DNA of 64,000 nt from Sporopachydermia quercuum (taxonomy: Eukaryota): the NCBI GenBank assembly GCA_001599295.1, contig BCGN01000009.1, forward strand, positions 124,001 to 188,000, written 5' to 3'. The translations under genes and the position numbers were made by a program. Shown here piece after piece: positions 1-64,000 of the stretch. The notes beneath the pieces are model-generated. The model saw only the letters and a list, made by a program, of their open reading frames with translations. It ran no database searches and was not told the origin of the DNA. How positions within the stretch are numbered: the first letter of the stretch is position 1; each line of letters opens with the position of its first letter.

Positions 1-1651
1 TGGTGGATAATGTATTGGTCGTTTGAAGTTATAGCTACATGGGGTTTATGACAGACAATTGTTCTTGTTTGGTGAAGAAAGATCAAAAGAAAGAAGAGAA
101 AGAAGAAAGGAAGAGGAGATTGACAATCAAGTAAAAAGAGGAATCGACTGTAGTAATAAACTATACAATATCGTAAAACCAAATTTTAAACCAGCGAAAT
201 AAATAAAACTTCAATAGTGCCAGCCTTTCCCAATATGTAGATAGAAATGCTTTAATCCATTTAAACTTTTTTTAGAGAGAAAGTTAAAGCCATTGAATTT
301 TGACAGGTGAAAGGGTATTAAACCTAAATGTCTGATGGTGTCCTTGAAGATAATTATTCTTGTTTAACTATTTGTTTTGAAATATGCCTCTTAATTACTA
401 TATAGAACAATCTTTTCAAAACCATTGTTCAAATATAACCTGAAATTCTCACCTCTTTGTAAGGATTCTCAATCAAATCCATCTAATTCTTATCCCTTTT
501 GATGGTGTAGCACCAGCCTCAGGAACCAGGAAAAGAAAGTTTGAGAAAAATGAGTTAATTAATACTTAAATCCAACCTACTTACTCTTTTCGTATTTGCG
601 CCAACCTTAGTTTACTATTTTGAAAACATACGAAAAGGAATAGCTCCTTTTTGGAAATACCTGGGGTAAAGTTGGCTGGATATAAGCTAATTTGGTAGTA
701 GTCATCGCAAATGAAAGCTTATAGAATCATTTGAATTTATAAGTCCGATGAGATTTGATATCAAGCTAATATTTTCAACTCATTTAGAGGATCTGAATAT
801 CTAACTTGAATACAAACTACTCATATTGATAGACTAATAAACAGCAGGAAGTTGTCGTATCTTTCCATTTCGTCCTCCCTAGGTCATCTTAGCGAGTACA
901 ACAGCGCTAAGAATAAAAATTGAAACCCTATATCTAAAAATAAAATAAGCTTTCTTATTTTCCATGCATGACCCCATCTATGCACAATGGTGCAGGAATA
1001 TGCATTATGTCTTTATTGATTTGAAATTGTACTATTACGAAGGATAATACAAAATGTGTAACTCAATTAATTAACTCAATATACTCATACAACGCTCACC
1101 ATATGGGTCTGTTTGTATTGAATCTGCTAAGCCCTTTTCTGAATGGTTTTGAGAGGTATATTGAACATGTCTATATTGTCTATATTTTTCAAATGGAACT
1201 CCAATCCAACTAAATACTCTGCTAATAATTTTATTATGTTGACTGGTCAGTCAGTTCTCACTGCTTTGAATTCATAAAAAGTGAGTCTCCCAACTACCCC
1301 CCAAATGATCCATTATGGGACACAGGTCACATCTCACTCCATTCTTCCAGAAGACAACATAGGGAAGGAAGGACCTTATTTCAAAATAATAATGTGACAA
1401 GATAGTTGTTTTGGAAAAGATATGCTATTTGTTGCTATATAATGGCATGTTTCTAAGTCAAGATCTAAAGAGACCAGTGAATTCATCTGCGCTGTTTTTT
1501 TCTTATGTTAATGTTTTGTTTGAGGTTCCAGTTGTTCGTTTGTTTAGTTAGTATCGTAGCAATAACAGGGGAAGTTCAATAACAAGGCGATCAATCGTGG
1601 ACAACGAAAGCTGTGACAAACATAGAACACTGCAAAAATAACGGCTTATAG

Positions 1652-3961
<2,310 letters not shown>

Positions 3962-4534
3962 ATGGGCTTTCGAATANAAAGTGTTAGCTTTCAAGGACCT
4001 ATTAGATATTCTGGCGAATATTGTTCAATATGTGGATTAGGAGCAAGATTCTCGAAGCTCTGAATTAAGTGGTAAAGAAAAGACCCCTTTATTCACACTT
4101 CATTTTTCATCCTGTACAGTTCATTACTAATAGATAATTACAGTAGTTGGAATTTTTTTCGTCTATCAAAATCTGTCGCATTTCGCAAACTATTAGTAAG
4201 ATAATGATGATGATATTCCATTGATACGCATGCAGCAGTTTTTCCCTTTGTAGGTCGGAATGGTATTTGCTAATGTAAAACCATGCCGCTGGCTTAACAG
4301 TAACAACAAATTGTCATACTGTTATGATAAAATCCAAAATTATACCACCTTGAATATCATACTAATAATTACGTTATGATGATCAATACCATTACTATTA
4401 CAGCGCACTATTAAACATTAATTTGTATAACACTTCCTATGAATAGGATAAAAAGACTCCACCGAAATCATAGTAAAAAAAGTAAAAAGTCCTCACCCAT
4501 AAAAAGAAGGAAATAACGAGTTTGTTGATTGTTC

Positions 4535-4972
4535 TCAATTATAAACAAGCTTTGATGTACCAACACTTGCAAATTTTTGTTCGATTGCAAACGGCGATAC
4601 AAATCTATTTGGTTGTGCGACAACGTTACTTATGTTAGACATAGACAAATAAACCGGTAACTCCAGACAAGTATCATCTTCATAACCAATAGCGAACAAT
4701 CGCAATTCGGGGGATTTCAGTACTTTCTGTCTTAAAACATCGTAATCGGCATTTGTTTCAACAAAATAATAAGATTTCTTGCCAGTATAGGCAAACAGTG
4801 CTAATCGAGTATTGATAGATAATTCCATGAGCTGCTTGATGAAGAATGTGAAGTTTTCTTTCTGTAGTAAATCCAGAGAGACATTTGCGATGCTCAGTTT
4901 CTTTTTTGATTCTTCGGCAGAATCGAAATATGACAACCGAATAGTAACAGAGCTAATCTCTTTGTTGTTCAT
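4535..4972 (-). CDS. Hypothetical 145-aa protein, possibly PB1/beta-grasp-like
   Basis: ATG-initiated ORF in good context (ACAATG) with globular-looking composition, convergent with RSP5. No family recognised with certainty. Confidence 0.55.
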   Translation of the reverse strand: MNNKEISSVTIRLSYFDSAEESKKKLSIANVSLDLLQKENFTFFIKQLMELSINTRLALFAYTGKKSYYFVETNADYDVLRQKVLKSPELRLFAIGYEDDTCLELPVYLSMSNISNVVAQPNRFVSPFAIEQKFASVGTSKLVYN

Positions 4973-5786
4973 TGTTGCCGATATGAATAATCACTATCTC
5001 TGTTATTGCTACTATCGTTTATATCGGTACTACGATACGGTATCCCAGGGGGTCAAAAAAGGTTAATGTAATATCTGGTTTGTTATGATCACAAACTGTC
5101 AGTGGACTCTTTAGACATTCAACCTATGTCAAAAAATAGGTTTTTCAATCTTCTAGAAATATTCGCAACAAAGTGTTAATGTTGTGTTAAAAGTATATTG
5201 GTATAATAGTTGTGCTATAGCATGTAAAACAAGAATTCATTACTGTTAAAAGGATTGATCTGATCAGTTTGATGGGGGAAAATGACTAATGTCTTGTGCG
5301 ATAAGGAAATTTTGAGTTTGCATTAGCAGCATGTGAAAACAGTTAGACTCTTGATATCGGAAAGAATATCAATATTACGGAAGACAAAGGTTTACATATT
5401 GCAATGGAACGACAGGAGCATTGGAATTTNAATCAACTGAGAAGATTAATTGAATGGTTTATTCATAAAGATCTATTTGTTAAGTTAGGTAGGTCACGCT
5501 TAATCTCAGAAGAACTCTTCTTGAGCTATTTTAGTTAAAAAGCATGAAGGTTATTGAGCGTCCATTGAAGAACACTTGTATAACGAAGATTGTTTCCACT
5601 TCACTTGTTTTGCTTATAAATCTCTCAAATGAACTCCGACCCGAATTTGGACATAAAGTACTTGAGACAAGTTAGGTCAAACTGATGATTATTTCATTTC
5701 ATAATGTGTGTCTGATGCTTAATGAGCAAAATTCAAATTACATGTTGTCATTAGTTAACAAAGAAACAAATGATAGTTAATAATTC

Positions 5787-5837
5787 AAGCCCAAAAATAA
5801 AGCCCAAAAGTAAAGCCCAAAAGTAAAGCCCAAAAGT
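5787..5837. repeat. Minisatellite, about 4 copies of 13-bp AAGCCCAAAA(G/A)TA
   Basis: Read directly from the sequence. Confidence 0.9.
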
Positions 5838-6593
5838 TTCACAGCTCTCCCTTAAATTAAAATGCTTCAAAGTCATTGTAGAGTTTGAAGTTTCAATTTT
5901 TATGGATTACACGATCAATAAAGATTGTCAGCTGACGTCAATTTGAGGGTTTCTTATGAGGGTTTCTCGGCTTCCCAACAAGGAAAGTATAAAATAGAAA
6001 CGTGCTATAGATGTACACGCGTAAGTTAAGGTTTAAATCGAGGCGAGACCAAAAAATAGGTTTCTGAATTATGGGGGAATGTTGGAAGCACGTCAGATAT
6101 ATGGNTTCGAACGTGCTTCTCATACAATGTAGTTGGAAGAAATTTTGACTTGTCTTCAAAGTCAATGAAGATGGGCTAAGCCTTATTTGTGGAGTCAAGT
6201 TGCAGATCTTGAAAAGATCTCACGAAATTAACAAAACTGTAAGTATCTATATAGTATTTTAAGTAACCCAACGGATAGTAGTTATTGCGTATTNTAACCA
6301 ACGCACAAGAAGGGTCAAAAATGAAAATATAACCCAAAATANTATACCAACAATGCCTACAACCAACTACAAGCTTTTATGCGTTCATAAACATGCTTTA
6401 TTACCCAGTAACTGCCCAGTAGTACTTCCTATATAATAATGTATATATTGTCATAATTTGATTTTTGTTTCCCTTAACTTGTCAAAAGCCGATAATTTAA
6501 TGAATGACTATCACTATTACCTTGAAACCATTAATTAATTCCCATTTTCGTAACTCATTTCAAATATTGTATGAATAAAGTATGAATAAATTA

Positions 6594-7145
6594 CTATAGC
6601 ACAATGTTCATCCATTTCTTGTAGTTGTAATTTGAATTTAGTAGGTCTGAAACGTTCGTAGTAGGAAGTCGACTTTTAAAGCTGATCTTAGGATTTATAC
6701 CATGTTCATTCACAAGGGCATCCAGCGTGATATCTGGAGATTGTATTGACATCGATCGAGGCACATGTCGGTACTGATTTGTGTGCACTGAACATTTGGC
6801 ATCGAGGTTTAACTCGCCAGTGGTAGTTGCGCAACAGCATTTGGATGCATTGTTTCCTGATACAGAATTTCTAGTTTCAAACATGTAATCATCATCATGG
6901 ACTACTGATGGTGATGGTTTATGATAAGGAGATGATGACGAAATGTAAGATACTGATGGGTTGCTTTCAGGTTCACTTGAGTTATTGAAATCCAAGCTCA
7001 AAACTGGAGAAGAGATATGCGACAGCACATCTGAATTGGCATCAATATATTCTTTTAGTCGGCATTCCTCACAGCAGTATACTGATCCCAACGGGCATTG
7101 TTTATCACAAACAGTGCAGAAATCTTGAAAAAATTCTTCGCTCAT
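6594..7145 (-). CDS. ECL1: Ecl1-family (extender of chronological lifespan) zinc-binding protein
   Basis: N-terminal F-x3-C-x2-CDKQ...YC-x3-CR motif typical of Ecl1/2/3, followed by a Ser-rich tail. Confidence 0.85.
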   Translation of the reverse strand: MSEEFFQDFCTVCDKQCPLGSVYCCEECRLKEYIDANSDVLSHISSPVLSLDFNNSSEPESNPSVSYISSSSPYHKPSPSVVHDDDYMFETRNSVSGNNASKCCCATTTGELNLDAKCSVHTNQYRHVPRSMSIQSPDITLDALVNEHGINPKISFKSRLPTTNVSDLLNSNYNYKKWMNIVL

Positions 7146-8060
7146 TGTTGTAATGATTTACTTAGTACTGAATCAATGGAGAAATTGTGTTGTATATCTA
7201 ATGCCGAGTATGTCGAGTGGCAGCTATTTAAATTGTTTAGTACCGATGGTTCGATGATGATTCCAAGTATTGATTCCAAGTATTGAGTCCGTTTTCCACG
7301 TTGTAATTCTTAGAATGCTCTTTGATTTGGTTGCTATTCTTGAAAAGAGATCTTTTTCAATTGTCAAAACACAGAAGTTGATGAGATTGAAAAAAAAAAC
7401 TTTGAGAAAACTTATTAATTATATATATAGGAATAGAAACAAACAAAAATATACTATGAGTAACCCCTAAACCACAAAAATAGGAATGAGTAATTTATGA
7501 AACTATATTGCCAACTCAAACTTTAAATATAACTGTTAATGTGCTAATTTATTCTTCTAAGTGCAAATTATTTTAAAATCAGCCACATTTGTTTATGAAT
7601 AACCTTTAAAGTTTTCTTTCTAGATGGGTAGAGAAAGTGATGGAGTAATTGTCTGAACAATGTGCCACATCGTGCACCCCATGAGTTGCGTAATTAAAAG
7701 TGAACTCAAAAATACTCATTGCTTGGACACCCAGCGCTATGGTGACAAGTAGAAGACGGGACATGTCATCGTGGATTAATATGACAAATTGATTCTTACG
7801 GACAATATTAATGATGTGATTAGAAAGCGGGGGCATCAAAATGCTGAGAGATATTGATGAATTATTTCTAATTAGCTGACCTACAGTTGCATGTATGAAT
7901 GAGTATTGAGTTGGTTCAATTCTCCGATGTTGATAGTATATCAATTGTTCTTGTTTGACTAAGACAATGGATTGATACACATCAGAGCAAATGTGAAGTT
8001 ATAGTTCAGGTGTATGATAGATAGGTTATTGCGGTTAAAATGCTGCAAATGAGGTTATCA

Positions 8061-8069
8061 ATGAGTCAT
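8061..8069. promoter_or_regulatory. Perfect Gcn4/AP-1 site ATGA(C/G)TCAT upstream of ECL1
   Basis: ATGAGTCAT about 0.9 kb upstream of the ECL1 ATG. A second TGACTCA lies at 10330-10336. Confidence 0.35.
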
Positions 8070-11000
8070 TAGTCATTAGCACAGTAACGAAGATCTGAAA
8101 GATAAGCGGACGAACAAATGGTTAATCGCTACAATGCAATACGCAACAAAATGCTCATCGCTATATTGTAAATGACTTATCTATCTATCTGATGAAAATT
8201 TTAATTCTTTGATAAGACCAATAATAACCAAACATTTCGAATTATAGATAAGAATCAGGCAATATCAACGGTTGTTAACTCATCCCTTTTCGTAAGTACG
8301 AAGTAACCGGTTACAACAAACTAATCAAAAATGGTGTAATGAAGATACCATGTTCGAAAATACTACCATTTGACTCCCAAGGCCTAATCTATCTATTGAT
8401 GGTTTCATAATTTACGATGCCTATTCAATAAATTAGTGAAATTATTTCAAATTTTTTCATCAATTGAAAACACTTCGTAAAAAGCAAACATTAACCTGAC
8501 ATATTACCAAATATCCCCAAATGTGCACAATGTGTTTCAAAATTGCTCTAATGTTATTTGAAACGTCATTGAGAGGCAGCGAAACAGAAGTATTCATCTT
8601 TTACACCGTGTCACAGGGTTTCCGTCATGAAATTTTACTACTATGGTGGCCATCTATTTCATTTTTAGATTCTCATTAGCAATACAATACGAAAAGTTTA
8701 TTTTGTTTAGCAACAAGTGATAAAATTTTGCGAGATACTTTTCTTGAATTAGAAAATCAAGTGAACTATGATGTTTTGTTAATAGTTTATAAAGATTATG
8801 AGTGTCAATGCTGAGGATTCCTGTCTGTACCTCCTCTCATCCCATCCCATCAATATGATGATCCATTTGGGTAAGATAACAGTTTGATTCCCAGCCATTA
8901 AACCATTTGACCAAACTGGGAAGCTCATCGTTTTGAATTACACTGGAAATCTCCAGAAATCAACAAATTTGGAAAGAATATTTCAGTTCATTCTCAAAAA
9001 ATGATCATAAACTGTCCTAATTGGGAAAGGCGGGAAATTTGTACACTTTCTCTTTTGGAAATTGCTTAAATGTTTGCTTCATTGATGCATCCTTGATGAA
9101 CATCAATCAAACCTTTAAACAATAACGAATATTATGTTCGATAATAATGGTCAATAATTCTTTTATTGAATCAATCTACAAGTAGAACTGTAAAAATAGA
9201 AAGTATTAAATTTGAACGTCCAACAAAAAAGGCTCATATGTAGAGTTCTACTCCTAAGTTTAATAATTGAACTACATCAAAATTTTCATTACAGAGTAGG
9301 TAATAACTCGTCATGTGCACACGGACGACTCAAATGGTTACTGTGGACAATATCTTGTCTTGAATTCTTGTCAACGCTCCTTAGGGGTTATAGAAAAACA
9401 GGGGCAAAGTCCATTTGGTGAGACGAAGTAAATAAAAGGGATGAGCTTGAGCTTGAGCTTATATCAAAGGCAAAAATAAATGAATGGACGCGTCAACAGA
9501 TCAATATTAAGTGAAATATCAGATTAGCAATGGAAATCTTCATCTTGATTGAAACTTGCTAAGTATCATTGTAAATATCATTCAGCTCCTGAATCTAAGA
9601 GATTGTTTGAGACGCGTGTCATCCATTGTATTTACTATTCAGTTACGATNCTGATTTGAAAGCCCACGTGCAGTATCAAAATTCTCAATGAACAGATATT
9701 TCATGTCAACAATTATTTTTCATTGTTCAGTGGTCTATATCTTTCGTTTCTAATTCCAACCAGGCAGTAGGTAATACTGTGTAATTTATTATAGAGAATG
9801 AAAAAATTTTATGGAACCATCTGGTAACCCCTCATACTATAATTAACTTTCAAGGTATAACCTTCTGGTTATTACCATAGTAATTGGTGTTGTTTAAGGG
9901 TTAAATATTCTTGGGGTTACTAAACTTGTTGGATGGGCTATGAATATGATGGAATGGTTAATTATTGTAAATACCCAAAATAATCTTACGAATGAACTTA
10001 GGATTCTCGTATGCAAGACCTGTTTGTTAGATCAGTATATATCTTGTTTATCTCTTATCTTCATCATAATTCCTTCGAGAATCTATGAAACAAATATTCA
10101 TGGTAGTACATTGGTTAATTGCACGTGCCAAATCAACATTGACTTTCTAAATTCTAAGATCAAGGAGGGGTTAGAACAAAAAAGTGTGACATTGCAAATT
10201 GTCCACTATGTAGGATTATGCACAATAAGCGGCAATATTTCAGAAGACGAACACTATTTTCTGTTGAGTAATCATAGTAACCAAATGTATTGCGATTACA
10301 TCATCTACAAAATTTATCCTAACAACCAGTGACTCATCTTTATCTTTTATTAAGATTGGCTCCCATTTCGAAAAGCTTCAACCAATTTGGTCTTGACTTC
10401 GAAAAGAATCAGTTCATAATAAGGAAAAATTTTCAGCTTAGTTGACAATATCAGGCTATGAGTCTTGTTTACGATGTACACTAATGTAGTTTTATTATAG
10501 TAAACACGAATTAGGTTAAGAAAAGCTGAGAAGAAAAGATCCATTGCACTGTGTATGTAGCCTTATGAACGTTCAATCTTTGACGTACGTCCTTTTGAAA
10601 ACATAAGTCAGGAACCGGGATCAAATAAAACTAATAGAAAAGAAGAACTAAGTTTCTGTTGATCTACTTGTTTGACAGGTGCGAACATCTCATCTTTTTT
10701 AACCTTCATACAAAGTTATTATACATAGATTTCAAGAGGAGCAAAATATGTCATGAGTAAAATAATCTCCTTTACTACTCAATGTTCAATGTATGACCTT
10801 TGATGAGTTTCAAGTCAACAATGAATTTGCGAAAGAAAAATAAAAGCTTTCAGTCTCTGTATTGCTCACCGAAAGTACCGGCCTTGATTCCCTAATGTTC
10901 TTGCAAAGAAAAATAACTCTATACCTTATCTGTCCTGTCGCTTTCTTTCTTAAGCCATAATCGATAGTTGTCTAGTATAGTTTTTCCCTCAAATTCTGCA

Positions 11001-12041
11001 CCAGACATTGATATTATCAGGTTGATATTGGCCTTCCTTTGGAAATTACTCAATTTTTATAATATTATTTATGGATTATCATTATTCATAAAAATGAGCT
11101 GTTGAAGATATTATGTAAAGTGTAGAGATTAGATGCTTCAGCTATTTCTAAGGTAAAGGTATATCTGATCCTTGTTCCAATCAACCAAGAAATATTTTAT
11201 TCCTTTTAACTATTCTAGCTCAATGGATGCTTATCAATTAGTCTATCAGTACATTCATGCCTTCTCTACACGTCTATCAAAACCATAGTCCAATTTACTT
11301 GCTCATCATCATTCTAGTGTTTTTTTAACCACCTTCATTCTTCAACATAAACCTTAGTCTATTTAACTAAATAGGAGTATAGATGGTATCATGGTTTGAG
11401 TGGTATAGCTGCTTATCTCTTCTATCCCGCGATCGCTGTTCTTCACCATTAATACTATATTTCTCATTTTCTTCAATCCAACTGCTCTCTCTCTCTCTAT
11501 CCACCTCAGCTTCGTCCTATAATTCCTGCACGTTCATACTTCCTCCTTCCAGATTGAGTCCACCTCGACTAATACTCATCTCCATCCAACCTCATTTGAA
11601 TTTGAAACCCAGGCGAATTTCCTGTTGTTGTTACCCCAATAGGTAATGGCTTGATGAGTCTCCTCTCGACAAATATTAAGCATCAGATCTCATCTCAATC
11701 CGGACTCCTACGACATAACGAGATGTGAAGCGCTAATCATCATATTTGAAGGGCTTATCTGGCGAAGTTTTAACGCTAGTGACATCAGGAGCAAAAAGGA
11801 TGAAGAAGCTGTTTTTTGAATATTAACGAAGAACACTTTATTGATAACTACTATCAAACGCAAATTTACATATTTAAGCACTTTGTTTTACCCGGAATGA
11901 AAAGTTAATTCAGGATCTGAAAGCATTCTGTCCTGTTGTAGCTGGTACTATTCTATTTGAAACAATATCAGTCGATTTGCTATTGGGCTTGGAATAGAAT
12001 AGAACTTTTTTTCTGAGAAGGTTCTTTCACCTTTGGGAAGC

Positions 12042-15000
12042 ATGATAAGCAAATTATTTAGAAAAAAAGAGATACTAAATGAGAAAGCTGAAGCAGATTT
12101 ATCACCGGAGGAGAAGGAAGTTAATGAAGAAGATGTATCCAAAAGCTCAGGAACGAAAATAAGTGCGAGCCTGGAAAGTGCATCAGAATATCCAAGTATA
12201 CTAGAGGAGCAAATTCATCCTTATGAAGCAAAAATAAACTATTTTACTCTTTTCAGGTATATCAAAACTCATGAAATATTTATCTCGTTATCAGGATGTT
12301 TAGCATCAATTGTATGTGGTGCGTCATTACCATTGATGACTATTGTCTTTGGTTCAATTACTCAGTCGTTTATGAATTATGTTCAAGGGTTCACCTCAAA
12401 GGATGAGTTCCAGCATGAGATAAACAAGAATGGTTTATATTTTCTTTATCTTGGAATTGCACTTGGAGTATGCACGTTTTTGTCGACGTTCATTCATGTT
12501 CTTATAGGTGAGATCCTTACTTTAAGAGTCAGGCAGCACTATATGATGAGTATTCTGCATCAGAATGTTGCATTTTTCGATTATGTCGGTTCAGGAGAAG
12601 TAACCGAAAGAATAACCAATACTGCGTCACTATTGCAAGATAGCATTTCTGAAAAACTGGGCACTGTAATTGAGGCAATCGCTCAATTTGTAGCGGCTTT
12701 TATAGTATGTTTTATCAAATCATGGCGATTAACATTGATTCTATGTTCATCAGTAGTAGTACTTGTCATTCTTATGGGTTATTCGTCCGCTAGAATTGTC
12801 AAATTTGCCAGATTGGCTTTGGGTACTTATTCAACAGCTAGCAATGTAGCTGATGAATCCTTCACAGCCGTTAGATCTACAATTGCATTTGGCGCTCAAG
12901 ATAAAGTAGCTGAAATGTATGACAAACAGATATTAGTCTCTAGATTTTGGGCTATCAAAAGAGGAAGAGCTGTAGCTGAGATGGTTGGTCTTATTTGGGG
13001 TATTGTTTATCTTTCTTATGCGTTAGCCTTCTGGCAAGGCTCTCGCTATTTGGTTGATAATACGATTACTGTTGCCGCTGTTATAACTACCATCATGAGT
13101 GTAATTCTTGGGCTATTTGCTCTGGGTGTGGCTGCTCCACATGTTCAATCAATTGCAACTGGTGTAGCTGCTGCAAGCAAACTGTTCAATACCATCGATC
13201 GTGTTCCTTCTATACAGTCTGGTGAAGAACTCTGCAAAGATGAATTGAAAGGACATATAGACTTTAAGCACGTCAAGTTCATATATCCTTCTAGACCTGA
13301 TAGAGTTATATTGAAAGATTTCTCTCTTGCTATACAGAAGGGATCAACGGTGGCTATTGTAGGACCGTCAGGTTGCGGGAAGAGTACGTTGATTGCAATC
13401 TTAGAAAGATTCTATGAGTTCGTTGATGGTTCAGTAGAAATCGATGGGAAAGACATTCGTACATTCGATGTTCAATCAGTTAGACGCCAGTTGGCTCTGG
13501 TGTCTCAAGATCCTACTCTATTTTCATGTTCTATCCGTGAAAATATAGAATTTGGCCTTATCGGATCACCATATGAATTTTGCGATGCTGAAGAGAAAGA
13601 AAAGCTAATCAACCAAGCACTCAGAGACTCATATGCCTACCAGTTTGTTCATAAATTATCTGATGGATTAGATACATATGTTGGAGAAAGAGGATTACAG
13701 TTATCGGGTGGGCAAAAACAGAGAATTGCAATTGCTAGAGCTATTGTTGCTAAACCGCGTATCCTATTGTTAGATGAAGCGACATCTGCTCTTGATACTA
13801 AATCGGAGGGCATCGTTCAAAAGGCCTTAGATAGAATATCAGAAGATAAATCGATAACCAAATTGATAGTTGCACATAGGCTATCAACTATTAGAAATGC
13901 AGATAGAATTGTTGTTATGGATCAAGGAGATATCATAGAATCAGGTACTCATGATGAGCTGTATTCTTTACGGGGACTATATTTCAAGCTTGTTGAATCA
14001 CAGAATTTAGGCTCTCGACAGCGGCAAGTGATCTCAAGGATTGGCGCTGATGTTGCTGAAGAAGAAATTGTCGATGAACTGGATGATGATAATAAGCTTG
14101 TTGCTGCTGATGTCAATTCAATTGAATATATCGCACCACCTGAGCAAGCTATTCGCAAAGCAGGTGTGATTGAATCAATAAAGTTCTTATACAATTTCAA
14201 CAAATCAGAGAAGTTCGCTATCATTTTAGGATTTATTATAGCTGTGGTAGTCGGTGGTTCTTATCCTGGATTGTCGATTCTTTTTGCTAAAACTGTTAAT
14301 GCTTTTAGATACTCATTTGAAGATCCGCATGAAATGAGAAAGAATGTCAATATGTATACAGGTTTTCTATTTATGCTAGGTATAATCACATTGTTTTTAT
14401 ACTGGGCTATGATATGTGCGATGAATTTTGCTAGTTCTCATCTTGTGCGACAGATTCGGTTGAATACTTTCAAGCATTTGCTACGACAGGATGTTGAATT
14501 CTTTGATAGGAAGGAAAATTCAGTTGGCGCTTTGACAGCAATGTTGGCTCGTGATGCTCAGGATGTTGAAGGTCTGAGTGGCGCAACTCTTGCCCAAATA
14601 TGTACTTCTCTTTGTACTATAGTTGCTGGTATAATTCTTTCATTGGCTGTCAACTGGCGGATGGCTTTAGTATGTACTGCTTGTGTGCCATTGCTAGTGA
14701 TATGTGGATTTTTAAGAGTTTTTATACTGAAGGTATTGGCTGATAAGAACAAGAGCCTCACAGCGTCAACAGCAGGAATGGCAAGTGAGATTATTTCGTC
14801 ATTAAGGGTGGTTGTGTCACTGACAAGAGAAAAAGGTGTTTATGACGAATATTGTCAATTGCTAGCACAGCAGTTTTCTAGTTCGATACCATCCATTCTG
14901 AAGAGTGCAGGTATATACGGGTTATCGCAAGCCTTTGTTCCCTGGGTTATGGGACTTGGATTTTGGTATGGTGGCACATTAATTAAGAATTTGGATATTT

Positions 15001-15929
15001 CTATCTACCAATTCTTCCTAGCTTTAATGGCTGTAGTGCAAGGATCCCAAAATGCAGGTTCTGTATTCTCTCATGCTCCTGGTATTGGAAAGGCAAGACA
15101 AGCATGTATAAATATATGTGGTGTTTTCCAGTATCAACCAAGGATTGACACGAGGTCAAATGAGGGTAGTCATATTGATACCCTATCAATTTTTGGTGAT
15201 TTAGAATTACAAGATGTTCATTTCCGTTATACTACCAGACTTCAGAGCCCTGTCTTACGAGGTATCAGCCTGAATGTTGGAAGGAATCAAACAGTAGGCA
15301 TTGTAGGACGCTCAGGGTGTGGCAAAAGTACTATCATCAATTTGATTGAAAGATTTTATGATCCTCAAGCTGGAAAAGTGTTGTTAGACGGTCAAGACAT
15401 CACTAGCCTGAATATCAACGACTACCGAAAATGTCTTGCATTGGTACCACAGGAACCGACGTTATATTCTGGAACTATCAAAGATAACATTACAATCGGA
15501 GTTGACTATGAAGTATCTGATGACGAGCTATTTTCAGTGTGTAAGCAAGCAAATATTCACAATTTTATTGTTTCTTTATCGGAAGGATATGATACTGAGT
15601 GTGGCTCCAAAGGTGTTGCTCTTTCAGGTGGTCAACGACAACGAATTTGCATTGCAAGAGCATTATTAAGAAACCCGANAATTCTTTTGCTTGACGAAGC
15701 TACTTCAGCTCTTGATAGTGACTCTGAAATTCAATTACAAGAGGCATTGGCGGCAGCAGCCAAAGACAGAACGACAGTTGTTGTTGCTCATAGGCTCAGT
15801 ACGATCCAGCATGCTGATCATATTTACGTTATAGAGGATGGAATTGTAGCAGAATCTGGAACTCATAAGGAGTTGGTGAAGATGAATGGAATCTACGCTG
15901 AAATGACGAGGCTACAGGCGCTAGAATAG
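12042..15929 (+). CDS. Full-length ABCB (MDR1/P-glycoprotein, Pmd1-like) ABC transporter
   Basis: TMD-NBD-TMD-NBD layout; Walker A GPSGCGKS and GRSGCGKS; signature LSGGQKQR and LSGGQRQR; Walker B LLLDEATSALD twice. First ATG at 12042. Confidence 0.95.
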   Translation: MISKLFRKKEILNEKAEADLSPEEKEVNEEDVSKSSGTKISASLESASEYPSILEEQIHPYEAKINYFTLFRYIKTHEIFISLSGCLASIVCGASLPLMTIVFGSITQSFMNYVQGFTSKDEFQHEINKNGLYFLYLGIALGVCTFLSTFIHVLIGEILTLRVRQHYMMSILHQNVAFFDYVGSGEVTERITNTASLLQDSISEKLGTVIEAIAQFVAAFIVCFIKSWRLTLILCSSVVVLVILMGYSSARIVKFARLALGTYSTASNVADESFTAVRSTIAFGAQDKVAEMYDKQILVSRFWAIKRGRAVAEMVGLIWGIVYLSYALAFWQGSRYLVDNTITVAAVITTIMSVILGLFALGVAAPHVQSIATGVAAASKLFNTIDRVPSIQSGEELCKDELKGHIDFKHVKFIYPSRPDRVILKDFSLAIQKGSTVAIVGPSGCGKSTLIAILERFYEFVDGSVEIDGKDIRTFDVQSVRRQLALVSQDPTLFSCSIRENIEFGLIGSPYEFCDAEEKEKLINQALRDSYAYQFVHKLSDGLDTYVGERGLQLSGGQKQRIAIARAIVAKPRILLLDEATSALDTKSEGIVQKALDRISEDKSITKLIVAHRLSTIRNADRIVVMDQGDIIESGTHDELYSLRGLYFKLVESQNLGSRQRQVISRIGADVAEEEIVDELDDDNKLVAADVNSIEYIAPPEQAIRKAGVIESIKFLYNFNKSEKFAIILGFIIAVVVGGSYPGLSILFAKTVNAFRYSFEDPHEMRKNVNMYTGFLFMLGIITLFLYWAMICAMNFASSHLVRQIRLNTFKHLLRQDVEFFDRKENSVGALTAMLARDAQDVEGLSGATLAQICTSLCTIVAGIILSLAVNWRMALVCTACVPLLVICGFLRVFILKVLADKNKSLTASTAGMASEIISSLRVVVSLTREKGVYDEYCQLLAQQFSSSIPSILKSAGIYGLSQAFVPWVMGLGFWYGGTLIKNLDISIYQFFLALMAVVQGSQNAGSVFSHAPGIGKARQACINICGVFQYQPRIDTRSNEGSHIDTLSIFGDLELQDVHFRYTTRLQSPVLRGISLNVGRNQTVGIVGRSGCGKSTIINLIERFYDPQAGKVLLDGQDITSLNINDYRKCLALVPQEPTLYSGTIKDNITIGVDYEVSDDELFSVCKQANIHNFIVSLSEGYDTECGSKGVALSGGQRQRICIARALLRNPXILLLDEATSALDSDSEIQLQEALAAAAKDRTTVVVAHRLSTIQHADHIYVIEDGIVAESGTHKELVKMNGIYAEMTRLQALE

Positions 15930-16081
15930 CATAGGAGTTGAGTTGCTTGTATATGGTTTAATGATAATTATGGTACATAGGAATTGGGTTACTTGTATAT
16001 ATTGTATATAGTTTAATAATAAGTAATATGATAGGTTTAGGAAATAAAGTAGTTGTACATTGATTAAAAGAATAAAAAAAG

Positions 16082-16155
16082 TGGACGACACCGGAATCGA
16101 ACCGGGGACCTCCCGCATGCTAAGCGGATGTGATAACCAACTACACCAGACGCCC
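16082..16155 (-). tRNA. tRNA-Ala (AGC)
   Basis: GGGCGTC...TCCGC-TT-AGC-AT-GCGGG...GGTTCGATTCC...GTCGTCCA with the G3:U70 Ala identity pair, followed by a T7 Pol III terminator (16074-16080). Confidence 0.97.
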
Positions 16156-16164
16156 TTCATGTGG

Positions 16165-16432
16165 TGTTACTGTCTGATCATACATCATTCAGTAAAATAA
16201 AATGAATTTTAAGAAAAATTGAAGAATTGTATTAGAATTCTTACTCTTTTTCCTTCTTCTCCTTCCTTTTCTTATTAATTAGAAAGAGAAGAATGAGAGT
16301 AAATAATCAGCGAAGTAAATAGTATATATATATAAAAGGTACAAATAGAAATATAGATAGATGTGAAATGCCAATGTGTCACGTGAAAGGTCACGTGGTT
16401 TAGTAATAAGTAATGCATAGCTGGTTGTTACA
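16165..16432. mobile_element. Solo LTR 1 (268 bp), Ty3/gypsy-like
   Basis: TGT...ACA termini and a perfect 5-bp TSD TGTGG (16160-16164 and 16433-16437). Contains a TATA run and two CACGTG motifs. Lies 9 bp upstream of the tRNA-Ala 5' end. Confidence 0.85.
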
Positions 16433-16438
16433 TGTGGG

Positions 16439-16704
16439 TGTTACTGTCTGTTCATATATCATTCAGTAAAATAAAATGAATGTTAAGAAAAATTGAAGAA
16501 TTGTATCAGAATTCTTACTCTTTTCCCTTCTTCCCCTTCTTCTTATTATTAATTAGAAATAGAAGAATTAGAGTAAATAATCAGCGAAGTAAATAGTATA
16601 TATATAAAAGGTACAAATAGAAATATAGATAAATGTAAAATGCCAATGTGTCACGTGAAAGATCACGTGGTTTAGTAATAAGTAATGCATAGCTGGTTGT
16701 TACT
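16439..16704. mobile_element. Solo LTR 2 (266 bp), older copy of the same family
   Basis: About 94% identical to LTR 1 by hand alignment (~15 substitutions and one 2-bp indel). Terminal ACA decayed to ACT; TSD GTGGG (16434-16438) vs GCGGG (16705-16709). Confidence 0.8.
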
Positions 16705-17583
16705 GCGGGGGTATTGGAGCATATCATACATAGCGTATAGAAGAACTACCACGGTTTTGTTACTTTTTCTTTATAGTATTGATAGAAAACTATCGCTGTA
16801 GTAAAAAGTATGAAAGCAAAATTGTTTATTAGAAGCTACCTCTTTTCTATTCGAGTGAATTTGTTGCAAGCTATTAAATCCTGTGTAAGTAATGTATGTA
16901 CCTAAGTAGTAAACCACATAAATCTGAGTTCAACTTATGGCTGGTACCTTCTGATTTTCCGACTAAGAAATTAAGAAAATATCCTAGTAGGTAACTTTAG
17001 GGAGTTCTCTTTTTATATATCTGGTAACTGTTTTAAATTGTTTTTATTAAAATTTATATGCTTTTCAGCAGTTTCTGCACGATTCTCAGAGACTCGGACG
17101 ATTTCAATGGTCAGACAAATAAGAATTAGGGTTATAGATCTACTTTACTATTTTGGGAAGCTAAAATGAGTCTTGAGTCTTGGCTTGAATTGATGCTCTC
17201 ACAATTCATCAGAATTGTTCTGAACATCCAAAATGATAGGAGATTAAATAAACAGTTTTTTTATACTATCTGTTTGTAATCTATTTTGATTTGCTTCCTT
17301 GTTTCATCTTAGCATTTCTTTACTCTTACTTGATTTCCAAACTCCAACCTGTGAATATTTTCAGTGCGTATGCTTCAAAGTTTTTATTCAAAAACTATAC
17401 ATAATTCCCAGTTTTCCTATTGAGAACAATTAAAATACTCTTTCATTTGCCTGACTAAATGCCCAACTGATAAGAGTATACAAAACAAAATAGTACTATT
17501 ATAGTAAAAATATAAAAATTCATTAATAACCCACTAGTTCATATCATATACATAAAATATAACAAAAAAAGAATAAAAAAATG

Positions 17584-17683
17584 CTTCCCCGCCAGGGATC
17601 GAACCTGGAATCTTTCGCTGTGACCATATGTACGTTCATTTAAGAAATCGTAGGCGAACGCCTTGCCATTGGGCCACGAGGAA
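17584..17683 (-). tRNA. tRNA-Arg (ACG) with 28-nt intron (17620-17647)
   Basis: TTCCTCG...TTCGC-CT-ACG-A[intron]A-GCGAA...CCAGGTTCGATCCCTGG-CGGGGAAG. The intron is at canonical position 37/38 and contains CGTA able to pair with the anticodon loop. T-run terminator downstream. Confidence 0.95.
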
Positions 17684-17967
17684 CAAGCATTGACGTTATT
17701 CAAATAAAAATGGTACAGATGGTGTAAAATTGGATGTAGCTATATTTTTACTTCATTCACGCTTTTCTATTCATGAGTACTGAATAGTTAATCGATTTAT
17801 TTCTGGGGGTTTCTTTCAAACTTAGTTTTACGAATAGGGGGGTTTCTTCCCCGAGTTGTCTTTGGATCATTCGTGCGTTAGAATACTAAAAATACATAGG
17901 ACCATAATGAAGCGCCGCCAGGTCATTCATCACATCAGATACGATATAGAAAACGTTATACATCTTT

Positions 17968-18768
17968 TCAACCAAAAGTCGACCATTCAATGGAGAAGCA
18001 GATATTTTCATCTGATTCTTCTTCGTAACCCCCTAAAAGTAATACCTTTTTGACACCAGTTGCTAATCTTCCACCACTTACTATATCCATAACATCTACC
18101 TTTTCATCATAAGCAACAGCGTTTGCGAGAAAATGCGAATGATATCTCAGCGGATCACCAGGATACGCAATCATTTGACATCCAAATCTCAATCCAGGTG
18201 TAATATAATAACTTCTTTCGTGCAAATACCTGTAGAGCTTGTATCTCTCAACACTAGTCTGTTCCAATAACTTTTGAAACAAACGTCTAAACATGCTGTT
18301 ATCTTGATCTGAACTATGATTTCTATAAATAGATAGAAATGATTCATAATTAGGCAGTCTGGATGAATCTGAGTCGATATGATAGAACTTGGGGCCAATT
18401 TTCTGTTTTTCATTACTATCCGTCAGAGGCTGCTTTTCTTTCTCACCATCTGCACTTTCCTCGCTGGTTTCTGATCGTTTCCCTACAGACTGGCTACTAT
18501 CCAGCAAACTCAAATGCAAAGATTTAGAATCCACCAAATCTGCACAGCCATCATCGACTAGTAATAACGTATCTTCAGGCATAAGTTGCAACGGGATGCC
18601 TAAGAATATATTTTGCTGTGGAACTTGAGGAAGTGTTCCTGACAATGTGCCAACAATATTGTGTTCAACTCTTAATCTTTCGATATCACTCACTTTGAAA
18701 ATCATCGGCTTACAACCACCAACAATATGTATTGAAATCCGCTTCCTCTCTTCATGATTATTTTCCAT
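17968..18768 (-). CDS. SEN34: tRNA-splicing endonuclease catalytic subunit
   Basis: GTLPQVPQQNIFLGIPLQLMPE, PGLRFG, YPGDPLRYHSH and GRLATGVKK motifs, containing the Tyr/His/Lys triad. Confidence 0.95.
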   Translation of the reverse strand: MENNHEERKRISIHIVGGCKPMIFKVSDIERLRVEHNIVGTLSGTLPQVPQQNIFLGIPLQLMPEDTLLLVDDGCADLVDSKSLHLSLLDSSQSVGKRSETSEESADGEKEKQPLTDSNEKQKIGPKFYHIDSDSSRLPNYESFLSIYRNHSSDQDNSMFRRLFQKLLEQTSVERYKLYRYLHERSYYITPGLRFGCQMIAYPGDPLRYHSHFLANAVAYDEKVDVMDIVSGGRLATGVKKVLLLGGYEEESDENICFSIEWSTFG

Positions 18769-21700
18769 AGTGAATCAGACGTTATTTTATATTATGATCA
18801 GAATACAAAAAGCAACGGATGCAACTAGACATCATACACGTATATCCAATAGTAATTATCGGTCACTTCCCTCTATAAACAGCTTCAACCACAAAGCTAC
18901 AACACTTGATAAGACTCATCAATGACCACCATTAACACATATATTCAACATTTTTTTCGATTCTTCAGGCGTGATTATTATTAAAATGTTCTTTCTTAAA
19001 CTTTTCCCAGTTCTTCTTTGTCCAAACTGCTCATTACAATACCCCGATAGATATTTTTCACCTGAAAGGAGATTTGAAGTATATCACCGAAAGATGTAAA
19101 TTCCTGTATAATTCATGTATCGAACAATTATTATGCATAAAGCCATAATCTTATACAACCCGTTTTAGGAAATATGTTCAGAACATTACATCAAGAATTG
19201 TCTGTTTCACATTAGATAGATACTCGCACCATCATCACTATGCGTTTCAACGTGGTTTTGAAGAAGAAAGTGTAAAAAAATTAGGGCAATGTAATTTTGA
19301 GAATCTGTAACATATAATGTAATTGTAGTGCGGAGAATGAAAAATGAAGAGCAGACATAAAGAAGATAGTAGGAAAGATATAAAAAAAGGTTGGTATGTT
19401 TTGACGGTAGTCAGGGAACTGTAGAAGCGATGCGCTTATTCATACAAAGTAACAACCAAGATTTATACTCCAACCACTGTGAAGTTTGCTCAATCTTTAT
19501 TTCAGGCAAACCAGTCAAGCTTGTTTAACGTCAACATATAACCATTCCACTTGTATCATAATTATCATCTACGAGGGTCCAATTACGAGAACGTCGGCGT
19601 TTAATGGTGCCGATGTCCATGCATCTACATACTATAGCACGAGAAAACAGTGCCTTGTTTCATTTCATCTCCGTCAATCGCCAAAAAATCTCATCTTGCA
19701 GATCCCTTTGCTGGCGTACGCCGTTCAAAGTTTCTTCTTTTATTAACAGGGGAAAAAGGGCCAGCAAGGAAAGAAATGAATGAATTGACAAAGCGAATCT
19801 CTAAAAGTCCTTTTTCTTGTTAACTTTAATATTGATTCCGGAAGAAAATGCATACCATAGATCAAATAATCCACCTCATTCTGAACTTTTTTTGAAGATT
19901 ATTTCTTTAACGAGGCAGTGCTATAGTAAACCTTCTAAATAAAGTTTAGATCAGGAACCTTGCCTTTCCTATTGTGCATATAAAGTTGAAGCTTATTTGA
20001 AAATGTAAACTCTAAGTTTTATTCTTGAACCTGCATATGTCTTAGAGCAGTTCCTACTCATCTAGCTATCTATGAAAGAGATCTTTCAAATAATAGAAAT
20101 TAACATATAGGAAGCAATATTGAAGAATTAGGCACTGTTGTTCGTTGTACACTATCTCCAGTAGTTGCAATTAATTCCTCATTTTCCGGGTGGAAACATG
20201 ATTCAAAGAGTTAAGACTCACAAAAGACAATGAATAATGCACAATCGAAACACTTGAGATGTCATAACCCGAAATCGAACATAAATAGGCAGTGAATACT
20301 TGTCAAAAATTCAATTTAGGTGACGCGCCTCGTATATGCATCCCATTAATACAATAGGTAACTGCCAGAGAAATCTTGGTTGAGTATGTGGTATGTTCTG
20401 GCTCATTTAGGCGATTGACCTACAGGCAGCGCAAAGGGAAAGTGCATTAGGCTTGGTATGATTAGTTGGTACTATAATCAGGTAGTACACTAGTATTTTC
20501 GGACTTGGATTCATTGGATAATGGGTATCACCGAATCTCTCATAGTTGTTTTCCCATTCACCGAAGTATCAACCTTTTCCTATGCTTCGGTAAGCACTTT
20601 GGCTGCTAATAGTAGTTATTGCCCGAACTTCTGAAACAATAGTCAGGGGGCTTTTGAGTTGCTCAAACGGACAATCAGTCAAATAATAAATCTAACTTCT
20701 TCAACCATTTACTCTTACCATTACATTACACACTATAACCTTTCGCTTACTGTTCATCTCCGAACTTTTCAACTCCCTCCTTCTCTCGCGTTTCACATTC
20801 ACCTCAGCTCAAAGAATAGCTCCAAACATAAATAGACTCTATGTAAACCTAACTTAGAATCTCACTAAACTTCGCCAAACCTTAATTATGTCACAATTTA
20901 GGCCTTCTCTGCGAACTTTATTTGCAACCAAAAATTTCAGTAAACCTCTCAGGTAGACAAACATTTCAGCCATGCAATGGTGTTCCTATCGGCAATCAAT
21001 CTCTTGTTTCCTAGTGCTATGAAACATTTCTTAGCATGCGGATCTATCTCACTTTTCGTTCGAAGATTTCACAATAGTTCTATCAGTGAAGCAGGCTGTA
21101 TGAAATCAAACTCACATTCCCTACTGATCATTGTATAGAGAAGAGGACAAACGAGGAAGTGAACCAGCAACCGATCCGCCATTCATCAATTCCTTATTAT
21201 AATTCATCTTAAGACAAAACAATCAGTTTTTATCATATAAATCGATAGAAACTTAGAATATCAAAAATACGATCAGTTAAATCATTCTAATATAAACCTA
21301 CAATATCCAAGCTGCACCTTGAGCATAAAACGAAGAAAAGAACAGTCTTTGGTCTCAGCGGTAATAGTGCATTGCCTCGCTGTTAAACNACCTCATCCTA
21401 TTATCACCCAACATACAATATCCTGAGTATTATTAATGTTAATGTTTTTATATTGATTTCATTCATTCAAGCGGCATGCAAAGATAAGAGAAGCCTTTAG
21501 TTTTTGGTTAAATGCTAAAAAGCATCAAGAATAACTGAACTGGACTGTGAACTTATAGCTAATACTTGAATTATTAAATCGGTTCGTTCTACTAGTAGAT
21601 AGTGATCAAAGGATTGATAACTGAATNAACATTTGTCGCGAGAATCAGTTCAAAAGGATAATTCTCAGCAGCAACATATTAGTAATATTATAAGCTGAGC

Positions 21701-21893
21701 AAATAAAACAAAGAGTTCCAGCGTTCCAACATTCTCACTTCTAACTGCATGATTCATACAAACGATCAAACGAACGATCAGACAGTTAATTTTTTAGTAT
21801 TAAACAGCTCAACTCATCACACATCATATAACAAAACTATCAAATCAACCAATGAATATATAACAACAGCTGTTCAAATCAAACATCATTAAA

Positions 21894-24800
21894 ATGAGTA
21901 ACTCAACATTTGATCTGTCTCTTGAGGAACTGAGATCTCTTCATGATCCTAAATCGATTCAAGCACTGGAATCCATTGGGGGCATTTCTAATCTATACCA
22001 AAGCTTAGCTGTTGATCCTACCGATGGATTAAACCCAAATAACGAAAATGACATTGAAAACAGAACGCTGAAGTACGGTAATAATACTTTGCCGGTTGCG
22101 AAAGCCAAATCGTTTTTATACCTTGCCTTTCTGGCAATGAAAGATAAAGTGTTGATTCTACTAAGTATAGCAGCAGTAGTCAGTTTAGCATTAGGATTAT
22201 ACGAAACGTTTGGAGAAGACGATGAATACGACGCTGAAGGCCATAAAGAACCGAAAGTCGCCTGGGTCGAAGGTGTTGCTATTATTGTGGCCATTGCAAT
22301 TGTAGTGCTAGTTGGATCCTTGAATGACTATCAGAAGGAAAGACAATTCGCAAGATTGAATGCTAAGAAGGAAAATCGTCAAGTGAAAGTCATTCGTGGT
22401 GGTAAAAAGGAATTTACTGGTATTTATGACTTGCTTGTGGGCGATTTAATGGTGCTAGAAACTGGTGATATAATTCCTGCTGATGGGGTACTAATTAATG
22501 GAAGTATGGAATGCGACGAATCAAGTGCAACAGGTGAAAGCGACATGATATTCAAATTAACTGCTACTGAAGCTTTGAATAACGCTACTAGCTTGTCTGA
22601 GCTTTCTCTAACTCACGTTGATTCGTCCACAGACTGTTTTTTACTATCTGGTACATCAGTAGTCTCTGGCTATGGCACAGCTATTATAACGGCCGTTGGG
22701 GAAAACTCTTTCCATGGCAGAACTATGCTTTCTCTACTGACAGAATCAGCTCCCACTCCTTTGCAATTGAAACTAAATGACATTGCTGATGGAATTGCCA
22801 AATATGGCTCTTTAATTGCTGGCTTGTTGTTCGTAATTCTATTCATAAGATACATTGTAATGCTGGTAAAACCTCATGAATACTACTATCTAGCAACACC
22901 AGAAAAAGTGTCGAAATTCTTTGATATTTTGATCGTTGCTATTACGTTAATCGTGGTAGCTGTTCCTGAGGGTTTACCGTTGGCTGTTACTTTGGCATTA
23001 GCCTTTGCTACCACCCGAATGGCTAAAGATGGTAATTTGGTGAGAGTGCTTAAATCCTGTGAAACTATGGGCAGTGCTACTTGCATTTGCTCTGACAAAA
23101 CTGGTACTTTAACTGAGAACAGAATGAAAGTCGTTAAAGGTATTTTGGCTGATGATTTGAAGTTTGAAGTTCATGCTGAGGAAAAGAACTACGAAGAATC
23201 AGATGGTGAACTACAGAACTCTGGGGAACCAGAAATACAGGAGAAAAGTACAGTAGAACGAAATGTCTTTGATGACGAAGCTGANAACGGGGAGAAGATC
23301 AAAAGCACCGCAAGGGAGACAAATGACTCCCAGCCAGTCGATGCCTTCACGGCTGTTAATAAGTTATCGTCGACAGTCCAATCATTATTACTGGCTTCAA
23401 TCGTTCTAAATGGTAATGCTTTCGAGAACTCGAATTATATCGATCATTCCCAGATTAATAGCACTAGAAATAACAGCAGAACCAATGCCAATCCTTTGCT
23501 CACGAGGAGTTCGAATAGTGGTAGTACTACTNATAGTGCCGGCAATAGCACTTCCCATAACACTTTCTCGTTCAAGCAATTTGTTGATATGATAAGAATC
23601 AGCCCGAAGAGCACCAAAAGCAAGAAGAAAGCGTTTGGCGATGATTCAAGCAGAGACTTGTTTCTGGGATCGAAAACTGAAACCGCGCTTTTGCTGTTTG
23701 CCAAGGATTTTCTTGGAATGAACGAAAAAGGAGATTTGGATCTGCTGAGAAATTTAGACCCAACCTGTGAGGANCGGTTGAATGTTGATTTTGGTGTGAA
23801 ACGGATTGTTCAGGTTATTCCTTTTGAATCGGTCAGAAAATGGGGTGGCTGCATTGTTGAGATGAAAGATAGTAATAGCAGTTCTACTACTACTTCTACT
23901 ACTACTAATAGAACATACAGAATGCTCATTAAAGGAGCCTCGGAAATCATATTAAAAGAAGCAAATGAAATAGTAACCAAAGATAGTATCCATATAACAA
24001 TCACTTCGTCTTTACGAGAGAAATTGAACGAAGAAATCAACGACTATGCATCGCAATCATTAAGAACGATTTGCATTGGAGTTAAGGATTTCCAATGCTC
24101 TGAATGGCCACCTGAGTGCTTTAAGAACAATGAATATATAACTGAAGCTAATCCTGATTTATTATTTGGAACTGGAAATGGAAATGGGAATACTCCGCCT
24201 GCAACTACCACGCTGTCGACGCCAAGTCCGCTTANTCCTTTGGTTCCTACTATCATTTCCACTGATTATGACAGTTCAGCTGCTGCTGGTAGTGGTGGCA
24301 GTCCTATTAGTTTCGCCAGTTCTAATACAGGCTTTCTTTCTGGTTCTGCCACCCAGATGCCTGCTGCCTCTTCGCTATCGCTGCTTGGCCTGTTTGCTAT
24401 TCAAGACCCTTTACGTGAAAACGTAACTGAGTCCATCAACAAATGCAAAAAAGCTGGCGTGCGAGTCAGAATGGTCACTGGTGATAATATCCTTACTGCC
24501 AAGTCCATTGCTTCCTCCTGCGGCATCTATCACCCGAATTCCAACCATATCTGCATGGAGGGACCCGATTTCCGTAAGCTCCCCGAGCACGAGAGGCTGA
24601 GAATCGTGCCCCAACTTGACGTTCTAGCAAGATCATCACCAGAAGACAAACGGTTGCTGGTGGAAACATTACAGCAGCTAGGGGAAATCGTCGCGGTCAC
24701 TGGCGACGGAACCAACGATGCCCCTGCTTTGAAACTGGCTGATATTGGATTTTCTATGGGGATTTCTGGCACGGAAGTCGCCAGAGAAGCTTCAGACATT

Positions 24801-26228
24801 ATTCTTTTATCCGATGACTTCACATCGATTGTAAACGCTCTGAAATGGGGAAGAACCGTCACTACGTCTATTAAAAAGTTCCTCCAGTTCCAATTGACTG
24901 TCAATATTACTGCTGTCGTCTTGACTTTTGTCTCTGCTGTTGCCTCCTCTGAGGGCAAATCTGTATTAACTGCTGTCCAGCTATTATGGGTCAATTTGAT
25001 CATGGATACTTTCGCTGCTTTAGCATTGGCCACTGATAAGCCTTCTGATGATATATTATCATCTAAACCAAGCAAAAGAACCGATTCCTTGATCACAGTG
25101 TCAATGTGGAAAATGATCCTGGGCCAAGCGTTCCTGCAGTTGAGTATCACGCTTGTCTTACATTTCGCTGGAGCCACCATTTGGTTTGGCAGCCATCATA
25201 GCTACACGGCTCACCAGCAAGATCAAATCTCAACCATGACATTCAATACATTTGTTTGGTTGCAGTTCTGGAAATTATGGGTCACCAGAAAGCTTGATGA
25301 AGCTGACGGTATTAGCAGTGTCAAGGACAGAATAACAATGCATAATTTGAATTTTTTCCAGCATTTTTTCAGGAATTGGTATTTCCTGGGGATAGCAGCA
25401 ATTATTGCTGGCTGTCAGATTCTGATTGTTTTCGTTGGAGGNGCAGCTTTTGTCGTGACCAGCCAAACAGGTTCAATGTGGGCAACTGCGATAATTGGCG
25501 GAATGCTTTCTTTACCGTGGGGTGTGTTAATCAGAATAACGCCTGATGAATGGGCAAGAAAGGTATTTCCCACTAGGTTATTCAATATCTGCATGTCGAT
25601 TTTAACATTTTCATGGGTCAAGAAGCTACTCAGAGCTACGAAGAACAAAACTGGAGGAAAACTTGAGGAAGAAGATTCTGAAGATAGCAATAAATCGTTT
25701 GATGAAGAAGAACAACGGAGGAAAGAGCTGTANGAAACAGTTCCAGCGTTTGGACAAGTACGAGAGGAATTAATGCTGATGAGAAGACTGCGCGGCGGTA
25801 GAATTAAACAGTTGACATTGACCTGGAAAGTAAATCCGGTTAAAGTGTATCATAATTGGCGTAATAGAAGGAACTCGTCGCTTCGCTCTATTACTGGAAG
25901 TGAAGGCAGAGATAAAAGTAGAGGCCGAAGCGAAAGCAGAAGTTATATTGGTAGCAATAACGATACATTGGCACCGCCATCGGCAGCATCATCTTATAGG
26001 ATGCCTAGAAATCGGAGAACTGGATCTGAATCGAGCGTCTCTAATACTTCAACGTTATCGGCGCTAGCAATAATTCCTGCTGCAGTTGGAGGTGCAGTTG
26101 CTGGATGGCACGGACAACTTGGAGGTCCTGGTACTGGAAATGGCAGTGGCCANAATGCTGGTGATAATCCAGAAATACAAGAGATTTATGAAGGAGACAG
26201 TGATGCTGAAGAAAAGGAAAAGAAATAA
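21894..26228 (+). CDS. PMC1: Vacuolar P2B (PMCA-type) Ca2+-ATPase
   Basis: TGES, PEGLPLAV, CSDKTGTLT phosphorylation site, KGASE, MVTGDN, GDGTNDAPAL and FLQFQLTVN motifs. Confidence 0.96.
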   Translation: MSNSTFDLSLEELRSLHDPKSIQALESIGGISNLYQSLAVDPTDGLNPNNENDIENRTLKYGNNTLPVAKAKSFLYLAFLAMKDKVLILLSIAAVVSLALGLYETFGEDDEYDAEGHKEPKVAWVEGVAIIVAIAIVVLVGSLNDYQKERQFARLNAKKENRQVKVIRGGKKEFTGIYDLLVGDLMVLETGDIIPADGVLINGSMECDESSATGESDMIFKLTATEALNNATSLSELSLTHVDSSTDCFLLSGTSVVSGYGTAIITAVGENSFHGRTMLSLLTESAPTPLQLKLNDIADGIAKYGSLIAGLLFVILFIRYIVMLVKPHEYYYLATPEKVSKFFDILIVAITLIVVAVPEGLPLAVTLALAFATTRMAKDGNLVRVLKSCETMGSATCICSDKTGTLTENRMKVVKGILADDLKFEVHAEEKNYEESDGELQNSGEPEIQEKSTVERNVFDDEAXNGEKIKSTARETNDSQPVDAFTAVNKLSSTVQSLLLASIVLNGNAFENSNYIDHSQINSTRNNSRTNANPLLTRSSNSGSTTXSAGNSTSHNTFSFKQFVDMIRISPKSTKSKKKAFGDDSSRDLFLGSKTETALLLFAKDFLGMNEKGDLDLLRNLDPTCEXRLNVDFGVKRIVQVIPFESVRKWGGCIVEMKDSNSSSTTTSTTTNRTYRMLIKGASEIILKEANEIVTKDSIHITITSSLREKLNEEINDYASQSLRTICIGVKDFQCSEWPPECFKNNEYITEANPDLLFGTGNGNGNTPPATTTLSTPSPLXPLVPTIISTDYDSSAAAGSGGSPISFASSNTGFLSGSATQMPAASSLSLLGLFAIQDPLRENVTESINKCKKAGVRVRMVTGDNILTAKSIASSCGIYHPNSNHICMEGPDFRKLPEHERLRIVPQLDVLARSSPEDKRLLVETLQQLGEIVAVTGDGTNDAPALKLADIGFSMGISGTEVAREASDIILLSDDFTSIVNALKWGRTVTTSIKKFLQFQLTVNITAVVLTFVSAVASSEGKSVLTAVQLLWVNLIMDTFAALALATDKPSDDILSSKPSKRTDSLITVSMWKMILGQAFLQLSITLVLHFAGATIWFGSHHSYTAHQQDQISTMTFNTFVWLQFWKLWVTRKLDEADGISSVKDRITMHNLNFFQHFFRNWYFLGIAAIIAGCQILIVFVGXAAFVVTSQTGSMWATAIIGGMLSLPWGVLIRITPDEWARKVFPTRLFNICMSILTFSWVKKLLRATKNKTGGKLEEEDSEDSNKSFDEEEQRRKELXETVPAFGQVREELMLMRRLRGGRIKQLTLTWKVNPVKVYHNWRNRRNSSLRSITGSEGRDKSRGRSESRSYIGSNNDTLAPPSAASSYRMPRNRRTGSESSVSNTSTLSALAIIPAAVGGAVAGWHGQLGGPGTGNGSGXNAGDNPEIQEIYEGDSDAEEKEKK

Positions 26229-27493
26229 TGGTACTATAACTAGTATAAGAAGTATATAGATCCACTACGGTAATTGAAGCAAATTTTATAGTTATAAGAA
26301 AGAATGCCATTCAATAAATAAGTAAATGTTTTTACTTAATAATTTCATGTTGAAACTTGTTTTTCATATGGTTAATGGCTGAAACACTTACCGTAGGACC
26401 CATGCTAGTAATGTTCATGGAGAAAGGTTCATGCTTTCATGTGTTCAAGCTGTTATCAGATCTAAACATTGAATAGCTTTCTCCTTTGATAGTTAACATC
26501 CTTTTTAAAGTCCTTATGAATGGCAGTTGGTTCTCCGTCATGATGATTAGAGATAATTTTGATAAAATTAAGTTCATATAACCTAATGTACTAGCGAAAA
26601 CGTTAATATTAAGCTCTGGAGTAATCCTATCACAGCATTATTAAGATAAGTGGAATTCTAGAACAGAAGGAGATTATATGTAACAATAGAGTTTATTTAC
26701 AAAGCTTAATATGTNGTTAAACTCTATTGTCGCAAATGAGACCTTAGTGCTAACTTAAAAAGGACAGGAAATGCTCCAGGTTTAAAACCATTTGAAATCT
26801 CAGGAACATTTTCCCCGAACATTTCTACCAGTTCAATGATGGACATTGTTTTTAGGCTTGAAAGTATTAGGATAGCAGATCATTTTTTTGTGTTATGATT
26901 TGTCCACTTGGGAGTTTTATCTTGAATGGCCTTTATCATCAAAAAGCTAAGCTAGATGCCATAATTTCTGTTGCTTTCCAGCAATGTCTAGATGCTGAAC
27001 AGATAGAACGATTATCAGTTGAGTAGCAATAAAACTTGACATCCAGCTTACAACTGTGCAAGCGCACTCTGTGAGATACTGGCTGTTGCAAAAATCGTTG
27101 GTGAAACTGATGTTCCTCTGTGTTCCTGCTGATAGTTGAAACCAAAGCTGACTAACTGACTTGTACAATTGATGATACGTCGGATCGATTCAGTTGGTGT
27201 TAACAACCTGAATAACAATAGCAATATTAATAGTAGCAGCGTTTCAACCTATATCATCATGTGTTGCCAATGAACAAAAAAGAGAACAACCAACCCAAGT
27301 TCTCCGGTGATGGATCTTTGTATGCTTTCCACCTAATTGAATCTAAGTAACTCTTTCATTATGATGGCCAATTCTCAGTTATATTCTACTACATTGTATT
27401 CGATCATTATTACACTAATTCTACTCAATTGATTCAATTATAATCAATTACATTCAATGTTATACAAACCATCAATCATACTTACTCCGCTAC

Positions 27494-29290
27494 CTATATA
27501 CCAAACTGTTTAATTTGATTAATAACGTAATCACATTCAGAATAGTAATCAAGTTCATGTAAAGTCATAACTTGATATCGCACTCTCATTTGACCTTGAT
27601 AATTATCCTGTCTTGCTTTCAATCTAAACAAGTATTCAACTCCTTGTGATTGCTGGAAGATACTAGAAAACGCTTCATTATTAGTATCTTTCAATTGAAT
27701 CAAATCAGCTGCTGATTTTCCTAGCAATGCATTACCAGCTTCATCAAAACATGAAATCCATATCAATCCCGTAGAATCAGATATAGAAAATTGTAAAATA
27801 TACCTCCAATTTGGCTGATTGAACACTTTATCACATTTTTCACATCTCCATGAGCCATCGGATTCCTCAATGATTTTCCTATTACAACCTTCGTTCAGAC
27901 AAGCAGGATAAGCAAAATTCTCAGGTTTTATATATGTAACAGTTGCCTTTATTGAGAAATAATCTGCCTTTTCACTCATACCTAACTGTTCATTTTTAGC
28001 TTCATCGATTGTTTTCCTTACTTGAGGCTTTGCTGAAGTGAAATCGCTTTGGAATCCACTAAATTTTTCCGAATGTCCTTGAGAATCATACCATCCTTTC
28101 AAGGAGAAAGCTTCAGTTGTATCAGGATTAATAATAATAGAACCAGATTGAGGCATTGTCAACGATTTACCATTGAAATCAGAGACTTTGGCTCCTTTCA
28201 AAGCTAATACAGTACCTTTAGGAGAAGTGAAATCAACAGCAGCTTTATTCCAAATAGTTACTTTGATTGANAATTTGGAGTCATCAACTAAAGTAATATC
28301 GCGTTTATCAAAAGGTCTGCCAGATGACTTTGAAATGATTTGATTAACATCATCAATTTCAGTAATGATACCAACAACATCAACAATAGAATTGTTCTCA
28401 TATTCCTGTAATTTGTTCAATTTGATGAAATTCAATTGAATTTTTGGTACCATATCAGAGTCTTCAGCAGGTTGAATGACCGTATCACGGTTAAACATCA
28501 ATTCATATGGATGATTGATGTTACTGAATTGTTTCTTTGCAATGTTAACTCTACATTTTGATACATAGTACACTTTTCCTTCCTCTAGTAAATCATAAAA
28601 TTTATCGACATCATCGTTGAAAGCAGTAGCTTTTATTTCACCACTTTCATCTAGGAAGTTCACAGAGAACAACTTTCCTTCACCACGATTGTTATGCCAA
28701 GTGCGAATTTCGGATTTCAATGATACTCTGGCTTTGATAGTCCATCTATTTTGGTATGGCGATAAAGATTCAATAGGATGAACGTTTGGAATTTTGGTAT
28801 CAGATTTAGAAAAGTCTGTTAAATTTGGTTTAATATCAACTGAATTGCTGTTGTTGATATTGTTGGAATTGACATTACTTGTAGGGGTTGGAGTTGAGTT
28901 AGCTGATCCATTACCTTGGCCATTGTTATCTTCGTCACCAACGTATAATTGAACAGGAGAACCTATTTTCTCATGATAGCTTTGAACAAAGTTCAATCCA
29001 CTAACGACAACAACACCCTTGCCTTTAATTGATTGAAATACGTAACTTTCTAATTCAATAATGCCCAATCGTTGCAGACCAACTTCTTCTAATTTGGGAC
29101 CTAACTGAGTTTGAACAATAGCGTGAATGAAATGTTCTCCGTCCGATACCACAAGTCTATACCTTTTCTCTTGAGTATTGGGTAAAGGCTTATCTCTTAG
29201 AGATAGAACTTGAACAGTGATTTTGGGAGCTGATTTACCATTGCTAGCAACGATAGCTGCTAATGCTCCTGTTGATAATTGAACTGACAT
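27494..29290 (-). CDS. RFA1: Replication protein A large subunit
   Basis: IESLSPYQNRWTIKARV, OB folds and C4 zinc ribbon (YPAC...CNRK...WRCEKC). Confidence 0.97.
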   Translation of the reverse strand: MSVQLSTGALAAIVASNGKSAPKITVQVLSLRDKPLPNTQEKRYRLVVSDGEHFIHAIVQTQLGPKLEEVGLQRLGIIELESYVFQSIKGKGVVVVSGLNFVQSYHEKIGSPVQLYVGDEDNNGQGNGSANSTPTPTSNVNSNNINNSNSVDIKPNLTDFSKSDTKIPNVHPIESLSPYQNRWTIKARVSLKSEIRTWHNNRGEGKLFSVNFLDESGEIKATAFNDDVDKFYDLLEEGKVYYVSKCRVNIAKKQFSNINHPYELMFNRDTVIQPAEDSDMVPKIQLNFIKLNKLQEYENNSIVDVVGIITEIDDVNQIISKSSGRPFDKRDITLVDDSKXSIKVTIWNKAAVDFTSPKGTVLALKGAKVSDFNGKSLTMPQSGSIIINPDTTEAFSLKGWYDSQGHSEKFSGFQSDFTSAKPQVRKTIDEAKNEQLGMSEKADYFSIKATVTYIKPENFAYPACLNEGCNRKIIEESDGSWRCEKCDKVFNQPNWRYILQFSISDSTGLIWISCFDEAGNALLGKSAADLIQLKDTNNEAFSSIFQQSQGVEYLFRLKARQDNYQGQMRVRYQVMTLHELDYYSECDYVINQIKQFGI

Positions 29291-29294
29291 TTTG

Positions 29295-29533
29295 ACGCGT
29301 CAGACCAAGTTTAAGGATAGGAATGTAAATTCGAAAAAGAACAAGATTGAGAGAACTACAATAGAATGTTAAATAGCAACTATTGTGAGTAAGAAGCAGG
29401 TCATCAAACGATAGGTTCTTTTTAGTGATTCNGATGTATGCGAAGAGATGCTTGATATTGATAATAAGGGCGTGTTTGTTTTAATCAACGCGAGAAGTTC
29501 GCCACACGCGAATTTGATTTGAAAATCACGTGA
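29295..29533. promoter_or_regulatory. MCB/SCB-like CGCG elements and a TCACGTGA box upstream of RFA1
   Basis: ACGCGT at 29295-29300 (only 4 nt from the ATG), ACGCGA at 29488 and 29506, TCACGTGA at ~29526. RFA1 is a known MBF target in yeasts. Confidence 0.5.
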
Positions 29534-30162
29534 AGGAAAGGATGAAACGAGATGTGAAGTGTGTAAAGAAATGCTCAGGGAAGATTCAGTCAATATGGGC
29601 CGGCCAAAGAGTTAACGACTGGCTGCGTAAAATACTAGTCTATTGACAAATCACATCTAGTTCTAGTAGATTCTAGTAGATTTGATCTACCTAGATAATC
29701 TACTACTCATTCTGAATAGTCCCAAGATAACTGAATATGAAATATCCTATACAAAATTCTATAAGCATTTAAGGTTTAAACCTCTCTGCGACAATCATGC
29801 AAGTGAAAGAACCGTAAACCTTAATTTCTCAATTATCAAAACCTTATATCTCGCCCCTCTCCCTCCATTTTCTTTGTGACAGGGCAAACTGAGCATTTCA
29901 ATTGTTACTTCATCTTCTACCAAGCTTACTGTCAACAACAGCAACTGATAGAGTACTATACAAACTATATAATTTCTAGTTAATATTAGAACAGTTGGGA
30001 GGTAATTGGTCATTCAATTTGTATTCCAGGGACCAAAATCTGCAATCCATTAGTAGCTCATTCACTCATTCTATCCATGAATATATAGACAGTATAGGTA
30101 GTTCCCGATAGCTTGCACCTTTGCACTAACCATCTTAAGTAACGTATAATTCAAATTCAACA

Positions 30163-32041
30163 ATGACGGACATTTCTGAAGGTGATGCCAGTATTATAAG
30201 GATACCCCATGTAGTTGTACAACCAAATACTGAAGACGTTTTCAATGATGTGGCAACAGGAGTTAGTAAAAAGGATTCTTTCTGGATTACTCAGTATGAA
30301 TGTGGTGAATCAAAAGAAAAATCACATGAGTATACTATAGATGTTATAAAAGACGATCGAGAAGGAACTGCAGGAAACGCAGAAAGTACGGCATTGAATA
30401 CATCAGAGGCAAGAAATTTACAATTTCGTGCTGGTGATGAGGCAGGTATAAGAGTGCAGCTGGAAAAGGCAGATCAACTGGTTTTCAGTATCGATGGATG
30501 CGAATATAAGGATATGAGATGTGTTCTTCCTAGCAAGAGGTTTTCTTCAATAANAGGTATGTATGATTTTGGATGTAAGAGCTTGATACAATTAAATGCT
30601 ACTATAATTCAATCTATATCAAACTACAATCTATAACTACTAGCTACTAACCTGAACAGCCAATATAAACACTATTGATATTTCTCCCCACGGCCAATTG
30701 TTAGCTCTTGGGGATTCAGATGGTAAACTATCAGTTCTTTCCACTTCTGAAGGTGTCATCAGGGTATGTTATCTACCAATTACTCCTTATTACCATTGTA
30801 TTGTCATTATATCTTTAACTACCTTCAACTTACCTTAATCACAACTCCTATACTTATCATACTAACAAGCACCTTAGAGATCATTTGGAGAGCATTTTCT
30901 CGATGCCACAATTGTCAAATTCTTTCCATCTTCCCAGGTTTTTTTATCAGGTTCAAGCGATATGCGTATCATGCTTTGGTCTGTGCTTGATGGTTCTAGT
31001 GCTCGAACATTCATTGGGCATAAAGCAACTATTACAACCATCGACATGATTGGCAGAGGTAGAAATTTTGTCTCTGGTAGTGAAGACGGCGATGTGAGAT
31101 TGTGGGAATGCAGCACCGGTGATTGTCTACATGTTTTCACTCCTATTGGTATTGATAGTGGTATAGTGGCAGTAACTGTCATGAACATTGACGAGTATAT
31201 TGGTAATAATACTGATAATAATGCTGCCAGTAGATCTAGTACATCACCAACGCTTGAGTTTGAAATTGAGGATAAAGTGCTTGCTGTGAGCTATTCCAAT
31301 GGTTCAGTAGTGTTATGGTTTTTACAGTCGAAGTTAATTATACGAAGAATGCAATGTAGCAGTTTGAGCTGTTTAAAANGTATTGCGGTGACAGCAGCGT
31401 TTTTCCCTGGTGGTTATAGTAGCATGAGTAGATTTATATTAGGATTTGAGAATGGAATCTTCGGCGTATGGCTGTTTGGTCATGAACGGTAAGTAATTGA
31501 ATGTATTATTTGGGGGATGGCAAGGATAGGATGATAGAATAGAATGATAGGATGAGGGGGGTAATAAATTGAAATGACGACGGTTAATTATGCAATGGAT
31601 AGCCATAAAAGGAGAGAAGAACTGTAATTAGTATTAGTGTTAGTATTTGCTCACGATACTACTACCTTTATAATCTTCACACCATCTATCATACTAATTG
31701 CTGCTAACCTTTCATCATTAATCCTACGGGACGACCTTATAGAGAACAACGAACGATTATACTAACAAATACACAGGCCAGAAGCACTCTTTCAGCTTGA
31801 TTCAGAAATAACCAATATCAAGTCAACTGGAAACAAAATCATAGCTACAACATCATCAGGCCAAGCTGTTGTTATTTCATTAACTACAGACTTAAACAGC
31901 AGTACTGTTAGATATGATATTGATGGTATTGGATATCTAACAGGTATGGATTATGGTAGAATCAATAGTATTAGTCTGTTCAAGAATAAGTATGTTTATC
32001 TGGCAGCTAAGTATGGCTATATTGCTCGCTATGAGATATAA
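30163..32041 (+). CDS. RPN14: WD40 proteasome assembly chaperone (Rpn14/PAAF1), 4 exons
   Basis: Exons 30163-30556, 30660-30763, 30878-31488, 31777-32041. Donors GTATGT/GTATGT/GTAAGT, TACTAAC branch points, YAG acceptors. The spliced frame is continuous and contains VKFFPSSQVFLSGSSDMRIMLWSVLDGSSARTFIGH. Confidence 0.85.
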
Positions 32042-32506
32042 AGAGAGCAGAGTATTAAGGAATGTGTAGATAGATGGGATAGATAACAATAATGAATGAT
32101 GCTGATAATGATGTAATAGTAAAGAATTAGTTGTATTAATAATATACAGTATACAGTACTGATACTCAGGACTAAGACTATAAATCGACGACATAGATGC
32201 TCTATAAAAAAATATAAAACTAAAAGTACACCAGACAAAAACAGAAAACACAGTTACAGATCAAAAAATAATCAATCCGAATAAACAAACAGAAATACAG
32301 AAATAATTATAATCAACAATTAAGAATAACAAAACTAAGGGAAGGAGCAGCATTGATTACTACCAACCAAACCCAAGTTGTATACATGTGCATAGCAGTA
32401 ATCATTACAATACACGACGCTTTACTCTAACTTACCAGATTATATTTCATCACATGATATTGTTGATTGAGACAATAACAATACAATACTGGTAATGATA
32501 AGTGAT

Positions 32507-35362
32507 TCACGGACGAGGTAAAGTATTATTATTAATAATATTACTATTAACAAGAGCTTCCTTGTGATCGGCATAATTAATTGAATAGCCATCTAAATTA
32601 TGAGGTTTTGCAGTTGGAGGTAATGAAGATGCAATGTTTGTCATTGGTGCAGTCACATTAGTAGGAGCACCTGAACCCACAGTAGTTGTAGCTCTTCCAA
32701 TGGCAGAACTTCCAACTGATAAAGGATTTGTTACACCAGAATGGAACGCCGGTGCATAGCCTTGACCAGGTAATCTTGTTTGCGACTGAAACGGTACAGG
32801 AGTACCAGATGCCGCCGAAGGTCCTGTTGAGTAAGTTGGTATAGATGATGATACTCCGGGGATAGATAAACCAGAACTGCTTATAGGAGCCTGGTTTTGA
32901 CCTTGTGGGACATAGGAGAAGTTTGCGGTTGATTGTAGCGGTATATAACTACCTGTAGAACTGGTGGCTAAAGAGTTACTCGATGAAGCATTTGACGACG
33001 CTGAGGCTGAACTGATTGTCATACCAGATGTTAGCGGGTTGATANTACCAGCGTTGATGTTACTGCCGCCATTGCCAGTGCTTGATTCTGAATTAGAGAT
33101 TGCAACCCCAAAAGAATCAGGATCTTTCCAGAACAGATATCTGATCACTTCTCTGCAGTCAACATCAGTGAATTTTCTTCTGGGATTGATATTCGACCCA
33201 TCACTAGTAGTATTGCCATTACCATCAACGCCTCCGGAGCCACTAGCAATAAGCCTGTTTAGTTCTGTAGCGACGTGTCTCCATTTGGCTCTTTCACCAC
33301 GATCTAAAAGCTTCTGCAAAGCCAATGTTGTTTCGGGTTCCCAGCCAAAAGAGCCTCCGCCTTGTTGCCCAATCAACACTTGATATCTATTTCTTGCTGC
33401 TAAGAAATTTGGGATATTGGCAGCATCAGCAATTTCAACCCAGGTTTTACCTAGCTTTTTTAATTTCAGGATCAATTCATCTTGCTCTTTACTATACTTA
33501 CTCTTCTTCTTCACTCTACCAGTTTTATGAGTTTTCAATGAATCGTCATTTGGTTTTGCTTTTGATAGAGGAGGAGTTGGCAATGAGAGCTGAATAGAAG
33601 AAGCAGTTTGAGATGGTCCTGAATGGCTCATGGTGAGATCTTGGTTTATTACTTGTAGATCTCGGCTTAGATGATTAGAAACTGTTCGTTGAACTGCTTG
33701 AGTTTGAGAATGATCCTGCTGTGAAAAACTGCGTTGCTCTTGATTCAATGGCGAGAAATCAATTATATTCAAAGGTGTTGTAAACAATGGTTGTAGTTGG
33801 GGCAAACCTGTTGAATCTATGGGCCAACGAGATGTAGCTGATACAGAAATATTTGCGGCTCTATTATTATCTTCTTGATCTAATTGGAAATCCTCTTCGC
33901 TATTCGATGATTCTGACGATGCTGTAGTNCCCCTCGTGTACGTCGTCGTACAAGCTGTTGTTGCTATTGTTGATGNCGATGTCGATGCTGATGTTGATGC
34001 TGATTCGGAATGAGTCTTACCATATGAGGAAAATGAAGTAGTGTAAGCAAATCTAAACTTATTTGTTGAATGTTTGTCGTTGCTTCGTGTAAATTTCTTC
34101 CGAGATAAATAAGGGTTCTTTGGTTCAGCAACAGAAGGTAGTAAATAGAACGACGTTGATTTCTTTTCGTTACTCGCGCTTCTGACTGTTCCTTCGTCTA
34201 CTGATACGTTTGACCCCAGTGAAGACGGAGAAGGAAGAAAACACGTCAAAACCTTCTTGGAACCGAATTTTGACTCTGAATTGATAGCTGGTTCAAATCC
34301 TCTGTGGATAATATCAACTGTTCTCCTTGTTTGAATACTAGGATCTGATACTGCTATTCTTTTCGTAGTTAGCAACGAGTTTACCACAATAGAAGTAATA
34401 TCATTCTTTATAGTACCTTTGTGTCTCACTGAAAATTTCTCTTCCTCTTCCTCTTTATCTTCAGAATCTTCCTTCTCTTGAGATTTATTGTTATTTCCCC
34501 TATTAAGTTTCTGGTTCTCTTCGTGGTTGTCTTTGGTGTTTTTTATGGCTGAAGAAAGAATATCGCTATTGGAATAATTATTAGTATCGATCGTATTCTT
34601 TCTATGGAAACCTTCTATTGTTTGGGTTGCCGCTAGTTGTTCAGTGTTAGAGTTTAGTGGATACTCTGATTTGCCTAACCTTACGGCTGAATCGGGGGTG
34701 GTCTGATTATTTAAGGTTTGAGGTTGGTAGCACAAAGGAAGATAGTTTGTTGGTCTGGACATGTAATTATGACGGAACCTTATTTGAGCTGTGGAAGGGA
34801 TTGGTAGAGCTACAGACTGGGAGGGTATTTCTGTAGATAGGAAACCAGAAGGAAGGGAGTTAAGCGAGCCCCCTGTTTTAGGACGAGATGCACTGATGGA
34901 GGGATTGAGATTCGAGGTCTGGTTATGGCCAAAGTTTTGAAGATTATGCTGATGGTGATGGTACCTCAAATGTTGAAGGTGAAAGGGAAAATACGGATGA
35001 GAATGCGGAGGAGAAAAATGCTCGATATTGTGATTAGTTGAAGTTCTCGACTGAGAAATGGTTGCAAGTGAAGGTTCTGCTGGTTTTGAAGGTATTAACG
35101 GATGCAATTGAGTAGTAGGTGTATGCACATTTTGTTGATTGGTTGAAGTTAAATGTTCTAATTGATGGTTAGATTCGTTAGAGAAATCAAGAGTAGAAAT
35201 TCTTGATGGTTCTGCAGGTTCATTTCTTGTTATTGGTAGCTTCTCCGTCTTTGGGGTATCTAAAATAGGGGTTACTGTCTTATCATCGCTTAGCAATGCT
35301 GACAATTTCAGCCGTTTTTGAATAGAGGAGCTGGAAATTTCATATCGTTTCCCAGAACCCAT
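32507..35362 (-). CDS. Large low-complexity protein with Myb/SANT-like DNA-binding domain(s)
   Basis: KKSKYSKEQDELILKLKKLGKTWVEIA...AARNRYQVL followed by a second W-containing repeat; the rest is S/T/N/Q/P-rich. Confidence 0.8.
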   Translation of the reverse strand: MGSGKRYEISSSSIQKRLKLSALLSDDKTVTPILDTPKTEKLPITRNEPAEPSRISTLDFSNESNHQLEHLTSTNQQNVHTPTTQLHPLIPSKPAEPSLATISQSRTSTNHNIEHFSPPHSHPYFPFHLQHLRYHHHQHNLQNFGHNQTSNLNPSISASRPKTGGSLNSLPSGFLSTEIPSQSVALPIPSTAQIRFRHNYMSRPTNYLPLCYQPQTLNNQTTPDSAVRLGKSEYPLNSNTEQLAATQTIEGFHRKNTIDTNNYSNSDILSSAIKNTKDNHEENQKLNRGNNNKSQEKEDSEDKEEEEEKFSVRHKGTIKNDITSIVVNSLLTTKRIAVSDPSIQTRRTVDIIHRGFEPAINSESKFGSKKVLTCFLPSPSSLGSNVSVDEGTVRSASNEKKSTSFYLLPSVAEPKNPYLSRKKFTRSNDKHSTNKFRFAYTTSFSSYGKTHSESASTSASTSXSTIATTACTTTYTRXTTASSESSNSEEDFQLDQEDNNRAANISVSATSRWPIDSTGLPQLQPLFTTPLNIIDFSPLNQEQRSFSQQDHSQTQAVQRTVSNHLSRDLQVINQDLTMSHSGPSQTASSIQLSLPTPPLSKAKPNDDSLKTHKTGRVKKKSKYSKEQDELILKLKKLGKTWVEIADAANIPNFLAARNRYQVLIGQQGGGSFGWEPETTLALQKLLDRGERAKWRHVATELNRLIASGSGGVDGNGNTTSDGSNINPRRKFTDVDCREVIRYLFWKDPDSFGVAISNSESSTGNGGSNINAGXINPLTSGMTISSASASSNASSSNSLATSSTGSYIPLQSTANFSYVPQGQNQAPISSSGLSIPGVSSSIPTYSTGPSAASGTPVPFQSQTRLPGQGYAPAFHSGVTNPLSVGSSAIGRATTTVGSGAPTNVTAPMTNIASSLPPTAKPHNLDGYSINYADHKEALVNSNIINNNTLPRP

Positions 35363-38300
35363 CGTGTTGACAGAAGATGTGAGCTCAGCTGTATTATTTG
35401 CTGAAGCTGGTTCCGTGAGGTTGACATTTGAGACTCGTCTTTTTAGAATCCTTGTGGCTAAATTTGATCTTGAAATCTTACAAGTTGCAAGTCTTTGTTG
35501 ATTCTATTGTCGATTGTTCCTCACTTATACTTTTCTCAATTATCAATTGANTACCTAAATATTTCGAGTGTGTATTATGTACAGTTTTTTGATGTTTGAT
35601 GTGTTGCGTGCTATATTGTGGTAGACGTTGGTTTTACTAACGATGGTAGAAGGCTTTTGATGCTATCGAAAGGAAAACTTCAACGTTAAAGGAAGTGAAG
35701 CGAATAACAAATCTGAAGTTTTGATATGTGACACCAAAATTTCCTTGGACATCTAAAAAGGAGAAAAATAACGGTTTCATTTTATGACAAGTAATACCAA
35801 AATAATTCGAGAGCAAAAGTGTCAACTAATATATAAATTGAATTTACTAAAATAAATAACCATAATGAAGCTAGCTATGTAAAAACCCATCTTTTTCCGG
35901 ATATTCCCATTTCATTTACTGTAACTCTGGCTCTGGCATGATCTAAGACACGATGTTCTCCCGATTTCAGCGTCCCTCTTTACAAAACTTATTGAATTTC
36001 CACTTACTAATTTGTAGACAATTTTTCCATTGTTGAAGCACCAATGACTAGTTAATAAAGTTATAGTTTGGGTCAAGTTTTTTAAGTTAAGAAAATCTTT
36101 AACGCTAAACTGGATTACATCGTAAAATTCATTAGATTGATTGAATTGTTGAATTGGCAAGGAATAAAGTTTCAGTTAAGCTTCTATTGAAAGGTGGGTA
36201 AGAAGTACGGAAAAAGTTTGGTTTGATTGAAGTGAAACCAGAATGATTTTGCATTAGTTAACTTTGACATAACTTAACAATTTTAGATCATTTTCTTTTC
36301 AAACGGTACCTTAGGAGTAAAGAATCTTGAATTATTTGTAACTTACTTTCAAGTAGCAAACAAAAGATATTAAAGTTAGTATTTGGCAGGGGTAGTTTGC
36401 GGAACTCCTTCAATATTTGAAATTATTTCAGTGTATTTTGAACTTTAAATTTCAAATTCTTGCTTTTAGTTCCATTCTGTTGTCCTAATATAGGACACCG
36501 GGAACATATACATAATGATATAATATTCAGCTGAGTATCCAGATAAAAGGAAGACCTTAAAAAAAGAAAAGAAAGAAGAGTACTTGACAGCAGAATAAGT
36601 GTGAGCTTTCCCAAATTTTCACTGAATTACTCAAACTTGATAGAGAATATTTGTATCTCGTACATATCTGCAGATCGCCGGTTCATGCATGTGAAGCTTC
36701 TTGCATATGCTATGTGCCATTTCTTTTTATGATTACATACTGTTGTCCGCATTGGTATATTGAAATGCGAACATCGACAACCTGATTAATTCCTTGGTCA
36801 ATTGTTGGAAAACGAAATAGAGAATCACTTCTAATATCTTCTTACTCGAAAGTAGCCCCATTTATCAGCATTCTATATAAGAATTCAATTGTTCATATCT
36901 TCTGTTCATGACAGTAAATAATCCAGCTCTACTGAGGTTGACGAGCCATACAAAAAGAATTACCAATAAGTATCTTCATGAAAACTCCGACCTCCTTTAA
37001 GTCTCGGGATAAGATTCATGAAATCAACCAATTAAAACTGTTTATTTGTATAAATATCACGGATATAATTTCAGCGTCAAATATACGCAACGGATCTTTA
37101 ATTTTCTAATGCAATACTATTACCTTGTACCTCTTCGATCTAAAGGTTGAATATCTGCTTATGTCTTACAACTAGTCTGAAGAATTGAATGGAGAAAGAG
37201 CAAGAGAATCTTAGTTCACAACTACAAGTAAATAAGCTATACCTAAGTGCCGAGATTTTCTATGTAACGGGAGTGTATGTCTAGAACAACAATTTTAAGC
37301 AATCCAAGTTCGTCTTTTATTTGAATTGAAAGTCAGTCTCATTATATTTGATAGTCATGCGACAACTATCTTGTCAGTATTAACATATTCTACTGATTTA
37401 AGTTTTGCAGAGAGTTGATCTCTATTTTGAACACTCAAGTCACTTTGGCATTGGTTAAACACACTTGTGACTTGCTCATTTAATGCTAATGAACTACAAT
37501 ACGTTCGGTTCCTAAAAAAAATAGAGCTCTAGACGAAAATTTGGTCATTGAACCTTATGGGCTCAAAACTTTTACGGTTTCTATAAGCTTCAGAATGGTT
37601 TTTATGTAACGAAGACTTATTTCTTAAACGCAGCTATAAGCTCTTCTGTAGACAAACAAAATGCCCACTTCTCATGATATTAATGATTCAGGGCATAAAT
37701 TGAACAAGGTCAGTCATTAAGAAAGTACATTCATCTCTTTTTAGATTTTGGTTTTACTAGTCTTGATGTTTTTTGTCATTCTTTTTATCTATGAATATTC
37801 TCATTCAATAGTGATATGAATCCATTCATATTCTTCTCTTTCTTCGTTTACGCCCAGGTTTAGATTTGAGTTCACTTTCCTTAATAGGTTAAACAATTTC
37901 CCAGTTCGAGTTACGACAAACTTAATCTGATGGTGGAGGCATTCTTTTNCTATTATACTTAGATTTTTCCTTCTGTCAATTTAGTTAATTTAGTTTGGGG
38001 AGAGAAGAACTTTATTTATTTCGGCACCAAGTTATTTCTTTTGCTACTGATTATGTCATACTTGCCCAAACAGTAAAAAGACCGTTTTCAAGCATTCCGA
38101 AAGTATTACATAAGCCCCTCTAACTTATCTCTTTTACAAAGACAACAAATTTTATGAAGCTATATTCATTTTTCAACATTTGGCACCCCTAAAATCATAG
38201 TGGTTATCTTCCTATTATTTTTGTATAGCACACAATTTTCATAAATTCAATTCTTAATCAAAGTTTAGATTTATGGAATGTTCCCTGCACAAAGTTAGAC

Positions 38301-39439
38301 TAGATTTAAGTTAAGCTTTGTTAATGGAAGAACTACCATATTGGGTACTATTACATAGCAAAAAATCCCAAACCAATGATCTTCAATTCATAAAAAAGTG
38401 GGTTCAACTAATTTCAATGGTCACAGCGAAAGTGTCATTTTTTGCATCCCGGGGTACCCCAGTATTTTGGGGTAAAGCACTTGTGCTAACCTCCCCACTT
38501 TGTAATGAAATTAAAACTTCATCTACTTCTGATAAATAAATTACTATTCTTAGCATTTTCTGGTAGTAAATGCCCAGCGTAAGGTCTATTGTCCAATGAA
38601 AATTGACTTATTGTTTTTTACCCACATAGTTACTAATTAAAATGACATTGATATTCTATTATGTAATTTAAACGCATGATCCGTACCTACTGATTTTCCT
38701 TTTATGGAAATTGAAGCAGAAGGCGCCAGTTGGATTCAACTGCTCCCATCTTAACTTCTCAATCATTTCTTTCAAGCTTGCATTGTCCCAGTCGGTTAAC
38801 GACCTAAATCCATTTATACCCTACTTTATTGCCAGGAGTCCACGTTTTGTGACATTCTAACCATTAGTTCTATCATACATTAACTATTGAAAAGGGATCC
38901 TATTCTGTACCACTGTTGCCCAACCAGCAATTAATAATTCATCTCGGTGATTCTTGATACTGTTTGCCCAACTATCGTCAAGGATCAATTAGAATGTTTG
39001 CTATATGGTCACTCAACTCAAACTTACCTTCGTTTCTTTCTTTTATATCAGTTAACGCCTATCAAACGGCGGGTACAGCAAACCCACAACTTAGTCTTTG
39101 AATGAACCGTTAAAAGTTAACGATCTCCAAACCTTGTATCATTCCTGCGCATAAAAAGCTTAGCCTACCCCCCTCAATGAGACACAAGATTTTTTCCAAC
39201 AGTAACTTTTCCGGATCTTACTCTACAAGAACCCGGTACAGTTCCCAAAACGGTTATTAGGTAATGAGAAAGAAAATTTTATCAATAAATTTTTCGTGAG
39301 TGAATAGTCCTTATTATATGCCTTATCATACACTCAAATATCTATTAATCTTATTGACACTAACAATTGGTATTTTGCGACTGATAATCCCCGGATTAAG
39401 TACATCAAAAAGTAGTATTCCAATAGACATACGGTCAAA

Positions 39440-40734
39440 ATGGACGGACGTAATGTTGTTCGCATTGAGCATGATAGGGTATCAAATGTAAGTAAACAGT
39501 TTATCTTATGCATAGAGAAAAAAATAGAATAACCTCTATGAGTGATCGTCAAAAGCCATATTCTGAAGATTTAGATTTGGTGTTGATATAAAAATGACAA
39601 TGGTATATTCTCTACGCTTAACTCTGTTCTCCACGCACATACTAACAATCACAGACCACATCAACAGATTTCCCTGGTTATTATGCAGGCGAAGATAACT
39701 CATGGGATCTAGAGAAGTTCAAAAACGTACGTAGATAGCTATTTTAAAGAGAATTATACAATCCTCGATCTAAGTTTTGAAGAAATGAAAATTAACGTGA
39801 TTTCAATTAGACATTCGATATCAAAATCTCCTATATGACGGACACAGTTGGGAATTTTGATTTAGTCGGAATAGACACATCTATTGCGAATGCTTTCAGA
39901 AGAATTATGATCGCTGAAATACCAAGTGTGGCAATTGAAAAAGTATTTGTATTTCAAAACACATCAGTCATTCAAGACGAAGTTTTAGCCCATAGACTTG
40001 GTATGATTCCACTGAAGATTGATCCCGACACTTTAACCTGGGTTGATCAGACTGTTGATGAAAAGAATAGATACACTGATGAAAACACTATTGTTTTAAC
40101 ATTGAATGTTCAATGTACGAAAAATCCAAAAGCTCCCGCTGGATTAACAGATCCTAATGAATTATATATNAACTCTTCAGTTTTTGCTAAAGATCTAAAA
40201 TTAGAACCCCAAGGTAAACAATCAGAGATTTTTGCCAAACATCTAGAAGATCCTGAAACATATCCCATTGTCACCAATCCTGACATCCTTTTAGTGAAAT
40301 TGAGACCAGGTCAAGAGATTTCTTTGACTTGTCATTGTTATCTTGGTGTTGGTTCTGATCATGCAAAGTTTTCCCCGGTGGCTACTGCATCTTATAGATT
40401 GTTACCGATTATCGAAATCAACCCTGAAAAGCCAATAACTGGCGATTTGGCATATAAATTCCAGAAATGTTTTCCTTCTGGTGTCATTGAATTGAAGAAA
40501 GCTGGTTCAACAGTTGAAGCGTATGTTGCTGATGCTAGAAAGGACACTGTTTCTAGAGAAGTTCTTCGTCATGATGAATTCAAAGATAGAGTGAAATTAG
40601 GTAGACAAAGAGATCATTTCATATTCAATGTCGAATCAACNGGTGCTATGCCACCGGAAGAAATTTTCTTTAAGAGCGTTAGAGTGTTGAAGACTAAATG
40701 CCAATATCTAAAGAATTGTCGCATTAGTCAATAA
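39440..40734 (+). CDS. RPC40: RNA polymerase I/III shared subunit AC40, 3 exons
   Basis: Exons 39440-39487 ([16 protein letters not shown]), 39655-39726 (TTSTDFPG...WDLEKFKN) and 39811-40734. Motifs [24 protein letters not shown] and [17 protein letters not shown]. Confidence 0.95.
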
Positions 40735-41066
40735 ATAATGATTTGGTGAATAATGATAGGAGACTCATAGAGAGTTTTTGATGATTACCAAACGAAATGT
40801 TATTTATTTATATAGAGAGGTACAAGAAGNTCAATACGCGTTCATATTGTTCGGCTTGATATTAATTTAATGCATGTATATTAGAATTATGTTCGACTGA
40901 TCGTAGGGTTAGAATAATAGTAGCTTAAATGCTGATTGCTTAATGAACGAGCAGAAAGAAGGAAAAGATAAATATTTGATGATAGGNAGTAGATTCATGT
41001 TGATATTTCGCTTTCCTATAAAACCTCTCCATTATTATTACTATGCCTTAGTTTCTTACTATCTTT

Positions 41067-42330
41067 CTATACTATCCTATTGTCGTTACTGTTGTTAGTA
41101 GTACCAGTATCTTGATGATTTGTAAAAGTTCCCGGGAGTCCAAATGAGGTTCCAGCGATCCATCCACCAGGAATCTGTGCTGTACCGTCTAAACCCAAGC
41201 CAGATGTTAATCTACTGTTCCGTTGTCGAAATGTATCCAGTCTTGTTCCTTGTTCCATAGTCCTCTGCTCTAATTCAAAGCCATCGGTGACCCAGACTTC
41301 TTCTAATGCTTCACTTATATATATATTCTTGATTAACAATTGTCCTGACAGACCGTCACCTTGGGGTTCCTTTGGCACTGTTGTAGCATTGCTACTACTG
41401 CCCTGTTCATTACAATTCGCTGACCCAGCTGCTACTTCAAGATCTACTTCCACTGGGCTCAGCAGAGAAAATATGAATATCTGTATTGCTAGAATGATTA
41501 AGTCGTAGAAACATAGTACGATACGATAATTCGTGGTACCTGGAAGTGCGTTAGTAACCATGGTATTCTCAAAGACTTATATTCTCAAACACTCCAAAGC
41601 CTAGACACATAAAANAACTTACGTTCACCTATTAGTTGAATGGTCAATCCTCCGTGAAGATATCCAAATGATGTGTTGATGGGGATAGGAGGAACAAATA
41701 GAATATGATTGAAGAGACAAATAAGATTAGTTGCACATATTACAATTAATGCTTGTCTTCTTGCTGGCGCTTCACGCTTTGATTGCGCAAATAAAAACTG
41801 GGGNGAATATTAATATACATTGCTGCTAATCGCCAATACCTGACTCCCACTCATAACAATTAATTNAAATACGGCAATAATACATACAAACTCTGACCCA
41901 ATCCTCAATAGCACTCTGAACAAGGATATGCTAAACAAATAGTTAGTAACTGTGGCTAAAGACAGTGATATGATAGTACAAACTTCATGTAAANTCAATC
42001 GATGATCCGTAGACTCTGTAAGTAATCTAACAGTACAATTACCAGATATTTACCTCCCAAATCACTTGAATATACTTACTCTTTGCAATATACTAATAAC
42101 ACATATGCTGTGAATACAAGATCAGCACTTAGCCGCACTTTATTCCCATACTCTAGTTTCTTCGTTTTTAGCATTTTATTTTCATGATTCAGCCATTTTT
42201 TTGTTCTACTGCTACTATCATTGCTTCTATTGCTGCTATTATTATTAGTACTATCATTGTCGTTACTTCCAGAACTTGCGTATGTCCTATTAGTACTGTC
42301 AACAGTCCTGGCATCATCACGTTCTGCCAT
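41067..42330 (-). CDS. DUF1746 / Dsc4-like membrane protein (Dsc ubiquitin-ligase complex family), 4 exons
   Basis: Exons 42330-42080, 41930-41888, 41797-41623, 41539-41067 splice in frame, giving YCKD-ISLFRVLLR...GYLHGGLTIQLIGER...YDLIILAIQ, the DUF1746 signature pattern. Confidence 0.8.
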
Positions 42331-43062
42331 TTTGATGCTCTAGGTAGGAACAGAACCTACAAAATATAGGATCTTGGGAAAAACGAGGAAAGATAATAAA
42401 TGCACAACAATTAGAACAAATCCTGTTATATTCAGCTGACACCAAAAAAATTATCAAGCATAAGTAAACAACGATTGAAAACCTCTCTAGANACTACTTT
42501 CTAGGAATCTCCACTAAGCTTTTTATTCACACAGATTCTTTGCTGGAAGAGAAATAGAATAGAGTTACAGAAACAGATACAAGGTAATAGTGGTAATGGG
42601 ACTGAGAATTAACGTTTAGAGTTTGAGCACTAAAAGTTTAGATCTTTGAAAGTTTAATTTATATGAGATGAGACGTCAAACTCTCTCAGGTGATCAANCG
42701 CCAGGTTGAAAAACTATTAAAGAGGTGGATGATAGAGGAACTGATGACCGAAGAACTGATTAAGNGAAATGAGATATGTCACGAGTGTGGAATTTCTGGA
42801 TTAGCTATATTTTGCTGGACTTACTGCTGGAATGGTATCTATCTATACCTATACCTGCACCTTTACGTTCACATAGTTGCCTACAGCCAGTAGGACTGCT
42901 TTCACTTAAGAAGTACATTTATAAAGTAAAAGAAATTTTATACTATGATACAGTATTGTGTTCTATATACACGTACACAGTTTCCCCATAATTGAAACGA
43001 ATGTTGATAATATTTATTGTAAGTTTGCTGTACCATAAGCTATTATATCTTTCTTTCCGCCT

Positions 43063-46000
43063 CTAACGTTGTGCAGACTTAACTGACTTCACCAAGTCTC
43101 CTCCCACAAGTGAAATCTCCTCAAGAATAGCATCCTTGTTCAGTTCAACCAATACACCTGACTGCTTATTCTGTTTGCCTTTGTCATTACTACTATTCTC
43201 ACTATTTGATTCCTCAATAGGTCTTGAAGAGTATCCAAGATTGACTCTAAACTTGCTCTTACTTAAAGTGGATGGAATCCATAACCCACAAACAACATCT
43301 TCAGTGTTGCCACCAGGTACAACTTGAGGAAACTTCTTTCTGAATAACAGCATACAACTGTTATATCTTTCCCTGATATCTTTATAAAACTCTCCAGTAT
43401 AATCTAAATGTCGTCCCAAAACATCATTAGGGTACTCGCTGGGTGCTAAGTTCAAATTCCTGTATTGACCATCATCAGGAGAATGTAAACCTTTGAGTTT
43501 AGCGGGCTGAGGTCTCATTAGAACTGTGAAATCAAAATCTCCTAGCGACGGGGTGAAAACTAATGATAGTTGTTCTTCGGAGAGCTTAGGATCATGCAAA
43601 ACATTTCTACTGCTACTAACAGGACACACTATACCTAAAGCTTTTCTCGCTAATGCTGTTAATCTGGTAGCAATAACAGGACTGATCTTATGATCGTTAT
43701 TAGTCCATAATGTCCCAGTAGGTTCATCTTTTGTGGCAATAAAATAAACACTTGAATGACAACCAGGATCTTCCTTACGTAACTTCTCAAACTTGTTCAT
43801 TATACCTTGATAAACCTGAAGAGTCAAATTTCTGCCAATGCTTCCTTCTTGCTGATTGGTAAACACTGATTCAATCAACTCGCGATCACCATCATTTTCA
43901 TAACTATGTTTATTCAAGTCTAAAATCAAAGGTTCCTCTTTCCAATTCCAAGTTGCAACAAACTCAATACATCTAAGAAACCCAGTGGTGGCAGAATTTG
44001 GTACGGACCATGGAGCAGGGTCAATAAATGGTTTCAAAGCTAATAATTCAATCAGCTCTTCGTCAAAGAATTCAAGCAACATATGGCTATCAAGCCAAAG
44101 CTTGAATAGTCGAACTGTCGGTGGATAGAATGGATAGGCATGCGATAAAGTTTGAATTGATCTTGTATGCTTGACACTGGCGATGTATTTCTTTTCATAA
44201 GCTGCAAGAGATACTTTGGCAATATGCTGTTTAGCTTCAGAGTTTGTTTGCTGCATTTGATCAACCAGTCGTTTATACAACGGCAAATCCCGTTCACTTA
44301 AAGCTCTGAATCTAAACCCATAGCCTTCAGGAGTAAGAATCTCAAGATAATTGATGCTATTTACATATGGGATACCGTTATAAGTTCCAATGCTGCACTT
44401 ATAATCAGTGATTTCAAGCTGTTCAGCTATTTTGATCAAAAATGCAGTTTTGGTTCTTTCAGTAGCCACCAAGTCATCAGGCCATTTGCTTGAGGATTCA
44501 AATTCTAGTACTCCTTCGCCAAAAAAATAGGGATCTTCAACCAGAAAAGGTGTTGGTTGATATAAAGATGTGTATCGTAAATCTGATGATGTCGCCAGTA
44601 TGGATTTCACTCTCAACGGGAGATCATCAAGCTCCTGGATTAACTTAACGAGTTCATCAAAAGCTGTACGTTTCTTTTGGTATAAAGAGACAGAAATGCT
44701 CGATTGACTAGCCGCACCAGCAACTTTTGGCTGCGGTAGCAAATCAGTAAATCCAGTAGAGTTGAATGATAGCTTACTGCTAATTCCTTCTTCAATATGT
44801 CTGTTGAATAGATATTCAACGATGGAAACAACAATAGGTTTAGCAGCATTTGGAGTCCATACGACTGATTCTTTGATGCTACCATCTTTGAATCTTCGTA
44901 ATTCTGACACTTTACCCCAGAACTGTTGGAATTTCTCTGCGGCTTCAGTATCTTCAGCTAGTGGGCCATGAGTCACTAATTTCTCGCAATCTTGAGCATC
45001 TAATGATAAACCCACTAATATAGTCACAGGTTTTGCTAATGTGGCAGTTTTCCTTTTGTTGATACTGAAGCTTTCCAGTAAAGGACAACGAATAGATATT
45101 TCAGTAACACGACTGTCTAATCCTTTTTCCAATAAACGATGAGTCTTATTCATGAAATAATTCACATAGTTAATGAAAAAAATCTTCTCAACAGCAGTGA
45201 ATTTACTATCAGAGTCTTGGTCAGGAATAGTGAATGTAAACGTGATATCATGCTGTAGTTGAGGAATAAATACTTTCTTCAAGAAAATCTTGTCAAATCT
45301 ATCCCTCACGACATCATTGAGTAAATATAATGTTTTGGAAGCTTCATTCTTCAACTGCTTATAGCTCCAAGGAGACATTTTCCATAGAATATTTAATCTT
45401 GTGAATTTGTCAAAGATCGTAGGAACAGCAAATGAAGTTGATTTGAATTTGGAATGATGGGATCCTGTTTCAGAGTTCATTTGTAAGTAACCATCGTTAC
45501 ATAAGTCTTGTGTAGCAAGGTATTTGATAGTACCTTTGAATAATTGATAGCTTGAATAACCAGATAGTAAGATTTTATTACCTGAAGATCCACCACCATG
45601 AAGCAAAGCTGCCATTAAGATAGTCCATTCAAAATGGCCAAATCCACCTAGTTGAGAAGATGAATTGAATCCTCTTTGCAAAAGCCATAATCTTCCTAAA
45701 ACGCAAGCGTCACGGAACGCTGGACAGATTTTCTTAATCATGTAAAGATATGTTAAATAATGAGTGTATGCTGAGTCTGAGATAATAGATGAGTTGTATA
45801 AAGGAGTAGGAGGAGAAATTTGTTCGTGATGGCCATTTAGGGTGACAGAAGAGCTGGATTTAGCTGGTAATTGAATTCTAATACAATTCTTGTCAGGCAG
45901 GAGTTTGTTTCCCTCAAAAAACCCAAACGGTAATGACGGTATAATTCTTAAGATAAATCTTGTTTTGTAGAAATTGAACTCAGACTTCTTGCTAACTTCG

Positions 46001-46848
46001 TTTGGTATAATCAGTAAAGAAGGTCTTAGAACATCGCCATTCACATAATCATATTTTAAAGATACATCAACACCTAAATTCTTTAAACCTTTGTTCAAAC
46101 CATCAGTTACAACTGCAAGATAATATGAACGCTTATGGAAAGCTCTGTAATTCAAGTAATCTTTCGGTTTGAATAATTCTTCTGGCATACTTAAAGCAAT
46201 ATCTATAGTCATTCCTTTCGGCTGTTTAATACCTGTTTTCAACCCAAATGAACCTACTAGTCGCACGTCTGTGGGTTTAGTATATCCAAAAGTATATTGA
46301 ACATCATTAGGTTTTGGATCGGCAAAAGGGATGGCAACTTTAGATTTGCTGAATTGTCTTTCCGCTTCTGCTAGCGAACACGTTTTTCTGTCTGGTATTT
46401 CTTGGATGATATCATATAACTTATGTAAGAACTTTTCAACTAGTTTGATATGTGATTCTTTTAGTTGTAGTTCTGAGATGAGTTCATCTATTTGCATCTT
46501 AAAAATATTTGATTTAAACAATTCTGCAGTTTCCCTTGCTACTTGGATATCTTCAGCGGTTATTTTGATTGGTTTATTCTTTGAACTGGAGCCATTGTGT
46601 AACGATCCGGATTGTTGCTGTTGCTCTTCTTCTTCCTCTTCTTCCTCTTCATCATCTTCTCCTTCTGAGGGCTCTGTTTCCTCTTGTTCTTCTTCTTTGG
46701 TTACCTCCTTCGTCACTTTGTCCTCCAATTCCAGTTTTCGTACTTTGTCAACATGTCTGTCTGTAGATAGACTCAATCTTCGTTTACCCTTAGAAGACTT
46801 AACTCCAGCGTTAGTTGAAGAAATACTTCTTCTCTTTTCAAACCCCAT
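43063..46848 (-). CDS. UTP22: Nrap-family U3 snoRNP / UTP-C protein
   Basis: EDIQVARETAELFKSNIFKMQIDEL, KDYLNYRAFHKR, GGFGHFEW and ELRRFKDGSI motifs. Confidence 0.96.
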   Translation of the reverse strand: MGFEKRRSISSTNAGVKSSKGKRRLSLSTDRHVDKVRKLELEDKVTKEVTKEEEQEETEPSEGEDDEEEEEEEEEQQQQSGSLHNGSSSKNKPIKITAEDIQVARETAELFKSNIFKMQIDELISELQLKESHIKLVEKFLHKLYDIIQEIPDRKTCSLAEAERQFSKSKVAIPFADPKPNDVQYTFGYTKPTDVRLVGSFGLKTGIKQPKGMTIDIALSMPEELFKPKDYLNYRAFHKRSYYLAVVTDGLNKGLKNLGVDVSLKYDYVNGDVLRPSLLIIPNEVSKKSEFNFYKTRFILRIIPSLPFGFFEGNKLLPDKNCIRIQLPAKSSSSVTLNGHHEQISPPTPLYNSSIISDSAYTHYLTYLYMIKKICPAFRDACVLGRLWLLQRGFNSSSQLGGFGHFEWTILMAALLHGGGSSGNKILLSGYSSYQLFKGTIKYLATQDLCNDGYLQMNSETGSHHSKFKSTSFAVPTIFDKFTRLNILWKMSPWSYKQLKNEASKTLYLLNDVVRDRFDKIFLKKVFIPQLQHDITFTFTIPDQDSDSKFTAVEKIFFINYVNYFMNKTHRLLEKGLDSRVTEISIRCPLLESFSINKRKTATLAKPVTILVGLSLDAQDCEKLVTHGPLAEDTEAAEKFQQFWGKVSELRRFKDGSIKESVVWTPNAAKPIVVSIVEYLFNRHIEEGISSKLSFNSTGFTDLLPQPKVAGAASQSSISVSLYQKKRTAFDELVKLIQELDDLPLRVKSILATSSDLRYTSLYQPTPFLVEDPYFFGEGVLEFESSSKWPDDLVATERTKTAFLIKIAEQLEITDYKCSIGTYNGIPYVNSINYLEILTPEGYGFRFRALSERDLPLYKRLVDQMQQTNSEAKQHIAKVSLAAYEKKYIASVKHTRSIQTLSHAYPFYPPTVRLFKLWLDSHMLLEFFDEELIELLALKPFIDPAPWSVPNSATTGFLRCIEFVATWNWKEEPLILDLNKHSYENDGDRELIESVFTNQQEGSIGRNLTLQVYQGIMNKFEKLRKEDPGCHSSVYFIATKDEPTGTLWTNNDHKISPVIATRLTALARKALGIVCPVSSSRNVLHDPKLSEEQLSLVFTPSLGDFDFTVLMRPQPAKLKGLHSPDDGQYRNLNLAPSEYPNDVLGRHLDYTGEFYKDIRERYNSCMLLFRKKFPQVVPGGNTEDVVCGLWIPSTLSKSKFRVNLGYSSRPIEESNSENSSNDKGKQNKQSGVLVELNKDAILEEISLVGGDLVKSVKSAQR

Positions 46849-49204
46849 GATGATATTTCGGAAGCTTATAGACTGCTATTAAACAAAAAATCCATGCAGG
46901 CCCAAAAGTTCAACAGAAAGTAATAAAAAAATTAATTTCCAAGCGATATCATACAAATCAACAGGTCAAATTAACGCCTATCAATATGTCTATAACGCTG
47001 TGGTGATAGTTATAATATCAACAACTGATAAAAACACTTGGTTACTTCTTGGTCTTAGACTAATAATTGCAACGCAAGGTACTTCTCAGGTTGCTAATTA
47101 TACTAAGAATGAAAATTGTGTCGTATAAACACTGGTATATGGCTCAATCTTTAAATATTTCCCATTCATACGGATAAAAATCTGCTTATTAGAAGGAGAA
47201 AAAAATCTCTTACATTATGCAAAAAATATTGCGTTGCGGATTAGAATCAAAGGGAGACTTGATGTCTGTTGCAATGAATGAGTAATAAGTGAAAGTAATG
47301 ATGGGGTCTCACCGTGAAATGGGATTTGGGGAAGAAATGGCTGAATATGGGTGAAAGTGGAACAGTTCATGTTTTGGATCATGTGATCTTGTACAGATGG
47401 TTGGATGATTTTAGGTTATAGAAGGTTTTTGCGTGGAAAGTTTGTCGCTGATGATAGCAGTTACGCTGTGGTAAAATATGTCACAGGGAACTTACCTATT
47501 TTCCTCTAGGAATATTTTGATTGAAGTTTACCAATGTGTGGGAGTGTGCTAGTGCATGAAGATCAGAATGGGGAACTAATGAAGGATATTCATACTAACA
47601 GTATGAGATATTTTAGTTTTATAACGGTACGAGCGATAGGGAAGCATTGATCCTTAGTAAAGTATGACAGTTCTTTTGTTATAGAAATTGAATTTGGAGG
47701 AAATATTAGTATATAATGCGAGCCTAAGGTAGAAAAAGATTGGTAGACGGTGCAAAGAAAACTGTACTATGACGTCTTCACACTTTTTGTATTGTATCCA
47801 TTGGGAATGAGAAGCTATCTTTAATATGGAGAAGCTTTTGTAAATTTTAAAGGAAAGAAGATAAATAGTATGATTTTAAACTAATAATTACGATATCCAA
47901 TCATTTTATGCTGATATCTACCATTCTTTCTATCTAACATTNGCTCTAAAGATAATAAAGCTTGAGAATTTGTTGGTTCTCTCGTAATTCCAACAACAAT
48001 GACTGTCTATTGCCGAATTCGGCAGATAAATTTTAACCGTTGAAATGCCGACGAAGAGTATGGATACCGAGATTAACGAGACGTAGTGGACGGACATTGT
48101 GATGATATCTTGTTATGCACTAGCAAATAAAGCGTTCACGCTTTTATGATGCTATCTATTTCTATCTTTTTAATTATGCTTTTTTGGCTACTTCCTACTC
48201 CACTGATCATTTTACAACTTGGTACTTCAGTCTTGTTCACCAAATATTCAAAGGTAAGAGCCTAGATAAAGTTCAAAAATCTCTAAGCCAGGCATCTCTA
48301 AAGTTAAAATCTTAATAGGAGAATTAAAAAGGCAACTATTCGTACTAGAGTAAACGATAACTATTAGTGTAATGAATAAAGTAGCACAGATGGGTTTTTG
48401 ATTCATAGAGTGTTCATAATTATATTATTCTTTTATGCAAAGTCTATATGTACCCGGCTAGTACATATGGCGTATCATTCATATGTAGTTCACCACCATA
48501 CATATTGGGCCATACCCACTTCTAATGAAACAACACATCTTCAGCAAGATCTTGAAATTTATACTAAGTCAATAATATGTACACACGTTCTACTTCTATA
48601 ATAAAACCAAGTCTAAATTACGAATTAATCCAAAACTGGATAATTTATGGATTTTCCTATTTTCACTCAAAAATGGCAGAATTCATACCGATCGAAACTA
48701 TGAGGAGTCTTGTAGCCGACGTTCCGCGAGCAAAGACCTTGCCACAGTGTCTCTCGCCACACTTTGGTGGTAACGTCAATTAACCACATGCATTCTCCAA
48801 ACACGCCTGTACGTTCATTCCGTAACTATAAGTGAAATTTCCGCCGACTAATCATTATAACTAGCACAATTTCTTCTATTTCCATTATTAACTCCACTAT
48901 CGGCATCAAGAGATGCAGACATAGGAAAACACATAGGACACTCTCCATTCCACATAGTAAATTCCTATCCCCGGAAAGAATACCAGTAATATCCGGGACA
49001 TTTCCCAATATCCTTTAACCCGCACAATTCTACAACGGGAATTCTTTTCAATTCATAGTTGATATTCCATGAAGAAATAGAATAAGAGAAAGANAAGAAC
49101 AAAAGGAATACTAATAAATNATCGTTCGTTAAACTAGAGAAATCATTGGTGTTTGTGTAAGGTACGGTGGTAATTCACTATTGTTAGTTAGTCAAACGGG
49201 AAAA

Positions 49205-50725
49205 ATGTCCAGTGTACTGATACAAAGATCACCAATGAATATCTGCCGTCTGACAGGACTTGGTTTGGCAAGAAGATGTCGAATTAATTGTAATAAGGTG
49301 GTGATTTGTTCACTGCTTAATGCTTCCGTGAATCAAGGACTCAGAAACAATGTAGCTGGTTTTGTTTTCACTCCAGCCAGGTTCAATTCTACTGGTTCAA
49401 CACCTAAGCAACCAGCACCTCCAAAGAAATCTCAAGAAGAGAAACCAGCAGAAGAAGGCGAGATAGAATCCAAAGGTGCTAAACCAACAAATCTCCCTGA
49501 AGTTAAGCCCACAGAGAAGCTTACAATTTGGGAGAAAGTGAAACATGAAGCTCAGCATTACTGGGATGGAACTAAACTTTTAGGATTGGAGATAAAGATT
49601 TCTACCAAGTTGGCAGTTCGAATGTTAGCAGGTTATGAATTAACCCGAAGAGAAAATAGACAATTGCAAAGAACTCTGCAAGATATTTCTCGATTAGTTC
49701 CATTTTCAATGTTTTTAATTGTTCCATTTGCTGAGCTTTTATTACCTTTTGCTTTAAAGCTGTTCCCTAACTTACTTCCCTCAACCTATGAATCAGGTCA
49801 GGATAGAGAAAAGAAGTTGAAGAGCTTAAGGAAGACCCGTAGCCAAGTCTCAGAGTTTTTGAGAAAGACTGTCGCTGAATCTGGTATGAAGTTACCAACA
49901 GCTACAACTGATGATCAAAAGAAAGATTTCGCTGAATTTTTCCGTCAAGTGAGAAATTCTGGTGAAACGCCTTCAAGAGATTTATTATTAAAAGTAGCAA
50001 GATTATTTAAAGATGATACCGTGTTAGATAACTTATCAAGACCTCAGCTAGTTGCTATCTGCAGGTATATTAATATCCAACCTTTTGGATCTAACTTGAT
50101 GCTTAGATATAGAATCAGATATAAAATGTTACAAATCAAGAAAGATGACAGAGCCATTGATTATGAAGGTGTTGATTCATTATCAACTACTGAATTGCAA
50201 TCCGCTTGCGCTTCTAGAGGTATAAGAACTCATGGTGTATCACCTGGTAAGCTCAGAGATGATCTTCAAGTTTGGTTAAACCTTAGATTGAGAGACAGGG
50301 TTCCTGCCACTTTGTTAGTGTTATCATCTGCTTTTACTTATGGTTCCAATGGAGGTGTTGAATCGCAATATGATGCTTTATACTCTGTTTTGAGTGCAAT
50401 CCCTGAAGAGTTGCTTCACGAAGCTGAAGTTGATGTTGCTTCATCTGATGCTACTTACAAACAAAGATTGAACTTAATCAAGGAACAAGAAGCCTTGATT
50501 CAAGAAGAAATTGCTCAAGAGCAAGAAAGTGGACACATTATCCAAGTCAAGGATGTGTTAAGTTTAGATGAAATTGACAACGAAACCAACAAGCATTCCA
50601 CCAAGACTGGTGAAGGTGAAAAGTTACCAGAACCAGAACAAAATACTGAGGCAAAGAAAGAAGAGGCAAATGAGAAAAAAGAAAAGAAGGAAGAACCAGT
50701 TGCTAAGAAAGTTGAAAAAAAATAG
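49205..50725 (+). CDS. MDM38: LETM1-family mitochondrial inner-membrane protein (Mdm38/Ylh47)
   Basis: HYWDGTKLLG, LTRRENRQL and RLVPFSMFLIVPFAELLLPFALKLFPNLLPST motifs; Arg-rich presequence; ATG at 49205. Confidence 0.92.
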   Translation: MSSVLIQRSPMNICRLTGLGLARRCRINCNKVVICSLLNASVNQGLRNNVAGFVFTPARFNSTGSTPKQPAPPKKSQEEKPAEEGEIESKGAKPTNLPEVKPTEKLTIWEKVKHEAQHYWDGTKLLGLEIKISTKLAVRMLAGYELTRRENRQLQRTLQDISRLVPFSMFLIVPFAELLLPFALKLFPNLLPSTYESGQDREKKLKSLRKTRSQVSEFLRKTVAESGMKLPTATTDDQKKDFAEFFRQVRNSGETPSRDLLLKVARLFKDDTVLDNLSRPQLVAICRYINIQPFGSNLMLRYRIRYKMLQIKKDDRAIDYEGVDSLSTTELQSACASRGIRTHGVSPGKLRDDLQVWLNLRLRDRVPATLLVLSSAFTYGSNGGVESQYDALYSVLSAIPEELLHEAEVDVASSDATYKQRLNLIKEQEALIQEEIAQEQESGHIIQVKDVLSLDEIDNETNKHSTKTGEGEKLPEPEQNTEAKKEEANEKKEKKEEPVAKKVEKK

Positions 50726-51126
50726 AGGAGATAACTGAAATAAAATTTTGATAGTAAATTAAAGGTTGAATGTTTTCTATGACATATACGTTTAACCAAA
50801 TGTGTTTCTTATTGTATTTGCGTCAACCTCGCAATCTTATACTTAACGATAGTAAGGTTTCCGATTTTGGGGGAAAAGATCAGGATTGGAAATGGGAAAA
50901 GTTTCAAATCGAACTTGTATGGAACAAGACATAAGTTATGTCAATATGATTCGTTTATTCATGATTTCAACAAGCTAATAGTTAACATAATAATACATGA
51001 TCATATTATTTAGTTATTCACTTGATGATTTGGATTCTTATTCCCATTATAGTTACATTATTCTGTTACCTATCTGACATCTTTCGATTGTTCTACACGA
51101 CGTAGGTTGAAACTGTTCTAGTCCTG

Positions 51127-53083
51127 TTAATTTAACATAGAAGTCCAATCAAAAGGTTTCCAGGCTTTTTCAAAAGCATTTCGTCTTGAATGACTTTCAT
51201 CTTTCTTCCAATTTGGCTGCTTTTTGATAATATGCGGTTCTAAACCACATAATGCTCCAATAGCTTCTCTGGCAAATAAATCTCCTTTCGGCCATTTCGA
51301 TGCGTCTTCGACTATATGGCCCATACCGCCATTAATGTCAAACCAAACATGAAAGTAGGGTGCTTCTTTCGCGATACTCCCTCTAAAAGCATTTCGGCCA
51401 AGTTTTCTGGCATTTTCTTGCGTATTGATGATTTTTTGATGTTGTGACCATTCCTCATCATATGCCAATATAGTTTCACGAAAAACAGCTGGTGCTTCAG
51501 GGAATAATCTTTTAGATATTGGAACTGCGGTAATATAACCATGTCTACGTTGAGATTTCCAAGCTGCATTTTCATAGAATAGAACTGAATATCCTAATGA
51601 ATCATAGAAGCGAATCAAGCTTTTCATAAAATTCTAGAGAAAAAAAGTTTTCCATACAAGTTAGTAACAATAATCTAAGTAAACCCTTAGCGAATCTTCT
51701 CAAGTGAAGCGTCAGATTTCTTTTATTCAATTTACTTACCCTTATTTCTTCATCTTCGTCCTCATCACATTCTAAAGTGCAATTATTATGGCTTAGTGGT
51801 ACGATACATGCACTGAACTTCGCTAATGCAGGCTGGGGTGCTAAACATAAATAGACTCTTGTACCAATACTTATAACTTCGATCTTTCTTCCAGCTTCAT
51901 TCTCCATGCATAAAGGACAATTAGATAATACCCTTTCTAAATTCTTCACATCATTGATAACCATATTTTTTAGATTCTGTTCTTTAACTTTGACTGCTGT
52001 TGCTAATTTTTCTGCGTTTTCATCCATGTAGTCCAAATCATTACTAAAAGTTGCATCGCTAGCAAGTGCTTGTGCTAACGAACGGCTCTCATCTCCTTTT
52101 GTCTGTCTACTCAATATATGCTCTCTATGAATAAGCTCTTTCGCTGACATATCTGCTTCAGCTTTCTCTGGAATCTTTAAAACTTCCGCATCCATTCCAG
52201 TTAAAATTCTCACATTCTCCTTTGTTTCGTTCCCCGTCTTGCAATTAAATTTCCCAAGCAAATCTTGATATTTATTTTCTAATTCTTCAGCCTCTGGGCT
52301 ATTTTTCAATTGAGCTCTCAAAAGCTTAGCTTTAAAAGCATTTAATGACTCTAAAGTCACTTCAGAACCCACTTCCTTGTTATTTATATGCTGGCTGTTT
52401 TCAATGAGAGCCCTACTGTCAGAAGCAGTTGGCGAATGTTTTTTAGATTTTGGCAGTCTTTCCTTATATAATTCACCAGTTGGCTTATCTTTGCGACCAT
52501 TATAATTTGCTCCATACTTTTTCCTGCGATCTAGCTCTTGTTTTTCTTCTCTTGCTATATCAAATTCTTCCAAGCTACTGTATCTTTCTAAAGCTACTTC
52601 TTCTATTTCTTTTCCACATTCTTTGGCTATTTCAAAAACTTTACGTAGCTTCATCATTCTCCAATTGGAACCTCCATCTCCAAAATTGTATGTTACATCA
52701 TATGGACTTCTATCTTTGCTATCTTGCCCAGATGAGCTGGCTAGTAATTCGGTATTGCTGTTTCTTAATTCTTCTTCTGCTTTTCTTGCTACCGCTGCGG
52801 CTTCCTGTCTAATTTTCTTCCCAGTACGCTTCTCTCCTCGTTCGCCTACTAGTGAAGAGAAATCAAAATCGTCGTTAACCATCCAAGCATCCCGCTCTCT
52901 TTTTTTGAAGCCGATATCCCCACTCACCTTTTCACCTTGCTCATCTCGATAATCNTTCTCTTGAAGGGAACATAGAACTTCTTGTTTAGCGTCCCTCGAC
53001 TTGTGTATCTTCGGCCCTGCATCGGAATCAGAATCTGAGTCCGAGTCCGAATCTTCGATCCATTTTCCTTTACCACTCATCAC
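51127..53083 (-). CDS. CWF19: Cwf19/CWF19L2 spliceosome-associated protein (CwfJ C-terminal domains), 2 exons
   Basis: Intron 51739-51634 (GTAAGT...TACTAAC...TAG) joins EEIR|NFMKSL. Motifs GDGGSNWRMMKL, CPLC, EEWSQH, PYFHVWF..GGMGHIVE and FDWT. Confidence 0.9.
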
Positions 53084-53646
53084 AATTCCTTTCAGCCTCT
53101 ATACTCCTTATACTCGTTTACTTTACAGTGATGGTACCAATTAAGAGACACAAATCACTTCTCGTACGACTTTATGCAATGGCAATTCGATTTCCATAAT
53201 AATATATCAGCTGGTAAACAAATAGAAATAGAGAAGAAGAGAAAAGGTAGGGCTTGCAGTAANCTTAAAAAAAGCTGTTATCTTTACACAAATATCAGTT
53301 TGCACATGAAAGTGAAAATTTACTATGTAGTTGTCAACAAAGTTTGTGTGAAACGAACATGAATCTCATCACAAGGAGAATGGAAAGCATTACTGTTCTT
53401 AGCACAGTCATAATAAATGCATTTGAATGAAAAGGATATGATTGTGTATATGAGCCTTAAATATCTAATATGTTATATATATAAACGCCAGATTATTAAT
53501 TCTCGATTGATTATTTATTAACGTATATGATGATAGATGTTGATGCTAGTTATTAGTACAATTACCTAGAAAACTTGGAATTTTGGCAGGTCTTGTAATC
53601 AAAAGGAGGATTGGATAGAGTGCATTTAGCGAACTAAGATAGAATC

Positions 53647-54428
53647 ATGGGCAACTATTGGTGTCAGTACTGTCGAATTGTAAGTATTACATGATGCCAT
53701 TTGTTATATAGTACTGTATTGAACTTCTGGTGTTTTTGTTTCTGGTTTATCAGCTTATATCCATACTAACATTCTAATAGTTTGTTCCTGATACGAAGTT
53801 TTCGAGAGCACAACATGAAATATCAACCAGGCATAAGTACTCGATTAGACGATCTCTGAATGATGTACATTATGCCAACAGAGCTCAACAACAAGAGGAG
53901 AGAAACGATAAAAACGCTCTGAGGGAAATTGAACAAGAACTTGAGAAAAGTAAAGGAAAGAGTGAAGACGGCAAGAAATTCATACGGCGTGCTCGAAAAG
54001 ATGATAGATTGAGAACAAAAGAGCGAAACTGGGAACAAACGTCACAGACCGAGACAAGCTCATCAACAAGAATACCCATGCCCTCGGAATGGATACCTGT
54101 GGCATCTGAAAGCACTGAGGGTGTATCAAAAATCAAGGAAAATGGCTTCGCAAGCGCTGGAAGTACCCAAGTTCAAGCGTTCCATAGCAGAGTCAAGAAT
54201 GACTCAGCTAGTGTTACAGAGATGAAGCAATGGGAGGTGAAAAAGTTCTCCAAATCAGTAGATGATGAACCTGAAGATGATTTCAATGAATTGAAAGTAG
54301 TGTTCAAAAATAGAGGTATCACTAAACCTAAAAAGAAGATGGAATTGAAGAAAGAAGTACCCGAAGAAGTGATAGAATCTTCTAAGATCATGGTGAAGAA
54401 AAAAATCTCGTTCTCTTTGAAGAAGTAA
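53647..54428 (+). CDS. U1-type (matrin) zinc-finger protein, WBP4/FBP21-like, 2 exons
   Basis: Exon 53647-53679 (MGNYWCQYCRI), intron 53680-53780 (GTAAGT...TACTAAC...TAG) and exon 53781-54428 (FVPDTKFSRAQHEISTRH...) give a C-x2-C...H-x5-H finger; Lys-rich C terminus. Confidence 0.75.
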
Positions 54429-54867
54429 GCAAAAGGCTGGAAGCTCTTCTCTGAATAAGGACTTGTTGTAATATTAACATTTGTAATGGTTCTCTTGTAA
54501 TAGAACTTACTGTATTATGTAGAATAGTTAAATTTCTTTTATATTGCGAAATGTGTACAATATATACAAAGCTCTCACGCGAGAGAAATCAACATTACTG
54601 ACTAAAGATACTTTTCAAAGAAAGAAAAAAAAAGATGTGATGATAAAAAGAAAATGACAAAATAAGGTAGAAACAGGACTGAAAACGCTCAGAGAGAAAA
54701 GAAATGAGCGAAGGTTATTTATTTACATAAACTCGATGAAGAGTAAAGGAGATTTAATGAACAAAATGATGGGGAAAACATCAAATATGAATATTCGTGA
54801 TTCATTGTCAACTGCGTTTCAAGAATCAAATGAGAATAAAAAAGAAGGAGCAGGAGCTTGTGTTGGC

Positions 54868-56175
54868 TTAAGTCCACTGTCTGCTTTGACCTCTCACCAA
54901 TTCCATGATCTTCCAACCTTTTGTTTCTGGATCAGCAACTTCTTCAGGAATTCTAGACAAAACAAAAGCATAAGTACTCATTTGAATATGATCTTCGGTA
55001 CCGGCAGCAATCTCACCAGTTTTCCCCTTCTTGAAAAGATGAATCTCTTGAGCTCTACAGCTGATAACAAAAACAGGAGTATCATTAGGGGCCAATAACT
55101 TAGCACTCATAATCTCAACACCTCTAACATCAAGAACTCTTCCTGCAGCAATTAAGCCTTGTTCTCTGTATTGTTTAGCAGATGCTGACCAAATATTGTA
55201 CGGAGCTTCAGATAACCATTTCTTTAACACGTCGGAATCTCCTTTGACATAAGCATCTAAGACTTCAGGGATAATGTATTCTCTTAGTTCTCTATTGAAA
55301 TCTTCCATATTGAAAGAAGGATCCATTTGTTTGAACATCTTAGTGACCTTCGCTGCTTCAGTCTCAGCAAAAATACCAGAGATTTTATCTGAAACAGTTC
55401 TAATTCCTGCAATTAATCCGTTTTCTGATTCTTCCCATTTCAATTCTAAATCGGCAATCTTTCTACCGATAGGTGACCTTACTTTGAATTCGTCCCAGCT
55501 TTCTGACCATGTTTTCTTAACGTCTCCGTTTTCCGAGACGACTACATTTGAACCAGCCTCAGGATTTTCGACGATTGGTCCTGAATGAATGCCATGCTTT
55601 AATTGATATTCAAGTCTTTTCCTTTCTAACTCTCGTCTTCTCTTCCTTCGGGCATCCTTTTCTTCAAACCCACCATATTGAGTAGCATTTCCATCTTCAA
55701 TCACTTCCTTTACATTCTTATATGCAGCACTCTCTCTAATAGGCTCAGTGACTTTAGAAACAGTTTCAGCGGTCGCATTAACGGCTTGTCTAGTTCCCTT
55801 ACCGACAGGGGATTCCCATGCCGTATATGCAACATCACCTACTGCCTTTCCAGCTTTCTTCAGTGATTCAGTAGTTTTCGATGTGCCCATTTTTGCCTTC
55901 TCATATGCCTCTTTNGCCTTCTTGTATGCTTCACTCTCGGCCATCTTGCCAGTTTCTCCTTGCAAAGCCTTGATATTATCCTGGAGTTCTTTGGATTTAC
56001 TCCATTCTGTTTTGAATGTCTCGACAAACACTTGAAGCGGCGATTTAGGCCCACCTCTGGCTTGATTTGATTGAGATGCCGAGGTATGAAACATAGAGGT
56101 AGCACAACGGCTACCATCCAAAACGGCTATTCTTCCTCCTCTTCCGAAAGGTCTGTTGATGATTCTTCTCAACAT
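54868..56175 (-). CDS. TIM44: Mitochondrial import motor subunit Tim44
   Basis: SPLQVFVETFKTEW, YGGFEEK, FAETE and LREYIIPEVLDAYVKGD motifs; presequence. Confidence 0.96.
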   Translation of the reverse strand: MLRRIINRPFGRGGRIAVLDGSRCATSMFHTSASQSNQARGGPKSPLQVFVETFKTEWSKSKELQDNIKALQGETGKMAESEAYKKXKEAYEKAKMGTSKTTESLKKAGKAVGDVAYTAWESPVGKGTRQAVNATAETVSKVTEPIRESAAYKNVKEVIEDGNATQYGGFEEKDARRKRRRELERKRLEYQLKHGIHSGPIVENPEAGSNVVVSENGDVKKTWSESWDEFKVRSPIGRKIADLELKWEESENGLIAGIRTVSDKISGIFAETEAAKVTKMFKQMDPSFNMEDFNRELREYIIPEVLDAYVKGDSDVLKKWLSEAPYNIWSASAKQYREQGLIAAGRVLDVRGVEIMSAKLLAPNDTPVFVISCRAQEIHLFKKGKTGEIAAGTEDHIQMSTYAFVLSRIPEEVADPETKGWKIMELVRGQSRQWT

Positions 56176-57330
56176 TCTGTTCTATAATTTATATTCTTCC
56201 AAATATTTCCGGTGATGATGTTAAGCTGTTCTTGCTCAATACCACTTACTGCTTCACAGAAAACTGCCCTTCAATATATATTTCTATTGGATCACCAAAC
56301 TAAAAAAACGTCGATTCCCGTATTTTACAGCTTCATAAGCACAACTACTATATCATCTAATATACCCAAATCGATCTGGAAACCCCATGGACATAAACAA
56401 AAAGTTAGCAAATCTCGTCTACGTACTGAACTAACCAAGATGCTATTGTCCTACTTATTACACCTTACTGAGGATATTAGTTTCCTATAGATACTTCTAG
56501 TTCTTCTCAGGTTAAGTTCTACTGTCAAATAATCATTATATTCAAACCAGCAATTAGGAATTTCCGTTCGAATGTTCATTCATTTTCACTCTCCAGAATT
56601 CGTCTGAAAAATTTCCTGTGTGAAAAAACTGTAACGGTAAATTTCGGATATAATGCGGGTTGAGGTAATTATTATTGACGTGATCATTTATTTATTATTA
56701 GGAGAAGTGACTCAGACAGCGCCACTAGAATAAAATTATTATTTCCGTTATTTCATGTCAGAGTAGAACTGCATTTTCTTAGTTACTTAAACAAGTAAAA
56801 ATAGGAATTGAAAAGAATTCTGTTTCAGTTTGGCCACTTTGATGCCAAANGGAGAAAACTCTGTAGGAGAGTTCAGAAAATGCCTGTCTTTTTGGAAGGT
56901 AATTTCTGTGAAATGTACTTTTTTGGCACAAGATTCTGCCAGNGAGACAATTTCTCGTACAGGGTTTTTTAATCCTGTACTGGGGAAGTGGTTAACCCTC
57001 ACATGCAGAGCCACCAAAAGTGCTTTAGGAGACTGATTCATTCTTCTGCAAGATGATGAAGGATTAGAAACTTCTGTAGCATTATATTAGGAAACAGAAG
57101 TACATATCTTAGCATCAACACCGAAATAAACAGGTAATAGGACCAGTATAATAACTGAATGCTTAAACAAAGGTTGGCAGAAATATGAATGCGGAAGGGC
57201 ACTGAATGATATCCAAGAGAATAGATTTGACGAGAAGAAGGATAAGAGACCTCATGCACTATCAGCTGGCTGGTTTATTAGAAGACCAATTGAAAGGCTG
57301 CATTAGAAGAGATTTAATTATAAGGTGTTA

Positions 57331-57353
57331 TTATCCTTATCCTTATCCTTATC
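57331..57353. repeat. (TTATCC)4 hexamer repeat forming tandem GATAAG motifs
   Basis: Read directly, in the divergent TIM44-ULP2 intergenic region. Confidence 0.7.
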
Positions 57354-57797
57354 TGAATCCAATTATTTAATCAATTATTTATAATAAGACACAACAAACG
57401 AAGGTTCTCTGATAATTGCGGTTTGTGATTGATTCACCTATCAGTTCCAAATAGCAGTACTTATTATCCAACTCATTGATATATCTGGCGATCTTCAACT
57501 TAACAACACCACTACTTCTACCAACAAAAGCACATTTTCTTATATTGATCATGGTATATTTCATTTTTCTACCCATCATACGAAGTTAAGCAGTATCAAT
57601 CGGACAGTCAGAGCATTTAACCATTGTAGTATCGCGCTTACTTCACATTCTCATGCTATATATTCTATGTCATCGACGACCGTCTTCTTATAGATTTACC
57701 TTCCAATCCGTTCCTGGCTTTTTCTTGCTTGGGTTGATATTAACTGATTTAATTAACTCTATCGACTGATCTCTCATTATTGCCTGGCCTCCATATC

Positions 57798-60700
57798 ATG
57801 GGATTGGATAGCCCAACAAAACAGAACCCTGTCTTCTTGGGCAAAGACTTGAAGTCAATCAAACCGAGACCTACGAGAATATCTCTAAATGGTTTCAGTG
57901 CTCCTATAAACAACATCGATGGTAATAGCAGCAATAGCAGCAGCTCTAATAAAGACGACCTCAATATTTTAACACGAAAGTATGGAATCCAGGAATCAGG
58001 GCCAAAGACTTATGCTAAGTTGAAACCGATATCAGCATCAGAGTTCTATAGTAAGAAAGCAAGTAATAGTATTAATCCCTTTGATGATATCACATCTTTT
58101 GCAACTTCGGTATTGCCTCCTCAGCTTAAATCAGTTACTGCTGTCACCAGAACCCCTATAGCAATAGATGCTGAACCGAAAGACGAACGGCAGGTCCAAC
58201 AGTTTGATCTACGAAGAGTTCTTAAAGATGGCTACTCAGAGCTACCAGAAACTTCTTCTTCCTTGAAAGTGAGAATAGAATTTTTGTACAACGACAAAAG
58301 ACAGACCAAATTCATCATTTATAATAGAAATCTTCCTCAGCATAAACTATCAACTATCACAACTAGGTCAACCGTGATATATGTATGCGATAGCACTAAA
58401 GAAATGATCATTGCTCCTGAGGGTAAACTGATAGATGCCCTATATCTCAAATTCACGTCTTATAAAGGTCAAGATTTCATCAAACTGGCAGATGAAGTAG
58501 CTTTCAGCAGCCATTCAAAACTGCAATTGGAGAATCATAACCAGATATCCAAACTTTTTGTTGAGTTGCAGAGAAGGAGAACCGAGAAGGAAATAGCCGC
58601 CAATTCTGTTGTCATCAATGATAACGATAACAGTGATGATAGCAATGAGGATCAGAAGACTTCTGCTAATTCTGCTACCAGAGGCAATAAAGATATAACT
58701 GAATGGGCTAAATCTGCTACATCTAGCTTGAAGAATGCCAATATATCATTATCGCGGTCCCGATCGCGGTCCAGTTCCCGTACCTCTTCGCCTTCCCGTT
58801 CGCGGTCCAAATCTCCGACGGCCAAAGGAAAACTCCGTAGCAGAAGACACGAAACAAGAAGGAACTCATATACTAATTATGACGCTGGAGATATAGCGAT
58901 TACCGAGAGTTTTGGTAAACCGTACACTTATACATTCCAGGATAGAAAGCGGATAGATATAACGGAAGATGATTATAATACTTTGCTGCCTGATTCGTTT
59001 CTGAATGACACTGTTATTAATTTCTTCACTAAATTACTGCATGATCAAATGAAAGCTTCTAAGGATATTGATAGAGAAGGTGTTAAAGAAGGTGTAAAAC
59101 TAGAAACTACGGAAACGTCACTATCACGATCACNATCACCATCAAAATCACCTTCGCTAGCTGTGAAAGAGGAAATCAAGCCTGTTGGATCTCCTAAATT
59201 AACTCCCAAATTAACTAGGCAACAGCTAATAGCTGAACAAACCCATATTTTTAATACCTTTTTTTTCGAGAAGCTGACGCAGAAAAATAAAGCAGGAACG
59301 AAAACTCCTTATGAAAACGTTAAAAGATGGACAGCTAAAGTCGATATATTCAAGAAAAAATATATAATAATACCTGTTCATGGAAATATGCATTGGTTTG
59401 TTGTTATTATATACAATTTACCGTCAATTCAATCAGTTGAGTCCAAGGATGATGTTGCTAGTAATATGCATACTATGTGTGGCAATAAAACTAATGAGCC
59501 AATGGCCCTACGATCAAGGAGATCTGCTAGAGAGGAATGCTCAGAGGAGCCAAGTGACACGATTAAAAGCACACAACGAGAAGAATCACCTGAGTCCCAG
59601 GAAGAATCCCAGGAAGACTCTCAGTCAGATGAAGACGAGGAAAAAATCTTGGAAAAAGAACCGGAAGAGACAAATGAGTCAGAAGCAGAAATACAGCATG
59701 AAAGAGCAAAGGAAGAAGAGGACGTCTCGTTAATACCATTATCTGGTAGTACTACTAAATTTAGTGAACCAGCTACTCAGTCTACCAAATTGGCTGTTAA
59801 GGTAACTAAATCATCATCATCCTCTTTCCCCTCTTCTGCTTCCTCCTCCTCTTCCTTCTGCTCTAACCCTATAATATTTGTTCTTGATTCATTGCGAATG
59901 CCTCATCAAGGTATCATCAAACCCTTACGTGAGTACATCGCTGCTGAAGCTCTGAACAGGAAAAACCTGAAAATCGACAAAGACTCCATCAAAATGAAAA
60001 CCGTGTATGTTCCTTTACAGCCAAACTACTGTGACTGCGGTGTTTATGTTATAAACTTCGTTGATAAGTTCTTGCAGCAGCCAGAGGAGATTATCCGGTT
60101 ATGGATGGAATATAAATCTCCCAGTAATAGGAGAGAAAACAAACCTATAATTGAGAGTCTGGATGCTATATTTGATGAGGCTGGAATGAAAACGAAGAGA
60201 AAAGAGTATCAGAAGTTTCTTCGTGATCTGCGGAGTAGTAGTTTTGCTCAGGTAAAGGTGATTGAAGAAGATACTGATAATAAGGGCANTAGTAGTAACA
60301 GTAGTAATAATAAGAGTAACGACAGTAATAGTAGTATTGGTAATAGTAATACTACTCCTACTACAGAAAGTGAATTTTCTACAGGAGAATTGCAACAGGA
60401 GAAAGAGATTCTGGTATTAAACACTGAAGAAAGAGAAGAATCAGCTGCGGGATCTGAGTCTGCATCTCAAGAGGAAGAACCAGATGCTCACTATAGCGAT
60501 AACAGTGATGAAGCGTCTATGATTAATACCGTCGGCAAGAACAAAAGCTTACTTGGGCCATCCATTCAGAGTAAAAGCAAATCCTTGTTGAATCTGAAGA
60601 GCAGACATAACTTTAGCCAGCATCAGGGAACCATTGAGCCAGAAGTAACAAGTTCCCGCTCAACGGCAAGCCCGAGCTCTGGTCCGAGCACATCCACAGG

Positions 60701-62501
60701 CATACCGGATGTGGCCAGCGAGAAGCCGACGTTCATTCTGGCCACGACAGCACACCGGAAAACCAAACGGGCGAACGAGGATACTAAAGAAAACAACCGG
60801 AACTCGGAACGGTTGGAGCTGATAAAGAGAAAAGCTGGTGAGCTCGGATCATTCAGCAGGTATTTTTCATCTTCCCGGGGTGAGGACGACGATGAGGACG
60901 AGGAGGAAGAAGAAGAGGGAAGTAATAGTGAGGAAGGCGTGAATGGGTCGGAGTCAGAGACGATAACGGGAACTATATCGGACAGGAAAAGCAAACGGGA
61001 AACGGACAATATCGCGGAGCAGGAACCCCTTTTGGAAGCTGATATTGATCCAATGACGGAAAAAATTACTAGGAAAACAGCTAGAGGCTCTACTGAGCCG
61101 GAGAATAAGTCTATTGATCATCAGGCAGAGAAACTAAGCGAATTGCGCATATCAAGTAAACCTGCTGGTATTGCAATTTCCTATGACAGCAGCAATAGCA
61201 GTCACAACGTTTGTGAGAGTGAAATAAAGCAGAAACGGAACTTTTCATTAGGTAATTTTCACTTGCCTTTGTTAAGCAACCATAATAACGGCAATGATAT
61301 AAATAGTAACAACGGAAACCATAGCAACTGTTTCGCCCATGATGTTGATGACGACGATGATGATATTTTACTGAATGGTGTTAGTGGAATTAGAAACGGA
61401 ACTAGAAACAGAAATAGAAACGGAGCTGATCATAAAACAGGGAGCATTCAGAAAACTGTCGATGTTTATATCGAAAGCGACAATGATAACTCTGACGTTA
61501 ACTCTGGCGATTCTGGTAATGATTCTGATGATCCTGGTGTAAATGGTATGAAGAACGGAAACAACAGGAGCAGTAAAAGTCCTCAGAAAGGAATAAATAG
61601 GGATTTCTCAGCTTCTACAACTCCTGTGTTGATCATTCCTTCTACCAATGACGATGTTATTGTTCATGCCGTTAAAAGGCGCAAGGTCTCTAGCACCAGC
61701 ACCAGTGAAGACAGCGACGATCATAGCATTCATAGCAACCATGCTTCATTATCCACCAACAAAACCGCAGTGATAAACGAATTATCACCAATAGATAAAG
61801 CTGTTTCTATCCCAAGTGAAGAAGAAGGCGACGAAGTCCAAGTGCAACATAGCAGAAACAAACATGTTTATACTAGCGAAAGAGCAAGGAAAACCAATAG
61901 GAATAAAACAGCCTTTAACAATGAAAGTGTTAGTTTGGCGTGGAAAAACATGCGATCGACAGATGATGATGATGAAGCTGTTGATATAATAGCAAAAGAT
62001 AAAAGACTTGATTCTGACTCTGAAGACGAATTGGTTCCTACGTCTACATTCAATGTTGTGAATGATACTGTCCAGTCATCAAACCAGCCTATATTAATAC
62101 CAGTTAATATCATCAACAGTAAGTCACCACCAGGAAGTAACAGTAGTAAGAATAGAAATACTGGTTCTAGTTCTAAAAGGACTTCACCTTATAGCTATAA
62201 ATTCACCCTAGGAACTGAACTAGATGATAGGAGTACTGGCTATGCAGCTAAGGGCATACTGAATTCCCTGAGTGCATCTAAACCAGCAATCACGGGTAGA
62301 AATTTAGTAAAGAAGTTCAATTTGAATACCAAATATAATCCAGGATTACACGTGAACAGGAACGGGAACGGAAATGGGAATGATAATGATGTCGCAATCG
62401 TACTTGATGATCCACCAGGGCTGATATCAACTCCTGCTAGGAAAAGGTCCAAGAAACAAAGGTCAGTAGGCCATCAGCATTCTCCTATTAATTTAGAGTG
62501 A
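57798..62501 (+). CDS. ULP2: SUMO isopeptidase (peptidase C48), Ulp2-type
   Basis: FLNDTVINFF, HIFNTFFFEKL, VKRWTAKVDIF, HW (His), LDSL (Asp) and QPNYCDCG (Cys); central catalytic domain with long disordered flanks; ATG at 57798. Confidence 0.9.
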   Translation: MGLDSPTKQNPVFLGKDLKSIKPRPTRISLNGFSAPINNIDGNSSNSSSSNKDDLNILTRKYGIQESGPKTYAKLKPISASEFYSKKASNSINPFDDITSFATSVLPPQLKSVTAVTRTPIAIDAEPKDERQVQQFDLRRVLKDGYSELPETSSSLKVRIEFLYNDKRQTKFIIYNRNLPQHKLSTITTRSTVIYVCDSTKEMIIAPEGKLIDALYLKFTSYKGQDFIKLADEVAFSSHSKLQLENHNQISKLFVELQRRRTEKEIAANSVVINDNDNSDDSNEDQKTSANSATRGNKDITEWAKSATSSLKNANISLSRSRSRSSSRTSSPSRSRSKSPTAKGKLRSRRHETRRNSYTNYDAGDIAITESFGKPYTYTFQDRKRIDITEDDYNTLLPDSFLNDTVINFFTKLLHDQMKASKDIDREGVKEGVKLETTETSLSRSXSPSKSPSLAVKEEIKPVGSPKLTPKLTRQQLIAEQTHIFNTFFFEKLTQKNKAGTKTPYENVKRWTAKVDIFKKKYIIIPVHGNMHWFVVIIYNLPSIQSVESKDDVASNMHTMCGNKTNEPMALRSRRSAREECSEEPSDTIKSTQREESPESQEESQEDSQSDEDEEKILEKEPEETNESEAEIQHERAKEEEDVSLIPLSGSTTKFSEPATQSTKLAVKVTKSSSSSFPSSASSSSSFCSNPIIFVLDSLRMPHQGIIKPLREYIAAEALNRKNLKIDKDSIKMKTVYVPLQPNYCDCGVYVINFVDKFLQQPEEIIRLWMEYKSPSNRRENKPIIESLDAIFDEAGMKTKRKEYQKFLRDLRSSSFAQVKVIEEDTDNKGXSSNSSNNKSNDSNSSIGNSNTTPTTESEFSTGELQQEKEILVLNTEEREESAAGSESASQEEEPDAHYSDNSDEASMINTVGKNKSLLGPSIQSKSKSLLNLKSRHNFSQHQGTIEPEVTSSRSTASPSSGPSTSTGIPDVASEKPTFILATTAHRKTKRANEDTKENNRNSERLELIKRKAGELGSFSRYFSSSRGEDDDEDEEEEEEGSNSEEGVNGSESETITGTISDRKSKRETDNIAEQEPLLEADIDPMTEKITRKTARGSTEPENKSIDHQAEKLSELRISSKPAGIAISYDSSNSSHNVCESEIKQKRNFSLGNFHLPLLSNHNNGNDINSNNGNHSNCFAHDVDDDDDDILLNGVSGIRNGTRNRNRNGADHKTGSIQKTVDVYIESDNDNSDVNSGDSGNDSDDPGVNGMKNGNNRSSKSPQKGINRDFSASTTPVLIIPSTNDDVIVHAVKRRKVSSTSTSEDSDDHSIHSNHASLSTNKTAVINELSPIDKAVSIPSEEEGDEVQVQHSRNKHVYTSERARKTNRNKTAFNNESVSLAWKNMRSTDDDDEAVDIIAKDKRLDSDSEDELVPTSTFNVVNDTVQSSNQPILIPVNIINSKSPPGSNSSKNRNTGSSSKRTSPYSYKFTLGTELDDRSTGYAAKGILNSLSASKPAITGRNLVKKFNLNTKYNPGLHVNRNGNGNGNDNDVAIVLDDPPGLISTPARKRSKKQRSVGHQHSPINLE

Positions 62502-64000
62502 AGATTGCCGTTGACAAAGGACAGGGAAGAATAATGAACTAGTAAACATTGGCGCTAGGAATTAGAATAAAGTATGTAGTTTCCTCAGCTCTTCCGTACT
62601 TCAGTTTCTATATGCCTTTACTGTTATCAAATAGTCAAATAATTACATATCAGCATTATATAGTAAGACTAATGTAGTCGCCAAATGGTTTGTTTGTCAT
62701 AGTTGCCATACAGAATGGAATAGTTTAATACTAATAGATGACCGTTTACAATATGGTATACAAATATTAGCAAATAGACTAGTAGAATTACATTAGCTCG
62801 CCCTATATTTATTAGTAGGAGTATATGGAGGTAACGATAAACAAAATTACTACACTAAGGATTGAATAACTGAAGCGACATAGTGTATCAAGTTCAAACG
62901 ATGCTATCTTCTTTCGCTACTTGTACATTTCTGCTACATAACCAACTATTAGTTGGGAAGTACTATTTGGTTCTATCAGAAAAAAAAGGCTGTTTTCATC
63001 TTTCAATAATAAGCCATTCTTTTGAAGTCTTTGTAGGATTCTCAACAGCATTGCATACAGTCCGTCAACCAAGGCCATGAAACCGAAACTGAAACCGAGA
63101 GGTAGAGCGCAGTTTTTATCGGATAAATTATCATTCTAAGCAGGAGTTTGATGGAACTCTGTGCGCTGCAGAGTTATGCAGATGATAAAACTATTATTTA
63201 CTGGGTTTACTATAGACATATATATATTCCACTGGATAGTAATTAGAATCTATTACATACTACATGGAGGAAATAAAACAGTATGATAATTCAGAGAGTA
63301 AGCAGTAAATGTAGTGATATTGATATTGGCATCTGAAGACCCTTCTAGAACGTCTGTTTATCAGAGATGGATAATAGAAAGGGAGTATAAAAAGTAGTAA
63401 GTAAGATAGAGTAGTACAATCTATGGGAGTATTAGTTAATTCTAGCTATCACAATAGTATCAAACACCAACTGGAGTTCTAGTCAGTGGAAAAAGTTACT
63501 CCAATATTACTATATTTCCGATTTTTTGCTTTACTCCTCTACTTCCCTTTTCCTTATTTCTTTCCTAGTTTCAATATATCGATCGTAGTTGATTGATTAT
63601 ACTAATAACTCTTAATGTCATCATATCTTCTAGTGAGTTTGACATACATTTTCTAGTTGACTACTTCCACATTATCCATAATTCCATTACTATATCAACA
63701 ATAAAATATCCTCATTTCGTCTTTCAAAAGGCTGCCGCTGCCAAGTTCTTCTCCTGTCATCCGTCTTCCTTTCATGCTTTGGCATCTGGCACTTCATCAG
63801 TACCAAAGTAATAGTGAATCACATCTAGCACTTTATTGAAATACCGCAGTGATAAAACAACAACTATCAAGTAAATAATAATAAAACTATCGATTCTCTT
63901 GCTCTGACTTTCTGTTAGATTCAATCCGTCCTTATTCTCTGTATCTTTATCTTTTTCTGCTTTTGATGTATCTACTTCGACCGTAGCAGCAGGGCCAGCA

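What the first reader, a model, noticed from the sequence alone, without database searches (positions are those of the whole stretch)
16156..16709. Two independent solo-LTR insertions stacked at the tRNA-Ala transcription start: a Pol III-targeting retrotransposon family
What looks like a ~270-bp tandem duplication resolves into two TG...CA LTRs, each with its own 5-bp TSD: TGTGG/TGTGG (perfect) and GTGGG/GCGGG (one mismatch, terminal CA decayed). The two TSDs overlap with a 1-bp offset in the inferred original site (...TTCA-TGTGGG...). The site was therefore probably hit twice, at 9 and 10 bp upstream of the mature tRNA 5' end; the distal copy is older and each insertion later collapsed to a solo LTR. 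Insertion at Pol III start sites is established for S. cerevisiae Ty3 via TFIIIB. Assigning this LTR to a Ty3-like, possibly undescribed, family is inference.
Basis: partly seen in the sequence, partly recalled or inferred. Interest (0 to 1): 0.75.

Follow-up and report, generated by a model that had tools for sequence, protein, structure and literature searches.

The report
Two stacked solo LTRs at tRNA-Ala
Two leftover end-pieces of a retrotransposon sit one behind the other right at the start of an alanine tRNA gene in a budding yeast, a tidy but not surprising new example of mobile elements that home in on tRNA genes.

Summary
A tRNA-Ala(AGC) gene lies at 16081-16155 (minus). Nine bases upstream of it begin two direct repeats, 16165-16432 (268 bp, TG...CA) and 16439-16704 (266 bp, TG...CT). 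They are 94.4% alike. The first is flanked by TGTGG/TGTGG, the second by GTGGG/GCGGG.

Contigs of three public runs of the same organism show a dispersed repeat of tens of copy-equivalents. Other copies break off exactly at these borders. At least three other copies abut tRNA-like 5' ends 11-13 nt away, with the same end facing the tRNA. At least one other LTR-6 bp-LTR junction exists elsewhere.

The proximal copy is close to the high-copy variant (2 differences in 117). The distal copy differs from it by at least 7 and carries letters found in no other laid contig. This favours two separate hits over a local duplication.

No full-length element could be reached: no genome is held and four collection scans were empty. 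The Ty3/gypsy assignment therefore stays an inference from the insertion geometry. That geometry is 9-13 nt from the mature tRNA, closer than the 15-17 nt reported for Ty3-type elements.

No laid contig reproduces the tRNA-LTR1 or LTR1-LTR2 junction. Verdict: real, a new member of a known kind, of modest interest.

The parts
16074..16080 (-). Run of seven T (on the minus strand) one base after the tRNA 3' end: the expected Pol III terminator
   Evidence: Sequence; 3' trailer printed. Its role as terminator is inferred from established Pol III biology.
16081..16155 (-). tRNA-Ala(AGC) gene, the target; the mature 5' end is at 16155
   Evidence: ARAGORN; Rfam RF00005, 46.2 bits at 16082-16155. 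About 10-12 copy-equivalents of this tRNA by summed contig depth (bin 16078-16131 against the flanks).
16156..16159 (.). TTCA: four bases of original upstream DNA left untouched between the tRNA and the duplicated target
   Evidence: Sequence.
16160..16164 (.). Left target-site duplication of LTR1 (TGTGG)
   Evidence: 5 of 5 identical to 16433-16437; chance 0.0017.
16165..16432 (.). LTR1, the proximal and younger solo LTR, 268 bp, TGTTAC...GTTACA, 28% G+C. It has a TATA-like run at LTR positions 159-170 and two CACGTG motifs at 216 and 228. Its sense strand is not established.
   Evidence: The borders are confirmed by loose ends of other copies at 16165/16167 and 16432/16433. High-depth family contigs differ by 2 letters in 98 and in 117.
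16433..16437 (.). Right target-site duplication of LTR1 (TGTGG). It overlaps the left duplication of LTR2 (GTGGG, 16434-16438) with a 1-base offset.
   Evidence: Sequence.
16439..16704 (.). LTR2, the distal and older solo LTR, 266 bp, TGTTAC...GTTACT (terminal A changed to T)
   Evidence: At 16534, 16560 and 16569 every laid contig of all three runs reads the LTR1 letter instead. Loose ends behind 16703 begin with A, which restores ...ACA in other copies.
16705..16709 (.). Right target-site duplication of LTR2 (GCGGG, 4 of 5 against GTGGG)
   Evidence: Sequence; chance of at least 4/5 is 0.025. This junction and the right flank are reproduced with 0 differences by contigs of X1 and X2 (records 8 and 16).

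Best explanation
Two members of one LTR-retrotransposon family integrated, at different times, at almost the same nucleotide just upstream of a tRNA-Ala(AGC) gene. Each later lost its interior by LTR-LTR recombination, leaving two solo LTRs. The first element made the duplication GTGGG, which put its LTR 10 nt from the mature tRNA 5' end. The second landed one base closer, made TGTGG, and pushed the older LTR away. The site is chosen by measuring from the tRNA gene, most likely by the integrase docking on the Pol III initiation complex (TFIIIB/TFIIIC) as in Ty3, and not by reading the upstream sequence. That is why a site whose upstream DNA had already been replaced by an LTR could be hit again within 1 bp. 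Shown here: the anatomy, the dispersed multi-copy nature, the shared borders, the tRNA association of other copies, and the unequal age of the two copies. Inferred: the collapse from full-length elements, the docking on TFIIIB, and membership of the Ty3/gypsy group.
For: Anatomy: TG...CA ends with 5-bp flanking repeats, 5/5 and 4/5; chance 0.0017 and 0.025.

Dispersed family: the unique flanks have summed depth 33.3/99.7/22.7 in X1/X2/X3. The LTR1 bins reach 1597.5/6000.7/1281.8. 70/76/67 contigs were laid.

Borders: loose ends lie before 16165 (2 contigs, X2) and 16167 (1, X2). They lie behind 16432 (3 in X2, 4 in X3), 16433 (2 in each run) and 16703 (3 in each run) (table 7).

tRNA association elsewhere, three cases:
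- The two X2 loose ends before the LTR start are 39-42 letters long. Read on the minus strand they look like the first 17-18 nt of tRNAs, with T8, A14 and GG at 17-18 as in the window's own two tRNAs (my reading by eye). They lie 12 nt and 11-13 nt from the LTR start.
- A further contig joins the tRNA-Ala 5' part to the LTR start through a different spacer about 13 nt long (tables 3-4, positions 16156-16164).
- In all of these the TGTTAC end faces the tRNA, as it does here.

Stacking elsewhere: one contig in X1 and X2 joins an LTR end to an LTR start with 6 letters between. Another crosses such a junction with 3 letters fewer (table 4).

Separate origin: the high-depth contigs (depth 1508.8 in X2, 320.1 in X3) differ from LTR1 by 2 letters in 98 and in 117. 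LTR2 differs from LTR1 at 9 of those 117 positions, so it differs by at least 7 from the family variant. At 16534, 16560 and 16569 all laid contigs contradict LTR2: 5, 4 and 5 contigs in X1; 8, 5 and 5 in X2; 8, 5 and 6 in X3. LTR2's letters at 16632 and 16662 are minority or half-share family variants (16360 G>A at 338.2 of 1055.9; 16662 A>G at 66.1 of 131.2).

The older copy is the distal one and has the imperfect duplication and the decayed terminal base.

Within the 64-kb window the only two copies both sit at one of two tRNA genes.

Literature: the nucleotide-precise tRNA-upstream LTR elements in Table 1 of PMC5911963 (Ty3, Ty3p, Tj1, Beta/Tca8, Tyl3, Ylt1, Tyl6, DGLT-A) are listed there as Ty3-gypsy. 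The Ty1-copia elements (Ty1, Ty2, Ty4) use a window of about 1 kb.
Against: No full-length element, PBS, PPT, gag or pol was seen. None of the displayed loose ends behind the LTR 3' end begins with a TGG-type primer-binding site (38 loose ends were not shown).

No laid contig reproduces the window's own tRNA-LTR1 junction or its LTR1-LTR2 junction. The only contig across 16435 lacks 3 letters and reads A at 16451. LTR2's private letters appear in no contig. The tool states that contigs drop rare variants and that holes prove nothing, so this is unresolved, not contrary.

The LTR lies 9-13 nt from the mature tRNA. Ty3-type elements are reported at about 15-17 nt (PMC5014426, PMC5006619).

The right duplication of LTR2 can also be read as TGCGG after loss of the terminal A. 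That reading puts all three flank copies in one register. It still allows a second hit at offset 0, but it also allows a duplication by exchange between the flank repeats.

The tRNA-like reading of the loose ends rests on 17-18 visible letters. One of the two is a 2-contig consensus with agreement 0.67.
Confidence: 0.75

Rival explanations
1. One solo LTR was duplicated locally. Unequal sister-chromatid exchange or replication slippage between its two 5-bp flanking repeats gave flank-LTR-flank-LTR-flank, and later point changes blurred the register.
For: The period is 272-274 bp, head to tail. If LTR2 is taken to have lost its last A, the three flank copies read TGTGG, TGTGG(+G) and TGCGG in one register.
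Against: This needs three extra events at the junctions (a G insertion, an A deletion and a T>C change) against two for the offset reading. The copies are 5.6% apart and the divergence is lopsided. LTR1 is 2 letters in 117 from the high-depth family contig, while LTR2 is at least 7 away and has letters no other contig carries. Sister copies should drift about equally. Other LTR-LTR junctions with different spacers exist elsewhere, which fits repeated targeting better than repeated slippage.
Confidence: 0.1
2. The double insertion is real, but the family is not Ty3/gypsy. It would be a Ty1/copia-type element, or a non-autonomous LTR element (TRIM/LARD-like) mobilised in trans, that evolved its own precise Pol III targeting.
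For: No internal sequence was obtained. The LTR sits 9-13 nt from the mature tRNA instead of 15-17 nt. In Yarrowia a 278-bp solo-LTR family (LTRyl1) is attributed to an extinct Ty1/copia element, and families LTRyl7-9 are known only as solo LTRs (PMC5014426 passages).
Against: Every nucleotide-precise tRNA-upstream LTR element in Table 1 of PMC5911963 is listed as Ty3-gypsy. The copia-type Ty1, Ty2 and Ty4 spread over about 1 kb.
Confidence: 0.18
3. A single element inserted once (flanks TGTGG ... TGCGG) and later lost nearly all of its interior. That left its own two LTRs 6 bp apart.
For: The outer flanks match 4 of 5 if LTR2 lost its last A. The 6-bp spacer TGTGGG could be read as a scrap of a primer-binding site plus polypurine tract.
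Against: The spacer's first five letters equal the left flank 5 of 5, chance 0.0017, which this model leaves as coincidence. The two LTRs of one element start identical and should diverge equally, contrary.
Confidence: 0.03
4. Assembly artefact: two alleles or two reads of one LTR were laid in tandem.
For: No contig of X1-X3 spans the stretch. The two inner junctions and LTR2's private letters are not reproduced.
Against: An artefact would not give 15 substitutions plus an indel, two complete TG...CA(T) units, and a 6-bp spacer that repeats the target sequence. X1 holds depth at 16451 with the LTR2 letter T: 58.5 in all, of which 30.3 reads A. X1 and X2 reproduce the LTR2-flank junction exactly. 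Short-word contigs are expected to break and to lose low-depth variants inside a repeat of about 50 copies.
Confidence: 0.04

Closest known systems
Ty3 and its sigma solo LTRs (Saccharomyces cerevisiae; Ty3/gypsy, Metaviridae)
   Same: LTR with TG...CA ends and a 5-bp duplication. It inserts at a fixed, nucleotide-scale distance upstream of tRNA genes, and most copies are solo LTRs. In Ty3 the position is set by integrase binding to TFIIIB (PMC5911963 passages and section 11).
   Different: Ty3 lies 1-4 bp upstream of the Pol III start, about 15 bp from the mature tRNA (PMC5006619 passages). Here the distance is 9-13 nt. Ty3 inserts in both orientations with the help of Tfc1 (PMC5911963). All five junctions readable here have the same LTR end facing the tRNA. 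LTR length, recalled from memory for sigma at about 340 bp, compares with 266-268 bp here. No sequence comparison with sigma was made and no internal region is known.
Yarrowia lipolytica Tyl3 and Tyl6, and the solo-LTR-only families LTRyl7-9
   Same: An early-branching budding yeast with short LTRs (244, 276 and about 300-440 bp), TGT...ACA termini and 5-bp duplications, sited at likely tRNA start sites. Some families are known only from solo LTRs found next to tRNA genes. One Tyl3 duplication is offset by one base (PMC5014426 passages).
   Different: That paper gives 15-17 bp from the mature tRNA for this class. Stacked LTR pairs are not mentioned in the passages I read. The host here is a different yeast with about 36% G+C and no close named relative.
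Beta LTR / Tca8 of Candida albicans
   Same: [quoted passage not shown] That range includes the 9-13 nt seen here (PMC5911963 Table 1; PMC4139406 Table 1).
   Different: Beta is 395 bp with about 10 copies. The family here is 266-268 bp with tens of copy-equivalents.
Tj1 of Schizosaccharomyces japonicus and DGLT-A of Dictyostelium
   Same: Ty3/gypsy elements without chromodomain-type targeting that land 1-10 bp upstream of the tRNA start (Tj1) or 13-33 bp from the mature tRNA (DGLT-A). DGLT-A is represented largely by solo LTRs.
   Different: Distant hosts. There is no evidence of relatedness beyond behaviour.

Membership tests
Solo LTR of an LTR retrotransposon (generic) | Termini 5'-TG...CA-3' | tested here: met
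   LTR1 is TGTTAC...GTTACA. LTR2 is TGTTAC...GTTACT, with one terminal change; other copies restore the A.
Solo LTR of an LTR retrotransposon (generic) | Direct duplication of the target, 4-6 bp, flanking each copy | tested here: met
   TGTGG/TGTGG (5/5) and GTGGG/GCGGG (4/5); chance 0.0017 and 0.025.
Solo LTR of an LTR retrotransposon (generic) | Dispersed copies that share the same two borders but have different flanks | tested here: met
   Depth is 35-60 times the flanks. Loose ends lie at 16165/16167 and at 16432/16433/16703 in three runs from two samples.
Solo LTR of an LTR retrotransposon (generic) | Full-length relatives with two LTRs enclosing PBS, gag-pol and PPT | not testable with these tools
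   No genome is held. Scans of the metagenome, viral and prokaryote-genome collections gave 0 hits.
Ty3/gypsy elements that target Pol III start sites (Ty3, Tyl3, Tyl6, Tj1, Tca8) | Pol order PR-RT-RH-IN, with the RT/IN grouping with Ty3 and no chromodomain | not testable with these tools
   No internal sequence was obtained.
Ty3/gypsy elements that target Pol III start sites (Ty3, Tyl3, Tyl6, Tj1, Tca8) | Copies at a fixed distance of a few bp from the Pol III start of tRNA genes | tested here: inconclusive
   The distance is fixed and short: 9, 10, 11-13, 12 and about 13 nt from the mature 5' end. It is 3-8 nt closer than the published 15-17 nt, and the start site in this yeast was not measured.
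Ty3/gypsy elements that target Pol III start sites (Ty3, Tyl3, Tyl6, Tj1, Tca8) | 5-bp target-site duplication | tested here: met
Ty1/copia-type tRNA-upstream elements (Ty1, Ty2, Ty4) | Insertions spread over a window of about 750-1000 bp upstream of Pol III genes | tested here: not met
   All junctions seen lie within 9-13 nt. The window from 16726 to 17300 has unique depth.
Plain tandem repeat or minisatellite | Copies confined to one array, with no dispersed members | tested here: not met
   Dispersed copies with other flanks exist. Tandem Repeats Finder reports no array.

The most novel reading that the evidence does not exclude
This is a so far undescribed Pol III-targeting LTR family of a deep, poorly sampled budding-yeast lineage, and its integrase docks about 5 bp closer to the tRNA than Ty3 does. 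That would put it at or inside the start of the pre-tRNA leader. It inserts in one orientation only. The AT-rich first 50 bp of its LTR rebuild a usable TFIIIB site, so an occupied tRNA gene stays a target and LTRs pile up in register at 1-3 bp resolution. The stacked junctions (spacers of 6, 6 and 3 letters) would then be a natural ruler of the integrase-TFIIIB geometry.
Probability: 0.2. Interest if true: 0.55.

Novelty: new member of a known kind. Interest (0 to 1): 0.3.

Why it matters
Targeting of tRNA start sites is the classic way in which retrotransposons survive in compact genomes, and it has arisen or been kept in several yeast and amoeba lineages. This locus adds a family from a budding yeast with no close named relative. 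It also records, at single-base resolution, that the targeting cue outlives the first insertion: the second element landed 1 bp from the first although the upstream DNA had been replaced by an LTR. This supports measurement from the tRNA gene's own promoter complex and not from upstream sequence. The shorter distance to the tRNA and the apparently fixed orientation would be worth a look once the full genome is tabulated. The kind of element and the mechanism are otherwise well established.

Tried and rejected
- Whole-genome search: no genome is held for this window.
- Earlier notes of this scan: nothing by sequence, by genome or near the place. A word search returned only S. cerevisiae Ty3 cases.
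- Exact-pattern scans for two conserved LTR stretches gave 0 hits: metagenome contigs twice, viral contigs and prokaryote genome contigs. No other copy or full-length element could therefore be fetched.
- Rfam at gathering threshold finds only the two tRNAs in the window and nothing in the LTRs.
- Pfam on 17 ORFs of the window finds no retroelement protein.
- The bacterial-type promoter and terminator scan of 16000-16800 is no better than shuffles and is irrelevant to a yeast.
- Tandem Repeats Finder gave no rows.
- Placing the organism: the TIM44 search gave best identities of 60-63%. A quick, unfinished tree put the window's protein alone on a long branch with no supported sister. I did not go further than 'budding yeast without a close named relative'.
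- Parts of the stretch not covered by matching contigs (own tRNA-LTR1 junction, own LTR1-LTR2 junction, LTR2-private letters) are not used as evidence either way.
- The sense strand of the LTR could not be fixed. The TATA-like run is nearly palindromic, and the two CACGTG motifs would lie downstream of it on the plus strand and upstream of it on the minus strand.
- Considered and rejected: SINE or MITE. The ends are TG...CA with only a TGT.AC inverted match, both copies have a 5-bp duplication, and there are no long terminal inverted repeats.

Full report
**What is there.** The window is yeast-like DNA of about 32-44% G+C with long uninterrupted ORFs. These include RSP5-like, STE6-like ABC transporter, SEN2-like, RFA1, RPB3, UTP22, MDM38, TIM44 and ULP2-like genes. 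No whole genome is held for it. Its TIM44 is at most 60-63% identical to any protein found. The named hits are Lipomyces, Nadsonia, Dipodascopsis, Sugiyamaella and other budding yeasts. A quick, unfinished tree leaves it alone on a long branch. I therefore call the host a budding yeast without a close named relative.

**The tRNA genes.** A tRNA-Ala(AGC) gene lies at 16081-16155 on the minus strand. A run of seven T follows one base after its 3' end. A second tRNA gene, tRNA-Arg(ACG) with a 28-nt intron, lies at about 17583-17683 on the minus strand. It has no repeat upstream of it.

**The observation.** Upstream of the tRNA-Ala 5' end the plus strand reads as follows:
- TTCA
- TGTGG
- a 268-bp unit, TGTTAC...GTTACA (16165-16432)
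- TGTGG, then G
- a 266-bp unit, TGTTAC...GTTACT (16439-16704)
- GCGGG

The two units align with 251 matches, 15 mismatches (9 transitions, 6 transversions) and one 2-bp indel. The repeat finder reports them as two collinear blocks. No third copy is in the window. With the window's composition a 5/5 flank match has frequency 0.0017 and a match of at least 4/5 has 0.025.

**Is it a dispersed LTR-like family?** One search found three DNA runs of the same coded organism, from two samples and two studies, that hold 73-79% of the stretch's sampled words. Their contigs were laid on 15700-17300 at 80% or more likeness.
- The flanks have summed depth 33.3/99.7/22.7 on the left and 36.2/109.8/18.2 on the right.
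- The tRNA bin has 330.8/1115.5/279.9.
- The LTR1 bins have 1174-1598, 3971-6001 and 442-1282.

The tool warns that summed depth is not a copy number, so I take this only as 'tens of copy-equivalents'. 70, 76 and 67 contigs were laid. Contigs that run on into unlike sequence do so exactly at the proposed borders. These are before 16165 and 16167, and behind 16432, 16433 and 16703. Behind 16703 the first loose letter is A, which restores the ...ACA end that LTR2 has lost. Thirty-eight further loose ends and 210 further pieces were not shown. The region 16726-17300 is unique.

**Are other copies at tRNA genes?** Three junctions say yes.
- One X2 contig with 42 loose letters, and a 2-contig consensus with 39 loose letters (agreement 0.67), precede the LTR start. 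Read on the minus strand they begin like tRNAs. T at 8, A at 14 and GG at 17-18 follow the pattern of the window's own tRNA-Ala and tRNA-Arg. This is my reading by eye of 17-18 letters. The tRNA-like 5' ends lie 11-13 nt and 12 nt from the LTR start.
- The loose parts stop about 30 letters into the tRNA-like part. That is expected for 31-letter-word contigs entering another repeat.
- Tables 3 and 4 show a contig that matches the tRNA-Ala 5' part and the LTR start but carries a different and longer spacer, about 13 nt. This indicates another tRNA-Ala copy with an LTR.

In all of these, as at this locus, the TGTTAC end faces the tRNA 5' end. None of the displayed loose ends behind the ACA end looks tRNA-like. 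Those are mixed consensuses, however.

**Stacking elsewhere.** One contig (X1 depth 29.1, X2 67.4) joins an LTR end to an LTR start with six letters between. These are the matched T, four other letters and the matched G. Another contig crosses the LTR-LTR junction with three letters fewer and has the LTR1-type A at 16451 (tables 3, 4). A 3-letter spacer is what a second hit displaced by 2 bp into the older LTR's first bases would leave. This is my inference.

**Two hits or one duplication?** Two short high-depth contigs (98 nt at depth 1508.8 in X2; 117 nt at depth 320.1 in X3) differ from LTR1 by 2 letters each. LTR2 differs from LTR1 at 9 of the same 117 positions, so it is at least 7 away from that family variant.

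At 16534, 16560 and 16569 every laid contig of every run reads the LTR1 letter, so LTR2's letters there are private or rare. LTR2's A at 16632 corresponds to a minority family letter: 16360 G>A, 338.2 of 1055.9 in X1. Its A at 16662 is shared by about half of the depth laid there. In the LTR1 span only 16229 and 16360 are listed as variable at 10% share or more. Four rows were not shown, and letters near contig ends are not listed.

Sister copies made by a local duplication, or the two LTRs of one element, should have drifted about equally. Instead the proximal copy is near the family's main variant. The distal one is decayed, with an imperfect duplication and a changed terminal base. This order, younger next to the tRNA, is what a ruler anchored on the tRNA gene predicts.

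The alternative register (TGTGG, TGTGG+G, TGCGG with loss of LTR2's last A) needs three junction events instead of two. It does not explain the asymmetry.

**What remains open.** No full-length element was reached. Four collection scans were empty, no retroelement ORF is in the window, and none of the displayed loose ends behind the LTR begins with a TGG-type primer-binding site.

The window's own tRNA-LTR1 and LTR1-LTR2 junctions and LTR2's private letters are not reproduced by any laid contig. Only the left flank to 16108 and the right junction from 16674 are exact, the latter in X1 and X2. The tool states that contigs drop rare variants and that holes prove nothing. Low-depth paths inside a repeat of about 50 copies are the kind that such assemblies lose. 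The assembly-artefact test is therefore simply not done. The anatomy argues against an artefact: 15 substitutions, complete units, and a spacer that repeats the target.

**Comparison with what is known.**
- I read passages and the whole of section 11 of PMC5911963. Its Table 1 lists Ty3 (1-4 bp upstream of the tRNA start), Ty3p (about 6), Tj1 (1-10), Beta/Tca8 (6-30 bp from the mature tRNA), and Tyl3, Ylt1 and Tyl6 (about 5), all as Ty3-gypsy. Ty1, Ty2 and Ty4 are listed as Ty1-copia with a window of about 1 kb. [quoted passage not shown]
- Passages of PMC5006619 give about 15 bp from the mature tRNA for Ty3 and 13-33 bp for DGLT-A.
- Passages of PMC5014426 give 15-17 bp for this class. They describe Yarrowia families with TGT...ACA ends known only as solo LTRs beside tRNA genes.
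- Passages of PMC7175516 and PMC4139406 give 0-20 bp for Ty3, and 395 bp with a 5-bp duplication for beta.

The present family behaves like this class but sits 9-13 nt from the mature tRNA and, as far as seen, in one orientation. Whether that reflects a shorter pre-tRNA leader in this yeast or a different docking geometry cannot be told here. I therefore do not claim that it is unpublished.

**Verdict.** The locus is a clean natural record of two hits 1 bp apart by a tRNA-start-targeting LTR family. It is a new member of a known kind. Ty3/gypsy membership is probable but untested.

Noticed in passing
window 17583-17683 (minus), beside 17968-18768 (minus): A tRNA-Arg(ACG) gene with a 28-nt intron at the canonical position lies about 285 bp from an ORF with the catalytic domain of tRNA-intron endonuclease (SEN2-like). 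No LTR of this family lies upstream of this tRNA.
   Followed up: partly
window 16380-16385 and 16392-16397 (LTR1); 16652-16657 and 16664-16669 (LTR2): Each LTR keeps two CACGTG palindromes 12 nt apart (E-box type, as bound by Cbf1/Pho4-class factors; recalled), near a TATATATATATAAAAGG run. They may be the element's Pol II control region. Their position relative to the TATA-like run leaves the LTR's sense strand open.
   Followed up: no
window 51127-51627 and 51602-53080 (both minus): A CwfJ-family (DRN1-like) gene appears as two overlapping ORFs that split the CwfJ_C_1 domain. This could be a frameshift, a sequencing error, an intron or a pseudogene.
   Followed up: no
window 30163-30636 and 30962-31492 (plus): A 176-aa ORF with WD40 repeats follows a 157-aa ORF without Pfam hits. 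They may be one gene split by an intron or a frameshift.
   Followed up: no
window 32507-35362 (minus): A 951-aa ORF with no Pfam family at E<=0.001.
   Followed up: no
not in the window; contigs of runs X1-X3 laid: Elsewhere in the same organism there is at least one more LTR-6 letters-LTR junction and one LTR-LTR junction with a spacer 3 letters shorter. There is also a diverged LTR piece joined to the 3' side of a tRNA-Ala-like sequence (joint 16593 to 16074).
   Followed up: partly
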